A model generated the notes under the pieces. The model was not told where the DNA came from and searched no databases. It was given only the letters and a program-made list of their open reading frames with translations. This document shows positions 1 through 64,000 of a DNA stretch of 64,000 nt, piece by piece (position 1 is the first letter of the stretch; each line of letters opens with the position of its first letter). Origin of the DNA: Nannocystales bacterium (GTDB lineage Bacteria; Myxococcota_A; Polyangia; Nannocystales; Nannocystaceae); the NCBI GenBank assembly GCA_050633305.1, contig JBOEGF010000005.1, positions 160,001 to 224,000 on the forward strand, read 5' to 3'. The translations under genes and the position numbers were made by a program.

Positions 1-1
1 C

Positions 2-244
2 GCAGCCAACACGGGTTGCACGATCGACTCGGACTGCATGGCCGTGGACAGCTCCTGCTACGTCGACGACTGTTCCATCACGGCGCTCAGTGTTGAGGCC
101 GACACGCTGGAGTGGGCCCGCTTAGACGACGCTGGCTTTGGCTGTTCCTTCGGCGACGCGCCGGGGGCTGGTTGCAACTACGTCGGGGAGTGTGATGCCG
201 GCGTCGAGTGTAGCGATCAGGGGGTGTGCGTCGCGGTTCCCTGA
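2..244 (+). CDS. Partial (5'-truncated) Cys-rich extracellular protein, C-terminal end
   Basis: Frame is open from position 2 (AANTGCTIDSDCMAVDSSCYVDDC...CSDQGVCVAVP) to TGA; Cys/Asp-rich like other myxobacterial surface proteins. Confidence 0.65.
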   Translation, partial: AANTGCTIDSDCMAVDSSCYVDDCSITALSVEADTLEWARLDDAGFGCSFGDAPGAGCNYVGECDAGVECSDQGVCVAVP

Positions 245-319
245 GGGAGCCGAGCGTCCTGGCGACACGGCGCAGGAGTGGAAGAAGAGGAGTGAGACGT
301 CGTGTTGGGGCGTCTGCGC

Positions 320-835
320 TCAGCCTGCGATTGCTGCCGCAGGCATGACTTCGACCGTGTCGACGAGTTGCGCGACGGGAGTGTCGAGCACCGCAAGCAC
401 GGCGAGGCTTGCCTCTCCGCGCGTGCCGATCAGAAGTTGCACGACGCTGGCGCGTGCCAGTGCGGTGTCGCCACGGTGGCCTGCCTCAACCTGCGCGTAC
501 GCGTGGTCTAGCGGCTTCAGAGCGCGGCCGACGGGGCGTACCAACGTGGGGCTCAGCAGTCGCTGTAGCTGGCATAGAACCTCCCGGTTGGTCGTCGCCT
601 CCGCTGGGCTCAGCTTCGCATCTGCGATGAACGCCCTGCCGAGATGGTGCCAAGCGTCGTCGACGCGTGCCGTCGCGATCGCCAAGCGGGCTGCTTCGAC
701 AGCTCGTTCAGCCCGGGCCTCGCGGGATTGGCTTCGTCGGCGATAGCCCAAGAACAGGCCGATGGCCGGAAGCCCCAGGGCGAGTGACCAGACGATGGGG
801 CCGACGTGCACAGCGACGAGTGAGGCGACCATCAC
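320..835 (-). CDS. Hypothetical membrane-anchored protein
   Basis: 171 aa ORF; N-terminal hydrophobic helix (IVWSLALGLPAIGLFLGY) followed by RRR, then a helical soluble region. Confidence 0.6.
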   Translation of the reverse strand: MMVASLVAVHVGPIVWSLALGLPAIGLFLGYRRRSQSREARAERAVEAARLAIATARVDDAWHHLGRAFIADAKLSPAEATTNREVLCQLQRLLSPTLVRPVGRALKPLDHAYAQVEAGHRGDTALARASVVQLLIGTRGEASLAVLAVLDTPVAQLVDTVEVMPAAAIAG

Positions 836-1085
836 TTTTCAGACGGGCGACCGGGCCGCCGGTTGCGTGTCCAAGCGGTGTCGGCATCCGCGCCGCTCGC
901 ATAGACCGCGGCCTGCGAGCTCGCGGATGGCCCGCTGCTGCGGCCGGAAACCTCCGTATTCCTCCGGGCCTAGAGGCGATGCGCGCTACGCGAGCGGTCG
1001 GCTGAGAACCCGGGATCGCGGGAGTCCCGCGCGTGAGCGATCTGTGAACGCAGGCGGCTCCGCATTCCACTATCCTGCGCGGTCT

Positions 1086-2534
1086 ATGGGCTTCCTGAGC
1101 CGATTTAAGGATGCGCTCGATCCAGACAACGTCCTGATGGAAGTCATGAATGGCTTCATCGAGGGGGTCGCGATGAAGCGTTCACTGGGCGTCGATCAGG
1201 AGACGTGGTCGCCGGGCAATCCGCTCAAGCTTTGCCTGGCTGGGTACGTCGGCACGCGCAACACCGGCGCTGATGTGCGGGTGGAGGAAATGATCCGCCA
1301 GTTCCGACACGTGGTCGGCGACGACGACCTCGAGCTGACGATCATGTCGGTGAACCTCGCTCGGACTGCGGGTTACTTCCGCACGGTCCGCCAAGTCGAG
1401 CTTCCGGTCGTCTTCCCGAAGTTCCTCTTCGAGGAGTGCCCGAAGCATCACGGCGTGATCTCGTGTGAGGGCTCGATGTTCAAGTCGAAGTTCGCCAACG
1501 CGTTGTCCACGATGATGGCCGGTGCGCTCGGAATCGCTGCAGTCGAAGACAAGCTGGCCGTAGGTTACGGGGCCGAGGCCGGCGGAATGACGCCGCAGCT
1601 ACGGGACTTCGTGAAGAAGCACTGCAAGCACGCGCTGGTGCAATGCCGCAACAACCCGTCCCGTGAAGTGCTCGGCCGTTTGGGCGTACGCACCACGGGG
1701 GGGACAGACACGGCGTGGACCTTCGATCCCGGTTCCCCCGAGATCGGCGAGAAACTGCTCCGGGAAAAGGGCTGGGACGGCAAGAAGAAGGTCATCGTGA
1801 TCTGTCCGATCAACCCGTTCTGGTGGCCGGTCAAGCCCGACCTGGGCAAGGCGGCTGCGCAGACCCTGGTTGGCCAATACAAGAGCGAGCACTACCGATC
1901 GTTCTACTACCACCACAGCTCCGAGGAAGCCGACCTGCAGTACGACACCTACCTGCAGGGGATCGCCGATGGGCTCGAGCGCTTCCTGCAGGAGGATGAC
2001 GCGTTCACGATTCTCGTCGGCATGGAGCGTGTCGATCGGCAGTCCGCGGAAGCGCTCTCGGAGCGGCTGACGGTCAAGCCGCCGATGTTCATCAGCGACG
2101 ACTACGACATGTACGAGATGGTCTCGGTGCTGCGTCGCTGCTCGGCGATGATCAGCTCCCGCTTCCATGCGGTCGTCACGTCGATGCCCGGGCTTGTTCC
2201 CTCGGGCGGCATCACGATGGATGAGCGCATCCGCAACCTGATGAACGACCGTGGCCACCCGGAGCTCTTCGTCGAGGTCGACGAGGAGCACCTCGATGAG
2301 AAGGTCTACGCGATGCTTCGTCGGCTCTGGGACGACGGTGAAAAGATCTCGGACGACATCGGCCGCGTCCTCCCCAATCAGTTCAAACTGATGGGGCAGA
2401 TGGGGATCGACTTCATGGACGAAGTGCAGCGGGTCTACCCAGAGTTCCCCCGTCGGGACCTCCCCAACGATCCGATGGCCCACTTGCCGCCTCTATCGCC
2501 CCACCTGCAGGGTTTGATGGAAAAATACGGCTGA
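1086..2534 (+). CDS. Polysaccharide pyruvyl transferase family protein (WcaK/CsaB-like)
   Basis: GYVGTRNTGAD (family pattern GYYG.xNxGD), SSRFHAVV (R.HA motif); start trimmed to ATG 1086 in the frame of ORF 762..2534. Confidence 0.75.
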   Translation: MGFLSRFKDALDPDNVLMEVMNGFIEGVAMKRSLGVDQETWSPGNPLKLCLAGYVGTRNTGADVRVEEMIRQFRHVVGDDDLELTIMSVNLARTAGYFRTVRQVELPVVFPKFLFEECPKHHGVISCEGSMFKSKFANALSTMMAGALGIAAVEDKLAVGYGAEAGGMTPQLRDFVKKHCKHALVQCRNNPSREVLGRLGVRTTGGTDTAWTFDPGSPEIGEKLLREKGWDGKKKVIVICPINPFWWPVKPDLGKAAAQTLVGQYKSEHYRSFYYHHSSEEADLQYDTYLQGIADGLERFLQEDDAFTILVGMERVDRQSAEALSERLTVKPPMFISDDYDMYEMVSVLRRCSAMISSRFHAVVTSMPGLVPSGGITMDERIRNLMNDRGHPELFVEVDEEHLDEKVYAMLRRLWDDGEKISDDIGRVLPNQFKLMGQMGIDFMDEVQRVYPEFPRRDLPNDPMAHLPPLSPHLQGLMEKYG

Positions 2535-2673
2535 GGCCCGCACTTCTCCCGACCGGGGTGGATCCCCCTGCGCCGGCAGTCTTGAAAGTGTTGGCGGTTG
2601 ACCCCGAACAGAGGGTGCGAACTGGCTTACACTGGTTGCGGTGCAAGCAACGGGTGAAGCCGATGGCGAAAAG

Positions 2674-4038
2674 ATGCTTCGGTGTGCCGTCGTCGGAACT
2701 CTCAGCGTCGAGGGCCTCAACCCGTACGCGGATTTCGATTTCGCGCACGACGTTGCGAAGCGTCAGCTCTTCGAGCCTCCGGTCTCCAAGGCGGAAGACA
2801 GTCTGCTTGAAGTGGTCGACGGGCTTGCCGGGGGCGCAGTCACCGGACGTCTCCGTACAGGCGCACGCCTCAGCGACGGCACCGCGGTCGACGTCGAGAT
2901 GGTGGCGGCTGCCCTGAGTCGGTCCCCTTGGTATCAGCCGCTGCTCGACGTCTCCACCCGAGGGGATCGGGTCGTCTTCACGCCCAAAGGCCGGGCGTTC
3001 GATGTCCGTGCGTTCCTCGGGTCAGACCGGGTTCGGTTCGGGGTCCAGGTCGGGGGCGCGTGGGTTGGGACCGGTCGGTACCGCGTCGTCGAAACCAACG
3101 ACCAGGGGATTCGGCTCGAGGCCAATCCCTACCACCCGCGCCCGCCGTCGATTTCCGAGGTGATGCTGCGCGGTTACGAGCCTAGCGACGCTTGCGAGAG
3201 AATTCGCGCCGACATCTCGACCGAAGACATCGACCTCACCGCAGCGCTCAGTCGAGAAGAGCTTGCCGATGTCCGTGGGGTCCGGAAGCTGTTCGCGGCG
3301 GGCACGAGCACTGCGTTGTTGTGGCTCAACACGCGACTCTTGTCGCAGCCGATCCGCTCGGCGATCGCCAAGGGCATCGATCGCTACACCGTGCTCGCGA
3401 CGACGTACGACAACCCGATGGCGTTCCTCGCCCCGTCTGTGATGCCGCCTGGGCAGGGGACGATTCGCATGCGGCTCCCGTATGAGCGGGCGGATGCCGA
3501 GCGGTCTTTGCGTTCGCTCGAGCTGCCCTCTGGCCCCTTGCGGATGATTGTGGTCTGGGGACGGCGTCCGTACATGCCGGATCCGGACAAGTGGTCGGCG
3601 GAGCTGGCGCGGCAGCTCGGCGGGTTGGGCCTTCAGGTCGAGCTCGTACAGACGTCCACCCTCGAGGACTATCAACAGCAGCTCGCGTCTGGCGACTATG
3701 CGCTCGCGCTGGGCGGTTGGAACGCGGTGTCTCCGTCTCCGTCCGAGTTCGTGGACGCGATGCTGCACTCCAGCATGATCCCCAAGGGGGCCGGCTCCAC
3801 GGGTTGCAACTACGGCTGGGTCGAGGACGCCGAGATGGACGCCGCACTGCAGGCATTCCGCTCTGTGCCCTCGCGGGAGCACGAGCAGGCGCTCTTGCAT
3901 CGTGTCGAATCGTCCGCGCCGGTCATCCCGCTGGCCTATGGGACGACCTCCATCGCGGCGCGGTGGGATATCGAAGGCATCGAGCCCTCCGACGGAGCGA
4001 TCTTTGACCTCGCCCAGCTCCGCTGGAGTGACTCGTGA
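2674..4038 (+). CDS. ABC-type solute-binding protein, family 5 (DppA/OppA-like), no obvious signal peptide
   Basis: VGTGRYRV, LEANPYH, IRSAIAKGIDR, ASGDYALALGGW and APVIPL match SBP_bac_5 hallmarks; start uncertain (2641 or 2674). Confidence 0.7.
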   Translation: MLRCAVVGTLSVEGLNPYADFDFAHDVAKRQLFEPPVSKAEDSLLEVVDGLAGGAVTGRLRTGARLSDGTAVDVEMVAAALSRSPWYQPLLDVSTRGDRVVFTPKGRAFDVRAFLGSDRVRFGVQVGGAWVGTGRYRVVETNDQGIRLEANPYHPRPPSISEVMLRGYEPSDACERIRADISTEDIDLTAALSREELADVRGVRKLFAAGTSTALLWLNTRLLSQPIRSAIAKGIDRYTVLATTYDNPMAFLAPSVMPPGQGTIRMRLPYERADAERSLRSLELPSGPLRMIVVWGRRPYMPDPDKWSAELARQLGGLGLQVELVQTSTLEDYQQQLASGDYALALGGWNAVSPSPSEFVDAMLHSSMIPKGAGSTGCNYGWVEDAEMDAALQAFRSVPSREHEQALLHRVESSAPVIPLAYGTTSIAARWDIEGIEPSDGAIFDLAQLRWSDS

Positions 4039-4047
4039 GCGTACGGG

Positions 4048-7000
4048 TCAGTACGACACGCTCTTCTTCCAGGCGCGGAGCTGAGAGAGTTCCGGCGCGC
4101 CCACATCGTTGGCCTCGGCGAACACCACCTCGACTTCCTCGATGAGCTCGCGGGCACCGTCGCGTTCGTCCTGATCCCACATCAGCTTCGCGAGCTCGAA
4201 CCGGGTGGCGTTGACCGTGAGCGGGTCGATGTCGAAAGCCGCAAAGATCTCGACGGACTCTTCGAGAAGCGCCCTCGCACGCTTCGGTTCCCCGATCTTG
4301 ATGTGGGCCACGCCGATGGCCGAGAGGGTTTGCGCGACGAAGGGGTGGTTGCGCCCCAATGCGTGCTCATCGATCTCGAGGCTGCGGCGCATCGCGTCGA
4401 GCGCACGCTCATGTTCGCCCTGCCGGAGCCGAACCGAGCCGAGGTTGAACCAGTGGCCGCTCGAGTCCGCTTGCATCGGTCCGAGCTCGGCCTCGATCAG
4501 CGCGATGGCTTGGACGAGGTTCGCCTCCGCCTTGTCGAAGTTGTCGGCCCGCATATGCGCGACGCCGAGGTTTCCGACGGGGCGAGCGAGATCAACGCCA
4601 TGGTGGTCTCCCGACTCGTACGCGCGGATCGATCGCTCGAACAGGACGATTGCCTCGGCGTCCTTGTTCAGGGAGAGGAGCGAGGTGCCCATGTTGTTCA
4701 AGGACATGGCGACGCGGATGTCGTCGGTGCCGTAGAGCGCGACCTCCGTCTCGTAGACTCGCCGGAAGTAGTCGTGCGAGGCTTGGTGGTCGCCGCGCAT
4801 TTGCTCGAGGTTGCCGAGGTTGTTGATGATCGAGATGTGCCGGTTGTTGAACCGGCCGACCTCGAGCTCGGTCTTGTCCATGGCGCTCTGGAAGGCGGTC
4901 TCTGCGGCGTCGAGTTCTCCGAGTTCGAGGCAGGCGATGCCGAAGTTGCTCTGGGCCTCGGCGTGGAGGAGTGGGTCGGGGTTCTCCAGACTCTCGTACA
5001 GCGCGAGGGTCTCCCGGAAGCGCTCGCGAGCGAGCTCGTAGTTGGTGTTGCGCAGCGCGACCAACCCCACCGTTCGGATGTGCTCGGCGCGTAGCGAGCC
5101 GGCATCGTCGCCGAGTCGTTCCACCGCGGCCTGGGCGAGTCGCTCCCATCGCTCGGCGAGCTTCGGGCGTGCCAAGCGGTAGCCGTAGGTCAGGTGCAAC
5201 TCCACGGCAATTCGTGCTGCGAGTCGGTCTTGGTGTGCGGTCTGAGCGGTGTGAAACGCCTGGTCGAGAAGCTTCGCCGCATCGACTCGAAGCCCCTGGG
5301 CGTCGAGGAGGTCCGCGCGGCGGTACTGCGCTTCGGCCAAGAGCGGCGCAAAGTCGAGAAGCTCCGCTTCGTGCAAGACTCGCGCGGTGACGTCGTCCGC
5401 ACGTTCATAGCGGTGCAGGCCGAGCAGGGGCGGGATGGTCGAAAGCTCTTCGGCGAGGCTCTCCACCCGATCTCGAATCTCCGGCGGCGCGGTCGCATGC
5501 TTGTCGGGCGCCGCCGCGTCGCAGGATGCGATGTTTGGTAGGGCCGACACGGCCTCCGGCGAGTTGCGCAACGTGAGTGCATCGCCCGTCGCGACGACCT
5601 CGACCAGCACGGAGAACTGTTCGAGCGCGCGATACAGACAGGTTCTCTGTGCGGCGCGTCGCTCTGGGGCTGCGTTGGCGGCCTCGCAGACTCGGACCCT
5701 CGAGGCCGACCACTCGTCCGCGAAGCTGGAGAGCTTTGCATCGAGTCGGGCATGTTCCGCATCGGGGTTGGAAATGCCAGACGCGTGGAAGGCGTCGCGG
5801 AGCTGCTCTCGTCGGTCGGCGTTCCAAACCGACGCCGCTTCCTCTTGCGTCGACGCGCAGGGGTCTGCGACGGGGACCACCGCCGCGAGAGCGACTCCCG
5901 AGCCCACGAGTCCGGCGACGACGAGCCCACCGACAGCACGCGGCCGGCTCCCGCCTCGACTGAGGGCACGCAGGAGTTCGTCCATGCTGGGCCAGCGAGC
6001 CTCGGCATCTCCGAGAAGGCCGCGAAGGATGACGGAGTGGATCCGCTTGGAGACGAGGGACCCACGCGGCGGGGGGCGGACATTCCCAGCGAGGATGTTC
6101 CGGACCTTCTGCTTGCTCCTGCGACCCAGGAATGGAACCTGGCCATAGAGCGCCTCGTACAGGGTCAAGCAGAAGCTGAACTGGTCGGTGCTCGGCGTCA
6201 CCGGCTCGCCCCGCATCTGCTCGGGCGACATGTACCGCGGCGTGCCGACGATCAACCGTTTGGGCGGGAGGATGTCGTCCGACGAGCTCCCTGTCCCCGT
6301 CGCGCCGGTTTGCGTCTCGGACCGGAACACGCGTCGCGCGATCCCAAAGTCCACCACGCGCACTCGGCCGTCCTCTCCGACCAGGATGTTGGTCGGCTTG
6401 AAGTCGCAGTGAACGAGCTCCACGGCGTGGGCGGAGGCCAAGCCCCGTCCGGCGGCCACCAAGACGTCGAGAATCTCAGAGACGGATCGTTCGGAGGCGT
6501 CGAGCCACGCCCGGAAGTTCTTCCCGCGGACCAGCTCCATCGCCATGTAGAGCCGTCCTTCTCGATCGTAGCCCACGTCGTACACCGGGACGACGTTGGG
6601 ATGGTTGAGACCCGCGAGGGACCGGGCTTCGGCGAGAAGGACCTGCTCTTCCTTGGGCTCACCGACGTCGAGGCGCATCACCTTCAACGCCACCCGGCGG
6701 TCGAGTTCGACGTCGCGGGCGGCATAGACGACGCTCATCCCACCGGCGCCAACCTGCTCCTCGAGTTCGTACCGGTCGAGCTCTGGACGGTCGAATGCCT
6801 CGGTGAGGCTGGCGCGAGCACTCGCGTTGACTGGCACGGTCGGCGAGGTGACATCCTCTTTCCGCTGTTGCGTGTCCGAGTCGTCGTCGAGTTCGTGCAC
6901 GGCCAGGTTCGAGGATACCGCGGCGAGCCGCCGCGGGGCGCTCGGCGGGTTGGCCTGGGGCGTGTCCCGGCGTCCGTCGCAATCGAAACACGACTCGCTT

Positions 7001-7065
7001 TCCGCGCCGGGGGGCTCGGATGGAGCGTCGGCGACGGGTCGACAGGGCAGCACCGCGGAGCGCAT
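4048..7065 (-). CDS. Membrane Ser/Thr protein kinase with C-terminal TPR repeats
   Basis: VGAGGMSVVY, VALK, HCDFKPTN, DFG, GTPRYMSPE, a TM segment, then repeated SLNNMG/NNLG TPR units; true start may be nearer 6900. Confidence 0.92.
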   Translation of the reverse strand: MRSAVLPCRPVADAPSEPPGAESESCFDCDGRRDTPQANPPSAPRRLAAVSSNLAVHELDDDSDTQQRKEDVTSPTVPVNASARASLTEAFDRPELDRYELEEQVGAGGMSVVYAARDVELDRRVALKVMRLDVGEPKEEQVLLAEARSLAGLNHPNVVPVYDVGYDREGRLYMAMELVRGKNFRAWLDASERSVSEILDVLVAAGRGLASAHAVELVHCDFKPTNILVGEDGRVRVVDFGIARRVFRSETQTGATGTGSSSDDILPPKRLIVGTPRYMSPEQMRGEPVTPSTDQFSFCLTLYEALYGQVPFLGRRSKQKVRNILAGNVRPPPRGSLVSKRIHSVILRGLLGDAEARWPSMDELLRALSRGGSRPRAVGGLVVAGLVGSGVALAAVVPVADPCASTQEEAASVWNADRREQLRDAFHASGISNPDAEHARLDAKLSSFADEWSASRVRVCEAANAAPERRAAQRTCLYRALEQFSVLVEVVATGDALTLRNSPEAVSALPNIASCDAAAPDKHATAPPEIRDRVESLAEELSTIPPLLGLHRYERADDVTARVLHEAELLDFAPLLAEAQYRRADLLDAQGLRVDAAKLLDQAFHTAQTAHQDRLAARIAVELHLTYGYRLARPKLAERWERLAQAAVERLGDDAGSLRAEHIRTVGLVALRNTNYELARERFRETLALYESLENPDPLLHAEAQSNFGIACLELGELDAAETAFQSAMDKTELEVGRFNNRHISIINNLGNLEQMRGDHQASHDYFRRVYETEVALYGTDDIRVAMSLNNMGTSLLSLNKDAEAIVLFERSIRAYESGDHHGVDLARPVGNLGVAHMRADNFDKAEANLVQAIALIEAELGPMQADSSGHWFNLGSVRLRQGEHERALDAMRRSLEIDEHALGRNHPFVAQTLSAIGVAHIKIGEPKRARALLEESVEIFAAFDIDPLTVNATRFELAKLMWDQDERDGARELIEEVEVVFAEANDVGAPELSQLRAWKKSVSY

Positions 7066-7212
7066 CGACAGCTTCGCGCCGGACTTGAGCGAATTCAGCC
7101 GCCGATCCGCGCGGATGTTGGATGTTGCGATCCGGTTCCCCGGGTGCGGTTGCTTGGCGTGCGCTGACCCTGGCGGGCAGGTACGCGTGACGGGTTCACC
7201 CCGCAGCGCCCT

Positions 7213-7566
7213 CTACGCGAGTACGCGATGGAGCAGTCCGTCGAAGTCGTTCGCGGACTCGAGTGGCCCGCCGAGCGAGGCGATGACGAAGCTGCGCTCG
7301 CCAACGCTCAGGCGGTGCGTGAACACGCCCGCCGTGGACCAGCCGTGCTCATCGCAGGGGCTCGCCACGTTGTGTCCTGCGTTGGCAGCGGAGCCGACTG
7401 CGGCAAGCACTTCGAGATCCTCGTCGCCGACACCGCCGAGCAGCATGCCCTCGTCCGATGCGACGACCGCGGCGCGCACTCCGGGGCTGCCCGCGTTCTT
7501 CGCGAGGAAGATTCGGATGGCGCGGCTGGGGTCTTCGCTGCGAAGGACACGTCGCTCGGTCTGCAT
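7213..7566 (-). CDS. Small Roadblock/LC7-like (MglB-fold-like) protein
   Basis: 117 aa from ATG 7566; GVRAAVVASDEGMLLG...LAAVGS pattern resembles the roadblock beta-hairpin and helix. Confidence 0.5.
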   Translation of the reverse strand: MQTERRVLRSEDPSRAIRIFLAKNAGSPGVRAAVVASDEGMLLGGVGDEDLEVLAAVGSAANAGHNVASPCDEHGWSTAGVFTHRLSVGERSFVIASLGGPLESANDFDGLLHRVLA

Positions 7567-7708
7567 TGGCAGCAGCTTGCCGCATCGGGCCGATGTCGCG
7601 AAAAAACCGACATCTGGCAGATCACGCGCTGCGAGACCTCCGCTGATCTTTTCCTTCAAGTCCGCGCATGTTCCGGGCGATTCGGCTGCGAGGAGCAACG
7701 GATTCACG

Positions 7709-8104
7709 ATGGCGTTTTTGGATTGGACCGGAGTGTCGCAGGTCGGCGTGCAAACCATGGATCTCGAGCACGGGTTGCTCGTGAAGCAGATGAACGATCT
7801 GCACGCTCACTGGACCGCGGACGCGCCGCGCCCCATCGTCGGGCGTGCGCTCCAGGTCCTGTACGACGGGACCCTGTCTCACTTCCGGCATGAAGAAGCC
7901 CACATGCGGCAGCATCGGCACTCTGGATACGACGCGCACTGTCGGATCCATCGAGAGCTGTTGCAGACGCTCACCCGTTTTCGCGATGCCTTCGTCAAGG
8001 ACGGTTCGACGCTCGACCAGGAATTCTTCGACTTCCTCAGAGTGTGGCTGTCGAGTCACATCCTCGACGTCGATGCGGGATACGCCGACGCACTCGCGGC
8101 ATGA
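7709..8104 (+). CDS. Bacteriohemerythrin
   Basis: W...VGV..MDLEH, HFRHEE, HCRIH and WLSSHILDVD: complete hemerythrin di-iron ligand set; GAGGAG upstream of ATG 7709. Confidence 0.92.
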   Translation: MAFLDWTGVSQVGVQTMDLEHGLLVKQMNDLHAHWTADAPRPIVGRALQVLYDGTLSHFRHEEAHMRQHRHSGYDAHCRIHRELLQTLTRFRDAFVKDGSTLDQEFFDFLRVWLSSHILDVDAGYADALAA

Positions 8105-8113
8105 GCCGGAGCG

Positions 8114-9589
8114 CTACCAGCTGAACACACCCGAGGGGCCCTCAGCAGCCGGGTCGACTGCGAGTGTGCCTTCGGGCAGTGCGTTGACGTGCATGCCACG
8201 GGCTCGGGGCACCCGGACACACGTCGGGGTGTCGTCGAGGCGGCACGCCACGTAGACCTCGGGGCTGTCGTCCCGGGTGTTGGCACGCGCGAGGCCCAAG
8301 ACGTAGCGGCGCTCTTGGGATTCCGCGAGTTGGCGCGCGTACAGCCGGAGTTTGCCGAGCCGGGAGTTGCGGCGGGCATCGAAGAGAGGGGCGGAGAGCC
8401 ACCAGCCACCGGAGCCGTGCAACGCAAGACGGACTCCCCCTTCCTTCTTGGCGCGGACCATCTTCACGTCCGACCAGCCCTTGGGGAGCCGCTCGGCATC
8501 GAGCCGGGGCGGCTGATCGTGGCCCCGGCCGATTTTCTTTGCGCAACCGCCAATGCTGCGACAAAGCTTCGCGAGGGAGGATGGCCCCTCCAGGCTCAGC
8601 TCGAACGCTTCGGGCACAGGCTGGACGTCCCCGCACTGTACGGGGCTTGTCGTGTCCTCTTCGCACGCCTGCGCACAGGTCTGAACCGCGTCTGCCGCAA
8701 GCGTGTCGCGAACTCCGGTGTCGCAAGCGAGTTGGCAGCGGACCGCACAGGGTTGCTCAGCGGCGATCAGCTCGCGGGGGCTCTCACCCTCTCGAACCCC
8801 GCGAAGGAATCCGGTCAGTCCAGCGTCGCGCCACCGTGCACCCCGTTGTCGGTACACACCGGTCAGGCTGTCGGCGTCGGCTGCGAACGAGAACTCGATG
8901 ATGCCGTGGGGCCCGACGTTGCTCTCGAGATGAAACGCCGCTGTGGCGAAGGCTTCCCGGGAGCCGTCACCGAGCTCGAGCTGTGCCGACGCACGCTGCA
9001 GTCGCGCCTCGGAGAACATCCGGGCGGTGTAGCCGGTCTTGGTCAGCACTGCCGAGGCGACGCAGTTCTCGACGTCCACGTTGAGCGTGTAGAACCCGTT
9101 GAGGCCCGAGGACTGCACGACCCGCGACCCCGTGACCTCGGTTGTGAAGGTCCACTGGCCTCCGAGGTTCTCGAGTTTGGGGCAGCCCGCCGCAGCCACC
9201 GGTTCTGGCACGCGAGCGGGCTCCAATGCTGGTGGGGCCGCCGTGGTCGGGGGTTCAGCGGCGGGAGGGGATGCCGGAGTTGCGCTGATTGTGTTGTACG
9301 CGAGCGCGCCAACGCCCAGCGCCGCGGCAGTCCCGAGCATCGCGACCCACGGAACTCGGCGTGAGGGCGTGGGCTCCTCGAAGTGGAGCTCGGGATGGGT
9401 ATCTGCCGGCGGGCGCACGCTTCCGGGCTCGGTCCATTCGAGCGATGGCGTGTGGGTCTCGACGGCTGTGATCTCGGTCGACGACTCCGAAGGTCCTGGG
9501 ACAGGCGAGCGCAAAGGGGCACCGCACTCGCGGCATGCCTCATCTTCGGGCCGCGCTTTTGCGCCGCACAGCTCGCATCGTTCCGACAC
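8114..9589 (-). CDS. Zinc-ribbon-containing membrane protein with large extracytoplasmic domain
   Basis: N-terminal CELC-x10-CREC, Pro/Glu-rich linker, TM helix, Cys-containing C-terminal region. Confidence 0.7.
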   Translation of the reverse strand: MSERCELCGAKARPEDEACRECGAPLRSPVPGPSESSTEITAVETHTPSLEWTEPGSVRPPADTHPELHFEEPTPSRRVPWVAMLGTAAALGVGALAYNTISATPASPPAAEPPTTAAPPALEPARVPEPVAAAGCPKLENLGGQWTFTTEVTGSRVVQSSGLNGFYTLNVDVENCVASAVLTKTGYTARMFSEARLQRASAQLELGDGSREAFATAAFHLESNVGPHGIIEFSFAADADSLTGVYRQRGARWRDAGLTGFLRGVREGESPRELIAAEQPCAVRCQLACDTGVRDTLAADAVQTCAQACEEDTTSPVQCGDVQPVPEAFELSLEGPSSLAKLCRSIGGCAKKIGRGHDQPPRLDAERLPKGWSDVKMVRAKKEGGVRLALHGSGGWWLSAPLFDARRNSRLGKLRLYARQLAESQERRYVLGLARANTRDDSPEVYVACRLDDTPTCVRVPRARGMHVNALPEGTLAVDPAAEGPSGVFSW

Positions 9590-9648
9590 CAGCCTCTACT
9601 TTAATGGACGATCGGTCTCCGCTCCAAGCCGATCGGCAGCATCAGGCT

Positions 9649-10413
9649 CTATAAGAGGTACAGCGTCACCTGAACGGTTGCCGACCACGGCCGTGGAAAG
9701 GTGCGTCGGCGCGCGCGAGCGATCGCCGCATCGCCCGCGTCCACGATATCGACCGTGTTGGCGCACTCTTCGGTGCTTCCCTGGCGGAGGCACTGACTGC
9801 CGCCAAAGGGGACCACGATGTCGGCGCGCGGTCCGACCGCAACCCGCCGACCGACGTAGACATCGATGCCGACACTGGGCATGACCGCGCCGCGTTGGTA
9901 CCGAAGCTCGAAGCTGCGTTGGTCCGAGCGGAATCGTTGTTCCACTCGCGAGTACCCGAACGCGACTCCAACGTGCGGGTCGACGCGCCCGAGGTCGACA
10001 GGGTGGAGGGCCACACCCACCCCTGCCTGGAAGAACGTCAGTCCGCCCCGGATCCCGGTGACCAGACCATCTGCGTCCTCGAACGCCGGGAGGTCGAGCC
10101 GTCCCCCGCCGCCATCGACGGTGAGCCACAGGCTGTACAACCCCGCGCGGTAGCCGACGTCGAGCCTCCCGATGCCGCCCATGGGGATGTCGCTACACAG
10201 TGGCTGTGCGCAGTGGACCAACCCGGTGCTACCGCGAAGCATCAACCCTCGGCGGCGCCACGCGGGCCATCGAGCGGGGGCCGGGGGCGGGGGTGGTGCC
10301 GCCGCATGGTTCGGTTGTGCCTCCTGCGATCGGGTCCGGGAGCCCGAAGATCCTTCGCTGTCGACAGGCGCGCTACCGAGCAAAGACAACGCGGCGACCG
10401 TCGCGGCAAGCAC
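9649..10413 (-). CDS. Secreted/outer-membrane beta-barrel-like hypothetical protein
   Basis: Signal-like N-terminus, amphipathic beta strands, C-terminal VQVTLYLL. Confidence 0.6.
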   Translation of the reverse strand: MLAATVAALSLLGSAPVDSEGSSGSRTRSQEAQPNHAAAPPPPPAPARWPAWRRRGLMLRGSTGLVHCAQPLCSDIPMGGIGRLDVGYRAGLYSLWLTVDGGGGRLDLPAFEDADGLVTGIRGGLTFFQAGVGVALHPVDLGRVDPHVGVAFGYSRVEQRFRSDQRSFELRYQRGAVMPSVGIDVYVGRRVAVGPRADIVVPFGGSQCLRQGSTEECANTVDIVDAGDAAIARARRRTFPRPWSATVQVTLYLL

Positions 10414-10737
10414 GGACGCAGACTACCAGTCACCCGGTTCGTTCCAGACACAGCGACGGTGGAGCGTGCGCCGAGGGACGGCTCATCCTCGAGATTCCCA
10501 ACTTCAGCGGGGACCCTCGGCCACGCCGGGCACGCGGCCGCGAGCCACGGGTGGATGGGATCCTGTGCGCAAGGACACGGGAGTTGTCAGGTGCCATGAA
10601 AACCGAACGAAAACAGGTCTTTGAAGTCCGCGAACGCCGGCTCGATGCGGGCTCGCTTAACCAGTCGCCTCGGCGGTTGAACGATGGGCTTTGGTCGGTA
10701 TGCTGCCGCCCTCCCCGTCGCGGAGGGCAGGCCATCG

Positions 10738-12417
10738 ATGAGCTTTCTGACCACGATTTTCGAGAATCTGCGGACGAAACCCGAGCTGACCAAGCTCATC
10801 GAGGTGCACGCCACAACCCTGCGGGGGACCGACGGCAACGGCATGCTCGACTTGATCGCGCGGGCTCGCGGTTCGCTGGCCGATGCGGGCGTGGAGCCGG
10901 GGGACCGGGTCGCCATCCTCGCGCCCAACTCGGTGCGCTGGGTGTCTGCCGACCTCGCCGCGATCGCGGCGGGAGCGATCACCGTCCCGTTGTACGACCG
11001 CCAGGAGCCCAAGGACTTGGCGGGCATGCTCAGCAACTGCCGGCCGAAGGTCCTGATGGCGGGGAGTGAAGCCCTCGCCAAGGCTGTCTCCGAGGCGTGG
11101 GAGGGGAGCGGCGACTGCAAGATCATCACCTTCGACACGCTGTTCGACCACGAGCCCTCCGAAGCGGCTCCACGTGAACTGGCACCGGACGACACCGTCG
11201 CCATCATTTATACGTCGGGAACCAGCGGCGAGCCCAAGGGCGTCATGCTGTCGCGGGCCAACATCGACTTCATGTTGCCGAAGACCGCCGCTCGTCTGGG
11301 CGCGGTGTCCAAGCCCAAGGACGGTCCGGACCGGGTCTTTCACTTCTTGCCGTTCTGTTTTGCCGCAAGTCGGATCACCTTGTGGACGCAGCTCTCGCGT
11401 CCCAACCCGATGATGATCTCGACCGACCTCAACAAGTTGGTGGTCGAGATGGCGACGGCCAAGCCCAACTACTTCCTCAACGTCCCGGCCGTCTTGGAGA
11501 AGATTCGTTCCGGCGTTGGGGCGAAGATCAAGGAGCGCGGTGGCATCGGTCTCGAGCTCTACACGCGAGGAATCGATGGCTACAAAGCTACGGTGGCGGG
11601 AAATGCCGGCTTCGTGCAGAAGGCCGCACTGGCCCTCGCCGAGAAGGTTGTCTTCACCAAGATTCGCGACCAGATTGGGCCCAACCTCGAGTTCCTGATC
11701 AGCGGCTCGGCGCCGCTGTCCGAGGACACCCAGCGCTGGTTTCAGATGCTCGGCATCCCCGTCTACCAGGCGTACGGCCTGACTGAGACCACGGGCATCG
11801 TGTCGCTGGATCAGCCCGACCGCACGGTGCCCGGCCGGGTGGGCATTCCGCTGGAGGGTGTGCAAACGAAGCTCTCCGAAGAAGGCGAGCTGCTCGTCAA
11901 GGGTCCACACATCTTCTCCGGGTACTGGGAGAAGGACGAGGAGACCAAGCGGGCACTCTCCGATGGCTGGTTCCACACCGGGGACCAGGTCGACATCGAG
12001 GACGGCAACCTCAAGATCATCGGGCGCATCAAGAACCTGTTGGTGCCCGAGTCGGGCCACAACATCGCGCCCGAGCCTATCGAAGAGAAGTTCCTCGAGC
12101 ATTGCGACGGCGCAGAACAGGCGGTCCTCGTGGGCCACGCCAAGCCGTTCCTGTCGGTCATCGTTACCGGAAAGCCAACCGAGGGCGCGATCGAGAAGGC
12201 GCTGGAGACCGTTAACGCGGACAAACCGTTCTACAAGCGCATCAAGCAATCCATCGTGGTCGACGAGACGTTCACGCCCGAGAACGGGCTGCTGACCGCG
12301 AACCAGAAGCTGCGCCGTGCAGTCATCGAGAAACACTTCAGCACCGAGATCGAGGCGGTGTACGAGGCGTTCCGAGCCGAGAAGGAAGAGAAGGCTCGCA
12401 TGGAGGCAGCGCGCTGA
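10738..12417 (+). CDS. AMP-binding long-chain acyl-CoA/acyl-ACP ligase (FadD-like)
   Basis: YTSGTSGEPKG, YGLTE, WFHTGD, GRIK, LTANQKLRR; GGAGGG upstream of ATG 10738. Confidence 0.92.
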   Translation: MSFLTTIFENLRTKPELTKLIEVHATTLRGTDGNGMLDLIARARGSLADAGVEPGDRVAILAPNSVRWVSADLAAIAAGAITVPLYDRQEPKDLAGMLSNCRPKVLMAGSEALAKAVSEAWEGSGDCKIITFDTLFDHEPSEAAPRELAPDDTVAIIYTSGTSGEPKGVMLSRANIDFMLPKTAARLGAVSKPKDGPDRVFHFLPFCFAASRITLWTQLSRPNPMMISTDLNKLVVEMATAKPNYFLNVPAVLEKIRSGVGAKIKERGGIGLELYTRGIDGYKATVAGNAGFVQKAALALAEKVVFTKIRDQIGPNLEFLISGSAPLSEDTQRWFQMLGIPVYQAYGLTETTGIVSLDQPDRTVPGRVGIPLEGVQTKLSEEGELLVKGPHIFSGYWEKDEETKRALSDGWFHTGDQVDIEDGNLKIIGRIKNLLVPESGHNIAPEPIEEKFLEHCDGAEQAVLVGHAKPFLSVIVTGKPTEGAIEKALETVNADKPFYKRIKQSIVVDETFTPENGLLTANQKLRRAVIEKHFSTEIEAVYEAFRAEKEEKARMEAAR

Positions 12418-13193
12418 TGATTCGCTGGACACTTCGCGACGGGACGTACGAGCTCGAGCTGGGACGGGATCCCTGCAATGAAATCGGCACCACGGTGCTG
12501 GGCGAGCTGGAGCGCTTCCTCGATCAAGTCGACACGGAGAACGCCTCCGCGTTGATCATTCACAGCACGGTCCGTGGTGGGTTCTCGGCTGGGGCCGACC
12601 TTCGCGAGCTCTACAACGGGTTCATGGATGTGCCCGAGAAGGAGCAGGAGCCGCGCCTGCGCGAGTTCATCGATCGCATTCACAGCGTGATGGACCGGCT
12701 CGACATGCTGCCGTTGACCACCATCGGCGTGGTGCATGGCATCTGTTTCGGTGGCGGTTTTGAGCTTGCGCTCACCTGCGACATCCTCATCGCGGAGAAG
12801 AGCGCGCGGTTCGCATTCCCCGAGCTGCGCTTGGGCATCGTTCCCGGGTTCGGGGGCATCCCGCGGCTACGCCGCGACGTCTCCAACGCCGTTGTGCGCG
12901 ACCTGCTGCTCACCGGTCGCTCGATCAACGCGAAGAAGGCCGTCGCGTGCGGCCTGGTCAGTCAGATGGTTCCCGCCGGCGCAGGCCTTCGCGCCGCCCG
13001 AAAAACGGCTGAGCAGGCCAACAAGTTCGACCCCGAGTCGCGTCGTTCCTGCAAGGCCTTCATGAAGCCGTTGCCGACCGAGCAGCTGGCGGAGGAGAAG
13101 GAGTTGTTCGTTCGGCTCGCTCTTCGCCCCGTGCTCCAAGCCGCCCTCAAGAAATTCGTCGAGAGCGACGACCCACGTCCCTACCTTCCCTAG
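12417..13193 (+). CDS. Enoyl-CoA hydratase/isomerase family protein
   Basis: FSAGADL, GGGFELAL, FPELRLGIVPGFGG (both catalytic Glu present); start overlaps the upstream stop. Confidence 0.92.
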   Translation: MIRWTLRDGTYELELGRDPCNEIGTTVLGELERFLDQVDTENASALIIHSTVRGGFSAGADLRELYNGFMDVPEKEQEPRLREFIDRIHSVMDRLDMLPLTTIGVVHGICFGGGFELALTCDILIAEKSARFAFPELRLGIVPGFGGIPRLRRDVSNAVVRDLLLTGRSINAKKAVACGLVSQMVPAGAGLRAARKTAEQANKFDPESRRSCKAFMKPLPTEQLAEEKELFVRLALRPVLQAALKKFVESDDPRPYLP

Positions 13194-13203
13194 GCCCACG
13201 ATC

Positions 13204-13437
13204 ATGTCTGCCAGTTTCGACCGACTCTCCCAGCTTTGCGCCAAGCGCTACTCCGTCGACGCTTCGAGCATCACGCCCGAAGGCGACGTCTTCGAGACTC
13301 TGAAGATCGACAGCTTCCAGGCGGCGGAACTCATGAGCGAACTCGAGATGGAGTTCGACGTCGAGATCCCCGACTACGAGCTCCAAGACATCAAGACCTT
13401 CGGCGCCCTGTCGGGTGCCATCGACGCCCGCCTCTAG
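13204..13437 (+). CDS. Acyl carrier protein
   Basis: 77 aa, acidic; LKIDSFQAAELMSELEMEFDVEIPD contains the phosphopantetheine Ser. Confidence 0.9.
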   Translation: MSASFDRLSQLCAKRYSVDASSITPEGDVFETLKIDSFQAAELMSELEMEFDVEIPDYELQDIKTFGALSGAIDARL

Positions 13438-13462
13438 CACTCGCAGCCTAGGCCTCATCATC

Positions 13463-15172
13463 ATGCTCACGCTTGATCGCATTTCATGCGTCGGAGAGGC
13501 GATTCGCGACGCGATCGTCACCTTCAAGACCAACACCGCTCTCATCGAGGCGGACCGCCATCGGGAGAATGGTCGCTGGACCTACCGCGAGCTTCGCCAG
13601 GAGGCAGAACGTTTTGGTGCGTTGCTGCAGTCCGACGGGTTTGGGTCTGGGGACCGCTGCGCGATCGTGATGCAGAACCAGGCCAAGTGGGTCGTGTCCG
13701 GCTTGGGCGCGGTCTGGGTCGGTGCGGTGCTGGTTCCGATCGACTACAAGCTCACGGTGTCCGAGCAGTTGTCCTTGCTGGACCACTGCAAGCCCAAGGT
13801 GCTCGTCACCGAGTATTCGACGTGGGTCAAGATGATGCGCGAGGAGCTCGCCGTCCTGTCGGGCACGAAGGTGCTCGTGACCGAGGCGCCCGAGGGGGCG
13901 GATCTGGGGGTGGCGCATCGGTGGGAGAGCGAAACCTCCCACGCGTTCACGCTGCAGTACCGGTCGCGCGAAGACGTCGCGAGCATCGTGTACAGCTCGG
14001 GCACGTCGGGCACACCCAAGGGCTGCATGCTCACGCATGACAACTACCTGACGCAGGCCCAGGTGCTCGGCCGCATGTACCCGATCGCCGAGGATGAGCG
14101 GTTCTTCTCGATCCTCCCGACGAACCACGCGATCGACTTCATGCTCGGCTTCTTGATGCCGCTGATGATGGGTGCGTCGGTGCTCCACCAGCGCTCGCTT
14201 CGTCCGCAGTTCATCCGCTCGTCGCTCAAGCAGTACGAGGTCACCCACTTGGCGGTGGTTCCGACGATCCTCAAGAACCTCGAGAAGAGGATCCGAGATC
14301 GGCTCGATGATCTCGAGGACCGCCCACGCAAGGCGGTGGATACCGCGATCAAGGCGAACGACTTCCTCACGGCTCGCAAGCCGAACCACAAGCTGTCACG
14401 TTGGCTGCTCAAGCCGATTCATGACGAACTCGGGGGAAACCTCAAGCGGGTGTTCGCAGGTGGAACGTTTGTGGATCGCAAGCTCGTCGAGTTCTTCTAC
14501 GAACTCGGGATCCCGGTCGCGATCGGCTACGGCCTGACCGAAGCCACGACGGTCATCTCGGTCAACGACCTGGAGCCCTTCCGAAGCACAACCGTCGGCA
14601 AGCCCGTCGATGGCGTCGAGGTTGAGATCCGCAACGCCAACGATGAGGGCGTGGGGGAGGTCTGGGTCCGAGGAGCGACTGTGATGAAGGGCTACCTCGA
14701 TGCCCCCGAACTCACCCAAGAAGCGATCGTCGACGGGTGGCTGCGCACCGGTGACCTCGGGAGCCTGGATGTGTCCGGTCACCTCTCGCTGCGAGGCCGG
14801 GCGAAGAACATGATCGTCACGGAGGGCGGCAAGAACATCCACCCCGAGGACATCGAGTCAGCGTTCGATGCTCTCCCCGGATGCGAGGAACTCTGCGTCT
14901 TCGCGGCGAACTTCATCTGGCCAACCGGGACGATGACCGACGAGCAGCTGGTGGTCGTCCTTCGGCCCGACACCGACGCCGATGTCGAGGCGATGGTGCA
15001 GGAACTTGTCGCACGCAATCGCAAGCTCCCCGACTTCAAGCGAGTCTCCGGCTACATCGTCCGCAAGGACGACTTCCCGGCGACGGCTTCGCTCAAGGTC
15101 AAGCGCGGGGTACTCGCGGACGAGTTGCGCTCGCTCCCGAGGTCTGAGGCCATCATCTCGCTCGACGCTTAG
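13463..15172 (+). CDS. Second AMP-binding acyl-CoA/acyl-ACP ligase
   Basis: YSSGTSGTPKG, GYGLTE, WLRTGD, GRAK, TASLKVKR. Confidence 0.92.
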   Translation: MLTLDRISCVGEAIRDAIVTFKTNTALIEADRHRENGRWTYRELRQEAERFGALLQSDGFGSGDRCAIVMQNQAKWVVSGLGAVWVGAVLVPIDYKLTVSEQLSLLDHCKPKVLVTEYSTWVKMMREELAVLSGTKVLVTEAPEGADLGVAHRWESETSHAFTLQYRSREDVASIVYSSGTSGTPKGCMLTHDNYLTQAQVLGRMYPIAEDERFFSILPTNHAIDFMLGFLMPLMMGASVLHQRSLRPQFIRSSLKQYEVTHLAVVPTILKNLEKRIRDRLDDLEDRPRKAVDTAIKANDFLTARKPNHKLSRWLLKPIHDELGGNLKRVFAGGTFVDRKLVEFFYELGIPVAIGYGLTEATTVISVNDLEPFRSTTVGKPVDGVEVEIRNANDEGVGEVWVRGATVMKGYLDAPELTQEAIVDGWLRTGDLGSLDVSGHLSLRGRAKNMIVTEGGKNIHPEDIESAFDALPGCEELCVFAANFIWPTGTMTDEQLVVVLRPDTDADVEAMVQELVARNRKLPDFKRVSGYIVRKDDFPATASLKVKRGVLADELRSLPRSEAIISLDA

Positions 15173-15293
15173 GTTGCTCATCTGGAGACTGCGGCCCGCC
15201 GGCCACCTCAGTGGGGAGTCGGGGGGTCGTTTTGTCCCAGTTCCACGGACGCGTCCCGTTGATCGAATCGCGACGTTGAGGCACTTCCCCGCT

Positions 15294-15758
15294 ATGAACA
15301 CCTTCTTACGGGTACGCGGACTCCTCGTCCTGGCAACGCTGCTGGGCAGTGGCGGCTGCATCATCGTCGACGACAGCGACGATGATGATTCGGGCACGAC
15401 CGGTGCTGGGACGAGCGGAGCAACATCGGGAACAAGCGGCTCCGAGTCGACCTCCGATGGCGCCGCCGAGAGTGGCTCGTCCGGCGCGGCGTTGGACTGC
15501 TCTCGGTGCGACGCGGATGCCGAGCCCGACGTCCTGTGTCACAGCTCGTACGACGCGGCTGCGGACCTGTGCGTGTGCGACGCGGGATTCGAGTTCTCCG
15601 GCAACGACTTCGAGTGTGTGCCGGTCGAGGGAACCGGAGGTTCGGACTGCGGAACCGACCCCAACATCATGGTGGCGGCCGATGGCTCGTGTGTGTGCGT
15701 CGAGGGCTGGAACTTCTGTACCACCGACCCCGACGACTTCTCCTGCTGCGAGGCGTAG
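15294..15758 (+). CDS. Cys-rich lipoprotein with EGF-like modules
   Basis: Lipobox-like GSGGC, Ser/Thr/Gly linker, CVCDAGF and CVCVEGW repeats. Confidence 0.75.
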   Translation: MNTFLRVRGLLVLATLLGSGGCIIVDDSDDDDSGTTGAGTSGATSGTSGSESTSDGAAESGSSGAALDCSRCDADAEPDVLCHSSYDAAADLCVCDAGFEFSGNDFECVPVEGTGGSDCGTDPNIMVAADGSCVCVEGWNFCTTDPDDFSCCEA

Positions 15759-15792
15759 CAGGGCCTCCCGGCGTCCGCTATGGTCGGCCGCG

Positions 15793-17052
15793 ATGACGGG
15801 GACAGACGAAGCGCAGCCCAAGCCTGACCAGTTTGGCGGCCCCATGGGCGCGCTGGCACTGAGCATCGTGATGCCGCTGGCGGGGTTCTACTTGTGGGCC
15901 GCCCTGGAGCACCATGACGGGTCGATGTGGCTGCCACGGTCCGCATCCGACGTGCTCTCGATGTTCCCCGCGCCGACCGTGCAAGCGATCTTGCTGTTCG
16001 TGGCATTCGTCGCCGTGCACGGGGTGCTGTACGCCTTCGGGCCGGGCAAGGTTGTGCAGGGGAGGCCCGCGCCCAATGGGGAGCAGGCCGAGTACCGGAT
16101 CAATGGGCTGTTCGCGTTCGTCGTCACCACGATTGGCCTGGTCGCTGCGTTGTTCTTCGACCTGTTGTCGGCCAAGACGGTCCTCGACCAGTGGGGACCG
16201 TTGCTCATGGTGGCGACGTTGTTCTCGGTGGTTGCCTCGGGGATTTGCTACGTGGCCGGACTCCGTCGTGGCTCGCTGGAGCGCAGCACGGGCAATGTCA
16301 TCTACGACTTCTTCATGGGGACGATCCTCAACCCCCGCATGGGTCGGCACGACTTGAAGTTCTTCTTCGAGTCTCGGGTGGGGATGGGAGGCTGGGCTGC
16401 GTTTGCCGTGTTGCTTCCTGCCGCGCAGATCGAGACGCAGGGCTCATTGTCCACGGCCATGGTGGTCGTGACGCTGTGTCAGGCGCTGTACATTGTCGAC
16501 TTCTTCGTGCTCGAGGCAAACCTGCTGTCGATGATCGACATCATCGAAGAGAACCTCGGATTCATGCTGTGGATCGCGTTCCTGGTGTGGATGCCGTTCA
16601 ACTTCACGATTCAGCAGCAGTACATCTTGGCGGCGGAGCCCTCGCTGTCCACGCCCGCAGCGATAGGCTTGCTGCTGCTCAACGCTGGCGGCTACTACAT
16701 CTTCCGCAGCGCCAACCTCCAAAAACAACAGTTCCGGCGCGATCCAAGCCGCCCGATTTGGGGGAAGACGCCGCAGAGCATGCAGACCAAGCGCGGCACG
16801 AAGTTGCTGTTGTCGGGCTGGTGGGGCATCGCTCGACACGCGAACTACCTCGGCGACATGTTGATGGCGGCGGCGTGGTGTCTCGCCTGCGGCCTGGGCA
16901 GCATCGTCCCGTTCTTCTACGTGATCTACTTCGTGCCCTTGCTTCTCGATCGGGAGCGGCGGGACCACACGATCTGTCAGCGGAAGTACGGCGCCGACTG
17001 GGACCGCTACTGCGAGAAGGTCCCCTACCGGATCATCCCGTTCGTGTACTGA
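15793..17052 (+). CDS. ERG4/ERG24-family sterol reductase (delta14-sterol reductase-like)
   Basis: QFGGPMG, GNVIYDFFMGTILNPR, DLKFFFESRVG, LLLSGWWGIARHANYLGD, KYGADWDRYCEKVPYRIIPFVY. Confidence 0.9.
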   Translation: MTGTDEAQPKPDQFGGPMGALALSIVMPLAGFYLWAALEHHDGSMWLPRSASDVLSMFPAPTVQAILLFVAFVAVHGVLYAFGPGKVVQGRPAPNGEQAEYRINGLFAFVVTTIGLVAALFFDLLSAKTVLDQWGPLLMVATLFSVVASGICYVAGLRRGSLERSTGNVIYDFFMGTILNPRMGRHDLKFFFESRVGMGGWAAFAVLLPAAQIETQGSLSTAMVVVTLCQALYIVDFFVLEANLLSMIDIIEENLGFMLWIAFLVWMPFNFTIQQQYILAAEPSLSTPAAIGLLLLNAGGYYIFRSANLQKQQFRRDPSRPIWGKTPQSMQTKRGTKLLLSGWWGIARHANYLGDMLMAAAWCLACGLGSIVPFFYVIYFVPLLLDRERRDHTICQRKYGADWDRYCEKVPYRIIPFVY

Positions 17053-17130
17053 GGTTGTCCCGCTCCGCCCTCGTCGCGGGCCCCTGCTGAGTTCCGCGAC
17101 GTTGCGCAGTCGTGGGCTATCAAGACGCTG

Positions 17131-17889
17131 CTAGCGGTTCTTGGGGCCGGGCAGGGGGCGACGGCCGGGTTTCCCGAGCGGCTTCTTGGTGGGCTTCTTG
17201 GTGGGCTTGGCGGCCTCGCGCTTCGTGGATTTCTTGGCGCGCAGGGTCTTGCGGGCTTGCGCGACGGCCGTAGCCTCGCCGGACGCTGAGGACTTGATGG
17301 TGTACTTGTGCGCGTTGGTACCCCACCGCTGGTTGTTGAGGTGGATGAGCGGGATGGTGCCTTCAACCCCGGTAAAGGTCTCCTTGTAGCTGGTCTTGCC
17401 TTTCTTGCTCAAGACGACCTTCTTGTACTCGACGTCGTTTCCATCCTCGTCCACGAAGCAGATCTTCATGGTGAGGTTCTTCTTTGCCTTGCCGCCGGTT
17501 CGCTTCAGCTCGATCGTGTAGTTGCTGTTGACGACCGGGGTGCCGACGAACTGGCGCTCTGTCGAGACCGCTCCGGTTTGAGTTCGGTTTGCAGGAAGCG
17601 CTCGCGGACCGATCTTCCAGCCGCCGTCTTCCCCCTCGTTCCAGGTGTCCTTGATCTCTTTGCTCGTCTTCGCGAACTTCTCGAGGTCGTCGATGCACTT
17701 TTGGGCGGCCGCTTCGTCCTTGGTATTGGCCTTCTTGCAGACGAACTTCCCCACAGGGACGTAGAACTTCGAAATCTTGCTGCCCGCCTTCACCCAACCG
17801 GATTTGCAACTCGTTCCGGCATGAGCTGCGGTCGGGATGATGGTGATCAGGGCGGCCAGTGTGGTTGCGGTGAGGATTCGGTTCAACAT
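17131..17889 (-). CDS. Secreted Lys-rich hypothetical protein
   Basis: Signal peptide ending AHA, high Lys content, KPTKKPTKKP tail; ATG 17889. Confidence 0.75.
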   Translation of the reverse strand: MLNRILTATTLAALITIIPTAAHAGTSCKSGWVKAGSKISKFYVPVGKFVCKKANTKDEAAAQKCIDDLEKFAKTSKEIKDTWNEGEDGGWKIGPRALPANRTQTGAVSTERQFVGTPVVNSNYTIELKRTGGKAKKNLTMKICFVDEDGNDVEYKKVVLSKKGKTSYKETFTGVEGTIPLIHLNNQRWGTNAHKYTIKSSASGEATAVAQARKTLRAKKSTKREAAKPTKKPTKKPLGKPGRRPLPGPKNR

Positions 17890-18016
17890 GGGACTGCGAT
17901 GCTTCCTGTCCACCGTGCCTGGCGGACCCACCCAACAAGAGTCCGGTGACCCGGTGGCGGATTGCATCGCATCAAGATTTTCTTCCAGCTCTCCGGCTGG
18001 GACCCCAAGGTGGTGG

Positions 18017-19252
18017 TCAGTCCGTTCGCGGACTGCGGTCGGTCTGACACGCGGCGCGTAGCTTGGCGGCCGTCGCCGGGCTCGCTTCCTTGGCGTGGTG
18101 CTTTGCGAGGGCGATCGCCTGCTCTCGCTGACCTCGCCCGCATGTCGCTTGCACTTCGAGTACGTTGCGAAGGTCGGCAAGACTCGAGTTGGGGTGCTGC
18201 TTCGCGTGGGCGGCAATCGTGGAGAGTGCCGCGATGTGGTCTCCAGCCTCGAGCTGACGCCGAGCGGTGCCGAGCATCTTTGTCTCTCGCTCGAGGTCGT
18301 TGTTCGGAGCCGGTTCGGCTGGCGCGGCGGCAGCCGTCGACAATGCGCGCCGAGGCGTTGGTGTTGGCGCTGGCGTTGGGTCAGCCAGAACGACCGGTGC
18401 CGCCACGACCGGTGCAGAGGGAATGGGCGCGGGTGCGGGCGATGGAGCAGCTTCGCGGCGGGCCGGAGGGGAGGCGGTCGCGATGGCGAGCGGAGTGGAG
18501 GGGGCTGGGGGGTGGGGAAGCGCGGCATCGAGTCCGACCACACCCACGCAACCGAGCAGCGCACCGAGCCCGACCAGCTTCAACTTGGCGAGCAGCCCCG
18601 TGGTCGTCGCAGCAATGGGGACCCCGGAGCCGCTGAGCTTGGGGGCCAAGGCGGCCCAACATCGCTTCGCTGCATCGGTGGGGGGACGTGTCGACTGGCG
18701 CACGGCCTCCATGCATGCGGTCGGCGACAGCTCGCTCTCCGATTCCATCAAGTGCTTGCGGAGCTGTTGACGTGCGAGTCGAACCCGGGAGTACACGGTG
18801 TTGGGGCTCGTCCCAACAACACGGGCAATCTCAGGAGCACTCCATCCTTCGACCTCGCTGAGCACGAACGCGATCCGCTTGGGCTCGTCGAGCTGAGAGA
18901 GAAACGTTTCCATGGTGAGCGCCGCCTCGCGACGCTTCATCGGTTCGTTCGACTTGCGGGTATCGGAGACCGAGTAGGCGGCGAGCTTGCGTCGGTGCCG
19001 TTGCTCGGTACGGCGATAGTGAGAGGCAACGCGTCGGGCGATGCCGAACAGCCACGCCTTGACCGACGCTGAGGCTTCCAGCGACTCGAGCCGGCGGTGT
19101 ACGGTGACCCAAAGGTCCTGGGCGGCGTCGTCGATCGTCGCCGGGGGGACGCCGAGGCGGCGAAGGCTGGCCCAGGCGAACCCGAAGTACTCGCGGTACA
19201 GGGACGGGAAATCAGGCGCGAGTGCGCTGATCTGCATCGCCGTGCTGGACAT
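18017..19252 (-). CDS. ECF sigma-70 factor fused to TM helix, Pro-rich linker and C-terminal helical domain
   Basis: Region 2 (DDAAQDLW...AWLFGIARR), region 4 (EIARVVGTSPNTVYSRVRLAR), then TM LVGLGALLGCVGVVGL; start uncertain (19237-19300). Confidence 0.85.
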   Translation of the reverse strand: MSSTAMQISALAPDFPSLYREYFGFAWASLRRLGVPPATIDDAAQDLWVTVHRRLESLEASASVKAWLFGIARRVASHYRRTEQRHRRKLAAYSVSDTRKSNEPMKRREAALTMETFLSQLDEPKRIAFVLSEVEGWSAPEIARVVGTSPNTVYSRVRLARQQLRKHLMESESELSPTACMEAVRQSTRPPTDAAKRCWAALAPKLSGSGVPIAATTTGLLAKLKLVGLGALLGCVGVVGLDAALPHPPAPSTPLAIATASPPARREAAPSPAPAPIPSAPVVAAPVVLADPTPAPTPTPRRALSTAAAAPAEPAPNNDLERETKMLGTARRQLEAGDHIAALSTIAAHAKQHPNSSLADLRNVLEVQATCGRGQREQAIALAKHHAKEASPATAAKLRAACQTDRSPRTD

Positions 19253-19354
19253 CGCCCCCATCCACCCATCGTAATGGCCGGCTTCGAGTCGACCCGTCAC
19301 GGGAAGAAGAAAATAGTTGTGCGTGATTCGCGCAGGTGCGCGAGGGCGGATTCG

Positions 19355-20437
19355 CTACTTGAGGGGGGGTCCGGAGAGTCGAACCTCAAGGCCCACCAGG
19401 CCGCGAACGCCGACGGGCTCCGGGCGATAGACCCCTTCGACCATGGAGGGGTCGGAGGGATCGACGAGCTCAAAGTCGGGGAAACGCAGGGGCACGATCA
19501 CCTGAGCCGAGACCCAGAGGCTTAGGCGGTCCGCGAAGGCCCACCGAATTCCGGGCTCGGCGTGCGCCGCCAGCCAAAGGGCGTTGGTGATCCCGCCGCC
19601 CGGAGCGTTGCTGTCGGCACGCATCGCGCCCAACTCAACCCCGGCACAAAGGGGAATCTCGAGCGGCCCCGCAGGGAGGGTCGCGCAGAAGCGCGGCGCC
19701 ACCGTGCCGAGCTGGATACCGACACGCGCGTTGTCGCTCGTCGCATCGCGTTCGATCGAATACTGCCCCACAAGCTCGACGCGCAGGCGACCGGCCGCGC
19801 CGAGTCCCGCGAGCGCCACGCCAAGATCGAAGCTGCCGGTGCCTCCGGGGACCGCGCCGTACTCGCCGCCGCCTCGAACCCGGCCAAGAACACGGGGCAC
19901 GAATGGGGTGCGCGACCGATCGGCTCGGCGGGGCTCGGGCTCTCGTTGAGGTTCGGGCTCAGGCTCCGCTTCGACCGGAGGGGTTTGGGGCGGTTGCACC
20001 GGCGTTGCTGCGACCTCGTTCCGGGCAGCCTCGGCTGCAGCAGCCTCGTCCTCGATGCTGTCCGCGGCTTGAACGGGGTCGAGCATCACCACGGCAACCA
20101 GCGCGGCGGCGTCCGCGAGCACGCTACAGTCGTTGGCGTCGAGGCTTCGCTCATCGACCAAGGTACCGACGGTCGTCTTGAGGGTGAGGGTCCATCCTGA
20201 CGGGGCCGCCTCGATACGCCCGTCGAGCTTGAGTTCTGCGGGGTCGAGGGGTCGACCCAACAGCGCATCGATCTGTGATTGCACCCGCTCTTGGTCGGGG
20301 CAGCCCGCCGGCGCAGTCCACCGCACGGGCGGATCTGGGAGGACCGGCACCGGTTGGATGGCCGCGATGAGGCTCCAGGCCAACAAGAACCGGAGGGTAG
20401 CAGGCTGCCGACGTTGTTCGGAACGTACTGTAGCCAA
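19355..20437 (-). CDS. Myxobacterial secreted/outer-membrane protein upstream of the ECF gene
   Basis: WTAPAGCP N-terminal domain, Pro/Glu linker, C-terminal beta-strand domain; start uncertain. Confidence 0.65.
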   Translation of the reverse strand: MATVRSEQRRQPATLRFLLAWSLIAAIQPVPVLPDPPVRWTAPAGCPDQERVQSQIDALLGRPLDPAELKLDGRIEAAPSGWTLTLKTTVGTLVDERSLDANDCSVLADAAALVAVVMLDPVQAADSIEDEAAAAEAARNEVAATPVQPPQTPPVEAEPEPEPQREPEPRRADRSRTPFVPRVLGRVRGGGEYGAVPGGTGSFDLGVALAGLGAAGRLRVELVGQYSIERDATSDNARVGIQLGTVAPRFCATLPAGPLEIPLCAGVELGAMRADSNAPGGGITNALWLAAHAEPGIRWAFADRLSLWVSAQVIVPLRFPDFELVDPSDPSMVEGVYRPEPVGVRGLVGLEVRLSGPPLK

Positions 20438-20547
20438 CGCCGGCCCTGAATGTTGTCGGGCTCACTTGGAAGTCCCCGAACTCCTCTGTTCGGCGTTGCC
20501 CGAACACGGCAAAGTCGGCCGCGATGCCACGGAACGCCGGTCGAACC

Positions 20548-21330
20548 ATGTTGGGCAATGCGCTGTGGGCTCCGTACTCGGTTGCGGTCCTCGGTGGCGG
20601 ACTGGCGTGGATGGGGGGACTGTGGGCGAGCGCGCTTCCCTTCACGCTCTTCCAGCCGTTCGAGAAGTTCCAGATGAAGTGGGTGCAGCCCAATGTCGCG
20701 ACGCCGCTGAAGTTCGCGCTCAGCAAGCTCGACGTCGACTACGACCCCGGGTTCGACAAGACCAAGATGTCGGTCTTCATGCAGAACCACGTCAGCATGT
20801 TCGACGCAGGCATCGCGTGCGGCTCGATCCCGGTTCCGTTGTGCGGGCTCGAGAACGCCGCGCACCTGCAGCTTCCCGGCTACGGGTGGCTGTTGAGGAT
20901 GTCCAACGCGATCCCTGTTCGGAAGGGCGGCCGGCGCTACGAGGAGATCGCAGCCGCGTTCGAGGAGCGTGCGTCGCGGGGTATCTCAGTCCTGACCTTC
21001 CCCGAAGCTCACCGGACGCTCGACGGAAACGTGGGCAAGTTCAAGCGGGGCGTCTTCAAGATCTCGGTAAAATCCAACCTTCCGATCGCACCCCTGTGCG
21101 TGCGCGGTGCCTACAAGCTGCTGCCCAAGGGCCAGTTCACGATTCGGCCGGCCAAGGTCGAGGTGTACATGCCTCCGCAGATCGACACGACCGCGCTCAC
21201 CGACGACGATGTGCCCGAGTTGATGGAGCGCGTGCACGAGGTGATGCGGTCGTGGGTCGAGGATGGTGTCAAGCGCCCCGAACTCTGCACGGCGCCGTTC
21301 GGCTCCCAGCGGACGGACACCGAGGCCTGA
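20548..21330 (+). CDS. 1-acyl-sn-glycerol-3-phosphate acyltransferase family (PlsC-like)
   Basis: NHVSMFD (HX4D), FPEAHRT, FKRGVF motifs. Confidence 0.88.
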   Translation: MLGNALWAPYSVAVLGGGLAWMGGLWASALPFTLFQPFEKFQMKWVQPNVATPLKFALSKLDVDYDPGFDKTKMSVFMQNHVSMFDAGIACGSIPVPLCGLENAAHLQLPGYGWLLRMSNAIPVRKGGRRYEEIAAAFEERASRGISVLTFPEAHRTLDGNVGKFKRGVFKISVKSNLPIAPLCVRGAYKLLPKGQFTIRPAKVEVYMPPQIDTTALTDDDVPELMERVHEVMRSWVEDGVKRPELCTAPFGSQRTDTEA

Positions 21331-21536
21331 CTCCGCTCGCAGCGCACCTCGACACCATGTGGCCCCGGATGGGTCGTTTCGGAAACCTGTAGGGGTGTTT
21401 CAGGACAACACGCAGATCGTATCGCTTTGGATCGAGGCGACGTCGGTTGCTTGCGGCGTGCCGGACTAACCCCCCAGGATCACGTCATACTGGGCCGCTC
21501 GAGCCCGGTGGCGTCCTCCTTGCTCCATACGGCGGA

Positions 21537-22145
21537 GTGGTGGGGCGAGGATGGTTCATGGGGGTACTGCTGTGCTTGTCGGCCTGCGGGGGCGCAGCAT
21601 CCGAGGCATCTGCTGAGCGTGGGCTCGGCGACGCGGACGGGGTCTACGGCTCCTGTGCCGAGCAGGCATGCGGTGAGGCGCCTGTGGGCGGGAACTGTTG
21701 GTGCGACGAAGCTTGTGTCGAACACGGGGATTGCTGCGGGGACAAGGTCGACGCGTGTGGCGGAGTCGGGCCGGACCCCCTGCTGCCGGTTCTTTGCGAC
21801 TCGCCGACGGACTGCTCGTCGGGCCTCACCTGCGACACCTCGGCCTGCTACTCGAGTTGCCGCGAAGGCGAGGACTGTGACGAAGAATGCTTGGGTCTGT
21901 GCGTCGAGCCCCAGCAGCAGGCCCTCCCGGCCCCGACCCCTGATGACGGAGACCCTGGCGAACCGGAGGACGAGCCGGAGTCGGAGGACGAGCCCGACCC
22001 AGACTCGGATGACGCGGTCGAGCCGGAGATCCCCGAGTGCAACTGCGAGGATGAAGCGGACCTGTGTGTCCCGCTGTGTCCGGTTTGCCCCCCTGAGGTT
22101 CCCGACGCGGAGTGTCAGTGCACCGTGGTGTGCGTGACCGTCTGA
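21537..22145 (+). CDS. Cys-rich lipoprotein with somatomedin-B-like module
   Basis: LSAC lipobox; GSCAEQACG...CWCDEACVEHGDCCGD matches SMB Cys spacing; acidic linker; start 21537 or 21558. Confidence 0.7.
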   Translation: MVGRGWFMGVLLCLSACGGAASEASAERGLGDADGVYGSCAEQACGEAPVGGNCWCDEACVEHGDCCGDKVDACGGVGPDPLLPVLCDSPTDCSSGLTCDTSACYSSCREGEDCDEECLGLCVEPQQQALPAPTPDDGDPGEPEDEPESEDEPDPDSDDAVEPEIPECNCEDEADLCVPLCPVCPPEVPDAECQCTVVCVTV

Positions 22146-22164
22146 GAGCGATATCCTGTGGGCG

Positions 22165-23106
22165 TTGAGTTCCACACCAGGCCGGCCCGCAGATGCTCCC
22201 TCCTTCGCCGAGATCGAGGCCTTCACGGCCGTGGTCGCGCACGGGAGCTTTTCTTCCGCCGCAACCCGGCTTGGGGTTGCGAAGTCCAGCGTCAGTCGTC
22301 GGGTGGCTTCGCTCGAGCAACGGTTGGGCGCACGGCTCTTGCAACGCTCGACGCGGCGACTCGCGCTGACTGAGGTCGGCGAGCGCTACCACCAACAGGT
22401 CGCGCTCGCGCTCGAAGGGCTTCGTGCTGCTGAGGATGCCGTCCGCGAAGTCCAGGACGAACCGCGCGGCGAGTTGAGGGTGACCGCACCCGTGGACCTC
22501 GGCGCCCTGCTCGGGTCGCTGATTGCAGAGTTTCGTGCCGCGTTCCCCAAGGTCGTCGTCAGCGCCACGCTCACCCAGCGCCGGGTTGACCTCGTTCGGG
22601 AAGGCTTCGACATCGCGCTTCGAGCAGGCGAACTCCAAGACAGCTCGTTGATGGCGAGGAAGCTCGATGGTGGCGAGAGTGTCGTCATCGCGTCCCCCGG
22701 TTTCCTCGAGCTTCACGAACGACCGACGACGCTCGCGGAAGTGGCGGAGCTTCCCTGGGTGCTTTTTCGGGGCAACCACGGCCAGATGACGTTGTCGTGG
22801 AACGATCTCGCCGGGGAACCCGTCGTCGTGCGAGGGGAAATCACGGGGGACGAGTTTGGATTCGTGCGTGCCGCCGTGGCCCAGGGTGCTGGGATCGGCG
22901 TGGTGCCGCGTTTCGTGGCCGAAGAGGACTTGCAAGCGGGGCGGTTGGTCCGGCTTCTTCCCGAGCTGCCCAAGCTGCGCACCTCCTTGGCGCTGGTCTT
23001 TCCAAGCCGCGAGTACATGCCGGCCAAGGTCCGCGCGTTCACGGACTTCGCCGTCCCGTGGTTCAGACGTACGCTCTCGTACGACGAGTCACCAGCGTCG
23101 TCATGA
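22165..23106 (+). CDS. LysR-family transcriptional regulator (CrgA/DmlR-like)
   Basis: GSFSSAATRLGVAKSSVSRRVASLEQRLGARLLQRSTRRLALTEVG HTH; DLVREGFDIALR; PAKVRAFTDF. Confidence 0.93.
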   Translation: MSSTPGRPADAPSFAEIEAFTAVVAHGSFSSAATRLGVAKSSVSRRVASLEQRLGARLLQRSTRRLALTEVGERYHQQVALALEGLRAAEDAVREVQDEPRGELRVTAPVDLGALLGSLIAEFRAAFPKVVVSATLTQRRVDLVREGFDIALRAGELQDSSLMARKLDGGESVVIASPGFLELHERPTTLAEVAELPWVLFRGNHGQMTLSWNDLAGEPVVVRGEITGDEFGFVRAAVAQGAGIGVVPRFVAEEDLQAGRLVRLLPELPKLRTSLALVFPSREYMPAKVRAFTDFAVPWFRRTLSYDESPASS

Positions 23107-23196
23107 CCCCTCGCCCCGATCCTTCGCGAGCCACCGCGTCGAGGTTACGAGATGTGCTCTGGTCTCGCGAAACCGGAACTCCTTCGCGCCTGCGGC

Positions 23197-24099
23197 TCAT
23201 CGGACAACGTCGATGCTGAAGGCACGCCATGCGACGCCGCCCCGAGCGTCCGTCACAACGACCCAAGCGTGAACGGTGGTGGCCTCGGGTGGGGCGGTCC
23301 ACAAAGTGGATGCGACCGGAGGCGCGCTCTGCGAGTCGGTCAGGGTCTGTTGGCCCGCGCTCAGCTGACCGTCTGTGACGAACCACTGGACTCGCAGCCA
23401 TTCTCGTTCGTCGACGAGGACACCGTTCGCGCTGTCGTAGCGCACGTAGGCCTCGGCGGCGGTGGTGGGCAACTCGACCGTGATGGTTGTCTCCGAGTCG
23501 TGGTTGACGGTGGCGATGTCGTTGGCGGAAAGGGGGACTTCGTCGAGCGAGACTTCGTGAATCCGTGGCGTCTCGTTTGCGAGGTAGCGTTCTTCAAAGG
23601 CGTCAAAGATCGCCCGGGTCACGCCGGGGAGGTCGCACCGAATGCGGAGGGCGCCAAACGCCACGGCATCGCCCGCTTGGGCCCGAACCGGAAGAAAGTA
23701 GCCCCCACTCGGGTCGGGGTCCGCAGGTCGCTGGGGCTCCGAGTCTCCCTCGGTTGGCGGTGGGTTGGGTCCGAAGCGCGCGCAGGCGTCGGAGAGAACG
23801 AGCATCGACGCGGGGGTCGGCTCGAGAAACTCTTCTTCGAGGCATGGTGCGGTGACTGACGTCCGCTCTGCAGCGGTCCGGGGCCGGGTGCAGACCGACC
23901 ACGTTGGAGTCTCGGCGAGTGTGCCGTCCAGGGACACGGCCAACGTGGAGAGCATGACGGGGTCACCCGGGCGGGCCTCCGCAGGCGTGGATGCGATCGC
24001 GAGGACGCGGGGCTCCTCGACCCGCCAGGGCGCATCGTCGAACTCGGGGGTGCACCCCAGGACCGCGAACGAAGCCAGCGCTGCTGCCAGGCGGGTCAT
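23197..24099 (-). CDS. Lipoprotein, last gene of the TonB-dependent receptor operon
   Basis: ATG 24099 overlaps the receptor stop (ATGA); FAVLGC lipobox; PRVLAI...DARGGVAW myxobacterial pattern. Confidence 0.75.
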   Translation of the reverse strand: MTRLAAALASFAVLGCTPEFDDAPWRVEEPRVLAIASTPAEARPGDPVMLSTLAVSLDGTLAETPTWSVCTRPRTAAERTSVTAPCLEEEFLEPTPASMLVLSDACARFGPNPPPTEGDSEPQRPADPDPSGGYFLPVRAQAGDAVAFGALRIRCDLPGVTRAIFDAFEERYLANETPRIHEVSLDEVPLSANDIATVNHDSETTITVELPTTAAEAYVRYDSANGVLVDEREWLRVQWFVTDGQLSAGQQTLTDSQSAPPVASTLWTAPPEATTVHAWVVVTDARGGVAWRAFSIDVVR

Positions 24100-26453
24100 A
24101 GCCGGACCTCCACACCGAGCATCGGCAGCACTGGGAGGCCTCGTACAACGCCTCGGCGCGTGTAGTCGGCGCTGTAGAAGTACTCGTACGCGTTCGCACG
24201 GTTGGTGGCGTTCTGCACGTCGAGCCAGGTTTCGAGGGAGGCTGAGGGCCACGACTTCCGGTATGCCAAACGGGCGGACAGCTCGAAGAACAGCGGGAGT
24301 CGAGTGGCGTTGTGGGACGCGAAGACCGGGTCCCAGTTGGCCGATCGGGTGTTGGGTACGGCGGTCGCGACTGCGGTCCGTGGAAAACCCGAGGTCAGCG
24401 ACGCGCGGCCGTCCACGGACACCCCCGATCTGTGAGTCCACGATGCGGTCGCGGTCAACAGGTGGGGCTGGTCGAAGTCCGAGCGACGCCAGCTGGCCGC
24501 GCCCGGGTCCTGCCGCTCCGTGCGGGTCCAACCGTAGACCAGCCGGGTGGAGACGCTGTCGATCGGTCGGGCCGTCGCGACAACTTGGCCGCCGAAGCTT
24601 CGGCTCTCCGTCTCGTTGCTCAGCAGGGCGGCCGTGGGTGGAGTTGGGCTGGGAGTGCGGCCGACCAGGCCGTGACCTCGGAGGAAGAACCCCATCGCCC
24701 CAAGGCTGAGCCGTTCGAACACCCCACCGCTGAGGCCGCCCACGACATGCTCAGAGGTTGCGGGCCGTAGCCGGGGGTTGCCGAACACCGGCGAGAGGTC
24801 TCCGGCATCGGGAGACTGCATGTAGCGTCCTCCTGCGGCGAACGTGGTCAGGCTCTGGGTGGGGGTCCATCGCAGCTGCGCCCGAGGAAGGACGCCCACC
24901 TGGGTCGCGGCGTGGCCGATCGCGGGCTCCACCGGCCGAACCGGCAGGATGCGGTCTCCCGCCTGGAGCGTGGGCTCGATACGAATACCGGGCTCGAATC
25001 GCCATCGGTCGTCGCTCCAAGAGAACGCCGTGGTGGCGTAGCCGGCCACAGAGGCCTGGGTCGACCGCCACGCGTCCGCGCCGACGCGGTCCCCGGGGGG
25101 CTGACCGAACACGGTGATGTCGCCTTCGCGGGCGGGAAGCGTCAGCGCACCTTCACGTTGCAACGAGGCTCGGGCGAGCTCCCCATCGATGCCCCAACGC
25201 AACTCCAACCATCGTGTCAGCGGGCGCGCCTGCGCGAGACGGACTCCACCTCGCCAGGTGTCGCTTTGGGCTCCGACCGCCACGGTTGTGAAGTCTTGGC
25301 GGACTCGGTCTCGGTCCACCCCGAACCACGAGGCAACCTCCGCGGTCCCGCCGTCGCTGCGGGTCCACTGCAGCCGCGCACCCAAGCGGTGGAATCCCGC
25401 GAAGGTGGTCTCCGAGAAGGCGACATCCGCCGTCCGGGCAGGCAAGGAGCGCTGGACCCGGTCCTCGGCGCCCAAGCCCAGAACGTGCAGCGTGAGGTCG
25501 TGGCGAAGCTCGACCGTTGCCTTCGCTTGGTAGTCCCAGCTCTCGGGTAGTGGCACGACCTCGCGAGTCGAACGGGGGGCGACGCGGCCGAAGGTTTGGG
25601 ACAAGACGCTTCGTCGGATGGAGAGCGCCAGGTGGCCCCGATCTCCAGCGAACGTGTCAACGCCCGCGCCGACGTCGATCGGGTCGGCGCGGACATAGCC
25701 ACCCACACGCTTCGCTCGATCGACAGGAGGGTCGGCCGTGGTGACGCGGATGAGGCCGCCGAGGGCTCGGCCATATCGTGCGCCGTATCCACCGGGGGAC
25801 ACGGAGACCGATCCCACCCGGGGCGAGGGAAGCACGGAGCGGCCGCCGCCCATATGGAACAACCGCGGGACGAGAATCCAGTCGACTTGTCGGCGTGTCT
25901 GGGACGGAGGTGTCCCCCATAGGACGAGCTCGCCGGTTCCGAGCGCGGGGCGTCCTACACCCCCGAGAACTTGTGCTGCCTTGATCGCGTCTCCCTGGCT
26001 CCCAGCGACCCGTTGTCCCTCTTTGGCGTCGAGCGTCGCTTCGGCGGATTCGAGGGCCGGGCGAACGGTGCGAACCTCTTCGAGTTCGTCGATGGTGTCG
26101 TCGGGGGGGGAAGCGACCGGTTCGGGCTCGAAGACGTAGACGAACTCGATCTCCACCGGGATGGGCGTGGTGCCTTCGCGGGCGGGCGTGAACACGAACG
26201 CCTCCGCAGCCTGGAGGGCCGCTCCCTCGAACGCCGGGTCGGTCGAGCCGAGAACACGAGCGGACTCGACGAGGCCATCGATGCCGATCACCAGCGCGAG
26301 GGTGACCTCGGCTCGTTCGGTTGGAGGAGGCCCGTCCGGGCGCACGGCGGTCGGGCTGTCCACGAGCGTGGGCGGGACGACGGCGGATTCCTCGCTCGCC
26401 GATGGTTGGGCGCCGAGCAAGCCCGCGACGACGAGCAGGGCAGCAGGGGACAC
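24096..26453 (-). CDS. TonB-dependent receptor with N-terminal TonB-C-like domain
   Basis: GTG 26453; TonB_C-like segment (LVIGIDGLV...FTPA), plug-like PGGYGARYGRALGG, GNPRLRP, DVQNATN, C-terminal LGVEVRL. Confidence 0.85.
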   Translation of the reverse strand: MSPAALLVVAGLLGAQPSASEESAVVPPTLVDSPTAVRPDGPPPTERAEVTLALVIGIDGLVESARVLGSTDPAFEGAALQAAEAFVFTPAREGTTPIPVEIEFVYVFEPEPVASPPDDTIDELEEVRTVRPALESAEATLDAKEGQRVAGSQGDAIKAAQVLGGVGRPALGTGELVLWGTPPSQTRRQVDWILVPRLFHMGGGRSVLPSPRVGSVSVSPGGYGARYGRALGGLIRVTTADPPVDRAKRVGGYVRADPIDVGAGVDTFAGDRGHLALSIRRSVLSQTFGRVAPRSTREVVPLPESWDYQAKATVELRHDLTLHVLGLGAEDRVQRSLPARTADVAFSETTFAGFHRLGARLQWTRSDGGTAEVASWFGVDRDRVRQDFTTVAVGAQSDTWRGGVRLAQARPLTRWLELRWGIDGELARASLQREGALTLPAREGDITVFGQPPGDRVGADAWRSTQASVAGYATTAFSWSDDRWRFEPGIRIEPTLQAGDRILPVRPVEPAIGHAATQVGVLPRAQLRWTPTQSLTTFAAGGRYMQSPDAGDLSPVFGNPRLRPATSEHVVGGLSGGVFERLSLGAMGFFLRGHGLVGRTPSPTPPTAALLSNETESRSFGGQVVATARPIDSVSTRLVYGWTRTERQDPGAASWRRSDFDQPHLLTATASWTHRSGVSVDGRASLTSGFPRTAVATAVPNTRSANWDPVFASHNATRLPLFFELSARLAYRKSWPSASLETWLDVQNATNRANAYEYFYSADYTRRGVVRGLPVLPMLGVEVRL

Positions 26454-26454
26454 G

Positions 26455-27189
26455 CTAGCCTCCGGTGAACTTCCACGCCTTCGCGTAGGTTGAGGCGACT
26501 GGTCTGCCGCACGCCGTCGCGGGCTTGAACTGCCAGCGTGCGAAGGCGTCCCTCGCCGGAGGTTCGACCAAGGCGCCGGGCGATTCCACGACCTTGATGG
26601 ACGTGACCATGCCGCTACGGTCAACGCTTGCGCGCAGGACGAGCTTCCCCGAAATGCCGGAGCGGAGCGCCGCGGAGGGAAACTTGGCCTTCACCTTGGT
26701 GGTGGGCACCGGTTTCACCACTGGTTCGGTGCAGCGCTTGGCGTTGCCGCGCTGCTGCCCTTTCGGAGGCCGGGCGTTGCTGTACCGCTTGCCGAGCTTT
26801 CGTGGTGCGGAGCCCGCGGTCGAGGGGGTCGGGGTCGGGGACGCCGACGCCGGTGCAGGGCCGGGTGAGCTCTCGGGGGCAGGGGGCAGGGGGCTCGGGT
26901 TCGGAGGCGCGGGACTTGGGCTTGGCGTGGGCCGTCGTGGCCGTGGCGTGGGTGCGGGCGGTTCGGGGGTCGGCGACTCGGGCTCGGGACCAGGCTCTGG
27001 CTCGGGGGTGGGCTCGGGTTCGGGGGTCGCTGCGATCGGAGCGGCCGGCTCGGGAAGATCGACGAGCTCGATCGTGGTGACCTCGAGCGGCGGATCCGGC
27101 GGAGGCTCGACGTCGACGTCGAGGCTGCCCAAACCGAGGAACGCCACCGCGTGGGTCAGCAGCGTCGCAAATCCGGCGATCGCCTTCAT
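26455..27189 (-). CDS. tonB: Energy transducer TonB family protein
   Basis: N-terminal TM with SxxxH-like LLTHA, EP/Pro-rich spacer, C-terminal FPSAALRSGISG...WQFKPA domain. Confidence 0.85.
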   Translation of the reverse strand: MKAIAGFATLLTHAVAFLGLGSLDVDVEPPPDPPLEVTTIELVDLPEPAAPIAATPEPEPTPEPEPGPEPESPTPEPPAPTPRPRRPTPSPSPAPPNPSPLPPAPESSPGPAPASASPTPTPSTAGSAPRKLGKRYSNARPPKGQQRGNAKRCTEPVVKPVPTTKVKAKFPSAALRSGISGKLVLRASVDRSGMVTSIKVVESPGALVEPPARDAFARWQFKPATACGRPVASTYAKAWKFTGG

Positions 27190-28076
27190 TCCACCTCGAA
27201 CTCGAGGACCAACAGGCCGGGAACCTCGCCCGACCGCGCGTGTTCTCGGGCGTCGAACGCGTACAACGTGCCCCCGGAGCGCGCGAGTGCGTCGGTTCCT
27301 TGGAGTGCCGTGGCCTCGAAGTTCACCGCAGCCGCGTCACAGGCCGAAAAAAGCTCGGCGTACACACGGTAGCGGCCTGGCGGTGGTTCGACTTGCCACA
27401 CCACATTCTCCCGGTTGCGCAGGTCCAGCGTGCACTGCTGGTTTGAGTCGTAGTCGTGGTAGCCACCCAGTGTCGCTCCATCGGGCGGCGGCTGGACGCC
27501 GGGTGTGGGCTCGAACGCGTTGATGTTCTTCGCCCCTACGATCACGCCCGAGGGCAGCTCGACATGGAGGTCGAGGTCGACGGGTGCGTCCCAGCCCAAC
27601 GACACCAACAGTTCCGACGGCGGCACATCCGACTGCAGCTCGAACGTTGCGACGGTGATCGCACCGGCTCGGCCATCTTCGTCGACGGCCTGGAGCTCGA
27701 CCTCGAGGGTGTCGGATTCGATCGCGTGGGAGAACTCGAGTTCGGTGCCGAAGAGGAGCTCGTCCGCGATCACGAAGTCGAACCCCGATGGTGCGACTTG
27801 CCAGTGGTTGTCATCGCCGACGCCGTGCACCAGCAGGGACACCCCTCCGGAGCCCAGCCGGCCGCCCAGTTGCACGGTGCCCTCGCCACGACGGACCCCG
27901 ATCTGCGGAGTCAGCACTTGGGTGACCGAGGGACCACCTTGCTGTGGCGGGAGGCCTCCACGCTGCAGCTGAGCCTCGTGGACACGCAGCCGCAGGTCAA
28001 GGCCCATGCCGGGGAGCGAAGGGCTCTCGTTGCACGAGAGCGCCAGCAGAGACAGGGCCGCGGCAAGCCTTTGCAT
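27186..28076 (-). CDS. Lipoprotein with YfaP/DUF2135-like domain
   Basis: ATG 28076 overlaps the upstream stop; LALSC lipobox; LVSLGWDAPVDLDLHVELPSG, ENVVW, PPGRYRV. Confidence 0.7.
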   Translation of the reverse strand: MQRLAAALSLLALSCNESPSLPGMGLDLRLRVHEAQLQRGGLPPQQGGPSVTQVLTPQIGVRRGEGTVQLGGRLGSGGVSLLVHGVGDDNHWQVAPSGFDFVIADELLFGTELEFSHAIESDTLEVELQAVDEDGRAGAITVATFELQSDVPPSELLVSLGWDAPVDLDLHVELPSGVIVGAKNINAFEPTPGVQPPPDGATLGGYHDYDSNQQCTLDLRNRENVVWQVEPPPGRYRVYAELFSACDAAAVNFEATALQGTDALARSGGTLYAFDAREHARSGEVPGLLVLEFEVE

Positions 28077-29650
28077 CAAAACACGACCTCCGCCCGAATG
28101 CGAAACGTGTCGTTGTCGAGCTTGGCGGGGCGGCCGTTCGAGTCTCGGCCGAGGTCGTTGTCGAGCTGCCATTCGTATTCGACGAGCAGCCGGGCCCGGA
28201 TGCGGTCGTCGTGCCGAAGATAGCCCGAGACCCCCGAGGACAAGGTCCGAAAATGCTGCCGGGTGATCACCACCGTTCCGTCGTACGGCTCCAAGGCGTC
28301 GAGGTTGGGCCGGTACTCGTCGTAGCGCACGCCCACTCCCGCATGGCGGGTCAGCGCTTGAACGAACCCGGCATACCATCCGATGCCGCGCTGGTCCCGG
28401 CCGAGCAAGACCGGATCGGCGACGGCGATGCCGCGGTCGACGTTCTGAAGCACCGCGAACTCACCGTACAAGAGCAACGGTCCGAGTTTGGGGATGTCGC
28501 TGCGAAGCTGGACGTCGGTCCCGATCGCCCATCGCTCGAAGTTCTCTGAGGGACGCCCCGCGCTCCCCGGGATCGGGATGAGCTCGGCCACCGTGACGCG
28601 GCCGTCCTCGTTGAGGTCCGTCCACTCGAAGTCGTCTTTGGTCGGAGGCGTGCCCGCCGAGAAGCCCCGTCCCCGTAGGAACGAAAACCCCATCGCGCCA
28701 TCGAGCCACGCGAAGAGGTCTCCACGTAGGTGGAGGCGCCCGACCACATCCTTGCCGCGGTTGGGGTCGCGGAAACCGTAACCGGGGGCACCGGTGGGCT
28801 GCCCGTTGTAGATGCCGACCACCCAGTCCAGCGCCCACACGTGGCCGGAGAGGGACGCGCCCGCATCGAAGACGCCGGGGACCAGCGCGTCCGAGACGAG
28901 TGTCCGCTCGCCAAAGAAGCGACCGCCATCGGTCTCCCCGTACAGCTCATAGCCAAAGGGAACGCGGAGCAGACCCGCGGAGAGTTTCAGCCACGGAGGC
29001 GCACCGTCGGGCGCGGGGAGATGGGCGTGCACGTCGGCGGTCAGCGGACGAACCGCACCCCCCGCGCTGAAGAACTCGGCGACGCCGCGGACACCAAAGT
29101 ACTTCCAGTCCGCCTCTCCGCCGATCCGGGCGTTGCGAAGGAGGAATGCGTTCTCGTTGAGAGGCTCGGACGACCCATCGGAGAGCTGGTCCTCCGAGCG
29201 CTGGCGCAGCAACATGTCGACCTGGACCAAGCCGAACACACGGGTGTGTGGCTTCCAGGACTCGGGGGTCGCTTTCGCAGAAGCAGCGGCCGAGGAAGAC
29301 TCTTCGGGGACCGTTCTGTCCACCTGTGCCGCCGCTGTTTCGGCGTCGGAGGTGGACGCCACGGACGCGCCCGCAGGGGAGACGGTTTCCGCTTCGTCGA
29401 CGGTTTCCGCTGCGTCGACGATTTCCGCTTCGTCGACGGTTTCGATTTCGTCGACGGTTTCGATTTCGTCGACGGTTTCGATTTCGTCGACGGTTTCGAT
29501 TTCGTCGACGGTTTCGATTTCGTCGACGGTTTCGATTTCGTCGACGGTTTCGATTTCGTCGACGGTTTCAGGCGGGGCCGCGTATGCGGCCGCAGGGCGT
29601 CCCAAGACGAACGCGACCGCCAGCGGCCCGAGCCTGAAACCGACGCTCAT
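28076..29650 (-). CDS. Outer-membrane porin (OprO/OprP-like) with acidic N-terminal repeats and EF-hand-like loop
   Basis: Signal peptide; FLLRNARI, GLLRVPFGYE, YNGQ...DPNRGKDVVGRL, C-terminal Phe (RAEVVF). Confidence 0.7.
   Translation of the reverse strand: MSVGFRLGPLAVAFVLGRPAAAYAAPPETVDEIETVDEIETVDEIETVDEIETVDEIETVDEIETVDEIETVDEAEIVDAAETVDEAETVSPAGASVASTSDAETAAAQVDRTVPEESSSAAASAKATPESWKPHTRVFGLVQVDMLLRQRSEDQLSDGSSEPLNENAFLLRNARIGGEADWKYFGVRGVAEFFSAGGAVRPLTADVHAHLPAPDGAPPWLKLSAGLLRVPFGYELYGETDGGRFFGERTLVSDALVPGVFDAGASLSGHVWALDWVVGIYNGQPTGAPGYGFRDPNRGKDVVGRLHLRGDLFAWLDGAMGFSFLRGRGFSAGTPPTKDDFEWTDLNEDGRVTVAELIPIPGSAGRPSENFERWAIGTDVQLRSDIPKLGPLLLYGEFAVLQNVDRGIAVADPVLLGRDQRGIGWYAGFVQALTRHAGVGVRYDEYRPNLDALEPYDGTVVITRQHFRTLSSGVSGYLRHDDRIRARLLVEYEWQLDNDLGRDSNGRPAKLDNDTFRIRAEVVF
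29381..29569. repeat. 18-bp tandem repeat (TTCGTCGACGGTTTCGAT) inside the porin gene, encoding (ETVDEI)7 plus degenerate copies
   Basis: Seven perfect copies and about three diverged copies read directly from the sequence. Confidence 0.95.
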
Positions 29651-29656
29651 GGACTG

Positions 29657-29920
29657 CTACGGAAGATCCGTGGGTCCGGGGGCGCCGGGGTGAGTGGGGA
29701 CCTTCTGGATGACTTCGACATCGGCCTCGACGGGCGCGTTGAACAGGGCGGCCTGCTCAGGCTGAGCACCGACCGGATCGCACATGTCTCCACTGTCTTC
29801 GGTCTCGCCGCTGTCGTCGGTGTCCGCGCCGGTCTCTTGAGGGTCGCTGTCGTCACAGCCGCCCATCGCCAAGGCGAGGCCGAGCAAGCATGCGTGAAGG
29901 GTTGTTCGGGTCATGGTCAT
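29657..29920 (-). CDS. Small acidic lipoprotein
   Basis: LAMGGC lipobox, acidic linker; fits tightly between the flanking operon genes. Confidence 0.7.
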   Translation of the reverse strand: MTMTRTTLHACLLGLALAMGGCDDSDPQETGADTDDSGETEDSGDMCDPVGAQPEQAALFNAPVEADVEVIQKVPTHPGAPGPTDLP

Positions 29921-29928
29921 CGTCAGCC

Positions 29929-31158
29929 TCACGCAGGTTCGCAGAATCCAAAGCGACACTCGCCGCCGTTCGTGCACGAGTCACTGTCCGTGCAGCTTTC
30001 GCAGCCACTGTCGACGCCGTTCTCTTCCAAGAAGAAGCAGTCGCACGGGGCGGGGTGCTCGAAGGACGCGATCGGTCCGCCGTCGACCTCGCGAGCCACA
30101 TGCATTGCACAGCTGGGCACGTTGCCCACGCCGATCACGGCTTCAGCTACGCCCACGCCGTCGACTTCGACGGTGCCGGTCATGAGGTCGACAAGCAGCT
30201 GAGCTCGTTCCGCGGATTCAGCTCCGTTGTCGGAGACCGTGTTTCCGTTGGCGTCGGTGCGAAGGATGAACCGGAGGTTCGTCCAGATCGGGTAGTGACC
30301 GTCGCGGACGTTTCGCTTGTCTCGCGATGTGGACGTGGAGTCGGGGAAGACAGCGCCCAGGCAGCCGTTGAAGGGTTCAAACGCGAGCACCCGCATGTTG
30401 TCGGCCGCGGCCTCCCACTTGCTGCTGTTGAGGATGCCGATGACGCTCTCCGCGTTGCCGGTGGTGTTCTCAGCGATGACTGCGTCGCGGACGTCGCTGG
30501 ATCCAGCGTGGTCGCGAAGTGCACCGTTCCACATGGTGCCCGCGATCCCGGAGTTGGCACCGATCGTCAGCTGCGTGCTGGAGCCGGGGTTGCGCACCAG
30601 GACGAAGTTGGGGTCGGTCCAAGGCTCGACCTGACGACCCTCTTCTCCACCGAACTTCAGGATGTAGTAGGCCTCGGTCGCCGTGATGGCGGTTTGCGTG
30701 GAGTTGCGTGGCACCACGAATCCCAGCGTCTCGACGTAGCTGGGGACCTCGAGCAATTCGTCGGGGGGAGTCTCGCCACCCAGACACGTCGCGCCGCCAA
30801 CGTCCATCGCCGAGAGGTCGGAGCGGATCTCCACGTCCGTGGGCATGTTGCAGGAGCCCTGCGCACCGTCGGCCGTGTAGTAGATGGCCGTGCCGGAGAC
30901 GGGCGTCTGCTCTCGCTGGACGTCGTAGCTGATGCACGACGAGAGCGGGAAGTGGACGATCGTCATGGCGTCGTCGCCCATGATGTCCGGGTCGGCCAGC
31001 GCGGGCGAGAGTTCGGCGAGGACCGACTCGAGCAGCGTTGTGGCGGGGAAATAGACGGGGTTGGGCAGCGAGGTGCAGTCGACGGGAGCGCCACCAGACT
31101 GAGGGTCCGAGGGCATTCCGAGGCCAGCCGCCGCCGCAAAAAGAATCGCGGTGAACAT
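29929..31158 (-). CDS. Periplasmic-binding-protein-like (PstS/PBP-fold) secreted protein with Cys-rich tail
   Basis: Signal peptide; VRNPGSSTQ and NVRDGHYPIW resemble PBP_like/PstS motifs (R...SGT, G.YPI). Confidence 0.6.
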   Translation of the reverse strand: MFTAILFAAAAGLGMPSDPQSGGAPVDCTSLPNPVYFPATTLLESVLAELSPALADPDIMGDDAMTIVHFPLSSCISYDVQREQTPVSGTAIYYTADGAQGSCNMPTDVEIRSDLSAMDVGGATCLGGETPPDELLEVPSYVETLGFVVPRNSTQTAITATEAYYILKFGGEEGRQVEPWTDPNFVLVRNPGSSTQLTIGANSGIAGTMWNGALRDHAGSSDVRDAVIAENTTGNAESVIGILNSSKWEAAADNMRVLAFEPFNGCLGAVFPDSTSTSRDKRNVRDGHYPIWTNLRFILRTDANGNTVSDNGAESAERAQLLVDLMTGTVEVDGVGVAEAVIGVGNVPSCAMHVAREVDGGPIASFEHPAPCDCFFLEENGVDSGCESCTDSDSCTNGGECRFGFCEPA

Positions 31159-31336
31159 ACAGAGTCCTACGAGCCGTGCGTCTACCGAGGCCGGTGGCAG
31201 AGCTCAAGAAGGGGCCGTGAAGCGGCACCAAGGGCCCGGTATAGGGCTCGAATCGAGGGTTTCAATGCGGGGGAGTCGTTGCATCGAGTTTTGTCATGCC
31301 TGCGTTTCGTGTCGGGCTGCTGTAGGCTCCGCCGCG

Positions 31337-32266
31337 ATGCGACGTCGGGAATTGCTGCAGAGCCTCGTGGCGGCACCCTGCCTACTGAGTGGGTGCTCCA
31401 AGGGGTCCACATCGCTGCGGTTCTCGGGCATCCCCGACGGCGACAAAGAGGCGCTCAAAGAAGGGTATGCCGCCGTCGCCCGGTACTTGTCATCTGCGTT
31501 GAAGGTTCCTGTTGAGCCGGTGCATGTGCCGGACTACACGGCCGCTGTCACATCGTTGGCATCCGGCGGCATCGACTTTGCTTGGCTCGGCGGCGTGACG
31601 ACGGTTCAAGCCGAGCAGCGGACGCCGGGGGGGGTGCACTTCGTCGCGGCCCGCGAGAGCGACCTCCACTTCAAGAGCTACTTCATCGCAAACGCCAAGG
31701 TCGCGGAGGGAGCCGGTCTGTCTCCGGTCGCGGTGCGTGAGGCCGGGACCCTCGGGGACTTGACCGCCGTGGCGAAGGCCATGAAGGGCAAGCGGTTCAG
31801 CTTCGGCTCGAAGAGCTCGACGTCGGGTCATGTGATGCCGCGGTCGTTCCTCTTGGATCCGTCCGTGGGGGTCGACCCCGAGTCCCACTTTCTCGACGGT
31901 CCCATGTACCAGCGTCAAGGGGGACACGCGGCAACGCTTCGGGCGGTGGCCTCGGGCGCGGTGGACTTCGGGGTGCTGAACTTCGCAAGCTGGGAACGCG
32001 CGGACCCGCAGTTGCAATCCGACGCCCCTGTGGTCGCGGTGACCCCTGAGTATGTCGACTACTGTCTGGTGGCTCGGGGCTCGATGCCTGCGGCCCAGGT
32101 CGATGCGTTGAGGACGGCATTGACCGCGCTCGATGCCGGGGTGCCGGAGCAGGCCGCGGTGTTGGAAGCGTTCGCTGCCAAGGAGTTCGTGAGCGCCGAC
32201 GCGAAGGCATGGGACAGCATCCGCGGCGTCCTCACCAAGCTCGAGGCCGAAGGCGCGCTTCGGTGA
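31337..32266 (+). CDS. PhnD-family ABC substrate-binding lipoprotein resembling the putative selenate clade
   Basis: MRRRELL...LSGC (Tat-like lipoprotein); FSGIPD, DYTAAV, WLGGVTTVQA, FKSYFIAN, FSFGSKSSTSGHVMP, GHAATL. Confidence 0.85.
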   Translation: MRRRELLQSLVAAPCLLSGCSKGSTSLRFSGIPDGDKEALKEGYAAVARYLSSALKVPVEPVHVPDYTAAVTSLASGGIDFAWLGGVTTVQAEQRTPGGVHFVAARESDLHFKSYFIANAKVAEGAGLSPVAVREAGTLGDLTAVAKAMKGKRFSFGSKSSTSGHVMPRSFLLDPSVGVDPESHFLDGPMYQRQGGHAATLRAVASGAVDFGVLNFASWERADPQLQSDAPVVAVTPEYVDYCLVARGSMPAAQVDALRTALTALDAGVPEQAAVLEAFAAKEFVSADAKAWDSIRGVLTKLEAEGALR

Positions 32267-33015
32267 GCCCTGCGGTCGAGCTGGAGAGGGCCTCGGTGCG
32301 CTACCCGGACGGGCGCGGCATCGAGGACCTGACGGCTCGACTCGAGTCCGGACGAACCGTCGCGCTGGTTGGCCCATCGGGGGCCGGAAAGAGCACGCTG
32401 CTGCGGCTCATCGCGGGCGCGGTCGCACCGGATGCTGGCCACGTGCGCACGCTCGGCCAATCTATCGCCCAGTTGCGGGGAGCGTCGTACCGAGCGGCTT
32501 GTGACCGGGTGGGGCTGTTGGCGCAAGCCGACGACCTGGCACCGGGGCTTAGCGTCTTGCACAACGTCTTGGCTGGCCGACTGGGCCGATGGTCGATCGC
32601 GCGGGCCCTCCGCAATCGTGTCTGGCCGCGCACCGATGATCGCCGGGCTGTAGAAGCGGCGTTGGCTGCGGCCGAACTCGCCGATCGCATCGACGCCGAT
32701 CCGTCCGAACTCTCGGGCGGCGAACGGCGCCGCGTCGCGCTGGCTCGGTTGGCGTTTCAGGCCCCGACGATCTGGCTTGCCGACGAGCCCACCACCGGGC
32801 TGGATGTCCGGCTTCGCGGCGACATGATGGACCTGTTGCTGACGATGGTGCGCGGGGCCAAGGCTACGGCGGTCGTTGCCCTGCACGACCTCGAGCTGCT
32901 CCGCTGCGGCTTCGATGAGGTCTGGGGGCTGCGCGGTGGAGGTCTGGAGTTTGCGCTTCCCGCCGAGAAAGTCTCGAAAGCACGGCTTGCGGCGTTGTTT
33001 GGGAGCACGGCATGA
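32263..33015 (+). CDS. ABC ATP-binding subunit (PhnC-like)
   Basis: GPSGAGKS, HNVLAGRLG, LSGGE, LADEP, ALHD; GTG overlaps the upstream stop. Confidence 0.92.
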   Translation: MSPAVELERASVRYPDGRGIEDLTARLESGRTVALVGPSGAGKSTLLRLIAGAVAPDAGHVRTLGQSIAQLRGASYRAACDRVGLLAQADDLAPGLSVLHNVLAGRLGRWSIARALRNRVWPRTDDRRAVEAALAAAELADRIDADPSELSGGERRRVALARLAFQAPTIWLADEPTTGLDVRLRGDMMDLLLTMVRGAKATAVVALHDLELLRCGFDEVWGLRGGGLEFALPAEKVSKARLAALFGSTA

Positions 33016-34595
33016 ACCGAAAGGCCACCGTGGCCGTCGCGGTTGCGGCGGTCACGTTCATCATCGTGCTCTCCCTCGACTTCGGCGTGACGCATCCCGG
33101 GAATGCGCTCGAAGCCGTCGCGTCCCTTCTCGCGGGCATGGGCCAGCCCGACCTTCGTCCGCAGACCTTGCTGCGTGTCTCGGAGCTTGCGGCACAGACG
33201 ATCGCCGTCGCGGTGCTGGGGACCGGGTTGGGTGCTGGGCTCGGTCTGATGTTGGCCATGGTGGGGGCGACTGCCAGTGTCGGAGGCCACCGGGCTCCGG
33301 GGCGCCGAGTCTTGGCAGAGGTGTTGCGGCTGGGGCTCGACGGCCTACGAGCGATTCCCGATTTCGCCTGGGCACTCGCGCTACTCGTGGTGCTGGGCCC
33401 CGGTCCTCTCACCGGAACATTCGCGATCGCGGTGTCCGTGACCGGCATCTTGGGTCGTGCGTTCGGCCAGCTCCTCGAGTCCGTGCCTGAACACAAGGTG
33501 CAAGGAGTTGAGCGCCTGGCCGGGTCACCGATGGCGGCGGTGATTTACGGTCGCCTGCCACACATCGCACCCGCGGCGTGGTCCTACGGTCTGGCGCGCC
33601 TAGAATGCTCGATCCGAAACGCGTCTGTGATCGGAATCGTCGGCGGCGGCGGGCTCGGTGCGGAGCTGTTCGAGGAACTCGGATACGGGCGCATGGATCG
33701 GGTGGCCACGCTGTTGATGGGCCTGGTCATCCTGACGGCGGTAGCCGACGTCGGGTCCGGAATGCTGCGTCGCGGCTTGGGCGGGGTGGGTCTTCGAGCC
33801 CGTCGCTCTGCGCTGCATGCGGCGCTTCTGGTGTCTGCCGCGAGCCTGGCCTGGCTGACTCCCGCGGCGTTCGAGCTCATCGATGCGCTCGCGCGTCTCG
33901 ACCTCCGAGTGGCTGCGGCTTCCGGTGCCCGCCTTCTTCAACCCGACCTCTCGAGACAAACGCTCGGTGAAGTCTTCCGGGGTGTCGGGGCTCCGGTGGG
34001 GCTGGCCTGGCTGTCGATGGGTGCCGCCACTGGCGTCGCGTTGATGTTCCTGCCCTGGACCAGCACGGGGGTCCGGCGACGGGCCCACGGAGTCGCGGCG
34101 TCTGATTCGAGGCTTGCTGTGTTCATCGCGTGGCTGCTGCGGGGATTGGCGCTGCTGGCCCGAGCGGTACCCGAAGTTGCCTGGCTGTTGCTCTTCGCCG
34201 CCGCGCTGGGCATGGGGCCGTTGCCCGCCGTGCTGGCGTTGGGACTGCATGCGTCCGGAATCCTGGTTCGTCTGTTCACCGAAGCGGTGGACGACCGGTT
34301 CGGGACGGCTCCGCACCGGGGCATCGGTGCTGGTGCGGGGGTTGGCTGGCTTGTCTACGCGGCCCTTCCCCGACTGCGTGGCACCCTCGCCACACACACG
34401 GCCCTGCAGGCGGAGTCCAACCTTCGTTCCGCGTTCACACTCGGAATCCTCGGCGCCGGCGGCTTGGGCAACGCGTTTCATAGCGCGATTAGCTACTGGC
34501 AGCTCGAGCGCGCATCGACTCTCGCACTGGGGATGCTGGTGTTGTTTGTCGGGCTCGACCGCGCGGGGCGTCGGTTGTCGCGCCTTGTGGGTTGA
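33012..34595 (+). CDS. ABC permease with two fused PhnE-like domains
   Basis: RAIPDFAWAL...GPGP...RLECSIRNASVIGIVGGGGLG, repeated as RAVPEVAWLL...ESNLRSAFTLGILGAGGLG. Confidence 0.88.
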   Translation: MNRKATVAVAVAAVTFIIVLSLDFGVTHPGNALEAVASLLAGMGQPDLRPQTLLRVSELAAQTIAVAVLGTGLGAGLGLMLAMVGATASVGGHRAPGRRVLAEVLRLGLDGLRAIPDFAWALALLVVLGPGPLTGTFAIAVSVTGILGRAFGQLLESVPEHKVQGVERLAGSPMAAVIYGRLPHIAPAAWSYGLARLECSIRNASVIGIVGGGGLGAELFEELGYGRMDRVATLLMGLVILTAVADVGSGMLRRGLGGVGLRARRSALHAALLVSAASLAWLTPAAFELIDALARLDLRVAAASGARLLQPDLSRQTLGEVFRGVGAPVGLAWLSMGAATGVALMFLPWTSTGVRRRAHGVAASDSRLAVFIAWLLRGLALLARAVPEVAWLLLFAAALGMGPLPAVLALGLHASGILVRLFTEAVDDRFGTAPHRGIGAGAGVGWLVYAALPRLRGTLATHTALQAESNLRSAFTLGILGAGGLGNAFHSAISYWQLERASTLALGMLVLFVGLDRAGRRLSRLVG

Positions 34596-34819
34596 ACCGG
34601 ACAACTCTGCGTGGAAAATGTCCTCTGGACGTCGATAAAGGGTCTGTTGACCTTAAAAGTGTGGAGGTCGCTTTGACTCTCCGCTCTGGGCATTCATGGT
34701 GGGGCTGACACTAAACTGGAAAATCACGAGATATCGCTGAAAAACGTTGCTCAAGAAACCCTCCAACGGCTCGAGGAAGGCGGAGTCCGCACGGATGTCA
34801 GCGGCCGGATGGTGAGGCA

Positions 34820-36655
34820 CTACGGTGCAAGCAGGCGGTCGATGGTCATGACCATCGCGTCTGCATCGAACTCCCGGCGCAGGTAGGCGATGGTGCCGTC
34901 TCGGTCGACAATGACGTCGAGCGGAAACGGGCTGATCGCATTGTCCGGGTCCGCGTAGTCGAAGTATGTGGTGTCGTCGCGCAGGATCGGAAAGCTGACG
35001 CCGGTTTGACCGACGAACCCGGCCAAGGTGGAGGCGGACTCATTGCCGAACAGGCCAGGGCCGCTGAGGCCCAGCACGACGACTTCGCTTTCGGGGTACT
35101 GCTGGCGGATGCGAGTTTCGAGTTCTGGAAACTCCAGAACGCAGACGGGTCAGAAGGTGGCGAAGTAGGCCAGCACGGCCACCTTTCCTTCGAGGTCCGC
35201 GTGAGTCCAGGTGTTCCCTTCGAGGTCTCGCAGCGCGAAGGACGGGGCAGGGTCGCCGACGGCAAGTCCGGGGACGTTCGCGGTCAGGGGGACTTCGAGG
35301 CGAGGTTCGTCGGGGTCGTCGCTGCAGACCCGAATCGCGCTTTGGAGCGACGCGGATGAACCCGGGCTGAGCTGGACTTCGACTGCTTTGGAGCGACCTG
35401 GTTCGACGACGAAGCACGTCTCGTCCACCGTGACGTCGGCGGACCCTGTCACATCGTGGACCGTCAGCGGGCGGGTGCCGCTGTTGGAGATGAGCAAGAC
35501 GCGGGCATCTGAGTCCGATGGTTGAACGTTGCCGAACTGCAGTGAGCTCGGGCTGAGGTCGACCTCGGGTCCTGCTGAGGCGCTGTAGGCGAATGCGTGG
35601 AGGCCGGTCCACTCTCCGCCAAACACCCTGGCCCGTGCTGCGACAGCGCCGACGGCCAGGACCCGGGAGAAGCTGTCGTCGGTGGGGACGGTCTCCGAGA
35701 ACAGGGAAACCGGGTCGGCGGGTTCGGTGAAGTCGTAGCCGCGCAAAGAGTCCCATTGCGCGACGACGATCTGTCGGGGACCCAGCAAGGCCACATCGAG
35801 CGCGGTTCCCGAGACGGGTTGCTCGGCCAGGAGAGCGGCTGCGCTGGTGTCGGCGACGTCCACGATGCTGATACCACTGGAGGTGACGACGTACGCCCTG
35901 TCGTCCTCGAGCAGCACATCGTGACTCGAGCCCTGAAGCGCTACGGTGGAGAGCAATCGGGGGTCGCGCTCCGACACGTCGAACAGGCGCAGACCGGAGC
36001 CTCCATCGGCCAGCGCGAGCAGGTCGTCCCGCAAGACGGGCTGCCATGCGTCGGTGCCTTCCTCCACCACTCGACCGGTCTCGACCACGTCTCCGTCGGC
36101 AAGCTCCAGCGCGACCAGACCATGTCCGTGCAGGGCGGCGAAGATCCGGTTCCCCCGAATCGCGACACCTTCGATCGAGCCCGAGACTGGACTCCAGCTG
36201 CCGAGGAGTTGTGGCCGACTCGGATCCGCGAGGTTGTAGATCGCGAGCCACGGGGTCGGCTGAACTTCATCTCCGCGGTTGGTGATGACGACCCGGGAGG
36301 TGTCAGGATCGAAGCCGACATGCTGGCAACGGGGAAACTGGCTGTTGGAGAGGCCGGCGCCCGGAGAGACGCGTTCGACCAACAGTTGTGGGACCTCTTG
36401 GGATGTGTCGAAGACCGAGAATCCTCGCACTCCGCTGCAGACGAGGGCGAGGTCGCCGTGGGCGAGGATGTCGGTGATCTCGAAGAAGGTGTTCGTGTTG
36501 GCGCGACCCAGGTGTTGCAAGGGGTCGACGGTCGCTCCGGGCGAGGTTGGGCACCCAGGCCGGGCCGCAGACCGACACAGAGCTGGGGCGGCGGGGTCGG
36601 GCTCGACGGCACAGCCGACCAGAGCGAAGAGCGACAGCAGGGTTCGGGCGTTCAT
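34820..36655 (-). CDS. Selenoprotein B: lipoprotein with LVIVD-repeat propeller + Ig-like domain + C-terminal UxxC redoxin (TlpA/AhpC-TSA-like); Sec codon TGA at 35152-35150; 611 aa
   Basis: ORFs 35150..36655 and 34820..35077 share a frame; read-through gives ...VAVLAYFATF-U-PVCVLEFPELETRIRQQYPESEVVVLGLS...ISPFPLDVIVDRDG; LVGC lipobox; downstream hairpin. Confidence 0.88.
35122..35140 (-). promoter_or_regulatory. Bacterial SECIS-like stem-loop of selenoprotein B
   Basis: mRNA: UGA + 9 nt + GUUCUGGA-GUU-UCCAGAAC (8-bp perfect stem, G-first loop 17 nt after UGA). Confidence 0.8.
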
Positions 36656-38580
36656 TCGTCGAGCAGCTGTTGAAGGGTGGTGTCCATGGCCTCGACGTCG
36701 AACTCGCGACGTAGGTACCGAATGGTTCCCGTGCGGTCCAAGATGACGTCGAGGGGGTAGGGGGAAATGGCGGCGTCGGAGAATGCAAGTTGACCCCGAG
36801 TCGTGTCCTGCATCAACAGTGGAAACGTGACCTGTGTCTGTTCGCGAAACGCGGACACGGTCGACTCTGATTCACCGCCGAACAGACCCGCGCCGGACAT
36901 GCCGAGCACGACCAGGTCGTCGCGGTGGTTGTAGCGCTGCCAGAGCTTGGTCTCGATGTCTGGAAACTCCAGACTGCAGACGGGTCAGAAGGTGGCGAAG
37001 TACGCCAGGAGGACGACCTTCCCCTCGAGGTCGGCGCGTGTCCAATCGTTGCCGTCGATGTCCTGCAGCATGAAGTCCGGCATCGGATCTCCGATGTCGG
37101 CCCCCGCTGCATTGCCATTGAATCGCAGCTCGTACTCGGGCTCGTCCGGGTCGTCGGTCTGCAACAGAAGCGAGCCGGAGGTGACGTCGTCAGAGTCCGG
37201 GGCGAACCGGAGCTCCAGGGCGTGCACACCTCCGGGGTCGACGGTGAAACACGCGTCGTCGACGGAAACGGTGTCGCGCTCCGTGGTGTACCCGTAGACG
37301 TTGAGCGGCTGGTCGCCTTCGTTGCGGACCACCACGACGCGGTCTTCGGTGTCCCCTGCTTCGATACGTCCAAACTGGACCGAGGCCGGGGCAGCCGCGA
37401 TCTCCGGCCCGGTGGCGCGAGCTTGGCTCTCGAACATGTGCATCCCGGTCCACTCGCCCGCGTACAGGCGCGGCATCTCCGGGTGGGGGGCGAGCGTCAG
37501 GACGCGAGAGAAGTCGTCTCCGGTTGGCACGACCTCCGACCACACGCGGGTGAGCTCGTTCGGTTCGTACGCCCGGACCTCGTCCCACTCGGCGCTGTAC
37601 ACGAGGCCGTTTGCGCCCAGTGCGATGGCGACCGAGGTGCCCGCGGCGGGAGCCTGGGCGGCGACGGCAGGCACCGATGGATCGGTGACGTCGAGTCGAA
37701 CGACGGAGGACGACGCGGCGACGTAGAGGGCATCGTCGTCGAGGACCAAGTCTCGACTCGAGCCGCCGAGTGCCAGCGTGCTGAGCAGGACAGGGTCGTC
37801 GCCCGAGACGTCGTACACCCGAACACCGGTCGCGCCTTCGGCGACGTAGAGGAGGCCGCCCGCGAAGACAGGGAGCCAAGCGTCCGACGCGTCGTCGGCG
37901 AACGAACCCACCTGTTCGAGCACTTCGCCGCCGGTGTCTTCGAATACGAGCACGCCAGCTGTGTGCGCGGCTGCGAAGATTCGGTCTCCGTCCCACACCA
38001 CGCCCTCGATGGACGCATCACCCGTCCACCCGCGCAGGGCGATCGGCTCTTCACGATCTTCGACGTTGTACACGTGCAGCCAAGGCTGGGGCTGAACCTC
38101 GTCACCCCGGTTGGTGATCGCGGCTCGCCGTCCTTCGGCGTCGAGGGCAACGTGTTGGCAGCGCGGGAACTGCCGGTTGGAAACCCCCGGCGGTCCGATG
38201 CGGGCGGAGACCAATGTGCCTGCGTCGTTGGAAACGTCCCACGTCATCATGCCCTGGGTGGCGGTGCAGCCGTAGACCAGCTCGCCCCGAGCTTCGAGGT
38301 CGAGGATCTCAATGAAGGTGCCGCTCTCGGCGCGGCCGCGGTGCACGAGTCCGTCGACGGTGGTGATGGGATCGGGGGCTGGACAAGCGGGTGGTGCGTC
38401 GCCACTGCTGTCGTCGGCCCCGGAGCTTCCGGTCATTCCGCCGGTCTGCGGGGTACTCGTTGCGGGGCTCGTGTCGCTTGGGCGGTCTGTACCTCCCACC
38501 GGCGCGGCGTTGCCGTCGCTGGGCCCTTGGCAGCCCGCCGCGGCGGCGCCGAGGACCGCGCTCAACACTCCAAAACGCAT
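36652..38580 (-). CDS. Selenoprotein A: paralogous lipoprotein with LVIVD propeller + Ig-like domain + UxxC redoxin; Sec codon TGA at 36987-36985; about 642 aa
   Basis: ORFs 36985..38592 and 36652..36909 share a frame; read-through gives ...VVLLAYFATF-U-PVCSLEFPDIETKLWQRYNHRDDLVVLGMS...ISPYPLDVILDRTG; AAGC lipobox; final stop overlaps the ATG of gene B. Confidence 0.88.
36958..36974 (-). promoter_or_regulatory. Bacterial SECIS-like stem-loop of selenoprotein A
   Basis: mRNA: UGA + 10 nt + GUCUGGA-GUU-UCCAGAC (7-bp perfect stem; same loop and same loop distance as copy B). Confidence 0.8.
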
Positions 38581-38699
38581 GTTGCTGAGCAATACGGGGT
38601 CGGAGGACCCAGGTTACGTCGGGAGGGAGGACACCCGTACAGGTGCTCCAGTTCCCCAGTCCCTTGGGGCGGCCGGCCTGGCTCGCTACTGTGGTGCAG

Positions 38700-39488
38700 A
38701 TGAGAAGGACCTCCGTGGGCCTCGCCCTTGTCGTGGCCGCTGCGCCTTCGTGGGCCCTGGCGAAAGACCCCCCGCCCAAGCCGCTTCGAGCCTCGCTCGA
38801 GGTCGAGGCGGGTGAGGCCGAGGACGGCAAGGAACTCGAGGAACGCGTGAACACGGCGCTCGGAGCTCGACTCCGCAAAGCCGAAGTGTTGCCACGAAAA
38901 TCGTTGGAGGATGGCCTCATCCACGTGGAGGTGAGCCCGCTGCCCGATGGCGACGGTTACCACTACGACGTCTACGCAGAGCAGGCGGACCGAACGCTCG
39001 CAGAGACGAAGACCGAGGCCGACTGTGCGGGGTGTGATGAGGCGGCCCTGCTCGAGGCCATCGGGGTGGCCGTCGACAAGTGTCTGCCTCCGCTGGCGGC
39101 GAGCGTCGCCGAGGCGGTGGTTGAGCCCGAGGAACCCCCTGCGGCATCTGTGGCGGTCACGCCCGTGCAGAGCTCCCCGTCCGACGAGGACCGCCGGGCA
39201 GGACCGCTGGGAAAAGCTGGCATCGGGCTGATGGTTGCGGGCGCCGCGACAGCCGTGGTTGGGGTCATCTTCGTTGTGAACGGGCGTTCGTTTGACACCC
39301 GCCCCGGCGCGCTGGAGCAGGAAGGGGTCGATTTTCGCCCGCCAGGCTTCGCGTTGCTGGCCGGCGGCGTGGCGACGTTGATCACAGGAGGTGTCCTGTA
39401 CGGAGTCGACCGCAAGCGGCGGAAAAGGAAGGCCAGCGTGTCGTGGATCCCCGGGGGTGCGGCGGCGTCGATCGGAGGGCGATTCTAG
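38700..39488 (+). CDS. Hypothetical exported protein with C-terminal hydrophobic helices
   Basis: Signal peptide, CAGC, two Gly-rich hydrophobic segments, C-terminal GGRF typical of myxobacterial PEGA/TPR-associated proteins. Confidence 0.7.
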   Translation: MRRTSVGLALVVAAAPSWALAKDPPPKPLRASLEVEAGEAEDGKELEERVNTALGARLRKAEVLPRKSLEDGLIHVEVSPLPDGDGYHYDVYAEQADRTLAETKTEADCAGCDEAALLEAIGVAVDKCLPPLAASVAEAVVEPEEPPAASVAVTPVQSSPSDEDRRAGPLGKAGIGLMVAGAATAVVGVIFVVNGRSFDTRPGALEQEGVDFRPPGFALLAGGVATLITGGVLYGVDRKRRKRKASVSWIPGGAAASIGGRF

Positions 39489-41089
39489 TGGCTCACTCCC
39501 GCCTCTTGGTGTTCGGCGCGGTGTTGCTCGCGATGGCCGCAGGCTGCCCCTTCTCTTTCACCAACGACGACCACTGCGCGGCCCAGGCTGGCGACGCGAC
39601 CTGTGCAGCCGCGAACGCGGCGACCCCGTACTGCGCGCTCGATGGGTGCGGGCTGTATGACGAGGCCGACAACATCAGCGGGTGCGTGGCCGAGCTACCC
39701 ACCGACCTGTCCTGCTACAGCCCGTGTGGCGGCAAGCAAGACGCCAACGCACAGAGCGACTGCGATGCGCCCGCGACGGAGGCGACCAGCGTCTCCTCGT
39801 CGTCGGACACAGATACGCTGACGTCCGGATCCGCTTCGACCGACGCATCGGGCACCGAGACGGACTCGTGCGCGTGCGAGGGCGACACGCCGATCTGCGT
39901 GGATGGGGAGTGTGTGGCCTGTGTCGACGATGACGCCTGTGCCCAGGCGGGGCTGCCATCGATCTGCGATGACGGACGATGTGTCGAATGCCAGCCGATG
40001 CAGGCAGACATCGCCGCGGAGGACGAATCGATAGACGGCCGTCAGTCGTATCACCAGGGCTGCTCCATCAGCGCACCGAACTGCAACACGGGTGCTTGTG
40101 TCGGGCAGTGTTTGTTCCACGACGATTGTCCTGGGAGCGGCTGTGACTTCTCGACCGGACTGTGCGGTCCCCTCGACACGCGCTTCTACGTCGACGAGAC
40201 CGCGGGTGCCGATGACCCGGAGGCTTCGGGCTCCCAAGGAGCGCCGTTTGCGACGGTCGGGTTCGCAGTCGAGCGCGTCGCGGAGGCCTCCGGCATGGGG
40301 ACGGCGATCGTGACCGTGGTCGTGTCCGAGGGGAACTACCTTGGCCCGATTGAGACCGGCGCTCGAACTGTGATCGTCATCGCCGACCCCGACGGGGACA
40401 GGCCTCAGTTCAGCGCCCCGGACGAAACGGCGGACGCGGATCCTGTCTTTGTGGTCGACGCCGACAACGCTGTCCTGTCCTTGGGCAGCGTTCGTGTCGC
40501 GAACTCGGAGCTCGTTGTTCGTGTCGCGTCGACCGGGCAGTTCTTCGGCGACGGCGTGGAGATGGTGGACAACAACTCCGCCGTGCGGCTGGAGGGGGCG
40601 GCGGGATTCGTGCGGAACTCGTTGGTGACGGGGAGCTCGGAGCCTCCCTTCGTCCTCGCGCCGAATGGTGAGCTTGGGGTCATCACGACGACCATCGTGG
40701 AGAATGCAGCGACGATTCTGTTCGAGTGCGAGGACCCAAAGGAGTTCAACCGAATCTCCCTGGCATACAGCATCGCTGGTCAGTTCGATCCTCTGCCCAA
40801 GGGGTGGTCCGTGCTCAGCCCATCGTGCGCGTTTGCTCCCGGGTATCCGGTGATCGAGGACAACGCGGTGGAGGTCGTGCCCGGTGAGGACTCGTTCGCG
40901 ACGGGCACGTTGTTCCGCCTCGACACCAACGCCTCAGAGGCCTACCGGGCCGACGAGCGGCCGGAGGCCTGTGCCGAGGGAACGCCGACCGTGGATGAGG
41001 GCTTCCTGCTGCCGTGCCCTCCGGACCGAGACGTCGACGGTGTCTTGCGGCCCGACGCGTACTGGCGAGGGTTCAGCGCAAACCCGTAA
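39488..41089 (+). CDS. Cys-rich lipoprotein with DUF1565/beta-helix-like C-terminal domain
   Basis: AAGC lipobox; Cys repeats; FYVD...GSQGAPFATVGFAV...VSEGNY is a DUF1565-like start of a beta-helix. Confidence 0.7.
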   Translation: MAHSRLLVFGAVLLAMAAGCPFSFTNDDHCAAQAGDATCAAANAATPYCALDGCGLYDEADNISGCVAELPTDLSCYSPCGGKQDANAQSDCDAPATEATSVSSSSDTDTLTSGSASTDASGTETDSCACEGDTPICVDGECVACVDDDACAQAGLPSICDDGRCVECQPMQADIAAEDESIDGRQSYHQGCSISAPNCNTGACVGQCLFHDDCPGSGCDFSTGLCGPLDTRFYVDETAGADDPEASGSQGAPFATVGFAVERVAEASGMGTAIVTVVVSEGNYLGPIETGARTVIVIADPDGDRPQFSAPDETADADPVFVVDADNAVLSLGSVRVANSELVVRVASTGQFFGDGVEMVDNNSAVRLEGAAGFVRNSLVTGSSEPPFVLAPNGELGVITTTIVENAATILFECEDPKEFNRISLAYSIAGQFDPLPKGWSVLSPSCAFAPGYPVIEDNAVEVVPGEDSFATGTLFRLDTNASEAYRADERPEACAEGTPTVDEGFLLPCPPDRDVDGVLRPDAYWRGFSANP

Positions 41090-41091
41090 CG

Positions 41092-44000
41092 TTAGTCGCC
41101 GCTCTTCTCCGGGTGCGACTGCAGGCGCTGTTTGGGCCCGGTGATTCGACGGGCCAGGCCGACGACGTCCTCCAGCATCATGTAGTAGGCGGGGACCAAG
41201 AGCAGAATGATGAATGTCGCGAACAGAACGCCGAATCCCAAGCTGATCGCCATCGGGACCAGGAATCGGGCCTGCACGCTCGTCTCGGTGATCATGGGGA
41301 TCAGGCCGAAGAATGTCGTCAGCGACGTGAGCAGGATCGGGCGGAACCGCCGGACTCCTGCCGCGTGAATCGCATCGAACGCGGTCATCCCGTCACGGCG
41401 GTAGCCGTTGGCGGCGTCGATGAGAACCAGCGAGTCGTTGACGACAACCCCCGCCAAGGCGATCAGGCCCATGATGCTGATCATGCTCAGCTCAAACCCC
41501 ATCACGACGTGGCCGGCGAGGGCACCGATGAACCCGAAGGGGATCGCGCTCATCACGATGATCGGTTGTGCGTAGCTGCGGAACGGAACCGCCAGCAGGC
41601 CGAAGATGGCGATCATCGCCAACACGCCCCCACGGGAGAGGCTTCCCATCGACTTTGCTTGCTCTCGCGCTGCCCCTCCGAACTCATAGGTGAGTCCGGG
41701 GAACTGCTCGAGGAGCGCGGGTAGCGGTCCTGTCTTGAGCGCGCTCAGGACAACGTCCGGGCTGGTGCCGGGACGAACCTGGGCCGAAACCGGGACCATT
41801 CGTCGGCCCTCGGCGCGAAGGATCGAGGGTCGAGAGCGTCCGCCTTCGATGTCGGCCACCTCGGTCAGGGGGACCTCACCCCCCTCGGGTGTGCGCAGCA
41901 TCAGGGTTTCGACATCGTGCAGGCTGCCTCGTTCGTCCGCGGGAAGCCGGACGAGCACCCGCACCTCGTTGCGGCCCTCCTGCTGACGGAGCGCCTCGGC
42001 GCCGTAGAACGACGAGCGAACTTGGCGCGCGACATCGGCGGTGACCAGACCTAGGCTTGTCCCTTCCGGGGACATGGTCATCTCGAGTTGGGCTTTGCCG
42101 AGCGCGAACCCGTCGTCTACGTCGTAGACCTCTGGATACGCTCGCAGTTTCTCAGCAAGAACCTGAGACGCTGCGTCGAGTACGTCCATGTCGTCGTGCT
42201 GCAACTCGACGTTGATGGGTGCTCCGGGGCTTGGGCCCAGCGCGCTGCTGAAGGTGAGCTTCTCGGCGCCGGCGATCTGTCCGAGGCGACGTCGCCACTC
42301 GTCCAGAAACGCTTGGCTCTGTAGGGTGCGCTCCCCAGCGTCGACGAAGAACACCTGGACGTTCGCGAGATGACCGCCGGGGACGGAGACCATCGCTTGC
42401 GCAGGGTCCCCTGGAAGCGGGGTTCCGACTTGGCTGAATACGCCGCGCACGATGCCCTCCTCGCCGTTTTCGTCGAGGATCTCCTGCGCGACGCTGAGCA
42501 TCCTGCGTCGGATGCGTTCGGTCTCCGCAATCGGGGTGCCGAAGGGCATCTGAACGTCGGCGATGGTCACATCCCCGGCGATGTCCGGCATGAATCGGAA
42601 CGGAGTGTGCCCCCCTGCGACCCAGCCTCCAGCCGCGATGAGCATGCCCAGCCCGATGGCGAACGAGGTGTAGCGCCACCGAAGGGCGACGGCGAGGACC
42701 GGGCCGTAGACCCCCTTGATGAACTGCTCGAGCGCACGCCGGACTTTTTGCTGCTGATGGTGCACCGCGGCGTATAGGCCGGTGGCTTTGGGATCCTTGA
42801 GCGCCGCCAGGTGGGCTGGGAGTACCCACAGCGACTCGACCAACGAGATGACCAGTACCGAGATGACGATCGCCGGAATCACCCGGTAGAGCTTTCCGCT
42901 CACACCGGGGACGAATGCCATCGGCAGGAACGAGGCGACCGAGGTCGCGATGGCGAAACACACCGGAACGCCCACCTGTTGCGCACCCTCGACCGCAGCC
43001 TGCAGGGCAGGCACGCCCCGCTGCCGCATCTCGTAGATGTTCTCGCCGACGACGATCGCATCGTCGACCACCATGCCGAGCACGACGATGAAGGCGAACA
43101 ACGAGATCATGTTCACCGTCACGTCGAGCGTCGGCATGAACAGGACTGCGCCCAAGAAACTGACAGGGATGCCCATCGTCACCCAGAACGCCAGCCGCAG
43201 TTCCAAGAAGAGTCCCAAGATCAGCAGGACGAGCACGAGGCCGATCGCCGCGTTGCGCAGGAGCAAGTCGATTCGCTGCTGGTAGATCTCCGACCAGTCC
43301 AGCCAGGTGTTGGCGGAGACCCCCGGAGGCAATTCGGTCTCGAGACGGTCGAGGTGTTTGTGAACCGCGGCGGCGACCTCGAGCGGGGTCTGGTCGCCGG
43401 TTCGGAACACCTTGATCATCAACGCGGGCTCGCCTTCCCAGTACGACCGCTCGTCGGTCTCAGCGAAGGTTTCGCGAATCGTGGCGATCTGGCCAAGCGT
43501 GAGCTCGGTGCCCGTGCTGCCCGTCAACAGGGGCAGGGCTTCGAAGTCGGCGGCCCCGTAGCGTTTTTCGGCGGTGCGAAGGAGGACCTCGCCGCCTTCG
43601 GTTCGGACGGAGCCTCCTGCGAGTTCGACCGACGTCGCGCGTACCTTGGTCGCGACGTCATCAAGCGTGATGCCGTGGGCTCTTAGCTGCGCTTGGGGCA
43701 CTTCGATACTGAGCTCGTGCCCGGGGGCACCGACCAGCTCGGCGGTCGTGATTCCTGCGTCGGCGACCAGTTCGTCGCGGAGCCTCTCGCCGAGCATTCG
43801 AAGCTGGTTGCGGGGGATGTCCCCGTGCAGGACAACCGAGATGACCTCGAACTTGTTGGTGACGAGACTGACGATGGGGCGTTCGGCGTCCTGCGGGAGC
43901 GAGGTCAGCCGGTCGACGGCGTTCTTGACGTCTGCGAGCACCGTCGTGGGCTCGGCTTCCAACTCCATCGTCACATAGACTTGACCGGATCCTTCTGTTG

Positions 44001-44262
44001 CCGCACCGCTGACCCTATCGACACCGTCGATGCCGCGCACGGATTCCTCGAGCGCGAGGACGATGCCCTGTTCGACCTCGTCGGGGCTCGCCCCCGGGTA
44101 GGGGACGGTGATGCGGACGACCCCGAGCTTGAACTCGGGGAAAACCTCTTGTTTGATCGTGCAGGTCGAGAACAGGCCGCCGAGAAGCAGCAGGAACATG
44201 ACGAGGTTGGCGGCGACAGGGTTGCTGGCGAACCAGCGGATCGTGCCCCGTCGTTCACTCAC
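41092..44262 (-). CDS. RND efflux permease (AcrB/AcrD/AcrF family)
   Basis: NPVAANL, YPGASPDEVE, LGMVVDDAIVVGEN, RFRPILLTSLTT. Confidence 0.95.
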   Translation of the reverse strand: MSERRGTIRWFASNPVAANLVMFLLLLGGLFSTCTIKQEVFPEFKLGVVRITVPYPGASPDEVEQGIVLALEESVRGIDGVDRVSGAATEGSGQVYVTMELEAEPTTVLADVKNAVDRLTSLPQDAERPIVSLVTNKFEVISVVLHGDIPRNQLRMLGERLRDELVADAGITTAELVGAPGHELSIEVPQAQLRAHGITLDDVATKVRATSVELAGGSVRTEGGEVLLRTAEKRYGAADFEALPLLTGSTGTELTLGQIATIRETFAETDERSYWEGEPALMIKVFRTGDQTPLEVAAAVHKHLDRLETELPPGVSANTWLDWSEIYQQRIDLLLRNAAIGLVLVLLILGLFLELRLAFWVTMGIPVSFLGAVLFMPTLDVTVNMISLFAFIVVLGMVVDDAIVVGENIYEMRQRGVPALQAAVEGAQQVGVPVCFAIATSVASFLPMAFVPGVSGKLYRVIPAIVISVLVISLVESLWVLPAHLAALKDPKATGLYAAVHHQQQKVRRALEQFIKGVYGPVLAVALRWRYTSFAIGLGMLIAAGGWVAGGHTPFRFMPDIAGDVTIADVQMPFGTPIAETERIRRRMLSVAQEILDENGEEGIVRGVFSQVGTPLPGDPAQAMVSVPGGHLANVQVFFVDAGERTLQSQAFLDEWRRRLGQIAGAEKLTFSSALGPSPGAPINVELQHDDMDVLDAASQVLAEKLRAYPEVYDVDDGFALGKAQLEMTMSPEGTSLGLVTADVARQVRSSFYGAEALRQQEGRNEVRVLVRLPADERGSLHDVETLMLRTPEGGEVPLTEVADIEGGRSRPSILRAEGRRMVPVSAQVRPGTSPDVVLSALKTGPLPALLEQFPGLTYEFGGAAREQAKSMGSLSRGGVLAMIAIFGLLAVPFRSYAQPIIVMSAIPFGFIGALAGHVVMGFELSMISIMGLIALAGVVVNDSLVLIDAANGYRRDGMTAFDAIHAAGVRRFRPILLTSLTTFFGLIPMITETSVQARFLVPMAISLGFGVLFATFIILLLVPAYYMMLEDVVGLARRITGPKQRLQSHPEKSGD

Positions 44263-45475
44263 CGTCGCCCTCCTGTTCGAGACCGCCTTCGAGCCCCGGT
44301 CCGAGCTTTGGCGTGTCCACGGTGACCCTCATGCCCTCGGTTCCCAGCGGAAGACCACTGGTCACCACACGTTCGCCCGGCTCCAGGCCCCCGGAGAGCA
44401 CGACGGTGCCTGCGTCCCGCCAGCGCACTTCGACCTCCCGGGCGTGAAGCGTGTTGGCGTCGTCCAGAATCCAAACCGCTCCGCTCTCCTGAATCGCGGT
44501 TCGTGGAAGAACGGACATGGCGCCCAAGGGCTGCCCTTCGAGCTCGACCCGAACCGACGCACCGATCAACAGGGGCAGCGGTCGGTCGGTCGGGGCCTGA
44601 CCCAGGGAGAGCGGGTCCTCGACGGCGAGATGGAGCTTGGCCATACGGCCACGTTGGTCGACCGCGCGCTCGAGTCGGAGCACGGTGCCCTCGAAGACCG
44701 CGCCATCGCCCGCAGCTTCGTTGAAGATTCGAGCCTTGGACCCCGCGAGGTCGTCCGTATTGACCCCCGGGATGCGGAGTTCCTTGAGCTGGGCAACCGG
44801 GATCGAGACTTCGACGCGGAACCGGTCGGTTCCCGCCAAGGTCACGACCGGCATCGTCGGGCTCACGCTCTGGCCGAGTTCGACCGACTCGGTGAGCACC
44901 ACAGCGTCAAAAGGAGCGCGAAGGAGGGTGCGGCCGAGGTCGCGTTTGGCTTTTGCGATACGGGTGCGGGCGGACTTGACCTGAGCCTTCGCGACGTCGA
45001 GGTGGGGCTCACGGAGCGCGAAGGCGAGCGTTTCGTCGCTGAACCCCTCCGGGCGGTCCTTCCACTCGTGTTCGGCCACCTTGCGGAGCGTGTCTTCCTC
45101 GCGAACACGAAGCCTGGCCGCGGCGAGATCGGCCACGGTCATTGCAAGCGCATCGGAGTAGTCCCGACCATCCACACGGATCAGCGGCTCGTCCTTGGCC
45201 ACCAGCCCGCCAGGAACGAGCGCGAGGTTGGCCTCCTTGATGCGGCCCGCGACCTCGGGTGCCAGAGACACGCTGCGTTCTGCGCGGACGACCCCCATCG
45301 CGCGGATTGTCGGCGCGTAGTCGACCGGGCTGATCGTGGTAACCCTGACAAACGTTTGGGGCACTTCCGCCTCCTGAGGGGCAGCTTCGGACCCGGTCGC
45401 AACGAACAGAGATGCGAGAGCGAGACCGGCACCGACGGCGGCGAGAGGGAGCAAGACTTGTAGCCAGCGACGCAT
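44255..45475 (-). CDS. RND periplasmic adaptor (membrane fusion protein)
   Basis: PEVAGRI, LRAPFDAVV, GLEPGERVV; ATG 45475. Confidence 0.92.
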   Translation of the reverse strand: MRRWLQVLLPLAAVGAGLALASLFVATGSEAAPQEAEVPQTFVRVTTISPVDYAPTIRAMGVVRAERSVSLAPEVAGRIKEANLALVPGGLVAKDEPLIRVDGRDYSDALAMTVADLAAARLRVREEDTLRKVAEHEWKDRPEGFSDETLAFALREPHLDVAKAQVKSARTRIAKAKRDLGRTLLRAPFDAVVLTESVELGQSVSPTMPVVTLAGTDRFRVEVSIPVAQLKELRIPGVNTDDLAGSKARIFNEAAGDGAVFEGTVLRLERAVDQRGRMAKLHLAVEDPLSLGQAPTDRPLPLLIGASVRVELEGQPLGAMSVLPRTAIQESGAVWILDDANTLHAREVEVRWRDAGTVVLSGGLEPGERVVTSGLPLGTEGMRVTVDTPKLGPGLEGGLEQEGDGE

Positions 45476-45593
45476 GAGGGGGTTCCGGCGCGGGGAGTGT
45501 GACCGCATCCTGCGAGCCGACAAGCATAACCTTCGCGGGAAATTCTTGCCCCCGTGGGCGGATTTCGACCGCGGTCCGTGCGAGGCTCCGCGG

Positions 45594-46415
45594 ATGATCT
45601 TGCGTGTTTTGCTCATCGCCACCTCCCTGGGGCTCATCGGGTGTGCGGGAGGGGATGACCCAGCCGAAGCTGGGACCGATATCGGGTCGGGAGGAACGAC
45701 TGGAGATCCGGTCGATCCCACGGACTCCACGACGGCCGTGAGCACATCGAGTTCGAGTTCGACGACCGCGACCCCTACGACGGCGTCAACGAGCACGACA
45801 GACACCGAATCCAGCAGCAGCAGCGGGGCCGTGACGACGGAGACCGGGAGCTCCTCGACGGGCTCGTGCGAGCCCTCCACGGAGGGATGTGCGTGTGATC
45901 CGGCCTCCGACCCGGAGTGCGGAGACGGCCTGATTTGCAACGACGACGACATCTGCGAGGTCGCTCTGTGCCCTGAGAAGAAAGACGAGCCCAACGGTGA
46001 TCCGTTCGAGCCGTTCTTGCTGACGGACTTGGAGGACGACGATCCGGCCGTTTTGTACGAGAGTCAGCTCAGCGGTGATGACGACGTCGATTGGTTTCGC
46101 TACGGGTGCAACGACCCGCTCCTGGGTTCGAGCGAGCCGAACGTGGACATCGTCGTACCGGAGGGAACCCGCGCATGTTTCTTCCTGGACTGTGTCCAGG
46201 GAGGCAACCCGCTGTTCGACTGTCCCGATGGCACCGAGGAGGAGACCGCTCCGATCGACAGCCTGCCAGGGTGTTGCGCAACCGGGTCGTTCTCCGCCGA
46301 GGTGGACCCGTTCAACTGCCCAGACAGCTCAGAGGACGCGCTCGAGGTCTACGTTCGTATCGAGGACGGTCCAGCAGAGGCTTGCAGCGACTACTCGTTC
46401 TCGTACGGCTGCTGA
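45594..46415 (+). CDS. Cys-rich acidic lipoprotein
   Basis: LIGC lipobox, Ser/Thr linker, DEPN...DVDWF (pre-peptidase C-terminal-like) segment. Confidence 0.75.
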   Translation: MILRVLLIATSLGLIGCAGGDDPAEAGTDIGSGGTTGDPVDPTDSTTAVSTSSSSSTTATPTTASTSTTDTESSSSSGAVTTETGSSSTGSCEPSTEGCACDPASDPECGDGLICNDDDICEVALCPEKKDEPNGDPFEPFLLTDLEDDDPAVLYESQLSGDDDVDWFRYGCNDPLLGSSEPNVDIVVPEGTRACFFLDCVQGGNPLFDCPDGTEEETAPIDSLPGCCATGSFSAEVDPFNCPDSSEDALEVYVRIEDGPAEACSDYSFSYGC

Positions 46416-46587
46416 CCAGCGAGTTCAGGCACACCGGGTGATCCCCGGGGGAGGGAGTCCTGACGGGATCGCGCTGGCGTCGCGCTGCAATCCGGCGCCT
46501 CGAGCGGAACGAGCTGTTCAGGCACGGGTGCAGTTGTGATCTGGCGAACCGTCGGTGGGGCCGAGACTGGGGTACCGTCGCGTCGGA

Positions 46588-48021
46588 ATGGGAATCGATC
46601 GAAGCCAACGACGTGCTCTGTGTCTGGCCCTCGCGCCACTCACATGGGGGCTGCTGGCCTGCGGAACCGGAGCAGACTCCCCGCAAGCCGAGACCCCGCT
46701 TGGCACGACGACCGCACCTGCCTCGACCGGCGAGGACGGGTCGAGCACCGAGCCTGAACCCGCGGCCTGCACACCCGGCACCCAAACGACCTGCATGTGC
46801 AGCCCCGGGGAAGTCGGCTTCCAGGTCTGCAACGACGCAGGCTCGGGCTATGGAGAATGCATGTGTGCCGATGGCACCACCGGTCCTGACCCCAGTGGTG
46901 GCGATACCAGCACGGGTGGGGACTCCTCCACCGGCGAGGCCGACCCGTGCGGAGATGCGGTCTGCGACGCCGACGGGGGCGAAGACTGTGCCTCCTGTGA
47001 GGAGGACTGCGGTGTTTGTGAGCCGTGCACCGAAGCGCCGACGTGCGAGGGGGCTGAGATCCCGCCGATCATCGACACCCACGCGATGTTCCTCGACGAT
47101 CCGATGGCCTACATCGCACCGAACGAGGTCTTGGATCAGTTGACGACCGCTGTCGAGCAGGGCGGCATCGAAGCGCGCCTCATCGCGGCCGCATTGGCGT
47201 CGGAGACGTCCGGCGAACTCGAAATCGTCACTCGCCTCCGCAGTGTCTTTGAAGGACATCCGGTGGCGTCGTCCAAGATTCGTGCTGCGTTTGCGCGCGC
47301 CGGAATGAACGACCCTGCGGTGTACGTCGCCGAACGCGGTGGCCCGACGCAGGCCGACCTCGTCGTTCCGTCCGCTGGACCCAGCGACTTCGTTTCAGGC
47401 GGTGGCCCGATGCTGGCGCCCTGCGACAACCCGCGGCTGCGCATCCGGGTGGCCCGGTTGACGGTTCATGAGGAGGACGACGATATCCTCAACGACGAGG
47501 TGTACTGCGCGATCACGACCGAGGCGGCCGAGCACGCCGAACTCAAAGTGACCCCGTTGACGACCGCGCTCGATGAAGGTGACAGCATCGACTACAGCCT
47601 CGATGGCGGCCTCATCTGGGGGCAGGGCGGGCTCACGGCTCCGATGGGCAACATCCTCATCAACTACAACTGCATCGAGTCCGAGGGGTCCGGCGAGGGA
47701 TACGCAAACCTCCTGGGCGCCATTGGAGACGCGGTCGGAGACTTCGACGGGAAGTCCGTCGGTGCCGACGGATGGGTGTTCCCCGCGGCTGGTGTCGTGA
47801 CGAACTTGCTCGCGGGCTCGCTGACGCTGGATGGTGACGACCTCCTCTTCAACGGGACGCAGACCATCCCGGCTGCCGAGATGCTGCCGCTGACCTTTGG
47901 CGCATGGTGGTCGGTGCGTCGCGATGGCACCAACGGGTTCTCCGATTGGGACTGGGAGCTGCGGATGGAGATCTGGGGCTGTCACGACTACGGCACCGGC
48001 GAACTCCCGCCCGCCGAGTGA
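46588..48021 (+). CDS. Cys-rich lipoprotein with uncharacterised C-terminal domain
   Basis: LLAC lipobox; CTPG..C.C and CGDAVCD...EDCASCEEDCG myxobacterial repeats. Confidence 0.75.
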   Translation: MGIDRSQRRALCLALAPLTWGLLACGTGADSPQAETPLGTTTAPASTGEDGSSTEPEPAACTPGTQTTCMCSPGEVGFQVCNDAGSGYGECMCADGTTGPDPSGGDTSTGGDSSTGEADPCGDAVCDADGGEDCASCEEDCGVCEPCTEAPTCEGAEIPPIIDTHAMFLDDPMAYIAPNEVLDQLTTAVEQGGIEARLIAAALASETSGELEIVTRLRSVFEGHPVASSKIRAAFARAGMNDPAVYVAERGGPTQADLVVPSAGPSDFVSGGGPMLAPCDNPRLRIRVARLTVHEEDDDILNDEVYCAITTEAAEHAELKVTPLTTALDEGDSIDYSLDGGLIWGQGGLTAPMGNILINYNCIESEGSGEGYANLLGAIGDAVGDFDGKSVGADGWVFPAAGVVTNLLAGSLTLDGDDLLFNGTQTIPAAEMLPLTFGAWWSVRRDGTNGFSDWDWELRMEIWGCHDYGTGELPPAE

Positions 48022-48033
48022 GCCGGGCGCCTC

Positions 48034-48984
48034 TTAGCCCCAAAGTGACTCGAGCGTATGCGGCGAGCCTTTGGGGCACCAGAACTCACCGGTGACGTAG
48101 CGTTCGTCCCGGTTGAGTTCATCGATCTTCTGCATGTCGCCCTCGGACAGCGTGACCTTCGTCGCGGCGAGGTTCTGGGCGATGCGCTCGGGGTTGGTGC
48201 TCTTGGGGATCACGGCGGTCCCGCGTGCGAGGGCCCATGCGATCAGCACTTGAGCTGGTCCGCAATCGTGGGACTGCGCGACCGCGGCGATCGTCGGGTC
48301 GTCGAGCAGTCTTGTCTCGTCCTCTCGACGCATCGAATCGGGCCTTCCGCTGGACCCCAACGGTGAGTACGCCGTCACGGCGACCCCTCGTTCCTTCATT
48401 CCCGCCAAGAAGTCCGGCTGGGCGTTGTAAGGGTGCAACTCGACTTGGTTCACGGCCGGGGCAACGCCGACGGCTTTCGAGATCAAGTCGAGCTTGCCGA
48501 CCGAGAAGTTGGAGACCCCGACCTGGCGTGTCTTGTCGGTGGATGGAAGCTTGGCCATCGCCTCCCAGGTCGCTTCGAGCGACGTTGCTGGCGGCGCGAG
48601 AAACTCACTGCCGGTTTTGGGGCGGATGACGCCCTTGGCGTGAGCGACCGGCCAGTGCACGAGATACAGGTCGATGTAGTCGAGGCCGAGTTGGCTCAGC
48701 GACTTCTCGAGTCCGGCCTGTACATCGCCGGGCGCGTGCATGTCGTTCCACAACTTCGTCGTGACCCACAGGTCTTCACGCGTCACATCTCCGGCTGCGA
48801 TCGCCTCGCGGATACCGCGGCCCACCTCTTCTTCATTGAAGTAGATCCATGCCGCGTCGATGTGGCGGTAGCCGAGCTTGAGTGCCTCGCGCACGGCCCG
48901 GTAGACGTGCTCGGGTTCACTCAGCCAAGTGCCGAGTCCAAACGCGGGGAACGAGGTGCCGTCGTGAAGCGAGAGCGTATGCAC
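48034..48984 (-). CDS. Aldo/keto reductase
   Basis: FGLGTW, GYRHIDAAWIY, TTKLWN, DLYLVHWP, VGVSNF, NQVELHP, IPKS; GTG 48984. Confidence 0.95.
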   Translation of the reverse strand: MHTLSLHDGTSFPAFGLGTWLSEPEHVYRAVREALKLGYRHIDAAWIYFNEEEVGRGIREAIAAGDVTREDLWVTTKLWNDMHAPGDVQAGLEKSLSQLGLDYIDLYLVHWPVAHAKGVIRPKTGSEFLAPPATSLEATWEAMAKLPSTDKTRQVGVSNFSVGKLDLISKAVGVAPAVNQVELHPYNAQPDFLAGMKERGVAVTAYSPLGSSGRPDSMRREDETRLLDDPTIAAVAQSHDCGPAQVLIAWALARGTAVIPKSTNPERIAQNLAATKVTLSEGDMQKIDELNRDERYVTGEFWCPKGSPHTLESLWG

Positions 48985-49091
48985 GGGCGGGAGGCTAGCA
49001 GGGGAAGTCAGGTGCACAGGACCCCGATCGCTTCTTCGGGTCGTCGCGCGACCGACGGGAGCTGCGCCCGACAAGAAGCACGCTATCCTGC

Positions 49092-50762
49092 GTGGCGGTG
49101 GCCCCTGCCGACCAATACCTGCGCGCCGTCGAGTATCTGCTCGATGAGGGAGTGGCGGGGCGGTCGCTTCTCCACTTCAACGAGACCGCCGCGTTCTTGG
49201 CCATGGAGGACACGAGCCTGGCCATCGTCATCCATCCCACGAAACGGGGGTCCGACCTCCTCGACACGATGACCAAGCATCTGGGGATGAACCCCAAGGC
49301 GCACCACAAGCTCATCATGGTCGGGGGCGGGGAAGAGATGCGACCGCTGCTCGAAGCGTGTCAGCCAGGGGTGTTCGCGCGCCGGATGGTTCAGGTCTAT
49401 CACCTGGCGGACGACGGCACGATCTGGAACGGTCGGTCGAGTCGGTTGGATTCGTCCGCCGGCCGCGCGCTGGAGGCTGGGAGAGACGGGGAGGGGGTCG
49501 TGGATGCCGACACGCTGGCACGCCAGGTCCAGCAGCCGTCGCGCGACGAGGTTGTTCGGGTTCGAGAACACCGCACCTTCGTCGACGCATACAAGCGTGC
49601 GCGCCCGGTGCTGACCATGGGCGCGGTGGCGCTGCTCTTGGGTGTCTACGGTCTTCAGATGACCTGGGGCGGCGGTGCGTTCATCCCCACGCTCACGCGC
49701 ATGGGCGCCAACACCGAGGCGTCACTGGGCGCCGAGCCGTGGCGGCTGCTCGCGTCCACGGTCCTGCATGGCGGTCCGGTGCACGTGTTGATGAACGGCG
49801 TCGTGCTCTACATCCTGGGTGGGCAGCTGGAGCGCATTCTCGGGTGGCGCCGACTCGCCGTGTTGCTGGTGAGCGCCGGCCTCCTGGGCGCCGTGGCCAG
49901 CAGTCTCGCCGCGGAGGCCATGCTCAGTGTTGGGGCGTCCGGTGCGATCTGGGGGCTGTTCGGCGCGGCTTTAGGCATCTCGGTTCGCCCCCAAGGTCTG
50001 GTGCCCGCGGCGGTCGTCGGCAACCTCAAGCGGGCTGCGGTCATCAACCTGGTCATCAACCTGACGGCCTCGTTCATCCCTGGGATCGACCTCATGGCGC
50101 ACTTGGGCGGTGGGGTCGCGGGTTTGTTGCTGAGTTTCTCCGGGGTGCTCACCCGCGGGCTTCGGCCACTGTCCGAAGACCCCGAGCGGACCGCGGACGC
50201 TCGCAGCGGTTGGACCCTCGCTGCGTGGGTTGCATCGGCCGCGACGCTCGCGAGCCTGGTCGTGGCGTGTGTCCTGGGCCGCCCCTGGGAGCTGGGCCGG
50301 GCTCCGCAGCTCGCCCGCACGGCGCTCGAGGGGACACGCTACTCGGTGATGACGGTCGGGGCCCCCGTGGAGTCCGAGCGAGTTGAGGGCGAAGAGCTGG
50401 TCTTCTCCATCGGTGACCCGTTGTCGGATCCGTTCACGCTCGGCGTTGATGTCCATCTTTGGGCTGAGCCAGGCCCGTTCGAAGAAACCGACATCAACGC
50501 GTGGCGGAGCCTCGATCCCGAGCTTCCTGAAGGCGTCACGCTCGTGTCCAGCGACCGCGTCGCAGGGGGAGATGCTCCTGTTGTGGACGAGGTTCACGCC
50601 TATCCTAACAATGGACTGCTGTACGTCCGCTACACCCTGCTCGATGAAGCGGAGGTCGGAGTCAGCGCGTTCGTCTTCGAGGGTGCACGCGATGACGTGA
50701 CCGCGGCCGCGAAGAAGTCGGTGCGGTCACTGCGGGTCGAATCGTCGAGTCCGTCGCATTGA
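49092..50762 (+). CDS. Rhomboid-family intramembrane serine protease with N- and C-terminal extensions
   Basis: PWRLL, HGGPVHVLMN, GASGAIWG (catalytic Ser), AHLGG (catalytic His). Confidence 0.9.
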   Translation: MAVAPADQYLRAVEYLLDEGVAGRSLLHFNETAAFLAMEDTSLAIVIHPTKRGSDLLDTMTKHLGMNPKAHHKLIMVGGGEEMRPLLEACQPGVFARRMVQVYHLADDGTIWNGRSSRLDSSAGRALEAGRDGEGVVDADTLARQVQQPSRDEVVRVREHRTFVDAYKRARPVLTMGAVALLLGVYGLQMTWGGGAFIPTLTRMGANTEASLGAEPWRLLASTVLHGGPVHVLMNGVVLYILGGQLERILGWRRLAVLLVSAGLLGAVASSLAAEAMLSVGASGAIWGLFGAALGISVRPQGLVPAAVVGNLKRAAVINLVINLTASFIPGIDLMAHLGGGVAGLLLSFSGVLTRGLRPLSEDPERTADARSGWTLAAWVASAATLASLVVACVLGRPWELGRAPQLARTALEGTRYSVMTVGAPVESERVEGEELVFSIGDPLSDPFTLGVDVHLWAEPGPFEETDINAWRSLDPELPEGVTLVSSDRVAGGDAPVVDEVHAYPNNGLLYVRYTLLDEAEVGVSAFVFEGARDDVTAAAKKSVRSLRVESSSPSH

Positions 50763-50773
50763 GGCGAGCTCGC

Positions 50774-51259
50774 TCAGCAGCAGTGGTCGCCGCAGGTTTC
50801 GATCGTGACGTCCGGGGAATTGTCCGAGATGCACTCGTCGATGAACTCACTGCCGGTCTGGAACGGGTCCCAGCAGTCGATGAAGGCTTGGCCCATGCTG
50901 TACCCCGTGTTGTCGCCAACCGTCGCTCGGATGGTGGCGGTGTACCCACAGCCGCCGGGTTTGGCCGTCCAGTAGACGGCCGGCAGGTTGAAGTTGTCGA
51001 TCTGCCAGCCGTACCAGGTTCCTCCGGCCCAGCTCCACCCGTATCCAGTCGTGACGGCGGAGTCGTGGACCACGTCGTATCCGCCGCTGGAGGTCTTGGC
51101 TCGAATCTCCACGGCTTGACCGAGGGCGTTGCCGTAGCCGGAGATACGCGGGATGGTCGTCGTGGGGTTGTTGGCAATGATCTCGCCGTCGTACGGCTCG
51201 GCAATACAAGCGGTGAGGAGTGCGGCGAGCACGAAGGGGACAGGGGTGGCGTGCCGCAT
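50774..51259 (-). CDS. Small lipoprotein
   Basis: LTAC lipobox, Trp/Tyr-rich beta region, ends CGDHCC. Confidence 0.7.
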   Translation of the reverse strand: MRHATPVPFVLAALLTACIAEPYDGEIIANNPTTTIPRISGYGNALGQAVEIRAKTSSGGYDVVHDSAVTTGYGWSWAGGTWYGWQIDNFNLPAVYWTAKPGGCGYTATIRATVGDNTGYSMGQAFIDCWDPFQTGSEFIDECISDNSPDVTIETCGDHCC

Positions 51260-51356
51260 GAGTTTTCCGGGGGGGTTGTTGCCGCGGAGGCTCAACCGTT
51301 CCCACCGGGTCGCAAACGAGCAACCGGCCGCCCAGCGTGTCATCGGACCGAACGCT

Positions 51357-52526
51357 TCACTCACAGAACGCGCGGTGCAACGCCTGCGTCAGCGCTTCCA
51401 CATCCGCGTCGTCGCAGAACAGGGTCGCCCGCAGCGGAGATGTCGCCATCGCCTTCAGGGACACGCCCATCCCCGCGGCAACCGAGCGAGCTTTCGAAAG
51501 CTTGGCTGCGTTGCGGCCCACGAAGTCTCCCACCAACGAGACTGCGCCGCAGCACTCCTCGATCTCGACCTGACCGATGAGCTTGGTGCGGAGGTTTGGC
51601 CAGTCATGCACGTCGTCGAGGCCGAACCACAGGTCAGCGATCTCGTGGTCGGCATCCATGTGCAGGACTGGCAGTGACGCATCAGCGGCCGCCGCGAGCA
51701 TGCGGTCCATGCTCTGCGCCCCGCTGGCACGCAGCCGGACCAAGTTGCGTTGGGCACTGACGCCGGTCACGGCATGGTCCCGGGATGCATCGGTCGGGCG
51801 GTCGATTCGGGTTCCGCCGACGCTACCGCCGTTGGTCGCTCGGGCCCACAGCGCGACGCCCTGTTCCCGGGCGAACGCGACCGACTCGGCGTGAAGCACC
51901 CGGGCGCCGTGAGAGGCGAGCTCGAGCATGGCGTCGTGGGTGATCGTCTCGATCAGTTTCGCCGCGTCGACGATGCGAGGGTCCGTGGTGTAGATGCCAT
52001 CGACATCGGAGCAGATCTCGCAGTACTCCGCCCCGAGTGCTCCGGCGAGCGCGACGGCTGTCGTGTCGGACCCTCCGCGGCCCAGGGTGGTGACTTCGCG
52101 TTGATACGAGACCCCTTGAAAGCCGGCGACGACGACGACCTTGCCTCGCGCCAGCTCGTCAGCGACCCGAAACGGGCGCACTTCGATGATCCGTGCGCCC
52201 GAATGTCGGGCGTCGGTGATGATCCCCGACTGTGAACCCGTGAGCGACACGGCGTCGACGCCCACCTCGTGCAGAGCCATGACGAGCAGGGCCATGGAGG
52301 CTCGCTCTCCACAAGACAACAGCATGTCCAGTTCACGGCGCGAGGGAGAGCCACTGATGTCCTTGGCCCGTTCGAGCAGCTCGTCGGTGGTCTTGCCCAT
52401 CGCCGAGACGACGACGACGACGTCGAACCCGCGGTCTTTCGTTTCGCGAACCCGCTGCGCAACCGTGCGGATCTTGTCGGTGTCGGCGACGGATGATCCC
52501 CCGTACTTCTGCACGACGATGGCCAT
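51357..52526 (-). CDS. lysC: Aspartate kinase
   Basis: [49 protein letters not shown]. Confidence 0.95.
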
Positions 52527-52563
52527 GTGCCGAGGGTACTACCGGCGCTGGAAGAACCAACGC

Positions 52564-52590
52564 AAAACGCCGCAGGGGTGACCTGCGGCG
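52564..52590 (-). terminator. Intrinsic terminator downstream of CDS 52613..53761
   Basis: 9-bp stem CGCCGCAGG/CCTGCGGCG with a 5-nt loop, followed by TTTT on the minus strand. Confidence 0.7.
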
Positions 52591-52612
52591 CTTGAAGCGA
52601 AGTGCGAAACGA

Positions 52613-53761
52613 CTAGGCGTCGTCGGACTCAGCGGCGGGCGCTTCATCGCTGGCAGCTTCGGCTGCCGGAGCTGCACCCTCGTCGTCTTCAGCAGCTGGG
52701 GCTTCAGCAGCTGGGGCTTCAGCAGCTGGGGCTTCAGCAGCGGGGGCTTCGGCGGCACCGGACGTGTCCGGGACGACGACCAGCGGCGTCGAACGACCCA
52801 GGACACCTTCGGCCCGCACGCGAGCGAGGTGCTCGGCAGCAGCGGGTCGCTGGGTGATCCAAATCAGGTCGTAGATGTCGAGCAAGTCGTGCGGGGGAGC
52901 GCCCGTATCGGACAGCGCATCACGCAACGACTTCACCATCTCCAGGTAGCCGCGGTAGACGCGGGCGGTCGGGAGCTTGGTGGGCCGGATGGGCTTGGTC
53001 GTGCAGTCGGCCTGCTTGGTGAAGACGCTGGGCTTCACGCAGGTGTGCTCCTTGGGGTGCACGAGCGCGAGCGGAGCGGTGATGACGGTCCAAGGTACCC
53101 GCGGCCACAGCATCGACATGGCTTGCGTCAGGTCGGTGAATCGCTTGGCGAGGTCCTCGATTCCCCAGAGCATCGCGTGGAGTGCTCGGGTGAAGGCTTC
53201 GCCGCCGACACCTTTGCGGTACGGCTCGAGCTGGGCCTTGGTGACCAGGTCGGTGGCACCGAGGACTTCGACGAGCGTCTCTTGCAGCTCTTTGTGCGCG
53301 CCCTCTTCGAGGTAGCGGTCCATCTCCGACTTGGAGAGCCGCTCTTGGGCCTCGAGGATCGCGGGGACGCGGTGACGCTTGAGGCGACGTTTGCCTTCCT
53401 TGCCCCGGTAGCCCTTCACCCATGCATCCGAGCCAAACGCTCCGGGATACTGAGCGAGGAACACGGCAAGTTGCTCGTCGAAGGTCATGGCATCCAACTT
53501 GTCGTCGGCATCCCCGCCTTGCAGTCGAGCGATCGCAGCGATGAGCACGGAGTCCGAGTCGGGCTCCTCATCGGTTCTGCTGAGCAGCTTGTAGTAGGGC
53601 TCGGCGATGACGCGCTCCTTGCCGTCTTCGAACTTGTACGCTCGCTTTCCGTCTCGCTCCCACAGGATGAGCGCGAGTCCCCACTCTTGCTTGCGGGTGT
53701 GACGGTAGAAGGAGATCTCTTCGCTCTCGTTCGCCGGATCTGTGGTGACCTCTGACGTCAT
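52613..53761 (-). CDS. Hypothetical myxobacterial cytoplasmic protein with acidic Ala-rich tail
   Basis: Coding-like codon usage; SH3-like N-terminus (YRH..KQEWGLA), LLDIYDLIW, (APAAE)n tail; AGGAAAG upstream. Confidence 0.8.
   Translation of the reverse strand: MTSEVTTDPANESEEISFYRHTRKQEWGLALILWERDGKRAYKFEDGKERVIAEPYYKLLSRTDEEPDSDSVLIAAIARLQGGDADDKLDAMTFDEQLAVFLAQYPGAFGSDAWVKGYRGKEGKRRLKRHRVPAILEAQERLSKSEMDRYLEEGAHKELQETLVEVLGATDLVTKAQLEPYRKGVGGEAFTRALHAMLWGIEDLAKRFTDLTQAMSMLWPRVPWTVITAPLALVHPKEHTCVKPSVFTKQADCTTKPIRPTKLPTARVYRGYLEMVKSLRDALSDTGAPPHDLLDIYDLIWITQRPAAAEHLARVRAEGVLGRSTPLVVVPDTSGAAEAPAAEAPAAEAPAAEAPAAEDDEGAAPAAEAASDEAPAAESDDA
52688..52750. repeat. 15-bp tandem repeat (TTCAGCAGCTGGGGC) x4 encoding APAAE
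   Basis: Three perfect copies and one single-mismatch copy. Confidence 0.9.
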
Positions 53762-54022
53762 GACTTTCCTTGCTCGGCCGTTCTGGAGTGAGTCGAAGGG
53801 TGCAAGCGATTGTCCGAGTTACACAGAAGCGCGACTCGGGCTGACCCAACCGATGCGCGGACCGTAACACAGCATCGTTCGGGGCCCAACCGTGGCCTTT
53901 GAACACGGTTTTTGGGCTGGACTCCCTTGACCCGATAGCGACAGTAGATGCGAGGACCGCGCGGGAATCCCCGCGGATCTACATGGAGCCGCGCGGCGGG
54001 AGATACTGCGGTCGAAACCGCC

Positions 54023-56503
54023 ATGAAGGTCGCTCGAGATCCAGCATTCGAAGCTTTTGTAGAAGGCCTGCCTCGGGACCACGCAACGCGCGTGAAGTCC
54101 ATTCGCGATGGTCAGTTGGTCCCCGGGGGCAGGGCGCATGTCCGTCTGTTCGAGCGGGTTGGCGGGGGTCGGCCGCACCCCCGACTGCACATCGAAGTAC
54201 CGCCCGCGACTGACCCCATCGCCCCGCGGGTCTGGATTGGGACACCCGAAGAGACACCAAAAACACCGGCTGAACTCGATGCGTGGGCCCGGGCCGAGCT
54301 CGCGGGAAACCTCGCAACAATCTCTGGAGGTGATCTCGATCCCAGCCTCGCACCTCAGGGGTCGGAGCGGTACTGGCAGCACAGCATCCGGGTTCAGCGA
54401 ACCGCGGCTTTCTTTGAGCAGCTTCGCGCCGCGGTCGCAGGCTGGTCGTGGAGCGATGCCGATGCCGCGGCCGCGGTGGTGCGCGTGCTCGAGGACGAAG
54501 CGTTTGCGACGACGATCGCATTCGACGACGCGGACACCGGCACCTACCACAGCTTCGGGCACGACGCGCCGTTCGTGCACTACCTCGAGGCGATGTTGCA
54601 GTCCCTACCCGCGGAGGGCTCCGAGGCGATCGCGTTGATCTCCGACGCATCGGCAGCGTCCGTTCGGCGGCAACGCGCGCAGGCACAAGCGCACCTCGAT
54701 CATCTCATGCGGCACAAGTACGCGTACGAGGTCGTGCAGGAGACGGACATCGAGCGGACGGTCGGTGGGTTTCTGATCGAGCGTGCGTCGCGAAACATCG
54801 TGTCCGAAGTCCCGGGCGCCGATACGCTCTCCCCTTCGTACGAGCTGCTTCGGATCGACCCAGGGGCGGAGCACGATGAGGCCGGTGCGTGGGTCTACCG
54901 CGATGGGCAAGGCGCGATCCGGCTGCAAGATGGCACCGCCGTCGCGGTCGAGACCGGCGAGCTTCGGTCGGCTCCCGTCGACGCGGCCTCGCTGACGTTT
55001 CGGCGCGCGGTTGGAGAACCCCGGTTGCGTGCGGACATGCGCTTGGACTGGGACGGCAACGGCCACGTTCAACCGGGCCGCATTGAGTGGGTGTCGTGGG
55101 CCGGACACTGCGACGTCAAAGCCGTGCTCGAGCAACTCGGCATCACATTGACGGAATCGCCACCGCCCTCGGTGCGGGAGTATCGCTCGGACACGGGCAA
55201 GACCCAGGTGTACAGCCGCGACCTGTTGCTGGAGATGCTCGCGAGCGTCGTGGAACTCGGCTCGGTCTACCGCCGCCTCGACGGGACCGGTAGGCAGTCC
55301 AAGGGCCTGCACCTGTTTGGGGGCTCGCGCAACGATGAGCGGCCCGATCGTATCCAGTGGGCGGGACCGGCCGCAGGACGAGGCTTTCGGTGGCCACTGG
55401 GAGGCCGTTCGGATGCGATGCGGGTCTCTGCGATCACGTGGTCCGACGGCTCCCGTGCCGATATGGACACGGCGTTCTATCGCCGGATTCCAGACACGGA
55501 GGCGACGACGTTCGCGTCCAACCCCCGGTACCTCAAGACGGTCGAAGGGGATTATAACCTGCTCGATATCTCGGGCGCTCGGCTCGAGCTCATGGTGAGC
55601 GCCGACGACGTCGACCCGCAGACGGGGTTCATTCGCTCGGCTCGTGTTGCGTCGAGCCTCGACCTCTCCAAGGACGCGGTGGGGCCCGAAGATGGGATGT
55701 TCTTCCTGGGTACCCATGTCGACGATGCCGCAGCCCGTCGGCTGTTTCGCGTGTATTGGGATCCTGCCTCGAACTCGATCGTGGCCAGGTTGTTCGAGTA
55801 CACGTGGGGAGGGGAGCGTTGGGAGGCGCAACGGCTTGGCGGCGAGGACATTCGTCTGCCGATGGCGGCGCCAACAGTGGTCACGCTCAGCCGCGAGATG
55901 AAGCGCGACAACCCCGAGCAGTACCAGACGCTACTCGACGTCGCGCTGCGGCAGGGCAAACACATCTGCGCCGACACAGACAAAGATGCGGCGGTCTGGA
56001 ACGGGGTCGTGACTCACCTGGGGGCGAGGAAGGTCGCCGACAACGTCGAGGCGAAGACCGAGCATTGGGAGGTCGACGTCAAGGCGCGCTTCGGGAGCGC
56101 CAAGCTGTCCTACCTGCTTCGGCGGGACGACCGCGGAGAACCGCTGGAGTACTGCCCCGCATCTGCGGACGGGTCGCAGGACGCGTGGCCGGACTTCTTG
56201 TGGCACGACGTTCCCGACGTTGGGTCGAAGGCGTTCTCCGAGGGAGCGTGGGTCGTGAACGAGACGATGCTCGAACGTGGTGTCGTGACCGTCAGTCAGG
56301 ACCCGTCTGTGGCCGGAGCCGCCTACGTTCACGACGACCACGTCAAGAATGTGTTCGAGCTACTCTACTGCGGCCTTGGAGCCGTCCGGCATACGATCGT
56401 GCACGACAACAAGCGATACGGGTTCTCGGATGTTGCTGCGTGGGAATCGGCGGTCGCCGAGCTCGACACCCGCCGCGCGCGGGTCCGATTCGAGACCATT
56501 TAG
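54023..56503 (+). CDS. Large protein with GP42/transglutaminase-elicitor-like Cys-enzyme motifs
   Basis: SWAGHCD, DNPEQYQ, ADTDKDAAVWNGVV, YLLRRDDRG and WPDFLW occur in the order seen in the TGase_elicitor family. Confidence 0.6.
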   Translation: MKVARDPAFEAFVEGLPRDHATRVKSIRDGQLVPGGRAHVRLFERVGGGRPHPRLHIEVPPATDPIAPRVWIGTPEETPKTPAELDAWARAELAGNLATISGGDLDPSLAPQGSERYWQHSIRVQRTAAFFEQLRAAVAGWSWSDADAAAAVVRVLEDEAFATTIAFDDADTGTYHSFGHDAPFVHYLEAMLQSLPAEGSEAIALISDASAASVRRQRAQAQAHLDHLMRHKYAYEVVQETDIERTVGGFLIERASRNIVSEVPGADTLSPSYELLRIDPGAEHDEAGAWVYRDGQGAIRLQDGTAVAVETGELRSAPVDAASLTFRRAVGEPRLRADMRLDWDGNGHVQPGRIEWVSWAGHCDVKAVLEQLGITLTESPPPSVREYRSDTGKTQVYSRDLLLEMLASVVELGSVYRRLDGTGRQSKGLHLFGGSRNDERPDRIQWAGPAAGRGFRWPLGGRSDAMRVSAITWSDGSRADMDTAFYRRIPDTEATTFASNPRYLKTVEGDYNLLDISGARLELMVSADDVDPQTGFIRSARVASSLDLSKDAVGPEDGMFFLGTHVDDAAARRLFRVYWDPASNSIVARLFEYTWGGERWEAQRLGGEDIRLPMAAPTVVTLSREMKRDNPEQYQTLLDVALRQGKHICADTDKDAAVWNGVVTHLGARKVADNVEAKTEHWEVDVKARFGSAKLSYLLRRDDRGEPLEYCPASADGSQDAWPDFLWHDVPDVGSKAFSEGAWVVNETMLERGVVTVSQDPSVAGAAYVHDDHVKNVFELLYCGLGAVRHTIVHDNKRYGFSDVAAWESAVAELDTRRARVRFETI

Positions 56504-56563
56504 GACCTCCGCTCCTCGGTCCGGACGCCCCCCGCGCTGAGCCGGCCTTGATACGATATCCGC

Positions 56564-57238
56564 ATGGTGTGGCGGATGGCGTTTGGGGTTGGCGTTGTGG
56601 TGGCGGCGGTTTCAGGTTCTGCGGTGGCCGCCGAACCGGTGACCACCGCGGCACCGCAATCGGCGAGCTCCGTCGCGCATCGCTCCTCTGCGCGCCGTTC
56701 CGACCCATGGGGGGCCAGTCAAGACTCGGTCTATGTGCGGCTGGAAGCCGATGGCATCGGCACGCCCGGTGTCTGGCCGAACCCTTCGCTTGGGGGGGAG
56801 GTCGCGATTCTGGCCGGTCGGCCGAACCTGCATGCTCGGGTCGGGGTCGGGGCGATGGCCACGCCGACGTTCACGCTCGGCGAGCGAGGGAAGATCGGAA
56901 CGGTTCTCGAGACGAGTGATATCGAGGGCTGCGCGGCGTCCCACCACCGCGTGCACCGCGTACGACTGTGCGCCGGGATGCAGGCTGGCGTCATGCACCT
57001 TCGGTGGGGCGGTTTTGCCAATCCTGGGCGGCGGGACCTCCCTTGGGTGGCGGTCGTGGGCGGGGGCAGCTACGCGATCGCACTCGGCCGGGTGGTGGAC
57101 CTCCATGCGGGGATCGGTCTGGGTACGCCGGTCGTCCGCCCTCGCCTCGTCACGCGAAGTCGGGGCGCGATCGACGTCGAGCGGTCGGGGTTCGTATTCT
57201 CGACGTTCCGGATCGGGCTCGGCTTCCGGCTCGGCTAG
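56564..57238 (+). CDS. Secreted/outer-membrane beta-rich hypothetical protein
   Basis: Signal peptide, amphipathic strands, C-terminal IGLGFRLG; shares the C...LCAG.. pattern with CDS 19355..20437. Confidence 0.65.
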   Translation: MVWRMAFGVGVVVAAVSGSAVAAEPVTTAAPQSASSVAHRSSARRSDPWGASQDSVYVRLEADGIGTPGVWPNPSLGGEVAILAGRPNLHARVGVGAMATPTFTLGERGKIGTVLETSDIEGCAASHHRVHRVRLCAGMQAGVMHLRWGGFANPGRRDLPWVAVVGGGSYAIALGRVVDLHAGIGLGTPVVRPRLVTRSRGAIDVERSGFVFSTFRIGLGFRLG

Positions 57239-57346
57239 CAGGGCGACCGGACCCCCAGCCCGGTCGACGCGCCGCCCCGGTGAGATCCGGGTGTGATCGG
57301 CCAGGGCTCGACCTGTCGGCGGGCTCTAGCGTACCCTTGCAGACAT

Positions 57347-58648
57347 ATGCCCCGAACAGACACGATCCGGGGATCGACACTCTGCGACTCCAGTCGGATC
57401 GCCGCCGCGCCGGAGCAGTCGCGGCTGGTGTTTGTCGGCTCCCCCGAGGACGGGTTTCGGAACGCCGGGCGGTGTTTTCCCCTGGCGGGGCTGCGTCGGG
57501 TCGAGTTCCGCCGGGCCGCCGGCGGGGTGCTCTCGTCGAGCATCGATGACGGTGTCCTACGGATCGGTATGCCTCACCCCTGGGTGAGCAGCCATCACGC
57601 TGATCTCGAACTCGACGGCAAGGCCGAGTTGGTCGACCTGGAGAGTCGCAATGGCACGCTGCTCGAGGGCGACATGATCGAGCGAGCGGTCCTGCACTCG
57701 GGCGACATCTTCGAGGTTGGTCGATGTTTCTTCGCGCTGCGGCAGACCCAGGCTCCGGTGCATGCGTCGACCTCGGAACTCCAGCAGGTTGCGCACCCCG
57801 ACTATGCGGCGCGGATGCACGCGCTCGAACGACTCGCGCCGACCCGGGTTCCACTGTTGCTCATCGGCGACACTGGCACCGGAAAGAGCGCCTTGGCGCA
57901 GGCGCTTCATCGTGCGACGGGTCGAGGCGGTCCCTTCGTCGCGCTGAATATGATGGCTCGGTCGGTCGAGCCGAGTCTCCTCGGCGAGGGCGACGCCCTT
58001 CTTGGACGGGCTCGGGGAGGAACCCTCTTTCTCGACGACGTTGGCGCACTGTCGACCGAAGAACAGGGACGACTGCTTTCGGCATTGCTCGGCTTCATGT
58101 TGCCCGACTCCGATGCGTTGCACCTTCCCGAGGATGGGGTGCGGGTGATTGCGGCTGCGAGCAGCAATCTCCATCGACGGGCCGCAGAGGCAACATTTCG
58201 CCCCGACCTCTACGCGCGGCTCGCCGGGTACGAGTGCCGGATTCCGCCCCTGCGCGAGCGCCCCGAGGACTTGGGGCTGCTGGTACGACGCATCTTCGAG
58301 GCCGCGGGCGTTCCGCAGCAGCGGATCAAGGTGGATGTGTTTCGGACCATGCTGGCGCAGGAGTGGCCGTTCAACGTTCGCGAGTTGAACAACTGTGTGA
58401 GTGCCGCGCTGGCACTGTGTGAAGATGCCGCACCGATCACCGCCGCGATTTGGCGGGAGGTCCAATGGCCCAACGCCGGAGTTCCTGCCGCGCCTCGGCT
58501 GGCTTCTGTCCGCGAGACGATCATTCGGGAGCTTGCCGCGCACCGAGGGGACAAGAATGCTGCCGCAAAGAGCCTGGGTTGTGCGATGGTCGACATCGAC
58601 CGGTGGCTGAGCCGGTTTGATCTGGTACCCGAGCAGTTCGCCAGTTGA
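57347..58648 (+). CDS. FHA + sigma54-type AAA+ domain + HTH regulator lacking GAFTGA
   Basis: VSSHHA...LESRNGT (FHA), GDTGTGKS, GGTLFLDDV, FRPDLYARL, PPLRERPED, WPFNVREL, HRGDKNAAAKSLG. Confidence 0.88.
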   Translation: MPRTDTIRGSTLCDSSRIAAAPEQSRLVFVGSPEDGFRNAGRCFPLAGLRRVEFRRAAGGVLSSSIDDGVLRIGMPHPWVSSHHADLELDGKAELVDLESRNGTLLEGDMIERAVLHSGDIFEVGRCFFALRQTQAPVHASTSELQQVAHPDYAARMHALERLAPTRVPLLLIGDTGTGKSALAQALHRATGRGGPFVALNMMARSVEPSLLGEGDALLGRARGGTLFLDDVGALSTEEQGRLLSALLGFMLPDSDALHLPEDGVRVIAAASSNLHRRAAEATFRPDLYARLAGYECRIPPLRERPEDLGLLVRRIFEAAGVPQQRIKVDVFRTMLAQEWPFNVRELNNCVSAALALCEDAAPITAAIWREVQWPNAGVPAAPRLASVRETIIRELAAHRGDKNAAAKSLGCAMVDIDRWLSRFDLVPEQFAS

Positions 58649-58734
58649 GGTTCTCGGAGCCGTTACGACCGGTTTGACGGTAGGTCGAAACTGGAACTGC
58701 ACGCTGCCGTCCCGCGCAACATACTCACTCTTCG

Positions 58735-61518
58735 ATGGCCAAGGATCGGGAACGCGGCGGATTGGGCTCCGCCGACGGCGTGTCGCCCCCGACGCGCTTG
58801 GGCCGTTACACACTGCTGGACCGGATCGGACGTGGAGGATTCGGGGTGGTGTACCGAGCGCTCGACCCCGTGCTGGCGCGCGAAGTCGCGACGAAGCTGC
58901 TGCGCTCTCGGAAGGGGGCTGACGGACTCCGCGATGCCGACGCTCTGATTCACGAGGCGCGCATGACCGCGCAACTCCAACATCCTCACGTCGTTCGCAT
59001 CTTCGACGTTGGCCGCATCGAGGGGGACGCGTCTGCCTACGGTGCCGACGTGTTCATCGTGATGGAGTTGCTCGATGGCAAGCCGCTCAACCAGTGGCTG
59101 CGACATCAGGCCCGGGACGCTCGAGAGATCGTAGAGGTCTTCCTTCAAGCCGCCGACGGGCTCGCGGCGGCGCATCAACATGGCATCGTCCACTGTGATG
59201 TGAAGCCGGCGAATGTGTTCGTGACCCACGACGGTCAGGCCAAGGTGCTGGACTTCGGCCTCTCTCGGCACACCTCACTACGCACCCGGACGATGACTCA
59301 GACCGACCGACCTGCGATGGAGTCGGGCGCGCATCGCATCGTGGTGGGAACCAAGCTCTACATGGCTCCCGAGGCGCATGAGGGAGGGGAACTCGACGCC
59401 GCGGCGGACCAGTATTCGTTTGCGTTGGCGCTCATCGAAGCGCTCGCCGGGGAGATTCCGTTTTCACGTCAGGGCAGAGGGATCTTGGTCGGGGAAAAGC
59501 TGCAAGGCATCTCGGCATCCTGGCTCAAGGCCCGTGGCGTTCCCCGTGAGCTGGGCTCGATCCTTCTACGCGCGACGAGTCCGGATCCCACGCATCGGTA
59601 CCCGGGCATGGACTCGTTGGCAGGCGAGCTGCGCGGTTGGCTGAGCCCCCGGTCGCTGTGGCGGTGGGGTGCGGTCGCGGGCCTGACCGTGGTTGCGCTG
59701 GGGGCCGCGATGTCAGCGGCTGCAGATGCGGAGCCGTGCGAGCTGCAGCCCACCGCCGCGTCAAGGCGATGGAGCGAGTCGCGGGCGGTCGTCGCCGCGC
59801 GGTGGCCACAGGGCGACCCGACGGGGGGGCACGAGCGCTTTTCCGGCGAGATCGACACATTCGTGGCGCAATGGACCGAGTCGGCCGAAGCCGTTTGCTC
59901 GGCCGATGAGAGCCCCGTCGTTGGACTCGACCATGCGCAAACCTGTCTGCGTGAGCGGCTGGGGCGGTTGGATGCCGTGCTGTCGATCGTGGAGGCTGCG
60001 GACGACCGTGTGCTGCTTCGGATCCCCGAGCTGGTGACGCAATTCGTCCCGCCCTCGTATTGCCTCGACCCCAGCCGCGCGCACGAGCTTCCACCGACGC
60101 CCAAGAGCGTTCGAGACCAGAAGACCGTCGCGGGGGTTCGGGACCTTCTCTCGCGCGCGCGTGCCAACCATGCCGCAGGCACCTATGCAGAAGGACTCCG
60201 GCTGGCCAAGCGCGGTCTTGTCGGGGCGAACAGCGTGGGCTTCGAGCCGGCGCAGGCCGAGGCGATGTACGAAGTTGGGGTGCTGACCGTGGCCTCGGGC
60301 GACCTGGCAGGCGGGGCGGAGTACATTGAGCAGGCGTACCTCAAGGCCGAGGCGCGCAAGCAAGACCGGCTGGCAGCGGCGGCAGCGGTGAGGCTGGTCT
60401 CGATCCACGGGCGCTATCTGATGCAGGGAGAGCGGGCACGGGCGTGGGCGCGACGTTCGAGCATCGCGTTGGAGCGCTTGGCCGACAAGACCAAGTTCCG
60501 TGCGGCGCTCGAGTACAACCTCGGGTTGCTCGAGCACGCGGGCGGGTCGTTGGACCTCGCCAGGGACCACTTCCAGCGTGCCCTGTCGCTCTACGAGAAG
60601 AGAGGGGATGAACGCGACGCGCGGACCTGCCGGATGTCGCTCGGTGTGATCGAGGAGATGAAGGGGGAGTCAGAGACGGCGCTCGCGTTGTTCCGCGAGG
60701 CGTACTCCGATGCTCGTACATCTTTGGGGCTCCACCACCCTGATACCGCGACGGCGCTGACGACCGTCGCAGGCGCCCAGTCTTCGCTCGGCCAGCTGCT
60801 CGTTGCGCGTGAGAACTTCGAGACGGCGCTCGACGTGTTCGAGCAAACATTCGGCCCCGAACATGACACGGTGGCCGCCACGCTGACGAACGTCGGCGCT
60901 GTGGAGTTCGAGCTCGCACACTACGACAAGGCGCTCGTACACCACGAGCGGGCCCTCGAGATCTACGAGGCCCTGCTTCCCATGGGGCACCCCCGGGCGG
61001 CGACAGCGGTTGAGAACATTGCGGCCGCGCACGCACGTATGGGTTCGTTTGAGAAGGCCCGTGAGGGGCATGCTCGCGCGCTGGAGATGAAGCGCCTGCA
61101 CCTCGACCCGACGAGTCCGATGCTTGCACACGCCCACGCGAATCTGGGGCTCGCGCTCGCGAATCTCGGCCGTCACGAGGAGTCGCTGCAGGAGTTCGAT
61201 ACCGCCTGGGGCATCCTCCGGGTGGCCACGACGAACGCAGACCGAGCGAGCGTGCTGTTCTTGCGTGCGAAGGCGCGGAAGCTGGCCGGGGTGCGGCCGC
61301 TGGACGATATCCGCCGGGCGATCGCAGGGTTTGAGGAGGGGCGGGCGAAGTCCGATCTTGCGGAGGCGAAGTTCGAGCTCGCGCAGTTGCTGCTTGAGGA
61401 TGACCGCACCGAGGCTGTCGATGCGGCACGTGAGTCACTGGCCCTGTTCCGCTCGATGGGCGCAGATCTGCGGGCGGCTCCAGTGAGGGATTGGCTGTCG
61501 GCGCACGATTCGATCTGA
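58735..61518 (+). CDS. Membrane Ser/Thr protein kinase with TPR repeats
   Basis: IGRGGFGVVY, VATK, HCDVKPAN, DFG, GTKLYMAPE, TM, TPR units (HPDTATAL). Confidence 0.92.
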   Translation: MAKDRERGGLGSADGVSPPTRLGRYTLLDRIGRGGFGVVYRALDPVLAREVATKLLRSRKGADGLRDADALIHEARMTAQLQHPHVVRIFDVGRIEGDASAYGADVFIVMELLDGKPLNQWLRHQARDAREIVEVFLQAADGLAAAHQHGIVHCDVKPANVFVTHDGQAKVLDFGLSRHTSLRTRTMTQTDRPAMESGAHRIVVGTKLYMAPEAHEGGELDAAADQYSFALALIEALAGEIPFSRQGRGILVGEKLQGISASWLKARGVPRELGSILLRATSPDPTHRYPGMDSLAGELRGWLSPRSLWRWGAVAGLTVVALGAAMSAAADAEPCELQPTAASRRWSESRAVVAARWPQGDPTGGHERFSGEIDTFVAQWTESAEAVCSADESPVVGLDHAQTCLRERLGRLDAVLSIVEAADDRVLLRIPELVTQFVPPSYCLDPSRAHELPPTPKSVRDQKTVAGVRDLLSRARANHAAGTYAEGLRLAKRGLVGANSVGFEPAQAEAMYEVGVLTVASGDLAGGAEYIEQAYLKAEARKQDRLAAAAAVRLVSIHGRYLMQGERARAWARRSSIALERLADKTKFRAALEYNLGLLEHAGGSLDLARDHFQRALSLYEKRGDERDARTCRMSLGVIEEMKGESETALALFREAYSDARTSLGLHHPDTATALTTVAGAQSSLGQLLVARENFETALDVFEQTFGPEHDTVAATLTNVGAVEFELAHYDKALVHHERALEIYEALLPMGHPRAATAVENIAAAHARMGSFEKAREGHARALEMKRLHLDPTSPMLAHAHANLGLALANLGRHEESLQEFDTAWGILRVATTNADRASVLFLRAKARKLAGVRPLDDIRRAIAGFEEGRAKSDLAEAKFELAQLLLEDDRTEAVDAARESLALFRSMGADLRAAPVRDWLSAHDSI

Positions 61519-61524
61519 GCGGGC

Positions 61525-62226
61525 TCAGATCTCGCAGCCCTCGGCGTCACAGCTCTCGGCCTTTGCCGCGACGGTCTGCGCTGGGGCGTCCGCTGCCGCC
61601 TTCTTCAACGCGGACAGCAGAACCTCGGGGGGCTGAGCGCCCTGAACCCCGATACGGCCGTCGATGACGAAGAAGGGAACTCCGGTGACGCCGAGTTTGC
61701 CCGCGGTGGCCTCGTCGCCGCGCGCTTCTTGGGCGAAATCGTCGCTGCTGAGAACCGACTGGGCCCGCTCGGCATCCAGGCCCACGTCTTCGGCGAGTTG
61801 AACCAGGGTCTCGTGATCGGCCACGGACTTGCCCTCGTGCATGTAGGCTTCAAACAGCCGTTCCTTGAGTGCGGTTTGTTTCCCCGAATCGGCAGCCCAC
61901 GCGAGCAGACGATGAGCGTCGAATGTGTTGCCGGGTCGAGCGCGGTCGAACCGGAAGTCGAGGCCTCGCTGGCGTCCGACCTCGGTCATGCGGTCGATCA
62001 TTTGTTGTGCACCGTCCCGCGACGTTCTGTACTTGTTCGCAAGCCGGTCGACGTAGTCGATGGAGTCGTCGAGCTCCTTCGGTGCACTCGAGTCGAGCTC
62101 GAACGCGCGCCAGCGGATCTCAATCGGTCGGTCGAACGAGGCGGCGGCTTCCTCGACGTGGCGCTTTCCGACCCAGCACCACGGACACGCCACATCGGAC
62201 CAGATCTCGACCTTGACGGGGTTCAC
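61525..62226 (-). CDS. DsbA-family oxidoreductase (FrnE-like)
   Basis: WSDVACPWCWVGKR, NTFDAHRLL, GVTGVPFF, GAQP, C-terminal SCDAEGC. Confidence 0.92.
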   Translation of the reverse strand: MNPVKVEIWSDVACPWCWVGKRHVEEAAASFDRPIEIRWRAFELDSSAPKELDDSIDYVDRLANKYRTSRDGAQQMIDRMTEVGRQRGLDFRFDRARPGNTFDAHRLLAWAADSGKQTALKERLFEAYMHEGKSVADHETLVQLAEDVGLDAERAQSVLSSDDFAQEARGDEATAGKLGVTGVPFFVIDGRIGVQGAQPPEVLLSALKKAAADAPAQTVAAKAESCDAEGCEI

Positions 62227-62547
62227 GGGCCGAAGCGTAGCGATTCGCGGGGGGGTCGCAAGAGGCGGCCGGACCGCCCCGGCGGCCACGAACCCCGCGT
62301 CGGTTGAATCATCTCTGCACACCCACGCATCTGCGAAAGACGACCGGATGTTCCGCGGTCTCCGGCTTCCCGGATCGGATGACGCCGCCAATGGGTCGGC
62401 ACGGTCGTCGGCCTTTCCTCGGCGCGTGAAACCGCTCCGCCTCCTCCAGATCAGAGACTCGGGAACCTTTGGCTCCCAATTCCGCCCTTCCTACATGGGA
62501 ATACCTGTAGCGCCGGTCGCTGGTGGCCGCCTACACTTGAAGTGGGG

Positions 62548-63819
62548 ATGCACACGATGGATCGGAACGCCGTTTTTCTGGTTGGGCTCATGGTGCTCGG
62601 TGGCTGCGGACAGGATGAGGCTGGCCGTCAGGGTTGGGATGGGCCCGGCGAAGGCACCGAGGGGAGTTCGTTCGATCCTGTAGAGGACGACGGGATGGAC
62701 AACGACGCCGACGGTGCCGGGACGGGTGGGACCGACGGGTCGGACAGCGACCCGACTGTCGGAGAGCCGACGGATGGCGACCCGACCGACGGGGATCCGA
62801 CGGATGGCGACCCCACTGGCGACACCGACGGGGAAGATCCCGTCGACTGCACGCCCGGGTGGGAGACGCCCTGGATCGGCTCCCCATGTGGCGGCGATGG
62901 CGATTGTTCGTTTACCGGCGGGACCTGCTTGCTTCCCGACGATGGCTTCCCATGCGGGACGTGCTCCCTCGACTGCGCGACGTCATGCCCCGACGAAGAC
63001 GGCGCTGCGGTGACCTACTGCGTCAACGGCGTAGATGTTGGACTCGACGAGTCGGGCTACTGCTTGTCGCGCTGCGACTCCACGTTGTTCCCCGGCTCGG
63101 CGTGCCGCGACGGGTACGTATGCGAGGTCCTCACGCGCTTCGACGAGACTGGGAGCCAAGGCGTCTGCATTCCGGAGCAGTTCGACGCGATGGACCCGGG
63201 CGATGGCCTCTACGACGAGATCGACCACGAATACCTGATTCAGATGCTCGGCGGGGACCCGGTCAACGCGTTCGACTACGGGCCCGATCTCGATAGCTTT
63301 CAGATGTACCTCGACGCGGTGGGGGTGCAGTACTTCACGGCCGAGGAGATCAGCACGCCACACAACCAAGCTGCGGCCACCGGGTGTGGCTACACGATCC
63401 TGTTGCCCGAGCGAGACCAGTGGGAACGGGCGGCTGCGCTGGCGCTGTTCACCGACGAGCTTCGGGGCTTGGTCGGAGAGCCGATCTACATGCGCAACTG
63501 GTGGCGTCCTCCCTGCTACAACGCCGCCGTGGGCGGGGCCGCAGGCGGAGACCACCCGGACGCGGACGCGGTTGATCTCGACTTCTCGTCGGCGACCTCC
63601 CGGGCGATCGCGCAGAAGTTTCTGTGCGAGGAGTACTGGAGCGCACCGATCATCACGCCCGATCAGATCGCGCCCGGTGCCGTCATCGATCCAATGCTCA
63701 ACATGTCCGTGGGCCTTGGGGGCCTGACCATCCACCTCGGTGTGTTGTCCAACGGTGGCCGCCGAAACTGGTTCTACGGCAGCTATACGGACGAGCCGGA
63801 CTCGGGAAACTGCTGGTAG
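62548..63819 (+). CDS. Cys-rich lipoprotein with C-terminal peptidase M15-like (D-Ala-D-Ala metallopeptidase) domain
   Basis: LGGC lipobox, PTDGD repeats (62767-62823), Cys-rich module, WWRPPCYNAAVGGA..DHPDADAVD (HX6D) and TIHLG. Confidence 0.72.
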   Translation: MHTMDRNAVFLVGLMVLGGCGQDEAGRQGWDGPGEGTEGSSFDPVEDDGMDNDADGAGTGGTDGSDSDPTVGEPTDGDPTDGDPTDGDPTGDTDGEDPVDCTPGWETPWIGSPCGGDGDCSFTGGTCLLPDDGFPCGTCSLDCATSCPDEDGAAVTYCVNGVDVGLDESGYCLSRCDSTLFPGSACRDGYVCEVLTRFDETGSQGVCIPEQFDAMDPGDGLYDEIDHEYLIQMLGGDPVNAFDYGPDLDSFQMYLDAVGVQYFTAEEISTPHNQAAATGCGYTILLPERDQWERAAALALFTDELRGLVGEPIYMRNWWRPPCYNAAVGGAAGGDHPDADAVDLDFSSATSRAIAQKFLCEEYWSAPIITPDQIAPGAVIDPMLNMSVGLGGLTIHLGVLSNGGRRNWFYGSYTDEPDSGNCW

Positions 63820-63840
63820 GTTTTCTGGTAGCTTCCGGCG

Positions 63841-64000
63841 ATGGGGTTCCTGTCCCGGAAGACCGAAGGCGAAAGCAGTCGCGCGACTCCCAGCGCTCGT
63901 CCAGCACTCGAGCCCGCCATGGGCCTCGAGGAGCAGTCGCAGCTGTGCGCGATCTATGCGACGCGTCGACCGAAGACTGCGGTCGAGTTCGGCTCCGGTG
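63841..64000 (+). CDS. Partial (3'-truncated) putative class I SAM-dependent methyltransferase
   Basis: Frame open from ATG 63841 (or 63919): ...RRPKTAVEFGSG, resembling SAM-binding motif I; cut by the window end. Confidence 0.5.
   Translation, partial: MGFLSRKTEGESSRATPSARPALEPAMGLEEQSQLCAIYATRRPKTAVEFGSG

Follow-up and report, generated by a model that had tools for sequence, protein, structure and literature searches.

A tandem pair of probable selenoprotein genes in a Nannocystales bacterium joins a propeller, an Ig-like domain and a UxxC redoxin

Introduction

We analysed a window of 64,000 nucleotides of DNA from a Nannocystales bacterium in which two adjacent paralogous reading frames on the minus strand stop at the same motif, each being followed in frame by a short orphan ORF. 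This raises the question of whether the TGA codons terminate two proteins or are read as selenocysteine (Sec, U) and, if the latter, what kind of protein would be produced. A first-pass annotation, made from the sequence alone, had argued for a tandem pair of exported selenocysteine lipoproteins, each consisting of an LVIVD propeller, an Ig-like domain and a redoxin with a UxxC motif. Here we examine the two genes, their relatives in the Myxococcota and their likeness to known systems.

Results

Layout of genes A and B

With translation table 11 there are four minus-strand ORFs at the locus: two long ones of 535/531 and 501 aa, both ending at YFATF-TGA, and two of 85 aa at 36652-36909 and 34820-35077. 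The shared stop described by the first-pass annotation was found at 36987-36985 and 35152-35150, and the orphan 85-aa ORFs, which it had taken to be the missing C-termini, do lie in frame behind the TGA. Where TGA is translated as U, gene A (36652..38580, minus strand) encodes 642 aa with Sec532 (codon 36985..36987, minus strand) and gene B (34820..36655, minus strand) encodes 611 aa with Sec502 (codon 35150..35152, minus strand). The two products are 47.6% identical over 584 aa and have the same architecture, and in both the Sec is the first position of UPVC within the motif YFATF-U-PV-C. Only when A is read through does its terminal TGA overlap the ATG of B (ATGA, 36655-36652), as had also been claimed; the terminal stop of B on read-through is TAG. 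We propose, as part of the overall explanation given in the Discussion, that A and B may form a translationally coupled two-gene operon. Promoter and terminator scans gave nothing above shuffled sequences.

The A-B tandem is kept in three relatives (G003, G005 and G014), with junctions that are 2 nt or overlapping, and a second tandem pair of family members was seen in G159. A third paralogue, with UTAC, lies on another contig of the same genome (C18, about 114236-115990). In a FastTree phylogeny the A-type and B-type copies occupy separate branches, and the pair may derive from an old duplication.

The TGA codons and the decoding machinery of the genome

The genome (11.0 Mb, 92% complete, 65.9% GC) was searched, as the first-pass annotation had proposed, for selA, selB, selD and tRNA-Sec. 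All four are encoded, the tRNA with anticodon TCA, and selD itself carries an in-frame TGA. TGA is nevertheless the commonest stop in this genome, ending 1883 of the 3258 long ORFs that pass a coding filter, which excludes the reading of TGA as tryptophan (code 4); this candidate was rejected. Among the 1883 TGA-terminated ORFs, only two are followed by xxC, by 80 or more open codons and by a G-loop hairpin, and both belong to the present family (gene A and the C18 paralogue). Gene B is absent from the output of this screen, probably because it was lost to the coding filter. A genome-wide scan for UxxC or CxxU with a hairpin returned 123 candidates, mostly noise.

In an alignment to solved ResA-like proteins the TGA falls on the first Cys of their CxxC, in keeping with the original alignment to the first Cys of a redoxin. 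In all eight pairs compared, conservation is higher behind the TGA than in the preceding 300 codons, with pN/pS values (uncorrected) of 0.23-0.52. Purifying selection therefore continues past the codon, and we reject the possibility that these are pseudogenes.

A hairpin follows the TGA codon

The bacterial SECIS consensus, as given in the accessible text of PMC13188914, is a stem of 4-16 bp with a loop of 3-9 nt having G in one of the first two places, located 16-37 nt from the UGA and with an MFE of −7.5 or lower. Both genes have a hairpin that fits it. That of A (36958..36974, minus strand) has a 6-bp stem and that of B (35122..35140, minus strand) a 7-bp stem; in each case the loop is AGUUU, starting 16 nt past the TGA, and the energies are −10.1 and −10.7 kcal/mol, respectively.

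The stability of the hairpin was compared with that of synonymous re-codings. In a first set of sequences it was exceptional in 16/16 TGA copies and in 0/3 TGC copies. In a larger set, where p≤0.05 was required, 39 of the 44 full-length TGA copies had an exceptional hairpin, as against none of the seven TGC (Cys) copies; five TGA copies failed the test. One copy cut by the end of its locus was dropped from this set, and ten short or unrelated redoxin matches were counted apart. The SECIS element that the first-pass annotation had suggested looking for is thus represented by a consensus-fitting hairpin found behind TGA copies only. Covariation was assessed in 15 aligned TGA copies, with the structure taken from one of them: 92.4% of cells pair and there are two-sided changes in five of the seven pairs, giving a score of 0.47 compared to 0.13 or less for slid controls. 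In 8 of the 15 copies the outermost pair does not form. An Rfam scan of 34000-39500 produced three chance matches below the gathering score and no match to a SECIS model.

On these sequence data, the UGA codons of A and B are almost certainly decoded as selenocysteine. With SelB bound to the hairpin lying 16 nt downstream, the UGA would be read in this way.

Distribution and annotation of the family

Among 40 relatives of the genome, 13 have matches to the family. A profile built from 17 sequences was used to search 301 sampled Myxococcota genomes, and 81 matches were found in 47 of them, with up to four per genome. Exactly one TGA is present in 73 of these matches; three have other stop patterns and five have no stop, two of the latter falling short of the site. 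A selA gene was detected in all 46 other carriers (46/46) compared to 191/301 of the sampled genomes, although kin are not independent and the counts therefore overstate significance. Three incomplete carrier genomes of the first set (G001, G014 and G025, 71-83% complete) have no selA match; in these, a TGA-bearing selD was found in 3/3, selB over the cut-off in 2/3 and tRNA-Sec over the cut-off in 1/3.

Removal of 13 duplicates, truncated at the stop, from an alignment of 88 rows left 75 distinct full-length members. Of these, 64 have TGA and 11 have Cys at the site, with no other residue seen, so that the proposed search for Cys homologues was productive. The tree needs five Sec/Cys changes but, being unrooted, does not give their direction (gain or loss). 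Those Cys forms with a genome handle sit in genomes that keep selA; Sec is therefore not essential for every copy. Searching cluster representatives with a profile returned mainly long repeat proteins and added four full-length Cys members.

Database entries for the family reflect the TGA. Almost all of the non-self homologues (62/64, or 64/66 when the two from the window are counted) end at YFAT[FWY], that is, at the TGA. Where such truncated homologues are named, they are annotated as 'hypothetical' or 'DUF1573', and the full-length Cys forms as 'redoxin domain-containing' or 'peroxiredoxin'.

Domain architecture

Both products begin with a lipoprotein signal, in agreement with the earlier claim. 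The lipobox Cys is Cys17 in A, where a low-complexity Ser/Thr/Gly linker follows, and Cys15 in B. Using a simple rule, a lipoprotein-like signal was seen in 52/64 family members and in 45/373 neighbouring control ORFs, making it typical of the family. Judged by these signals, the A and B products are very probably exported and lipidated at the N-terminal Cys.

The full-length structure prediction recommended at the outset was carried out on B and gave a propeller, an Ig sandwich and a thioredoxin fold. In this AlphaFold2 model (pLDDT 88.4, pTM 0.85) there are 28 strands in residues 46-357, followed by the other two domains. On the minus strand, the seven-bladed propeller of B occupies 35576..36529 (residues about 43-360), the Ig-like domain 35273..35569 (about 363-461) and the ResA/TlpA-like redoxin 34823..35260 (466-611), the last having U502-x-x-C505, Glu508 and the Pro578 loop. 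The corresponding regions of A, also on the minus strand, are 37408..38361 for the propeller (about 74-391, located from the alignment with B), 37111..37392 for the Ig-like domain (397-490) and 36655..37095 for the redoxin (496-642).

An Ig-like domain (PF22544) lies ahead of the redoxin in both products; that of B scores over the cut-off for PF22544 and for the choice-of-anchor D model NF012200 (47.8 bits, cut-off 45). The read-through domains match AhpC-TSA (PF00578) over its full length with E values of 2e-15 and 3e-14 (57 and 53.5 bits, cut-off 26), and also match the full length of Redoxin (PF08534) with 45.8 and 45.3 bits (cut-off 26.6). The LVIVD propeller of the first-pass annotation was upheld in part: a propeller is present in the structure model, but the LVIVD Pfam model did not match A or B at E≤0.05. 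PF08309, which we take to be LVIVD, is precomputed on 48 of the 66 homologues. The fold matches to the propeller are seven-bladed WD40-type structures with Z scores of 30-33 and rmsd values of 2.2-3.5 over 270-307 residues, none being outstanding. A link to the phosphotriesterase structures 5hrm and 5ioj was rejected; they tie with WD40 proteins and we therefore claim no enzymatic link.

Several propeller residues are conserved among the 75 full-length members: E59 in 50, R109 in 53, E162 in 58, H176 in 49, W301 in 55 and W349 in 67. W204 is also among them, and the whole set is kept in 45-67 of the 75. Because these residues sit at strand ends in the model, they should, by general propeller topology, lie on one face. 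The propeller also holds Cys73 and Cys110, which are both present in 54 of the 75 members and both missing in 21, with neither ever found alone; a structural disulfide is their most likely role. In the redoxin, the resolving Cys is kept in 73 of the 75 members, and Glu508 in 70 and Pro578 in 68 of the 75 rows reaching them.

Gene neighbourhood

In the 60 loci examined, no conserved neighbour indicating a substrate or pathway was found, and no cytochrome c maturation genes were seen as recurring neighbours. Other redoxins alone recur as specific neighbours: 10 of the 60 loci have stand-alone redoxins close to the gene, several of these carrying a TGA of their own, and five have tandem paralogues. 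Recurring clusters, named by eye from sequence, comprise kinases (8 loci), ECF-type sigma factors (7) and sensor kinases (6). The ABC transporter adjacent to the A-B pair is not syntenic in relatives. DsbD is encoded in the genome, unlinked to A and B.

Discussion

The sequence evidence strongly supports the view that A and B are real selenoprotein genes. For their function we favour, on balance, a Sec-decoding operon of envelope ResA/TlpA-like thiol-disulfide reductases that is fed by DsbD and uses the propeller to recruit its substrate. The A and B products would sit in the envelope as a propeller, an Ig spacer and a redoxin. Conservation of the resolving Cys, of the Glu behind it and of the Pro loop argues for ResA-like dithiol chemistry, and we lean slightly towards a cycle in which the selenolate at position 502 would attack a substrate disulfide or an oxidised Cys, Cys505 would resolve the mixed bond, and the DsbD of the genome would re-reduce the selenenyl-sulfide. 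The substrate may be recruited or selected by the conserved face of the propeller.

The strict co-occurrence of Cys73 and Cys110, beside conserved polar residues, could instead reflect a relay like that of SOQ1, with the Sec redoxin reducing the propeller Cys pair and the propeller face being the true catalytic site, for example in repairing envelope proteins whose Met or Cys is oxidised. Published descriptions, so far as accessible, provide two parallels: SOQ1's Trx-like domain passes electrons to a second domain with Msr activity, and NHLRC2 has a conserved cleft between its Trx and propeller domains. However, 21/64 Sec members lack both Cys and yet keep UxxC, and the best propeller matches are the generic, tied WD40-type folds. 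The second Cys pair of SOQ1 is, moreover, in its C-terminal domain, whereas no Cys is conserved in the Ig domain of the present family (at most 12/75). We consider a relay of this type unlikely. Similarly doubtful is a proposal that the family consists of phylum-wide, multi-copy Myxococcota envelope selenoenzymes in which the Sec redoxin feeds a propeller-face Cys pair and polar pocket, forming a two-site enzyme with its own chemistry, of an origin independent of SOQ1/NHLRC2, whose targets would be surface proteins of the cell or its prey.

We also think it improbable that the proteins are cell-surface-anchored, peroxide-scavenging selenoenzymes (Prx-like or GPx-like) with the propeller and Ig domain as an adhesin or scaffold. 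The best Pfam match of the redoxin is PF00578, there are weak matches to peroxiredoxin models, and stand-alone redoxins occur near the gene in the loci mentioned above. Both LVIVD and choice-of-anchor D domains have been described in surface proteins (for LVIVD, in the accessible part of bioRxiv 2022.05.06.490989). Against this, the Prx motif PxxxTxxU is absent from A and B, and in both NCBIfam and the PDB the redoxin matches ResA-type dithiol reductases best.

Selenocysteine read-through is in general inefficient, and shortened propeller-Ig products may well arise alongside. That the TGA is a true stop, producing pseudogenes, split genes or a programmed two-protein output, or else a Trp codon, is scarcely credible even though the annotations of 62/64 non-self homologues end there, since termination there would sever the thioredoxin fold within its active site, purifying selection goes on behind the codon, the hairpin tracks it, TGA is too common a stop in this genome for code 4, and stop-free homologues invariably have Cys at the aligned position.

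As selenoprotein genes, A and B add a large, apparently uncatalogued family that is recorded in databases as truncated hypothetical proteins. Nannocystaceae are aerobes. According to the accessible part of a 2026 review, aerobic bacteria rarely retain selenoproteins, and the extensive use of exported Sec in myxobacterial relatives contrasts with that rarity. The natural Sec/Cys pairs and the compact, covarying SECIS-type hairpin make the family suited to tests of how Sec is inserted into a secreted protein. The family leaves the rules of recoding and of thioredoxin chemistry unchanged.

Table 1 of PMC13188914 contains 119 selenoprotein families, including three kinds of predicted UxxC redoxin: Prx-like thiol:disulfide oxidoreductase (PF00578), Redoxin family (PF08534) and Thiol-disulfide isomerase-like (cd02966). 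A and B share with these the fold, the Pfam families (over cut-off), the UxxC and the SECIS type, but their redoxin forms the C-terminal quarter of a lipoprotein of 600 aa. UxxC redoxin selenoproteins being already catalogued, the novelty implied by the first-pass annotation narrows to the domain architecture and the family, which apparently are new within a known kind of selenium enzyme and absent from NCBIfam and from the accessible part of the PMC13188914 catalogue. In that part no fusion to a propeller or LVIVD is named among the 119 families and neither word occurs. Fusion as such is not new, since other fusions of Prx-like selenoproteins have been reported (PMC2398784, as far as accessible). 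The main texts of PMC12013277 and PMC13326102, in their accessible parts, do not mention LVIVD, propellers or redoxins. Our literature search returned no description of a propeller-Ig-UxxC redoxin family and no paper joining LVIVD with selenocysteine, although BSepDB and supplements may hold some of the genes. Lipoprotein selenoproteins truncated in databases are described in the accessible part of bioRxiv 2022.07.06.499078, a precedent for both export and mis-annotation.

No NCBIfam selenoprotein model reaches its cut-off on A or B, NF041054 and NF041425 included. The redoxin is weakly similar to NF041054 (ResA-like WAxxUGC; up to 18.6 bits, cut-off 300) and the Ig domain weakly similar to NF041425 (OS_HP2; far below the cut-off of 100 bits). 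NF053656 has no match in the genome, its control likewise being without a match anywhere. The Sec motifs of all three models differ from the UPVC of A and B.

NHLRC2 and SOQ1 (a Trx-like domain, an NHL propeller and a C-terminal beta domain) also combine three modules of these kinds in a single chain, and SOQ1 likewise acts outside the cytosol. In A and B the order is reversed to propeller-Ig-redoxin, and the accessible accounts of NHLRC2 and SOQ1 report no Sec. Neither protein is among the fold matches listed, and the likeness is best regarded as an analogy of shared folds only.

The extracytoplasmic thiol-disulfide oxidoreductases ResA, TlpA and DsbE are also among the closest known systems, and among solved structures ResA and TlpA-like proteins are nearest to the redoxin domain. 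The best PDB match is 4nmu (E 2.5e-10) and the best NCBIfam match is NF002854 (ResA), for which A and B score 55.6 and 56.3 bits, far below the equivalog cut-off of 170. A and B share with these proteins the position of the CxxC, the Glu behind it and the Pro loop, and they differ from them in having Sec in place of Cys, in being lipoproteins and in carrying two extra domains.

Family members beyond genes A and B

A third, distant paralogue of genes A and B is found on another contig of the same genome (G000:C18:114236-115990, corresponding to 6237-7991 of locus L007), where the active-site motif is UTAC and the gene has its own covarying SECIS-type hairpin. Near this paralogue there is also a 1474-aa ORF on the minus strand (L007 318-4742), labelled by eye as Rhs/YD-repeat-like.

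Among the Cys-type members of the family, the distant ones (loci L041, L042, L045 and L107) adjoin stand-alone redoxin genes with an active-site TGA. Two others, L072 (genome G323) and L074 (genome G225), have lost the resolving cysteine, with CPMA as the motif. Altered loci were seen in relatives: at L028 465-2582 (G001:C385) the N-terminus of A is joined in frame to B and most of gene A is absent, which could be a real deletion or an assembly artefact, and in the L037 homologue (G011:C170) a frame change separates the propeller-Ig part from the redoxin.

Neighbouring genes and further candidate selenoproteins

Within the window, a 524-aa ORF (28076-29650, minus strand) gave no match in an NCBIfam search; close to the N-terminus of its product, an acidic repeat of six residues recurs in tandem about ten times. 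Convergent with gene B is a PhnD/C/E-like ABC transporter (31337-34595, plus strand), which was not found beside A/B family genes in the relatives' loci that we inspected. The best match of its binding protein is TIGR04553, 'putative selenate ABC transporter', at 197 bits, below the cut-off of 250.

A genome-wide scan of G000 for UxxC or CxxU motifs with a hairpin, from which candidates were picked by eye, yielded five loci that are likely to be further selenoprotein genes: C10:198930(-), C12:126089(-), C16:88701(-), C20:61257(+) and C32:274059(+). We take these to be, respectively, Prx-like, AhpD-like, arsenate-reductase-like, redoxin and DsbA-like.

Follow-up and report, generated by a model that had tools for sequence, protein, structure and literature searches.

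Putative SECIS hairpins of canonical type behind in-frame UGA codons in a tandem pair of propeller-Ig-redoxin genes from Myxococcota

In Escherichia coli, a complex of SelB, GTP and Sec-tRNA binds a SECIS hairpin of the kind considered here and delivers selenocysteine (Sec) once the UGA enters the A site. The SECIS of E. coli fdhF has the loop A-GGUC-U. For bacteria at large, PMC13188914 describes the same event as binding of the SECIS hairpin by SelB loaded with Sec-tRNA, upon which the UGA is decoded. The bacterial consensus (Zhang and Gladyshev 2005, as given in Fig. 2A of PMC13188914) has a loop of 3–9 nt and a stem of 4–16 bp; according to the same source, the loop has a G within its first two positions in the pattern N1-G-[G/U]-N-N2, with N1 and N2 paired, the spacing is 16–37 nt and the energy −7.5 kcal/mol or better, and some elements are said to deviate. 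Table 1 of PMC13188914 includes three UxxC selenoprotein families close to the genes described below: the Prx-like thiol:disulfide oxidoreductases (PF00578), the Redoxin family proteins (PF08534) and a thiol-disulfide isomerase-like family (cd02966).

A tandem gene pair interrupted by in-frame UGA

We analysed a 64-kb stretch of DNA (hereafter the window; 64,000 nt), in which two adjacent genes, A and B, each contain one in-frame TGA. Their features are as follows.

36652..38580, minus strand: gene A, with a lipoprotein-like N-terminus, a beta-propeller, an Ig-like domain and an AhpC-TSA/redoxin domain containing F-U-P-V-C; the start taken is an ATG, matching database protein P0003, and an in-frame TTG lies at 38592
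Gene A protein (P0001): propeller at residues ~80–390, Ig-like domain at ~395–494, AhpC-TSA/redoxin domain at 500–634
36985..36987, minus strand: in-frame TGA of gene A, candidate Sec, U536 of P0001, first position of U-x-x-C
36652..36654, minus strand: true stop TGA of gene A, overlapping the ATG of gene B
34820..36655, minus strand: gene B, tandem paralog of 611 aa with the architecture of gene A, ending in TAG
35150..35152, minus strand: in-frame TGA of gene B, candidate Sec, U502 of P0002

The two genes overlap by 4 bases and are 47% identical; reading through the TGA gives 646 residues for gene A, counted from the upstream TTG, and 611 for gene B. Both TGA codons lie within the peptide Y-F-A-T-F-U-P-V-C. 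Pfam assigns each protein an Ig-like and an AhpC-TSA/Redoxin domain (PF00578/PF08534; 57 and 53.5 bits against a cut-off of 26), and the TGA occupies the first catalytic Cys position of the latter, where it aligns with the Cys of CxxC redoxins from the same genome. In an AlphaFold model (mean pLDDT 84), a run of about 310 residues forms repeated beta strands that match G-beta-type propellers, and many homologs have PF08309 repeats, which we take to be LVIVD repeats. By a loose ad hoc pattern, 48 of 60 homologs carry a lipobox-like motif. The closest named relatives belong to Nannocystaceae and Myxococcota assemblies. Genes A and B thus resemble the PF00578/PF08534 UxxC families in sharing the Pfam domains above cut-off and the UxxC motif, to which they add a lipoprotein signal, a propeller of LVIVD-type repeats and an Ig-like domain; the families in Table 1 of PMC13188914 are given by domains and motifs only.

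The host genome has the genes expected for Sec insertion: a tRNA-Sec (67 bits above cut-off) together with selA, selB and selD, all above curated cut-offs, selD itself carrying a TGA. There is one selB, whose product ends in a winged-helix domain (SelB-wing_3, E 1.6e-16) that can be aligned to the C-terminal ends of SelB proteins of solved structure. A rival reading takes the TGA as a true stop or shared nonsense change, leaving a propeller-Ig product only, or has the UGA read as Trp or Cys without SelB. Database annotation agrees with such a stop, since 59 of 60 homologs are cut just before the TGA and labelled, for instance, 'hypothetical' or 'choice-of-anchor D domain-containing protein'. 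However, a break at this point would cut through a Pfam domain where its catalytic Cys lies, and the frame beyond the UGA runs for another 99–116 conserved residues that complete the redoxin domain. Full-length Cys forms also exist, one being annotated 'redoxin domain-containing protein', and the only tRNA with anticodon TCA in the host is tRNA-Sec. As TGA serves as an ordinary stop in 53 of 104 genes with a readable end, the genetic code is not globally changed. We consider a true stop, or decoding as Trp or Cys, very improbable.

Conservation of the hairpin across the family

Immediately 3' of each in-frame TGA the RNA is predicted to fold into a short hairpin, located as follows.

35122..35140, minus strand: predicted SECIS hairpin of gene B, with 8 bp in the stem and the loop G at 35132
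36958..36974, minus strand: predicted SECIS hairpin of gene A, with 7 bp in the stem and the loop G, the 18th base past the UGA, at 36967
35141..35167, minus strand: 27-nt block identical to 36976–37002, codons of Y-F-A-T-F-U-P-V-C, outside the covarying stem

In gene B the TGA is followed by 9 nt, the stem strand GUUCUGGA, the loop GUU beginning after 17 nt (35132) and the stem strand UCCAGAAC. A preliminary description of this DNA had given the letters of both genes, the 17-nt spacing and the GUU loop correctly; its perfect stem holds for B (8 bp), whereas A pairs over 7 bp and has A·A at the outer pair that is G-C in B. The compensatory difference it described, U-A in B for G-C in A, is real and alters the amino acids (V/S and E/D), and UUU and CCA are indeed unusual codons, making up 16% of Phe and 9% of Pro codons genome-wide. 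The 27-nt identity across the TGA likewise exists as claimed; it starts 15 nt ahead of the TGA and runs 9 nt past it. Between −5 and +8, A and B use the same codon for all 13 residues they share, whereas in the rest of the gene codons agree at 49% of such residues. We nevertheless rejected the 27-nt identity as evidence for the hairpin, because the block ends where the stem begins and the family's codons +1 to +3 vary synonymously (CCC 57, CCG 47; TGC 81, TGT 42). Taken bare, the hairpins have energies of −8.6 (A) and −9.5 kcal/mol (B). An Rfam search of the 64-kb window gave no match.

To survey the family we searched 401 sampled genomes of the phylum with an 18-row alignment (E 1e-40) and found it in 63, all selA-positive, with up to five copies per genome. 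A single-protein query matched 17 of 72 genomes of the taxonomic family, and a single-protein scan of species genomes gave 2 loci. Five loci came from a metagenome scan whose pattern ended in Cys and could return Cys forms only; a profile search of 1.84 billion representatives was dominated by repeat proteins and yields no family size. Of 79 family-bearing genomes 76 have selA, as do all 62 of those with a completeness of at least 90%, compared with 247 of 401 in the phylum sample, and the three family-bearing genomes with no selA match are 71–83% complete. Among 73 loci, with flanks mostly of 1.5 kb, we found no conserved gene neighbour. An ABC transporter lies next to this genome's own loci, and only there among the 73.

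The fetched loci contained 141 redoxin-domain sites, of which seven were neighbouring ordinary TlpA-like genes and were removed. The 134 family sites comprise 123 with TGA and 11 with a Cys codon; as homologs these are kin, so that counts over them overstate independent events and describe a pattern, not p-values. Every TGA site has a Cys at +3 and a G as the 18th base after the codon (123/123 for both), with 16 or 17 nt between UGA and loop. A hairpin was found at 120 of the 123, reaching −7.5 kcal/mol or better at 99; counted strictly, three sites lack a contiguous 4-bp stem and 24 are weaker than −7.5 kcal/mol.

Homologs with a Cys codon provide a control that the preliminary description had itself named, asking whether they keep the hairpin equally. 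They do not: an in-register stem occurs in none of the 11, against a hairpin at 120 of 123 Sec sites, and the G at position 18 in four. Weak hairpins out of register (−5.9 to 0) are seen in four Cys forms. Two of the 11 lack the second Cys and one is a weak long-branch match; these three are poor members. In a clade of five Cys forms that is sister to a Sec clade (support 98), stem and E-F-P were lost together. selA is present in each of the seven genomes that have a Cys form, which places the losses at single genes. A second control comes from the TGA codons that terminate the family genes: a hairpin of −7.5 kcal/mol or lower follows 3 of 31, as compared with 99 of 123 Sec sites, and the loop motif follows none. 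The terminal TGA of gene A (36652..36654) has no SECIS-like hairpin 3' of it and serves as an internal negative control.

We measured covariation over 90 distinct sites that were picked by register, namely that of the window, with 28 distinct sites of the other register left out. Over these, 90% of cells are paired and the covariation score is 0.402, a value reached by 0 of 500 shuffles and compared with at most 0.084 in slid controls. Double changes fill 74 cells and fall in five of the seven pairs; the outermost pair is open in 53 of the 90 sites. In the other register the stem has moved by one base around GGUC. This register is confined to one clade (29 rows, support 99), which retains six pairs in 27–29 of its 29 rows. 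On a FastTree phylogeny computed with the stem peptide masked, and read with a long-branch warning, the two arms change nearly together, with 10 and 8 changes on the sides of pair 11/25 and 10 for the pair, and 16 and 17 on the sides of pair 10/26 and 19 for the pair.

Codon choice at the stem departs from that in the flanks. Phe at +7 is UUU in 43 of 43 cases (18% in flanks), Leu at +7 is UUG or UUA in 34 of 34 (10%), Pro at +8 is CCA in 62 of 88 (7%) and Glu at +6 is GAG in 120 of 120 (84%). Such choices bear on a rival origin of the stem, in which it would arise incidentally from a conserved peptide and a GC-rich codon bias, or from gene conversion acting on the tandem pair. Dinucleotide shuffles over 53 nt would allow this, since the hairpins have z of only −0.92 and −1.09 and each alone is unexceptional in a GC-rich genome, and the 27-nt block consists mostly of preferred codons and could reflect conversion. 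The stem, however, requires rare codons, not preferred ones, and the recoding test contradicts a by-product: with the peptide fixed, random synonymous recoding gave an equally stable hairpin in 0 of 1000 draws for B and 2 of 1000 for A, and p was at most 0.05 at 109 of 123 family sites. Residues +4 and +9 switch pairwise (S/D, V/E, N/D, A/E) with the helix kept, the stem is found in many genomes and families besides the tandem pair, and the Cys form L154 retains E-F with the codon UUC and has no stem. A by-product or conversion origin is in our judgement extremely improbable. Selection on RNA structure at the stem, as the preliminary description had proposed, is well supported by the covariation (74 double changes, 0 of 500 shuffles), by the rare codons that the stem forces and by the lack of an in-register stem in any Cys form.

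Relation to known SECIS elements

The hairpins of A and B lie in the coding region after the UGA and satisfy every item of the consensus as PMC13188914 gives it. Their loop reads A-G-U-U-U with an A-U closing pair, that is, 3 nt, or 5 if the pair opens. Against that consensus, the family's own traits are a fixed spacing (G at +18) and two stem registers, neither of them defining. As in the E. coli fdhF element, a short upper stem begins about 10–11 nt past the UGA and bears a G-containing loop, and the 29-site clade even has A-GGUC-U itself; A and B differ from fdhF in having A-GUU-U and, as folded, in having no bulged U.

The preliminary description had gone further and read the two hairpins as a lineage-specific SECIS consensus, a view that is not supported: both fit the published bacterial model, and the other selenoprotein genes of the host use other loops. 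In its strong form, this would be a distinct stem-GUU-stem class served by a SelB whose specificity has changed. Such a class could account for the G-A-G-U-U that three family genes and an unrelated redoxin gene share at the same offset, and for GAGU at 74 of the 123 family sites, and reviews do place some SECIS elements outside the consensus (PMC13188914). It must, however, be set against hairpins that obey every constraint of the published model given there and against a family in which the five loop letters take seven forms and a 29-site clade has a one-base-shifted stem around GGUC. The shared GAG, moreover, is a Glu codon. Further TGA genes of the host match selenoprotein-containing families (glutathione peroxidase, AhpD-like, DsbA-like, SelL-related and other redoxins); their loops are AGUUG, GGUC, GGU, GUC, GGUCU, CGGGC and GGC, with the G 17–21 nt past the UGA, and the single host selB must serve the last six forms as well. 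We regard a separate class as quite improbable.

A genome scan with the fixed motif that the preliminary description had suggested for finding further selenoproteins returned 12 TGA sites at the motif offset, no more than at other offsets (2–12), and missed the other selenoproteins. With a coding frame on both sides, 4 sites remain at the motif offset against 0 at every other, and these are three propeller-Ig-redoxin family genes and one redoxin. In the third family member, on contig C18, the TGA is followed by a different stem (CCGGGA/UCCCGG) with the same loop at the same distance. The conserved hairpin sequence is gene-family-specific: its loop G doubles as the third base of the codon for Glu in C-x-x-E, and this tie to the peptide makes the element alike within the family and different in other selenoprotein genes.

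The hairpins are bacterial SECIS elements of canonical type and mechanistically ordinary. Judged from sequence, those of A and B very probably act as such, with the UGA read as Sec, and we infer that read-through occurs. SelB with Sec-tRNA would bind the A and B hairpins and decode the in-frame UGA as Sec, and read-through would give full-length, lipid-anchored, exported proteins.

Protein role, annotation and meaning

The best NCBIfam match of the C-terminal domain is PRK03147 (ResA; E 2e-14), which falls far below its cut-off (54 bits against 170), as does TlpA (26 against 230). These scores rule out membership of either family, and no NCBIfam model spans the whole propeller-Ig-redoxin protein. 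Like ResA and TlpA, A and B carry a C-x-x-C-x-x-E-type site followed further on by a Pro in the cis-Pro position. Unlike them, they would have Sec for the first Cys, and a predicted lipid anchor, a propeller and an Ig-like domain take the place of the single membrane helix of ResA and TlpA. No cytochrome c maturation genes were found near A and B.

We lean towards an exported, lipid-anchored TlpA/ResA-like thiol-disulfide oxidoreductase that attacks with its Sec and has the propeller as a substrate module. The propeller may bind or present the substrate, and the Ig domain may be a spacer. A peroxidase role is the main alternative, and the role of the protein is less certain than the recoding of its UGA.

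The propeller-Ig-redoxin architecture is not named in the 119-family selenoprotein table of PMC13188914, nor in the available portions of BSepDB, deep-Sep, Peng 2016, the Olavius paper and the archaeal review. A literature search listed no paper on the architecture, though the BSepDB tables or supplements may carry the genes under a generic redoxin name; in none of the papers listed did 'LVIVD' occur together with 'selenoprotein'. As far as these searches reach, the propeller-Ig-redoxin selenoprotein family is new, and on balance A and B appear to define an uncatalogued family. It is unlikely that a still larger picture holds in all its parts, namely an uncatalogued phylum-wide family of exported selenoenzymes, a peptide past the active site that is dictated by the SECIS and a UGA that acts as a selenium switch. 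Such a switch, if true, would leave an anchored propeller-Ig protein without a redox domain at low selenium and give the full enzyme when selenium is available; this is speculative.

The SECIS is of a known type, and the understanding of Sec insertion is unchanged. The family offers a clear case in which RNA pairing, and not protein contact, drives amino-acid covariation. It also supplies 123 natural SECIS variants, all at a fixed position: they span seven loop sequences and two registers, share a single invariant G and are accompanied by Cys revertants without the stem. As material for asking what SelB requires, this set is unusually clean. For the myxobacteria, the analysis brings to light a common selenoprotein family whose redox domain is invisible in protein databases.

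Genes flanking the probable selenoprotein pair

The tandem genes A and B are accompanied in the window by the following features:

31151-34595, plus strand, PhnD/PhnC/PhnE-like ABC transporter, convergent with gene B
38643-41089, plus strand, two ORFs upstream of gene A and divergent from it
about 29390-29530, minus strand, coding E-I-E-T-V-D tandem repeat of approximately seven copies

The top NCBIfam match of the transporter's binding protein was TIGR04553, a putative selenate ABC transporter substrate-binding protein, at 196.8 bits, under the cut-off of 250. Within the short flanks of the other family loci, we found no adjoining PhnD/PhnC/PhnE-like transporter. An NCBIfam search gave no match for either of the two ORFs upstream of gene A; both keep the same position in two congeneric genomes, and the first does so in a third genome as well. 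The tandem repeat lies either upstream of ORF 28076-29650, which had no match in the NCBIfam search, or within an N-terminal extension of that ORF.

Variant members of the family

In one clade of the family (L106, L117, L118 and 26 further loci), the SECIS stem has moved by one base and the loop reads GGUC. The encoded peptide in this clade is now P-S-E-V-S-D, with the loop G still at +18, the 18th base after the TGA. At L026/L036 (G011:C170), the family match is divided between two frames, with the break upstream of the redoxin domain and the TGA and hairpin intact, reflecting either a frameshift or an assembly error. Similarity of two Cys-codon members, L113 and L116, ends directly after F-C-P-M-A-W, and the second Cys is absent; these loci are possibly degenerate members or a separate subfamily.

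Selenoprotein genes and candidate loci elsewhere in the genome

We also identified two further TGA-bearing loci in the window's own genome (G000):

L161, C62:18718-18727, minus strand, HMA-like domain containing U-M-G-U, in which each U is a TGA
L162, C8:312065-312068, minus strand, CheA-like kinase ORF with TGA-TGA near its end and an 8-bp hairpin behind it

L162 most likely ends in a true stop, since just 30 residues follow the TGA-TGA. At L161, a Cys-type ResA/TlpA domain is fused to the HMA-like domain and hairpins fold 3' of the TGAs; this locus is a possible double selenoprotein. Eight further selenoprotein genes were found in G000 (C20:61257, C10:198930, C5:271923, C43:106110, C24:25172, C32:274059, C12:126089 and C4:134092), comprising four redoxin/SelL-related genes, a glutathione peroxidase, a DsbA-like lipoprotein, an AhpD-like gene and SelD. 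Together with the three family genes and the two other candidates, they bring the genome to about 13 selenoprotein genes in a non-exhaustive search.
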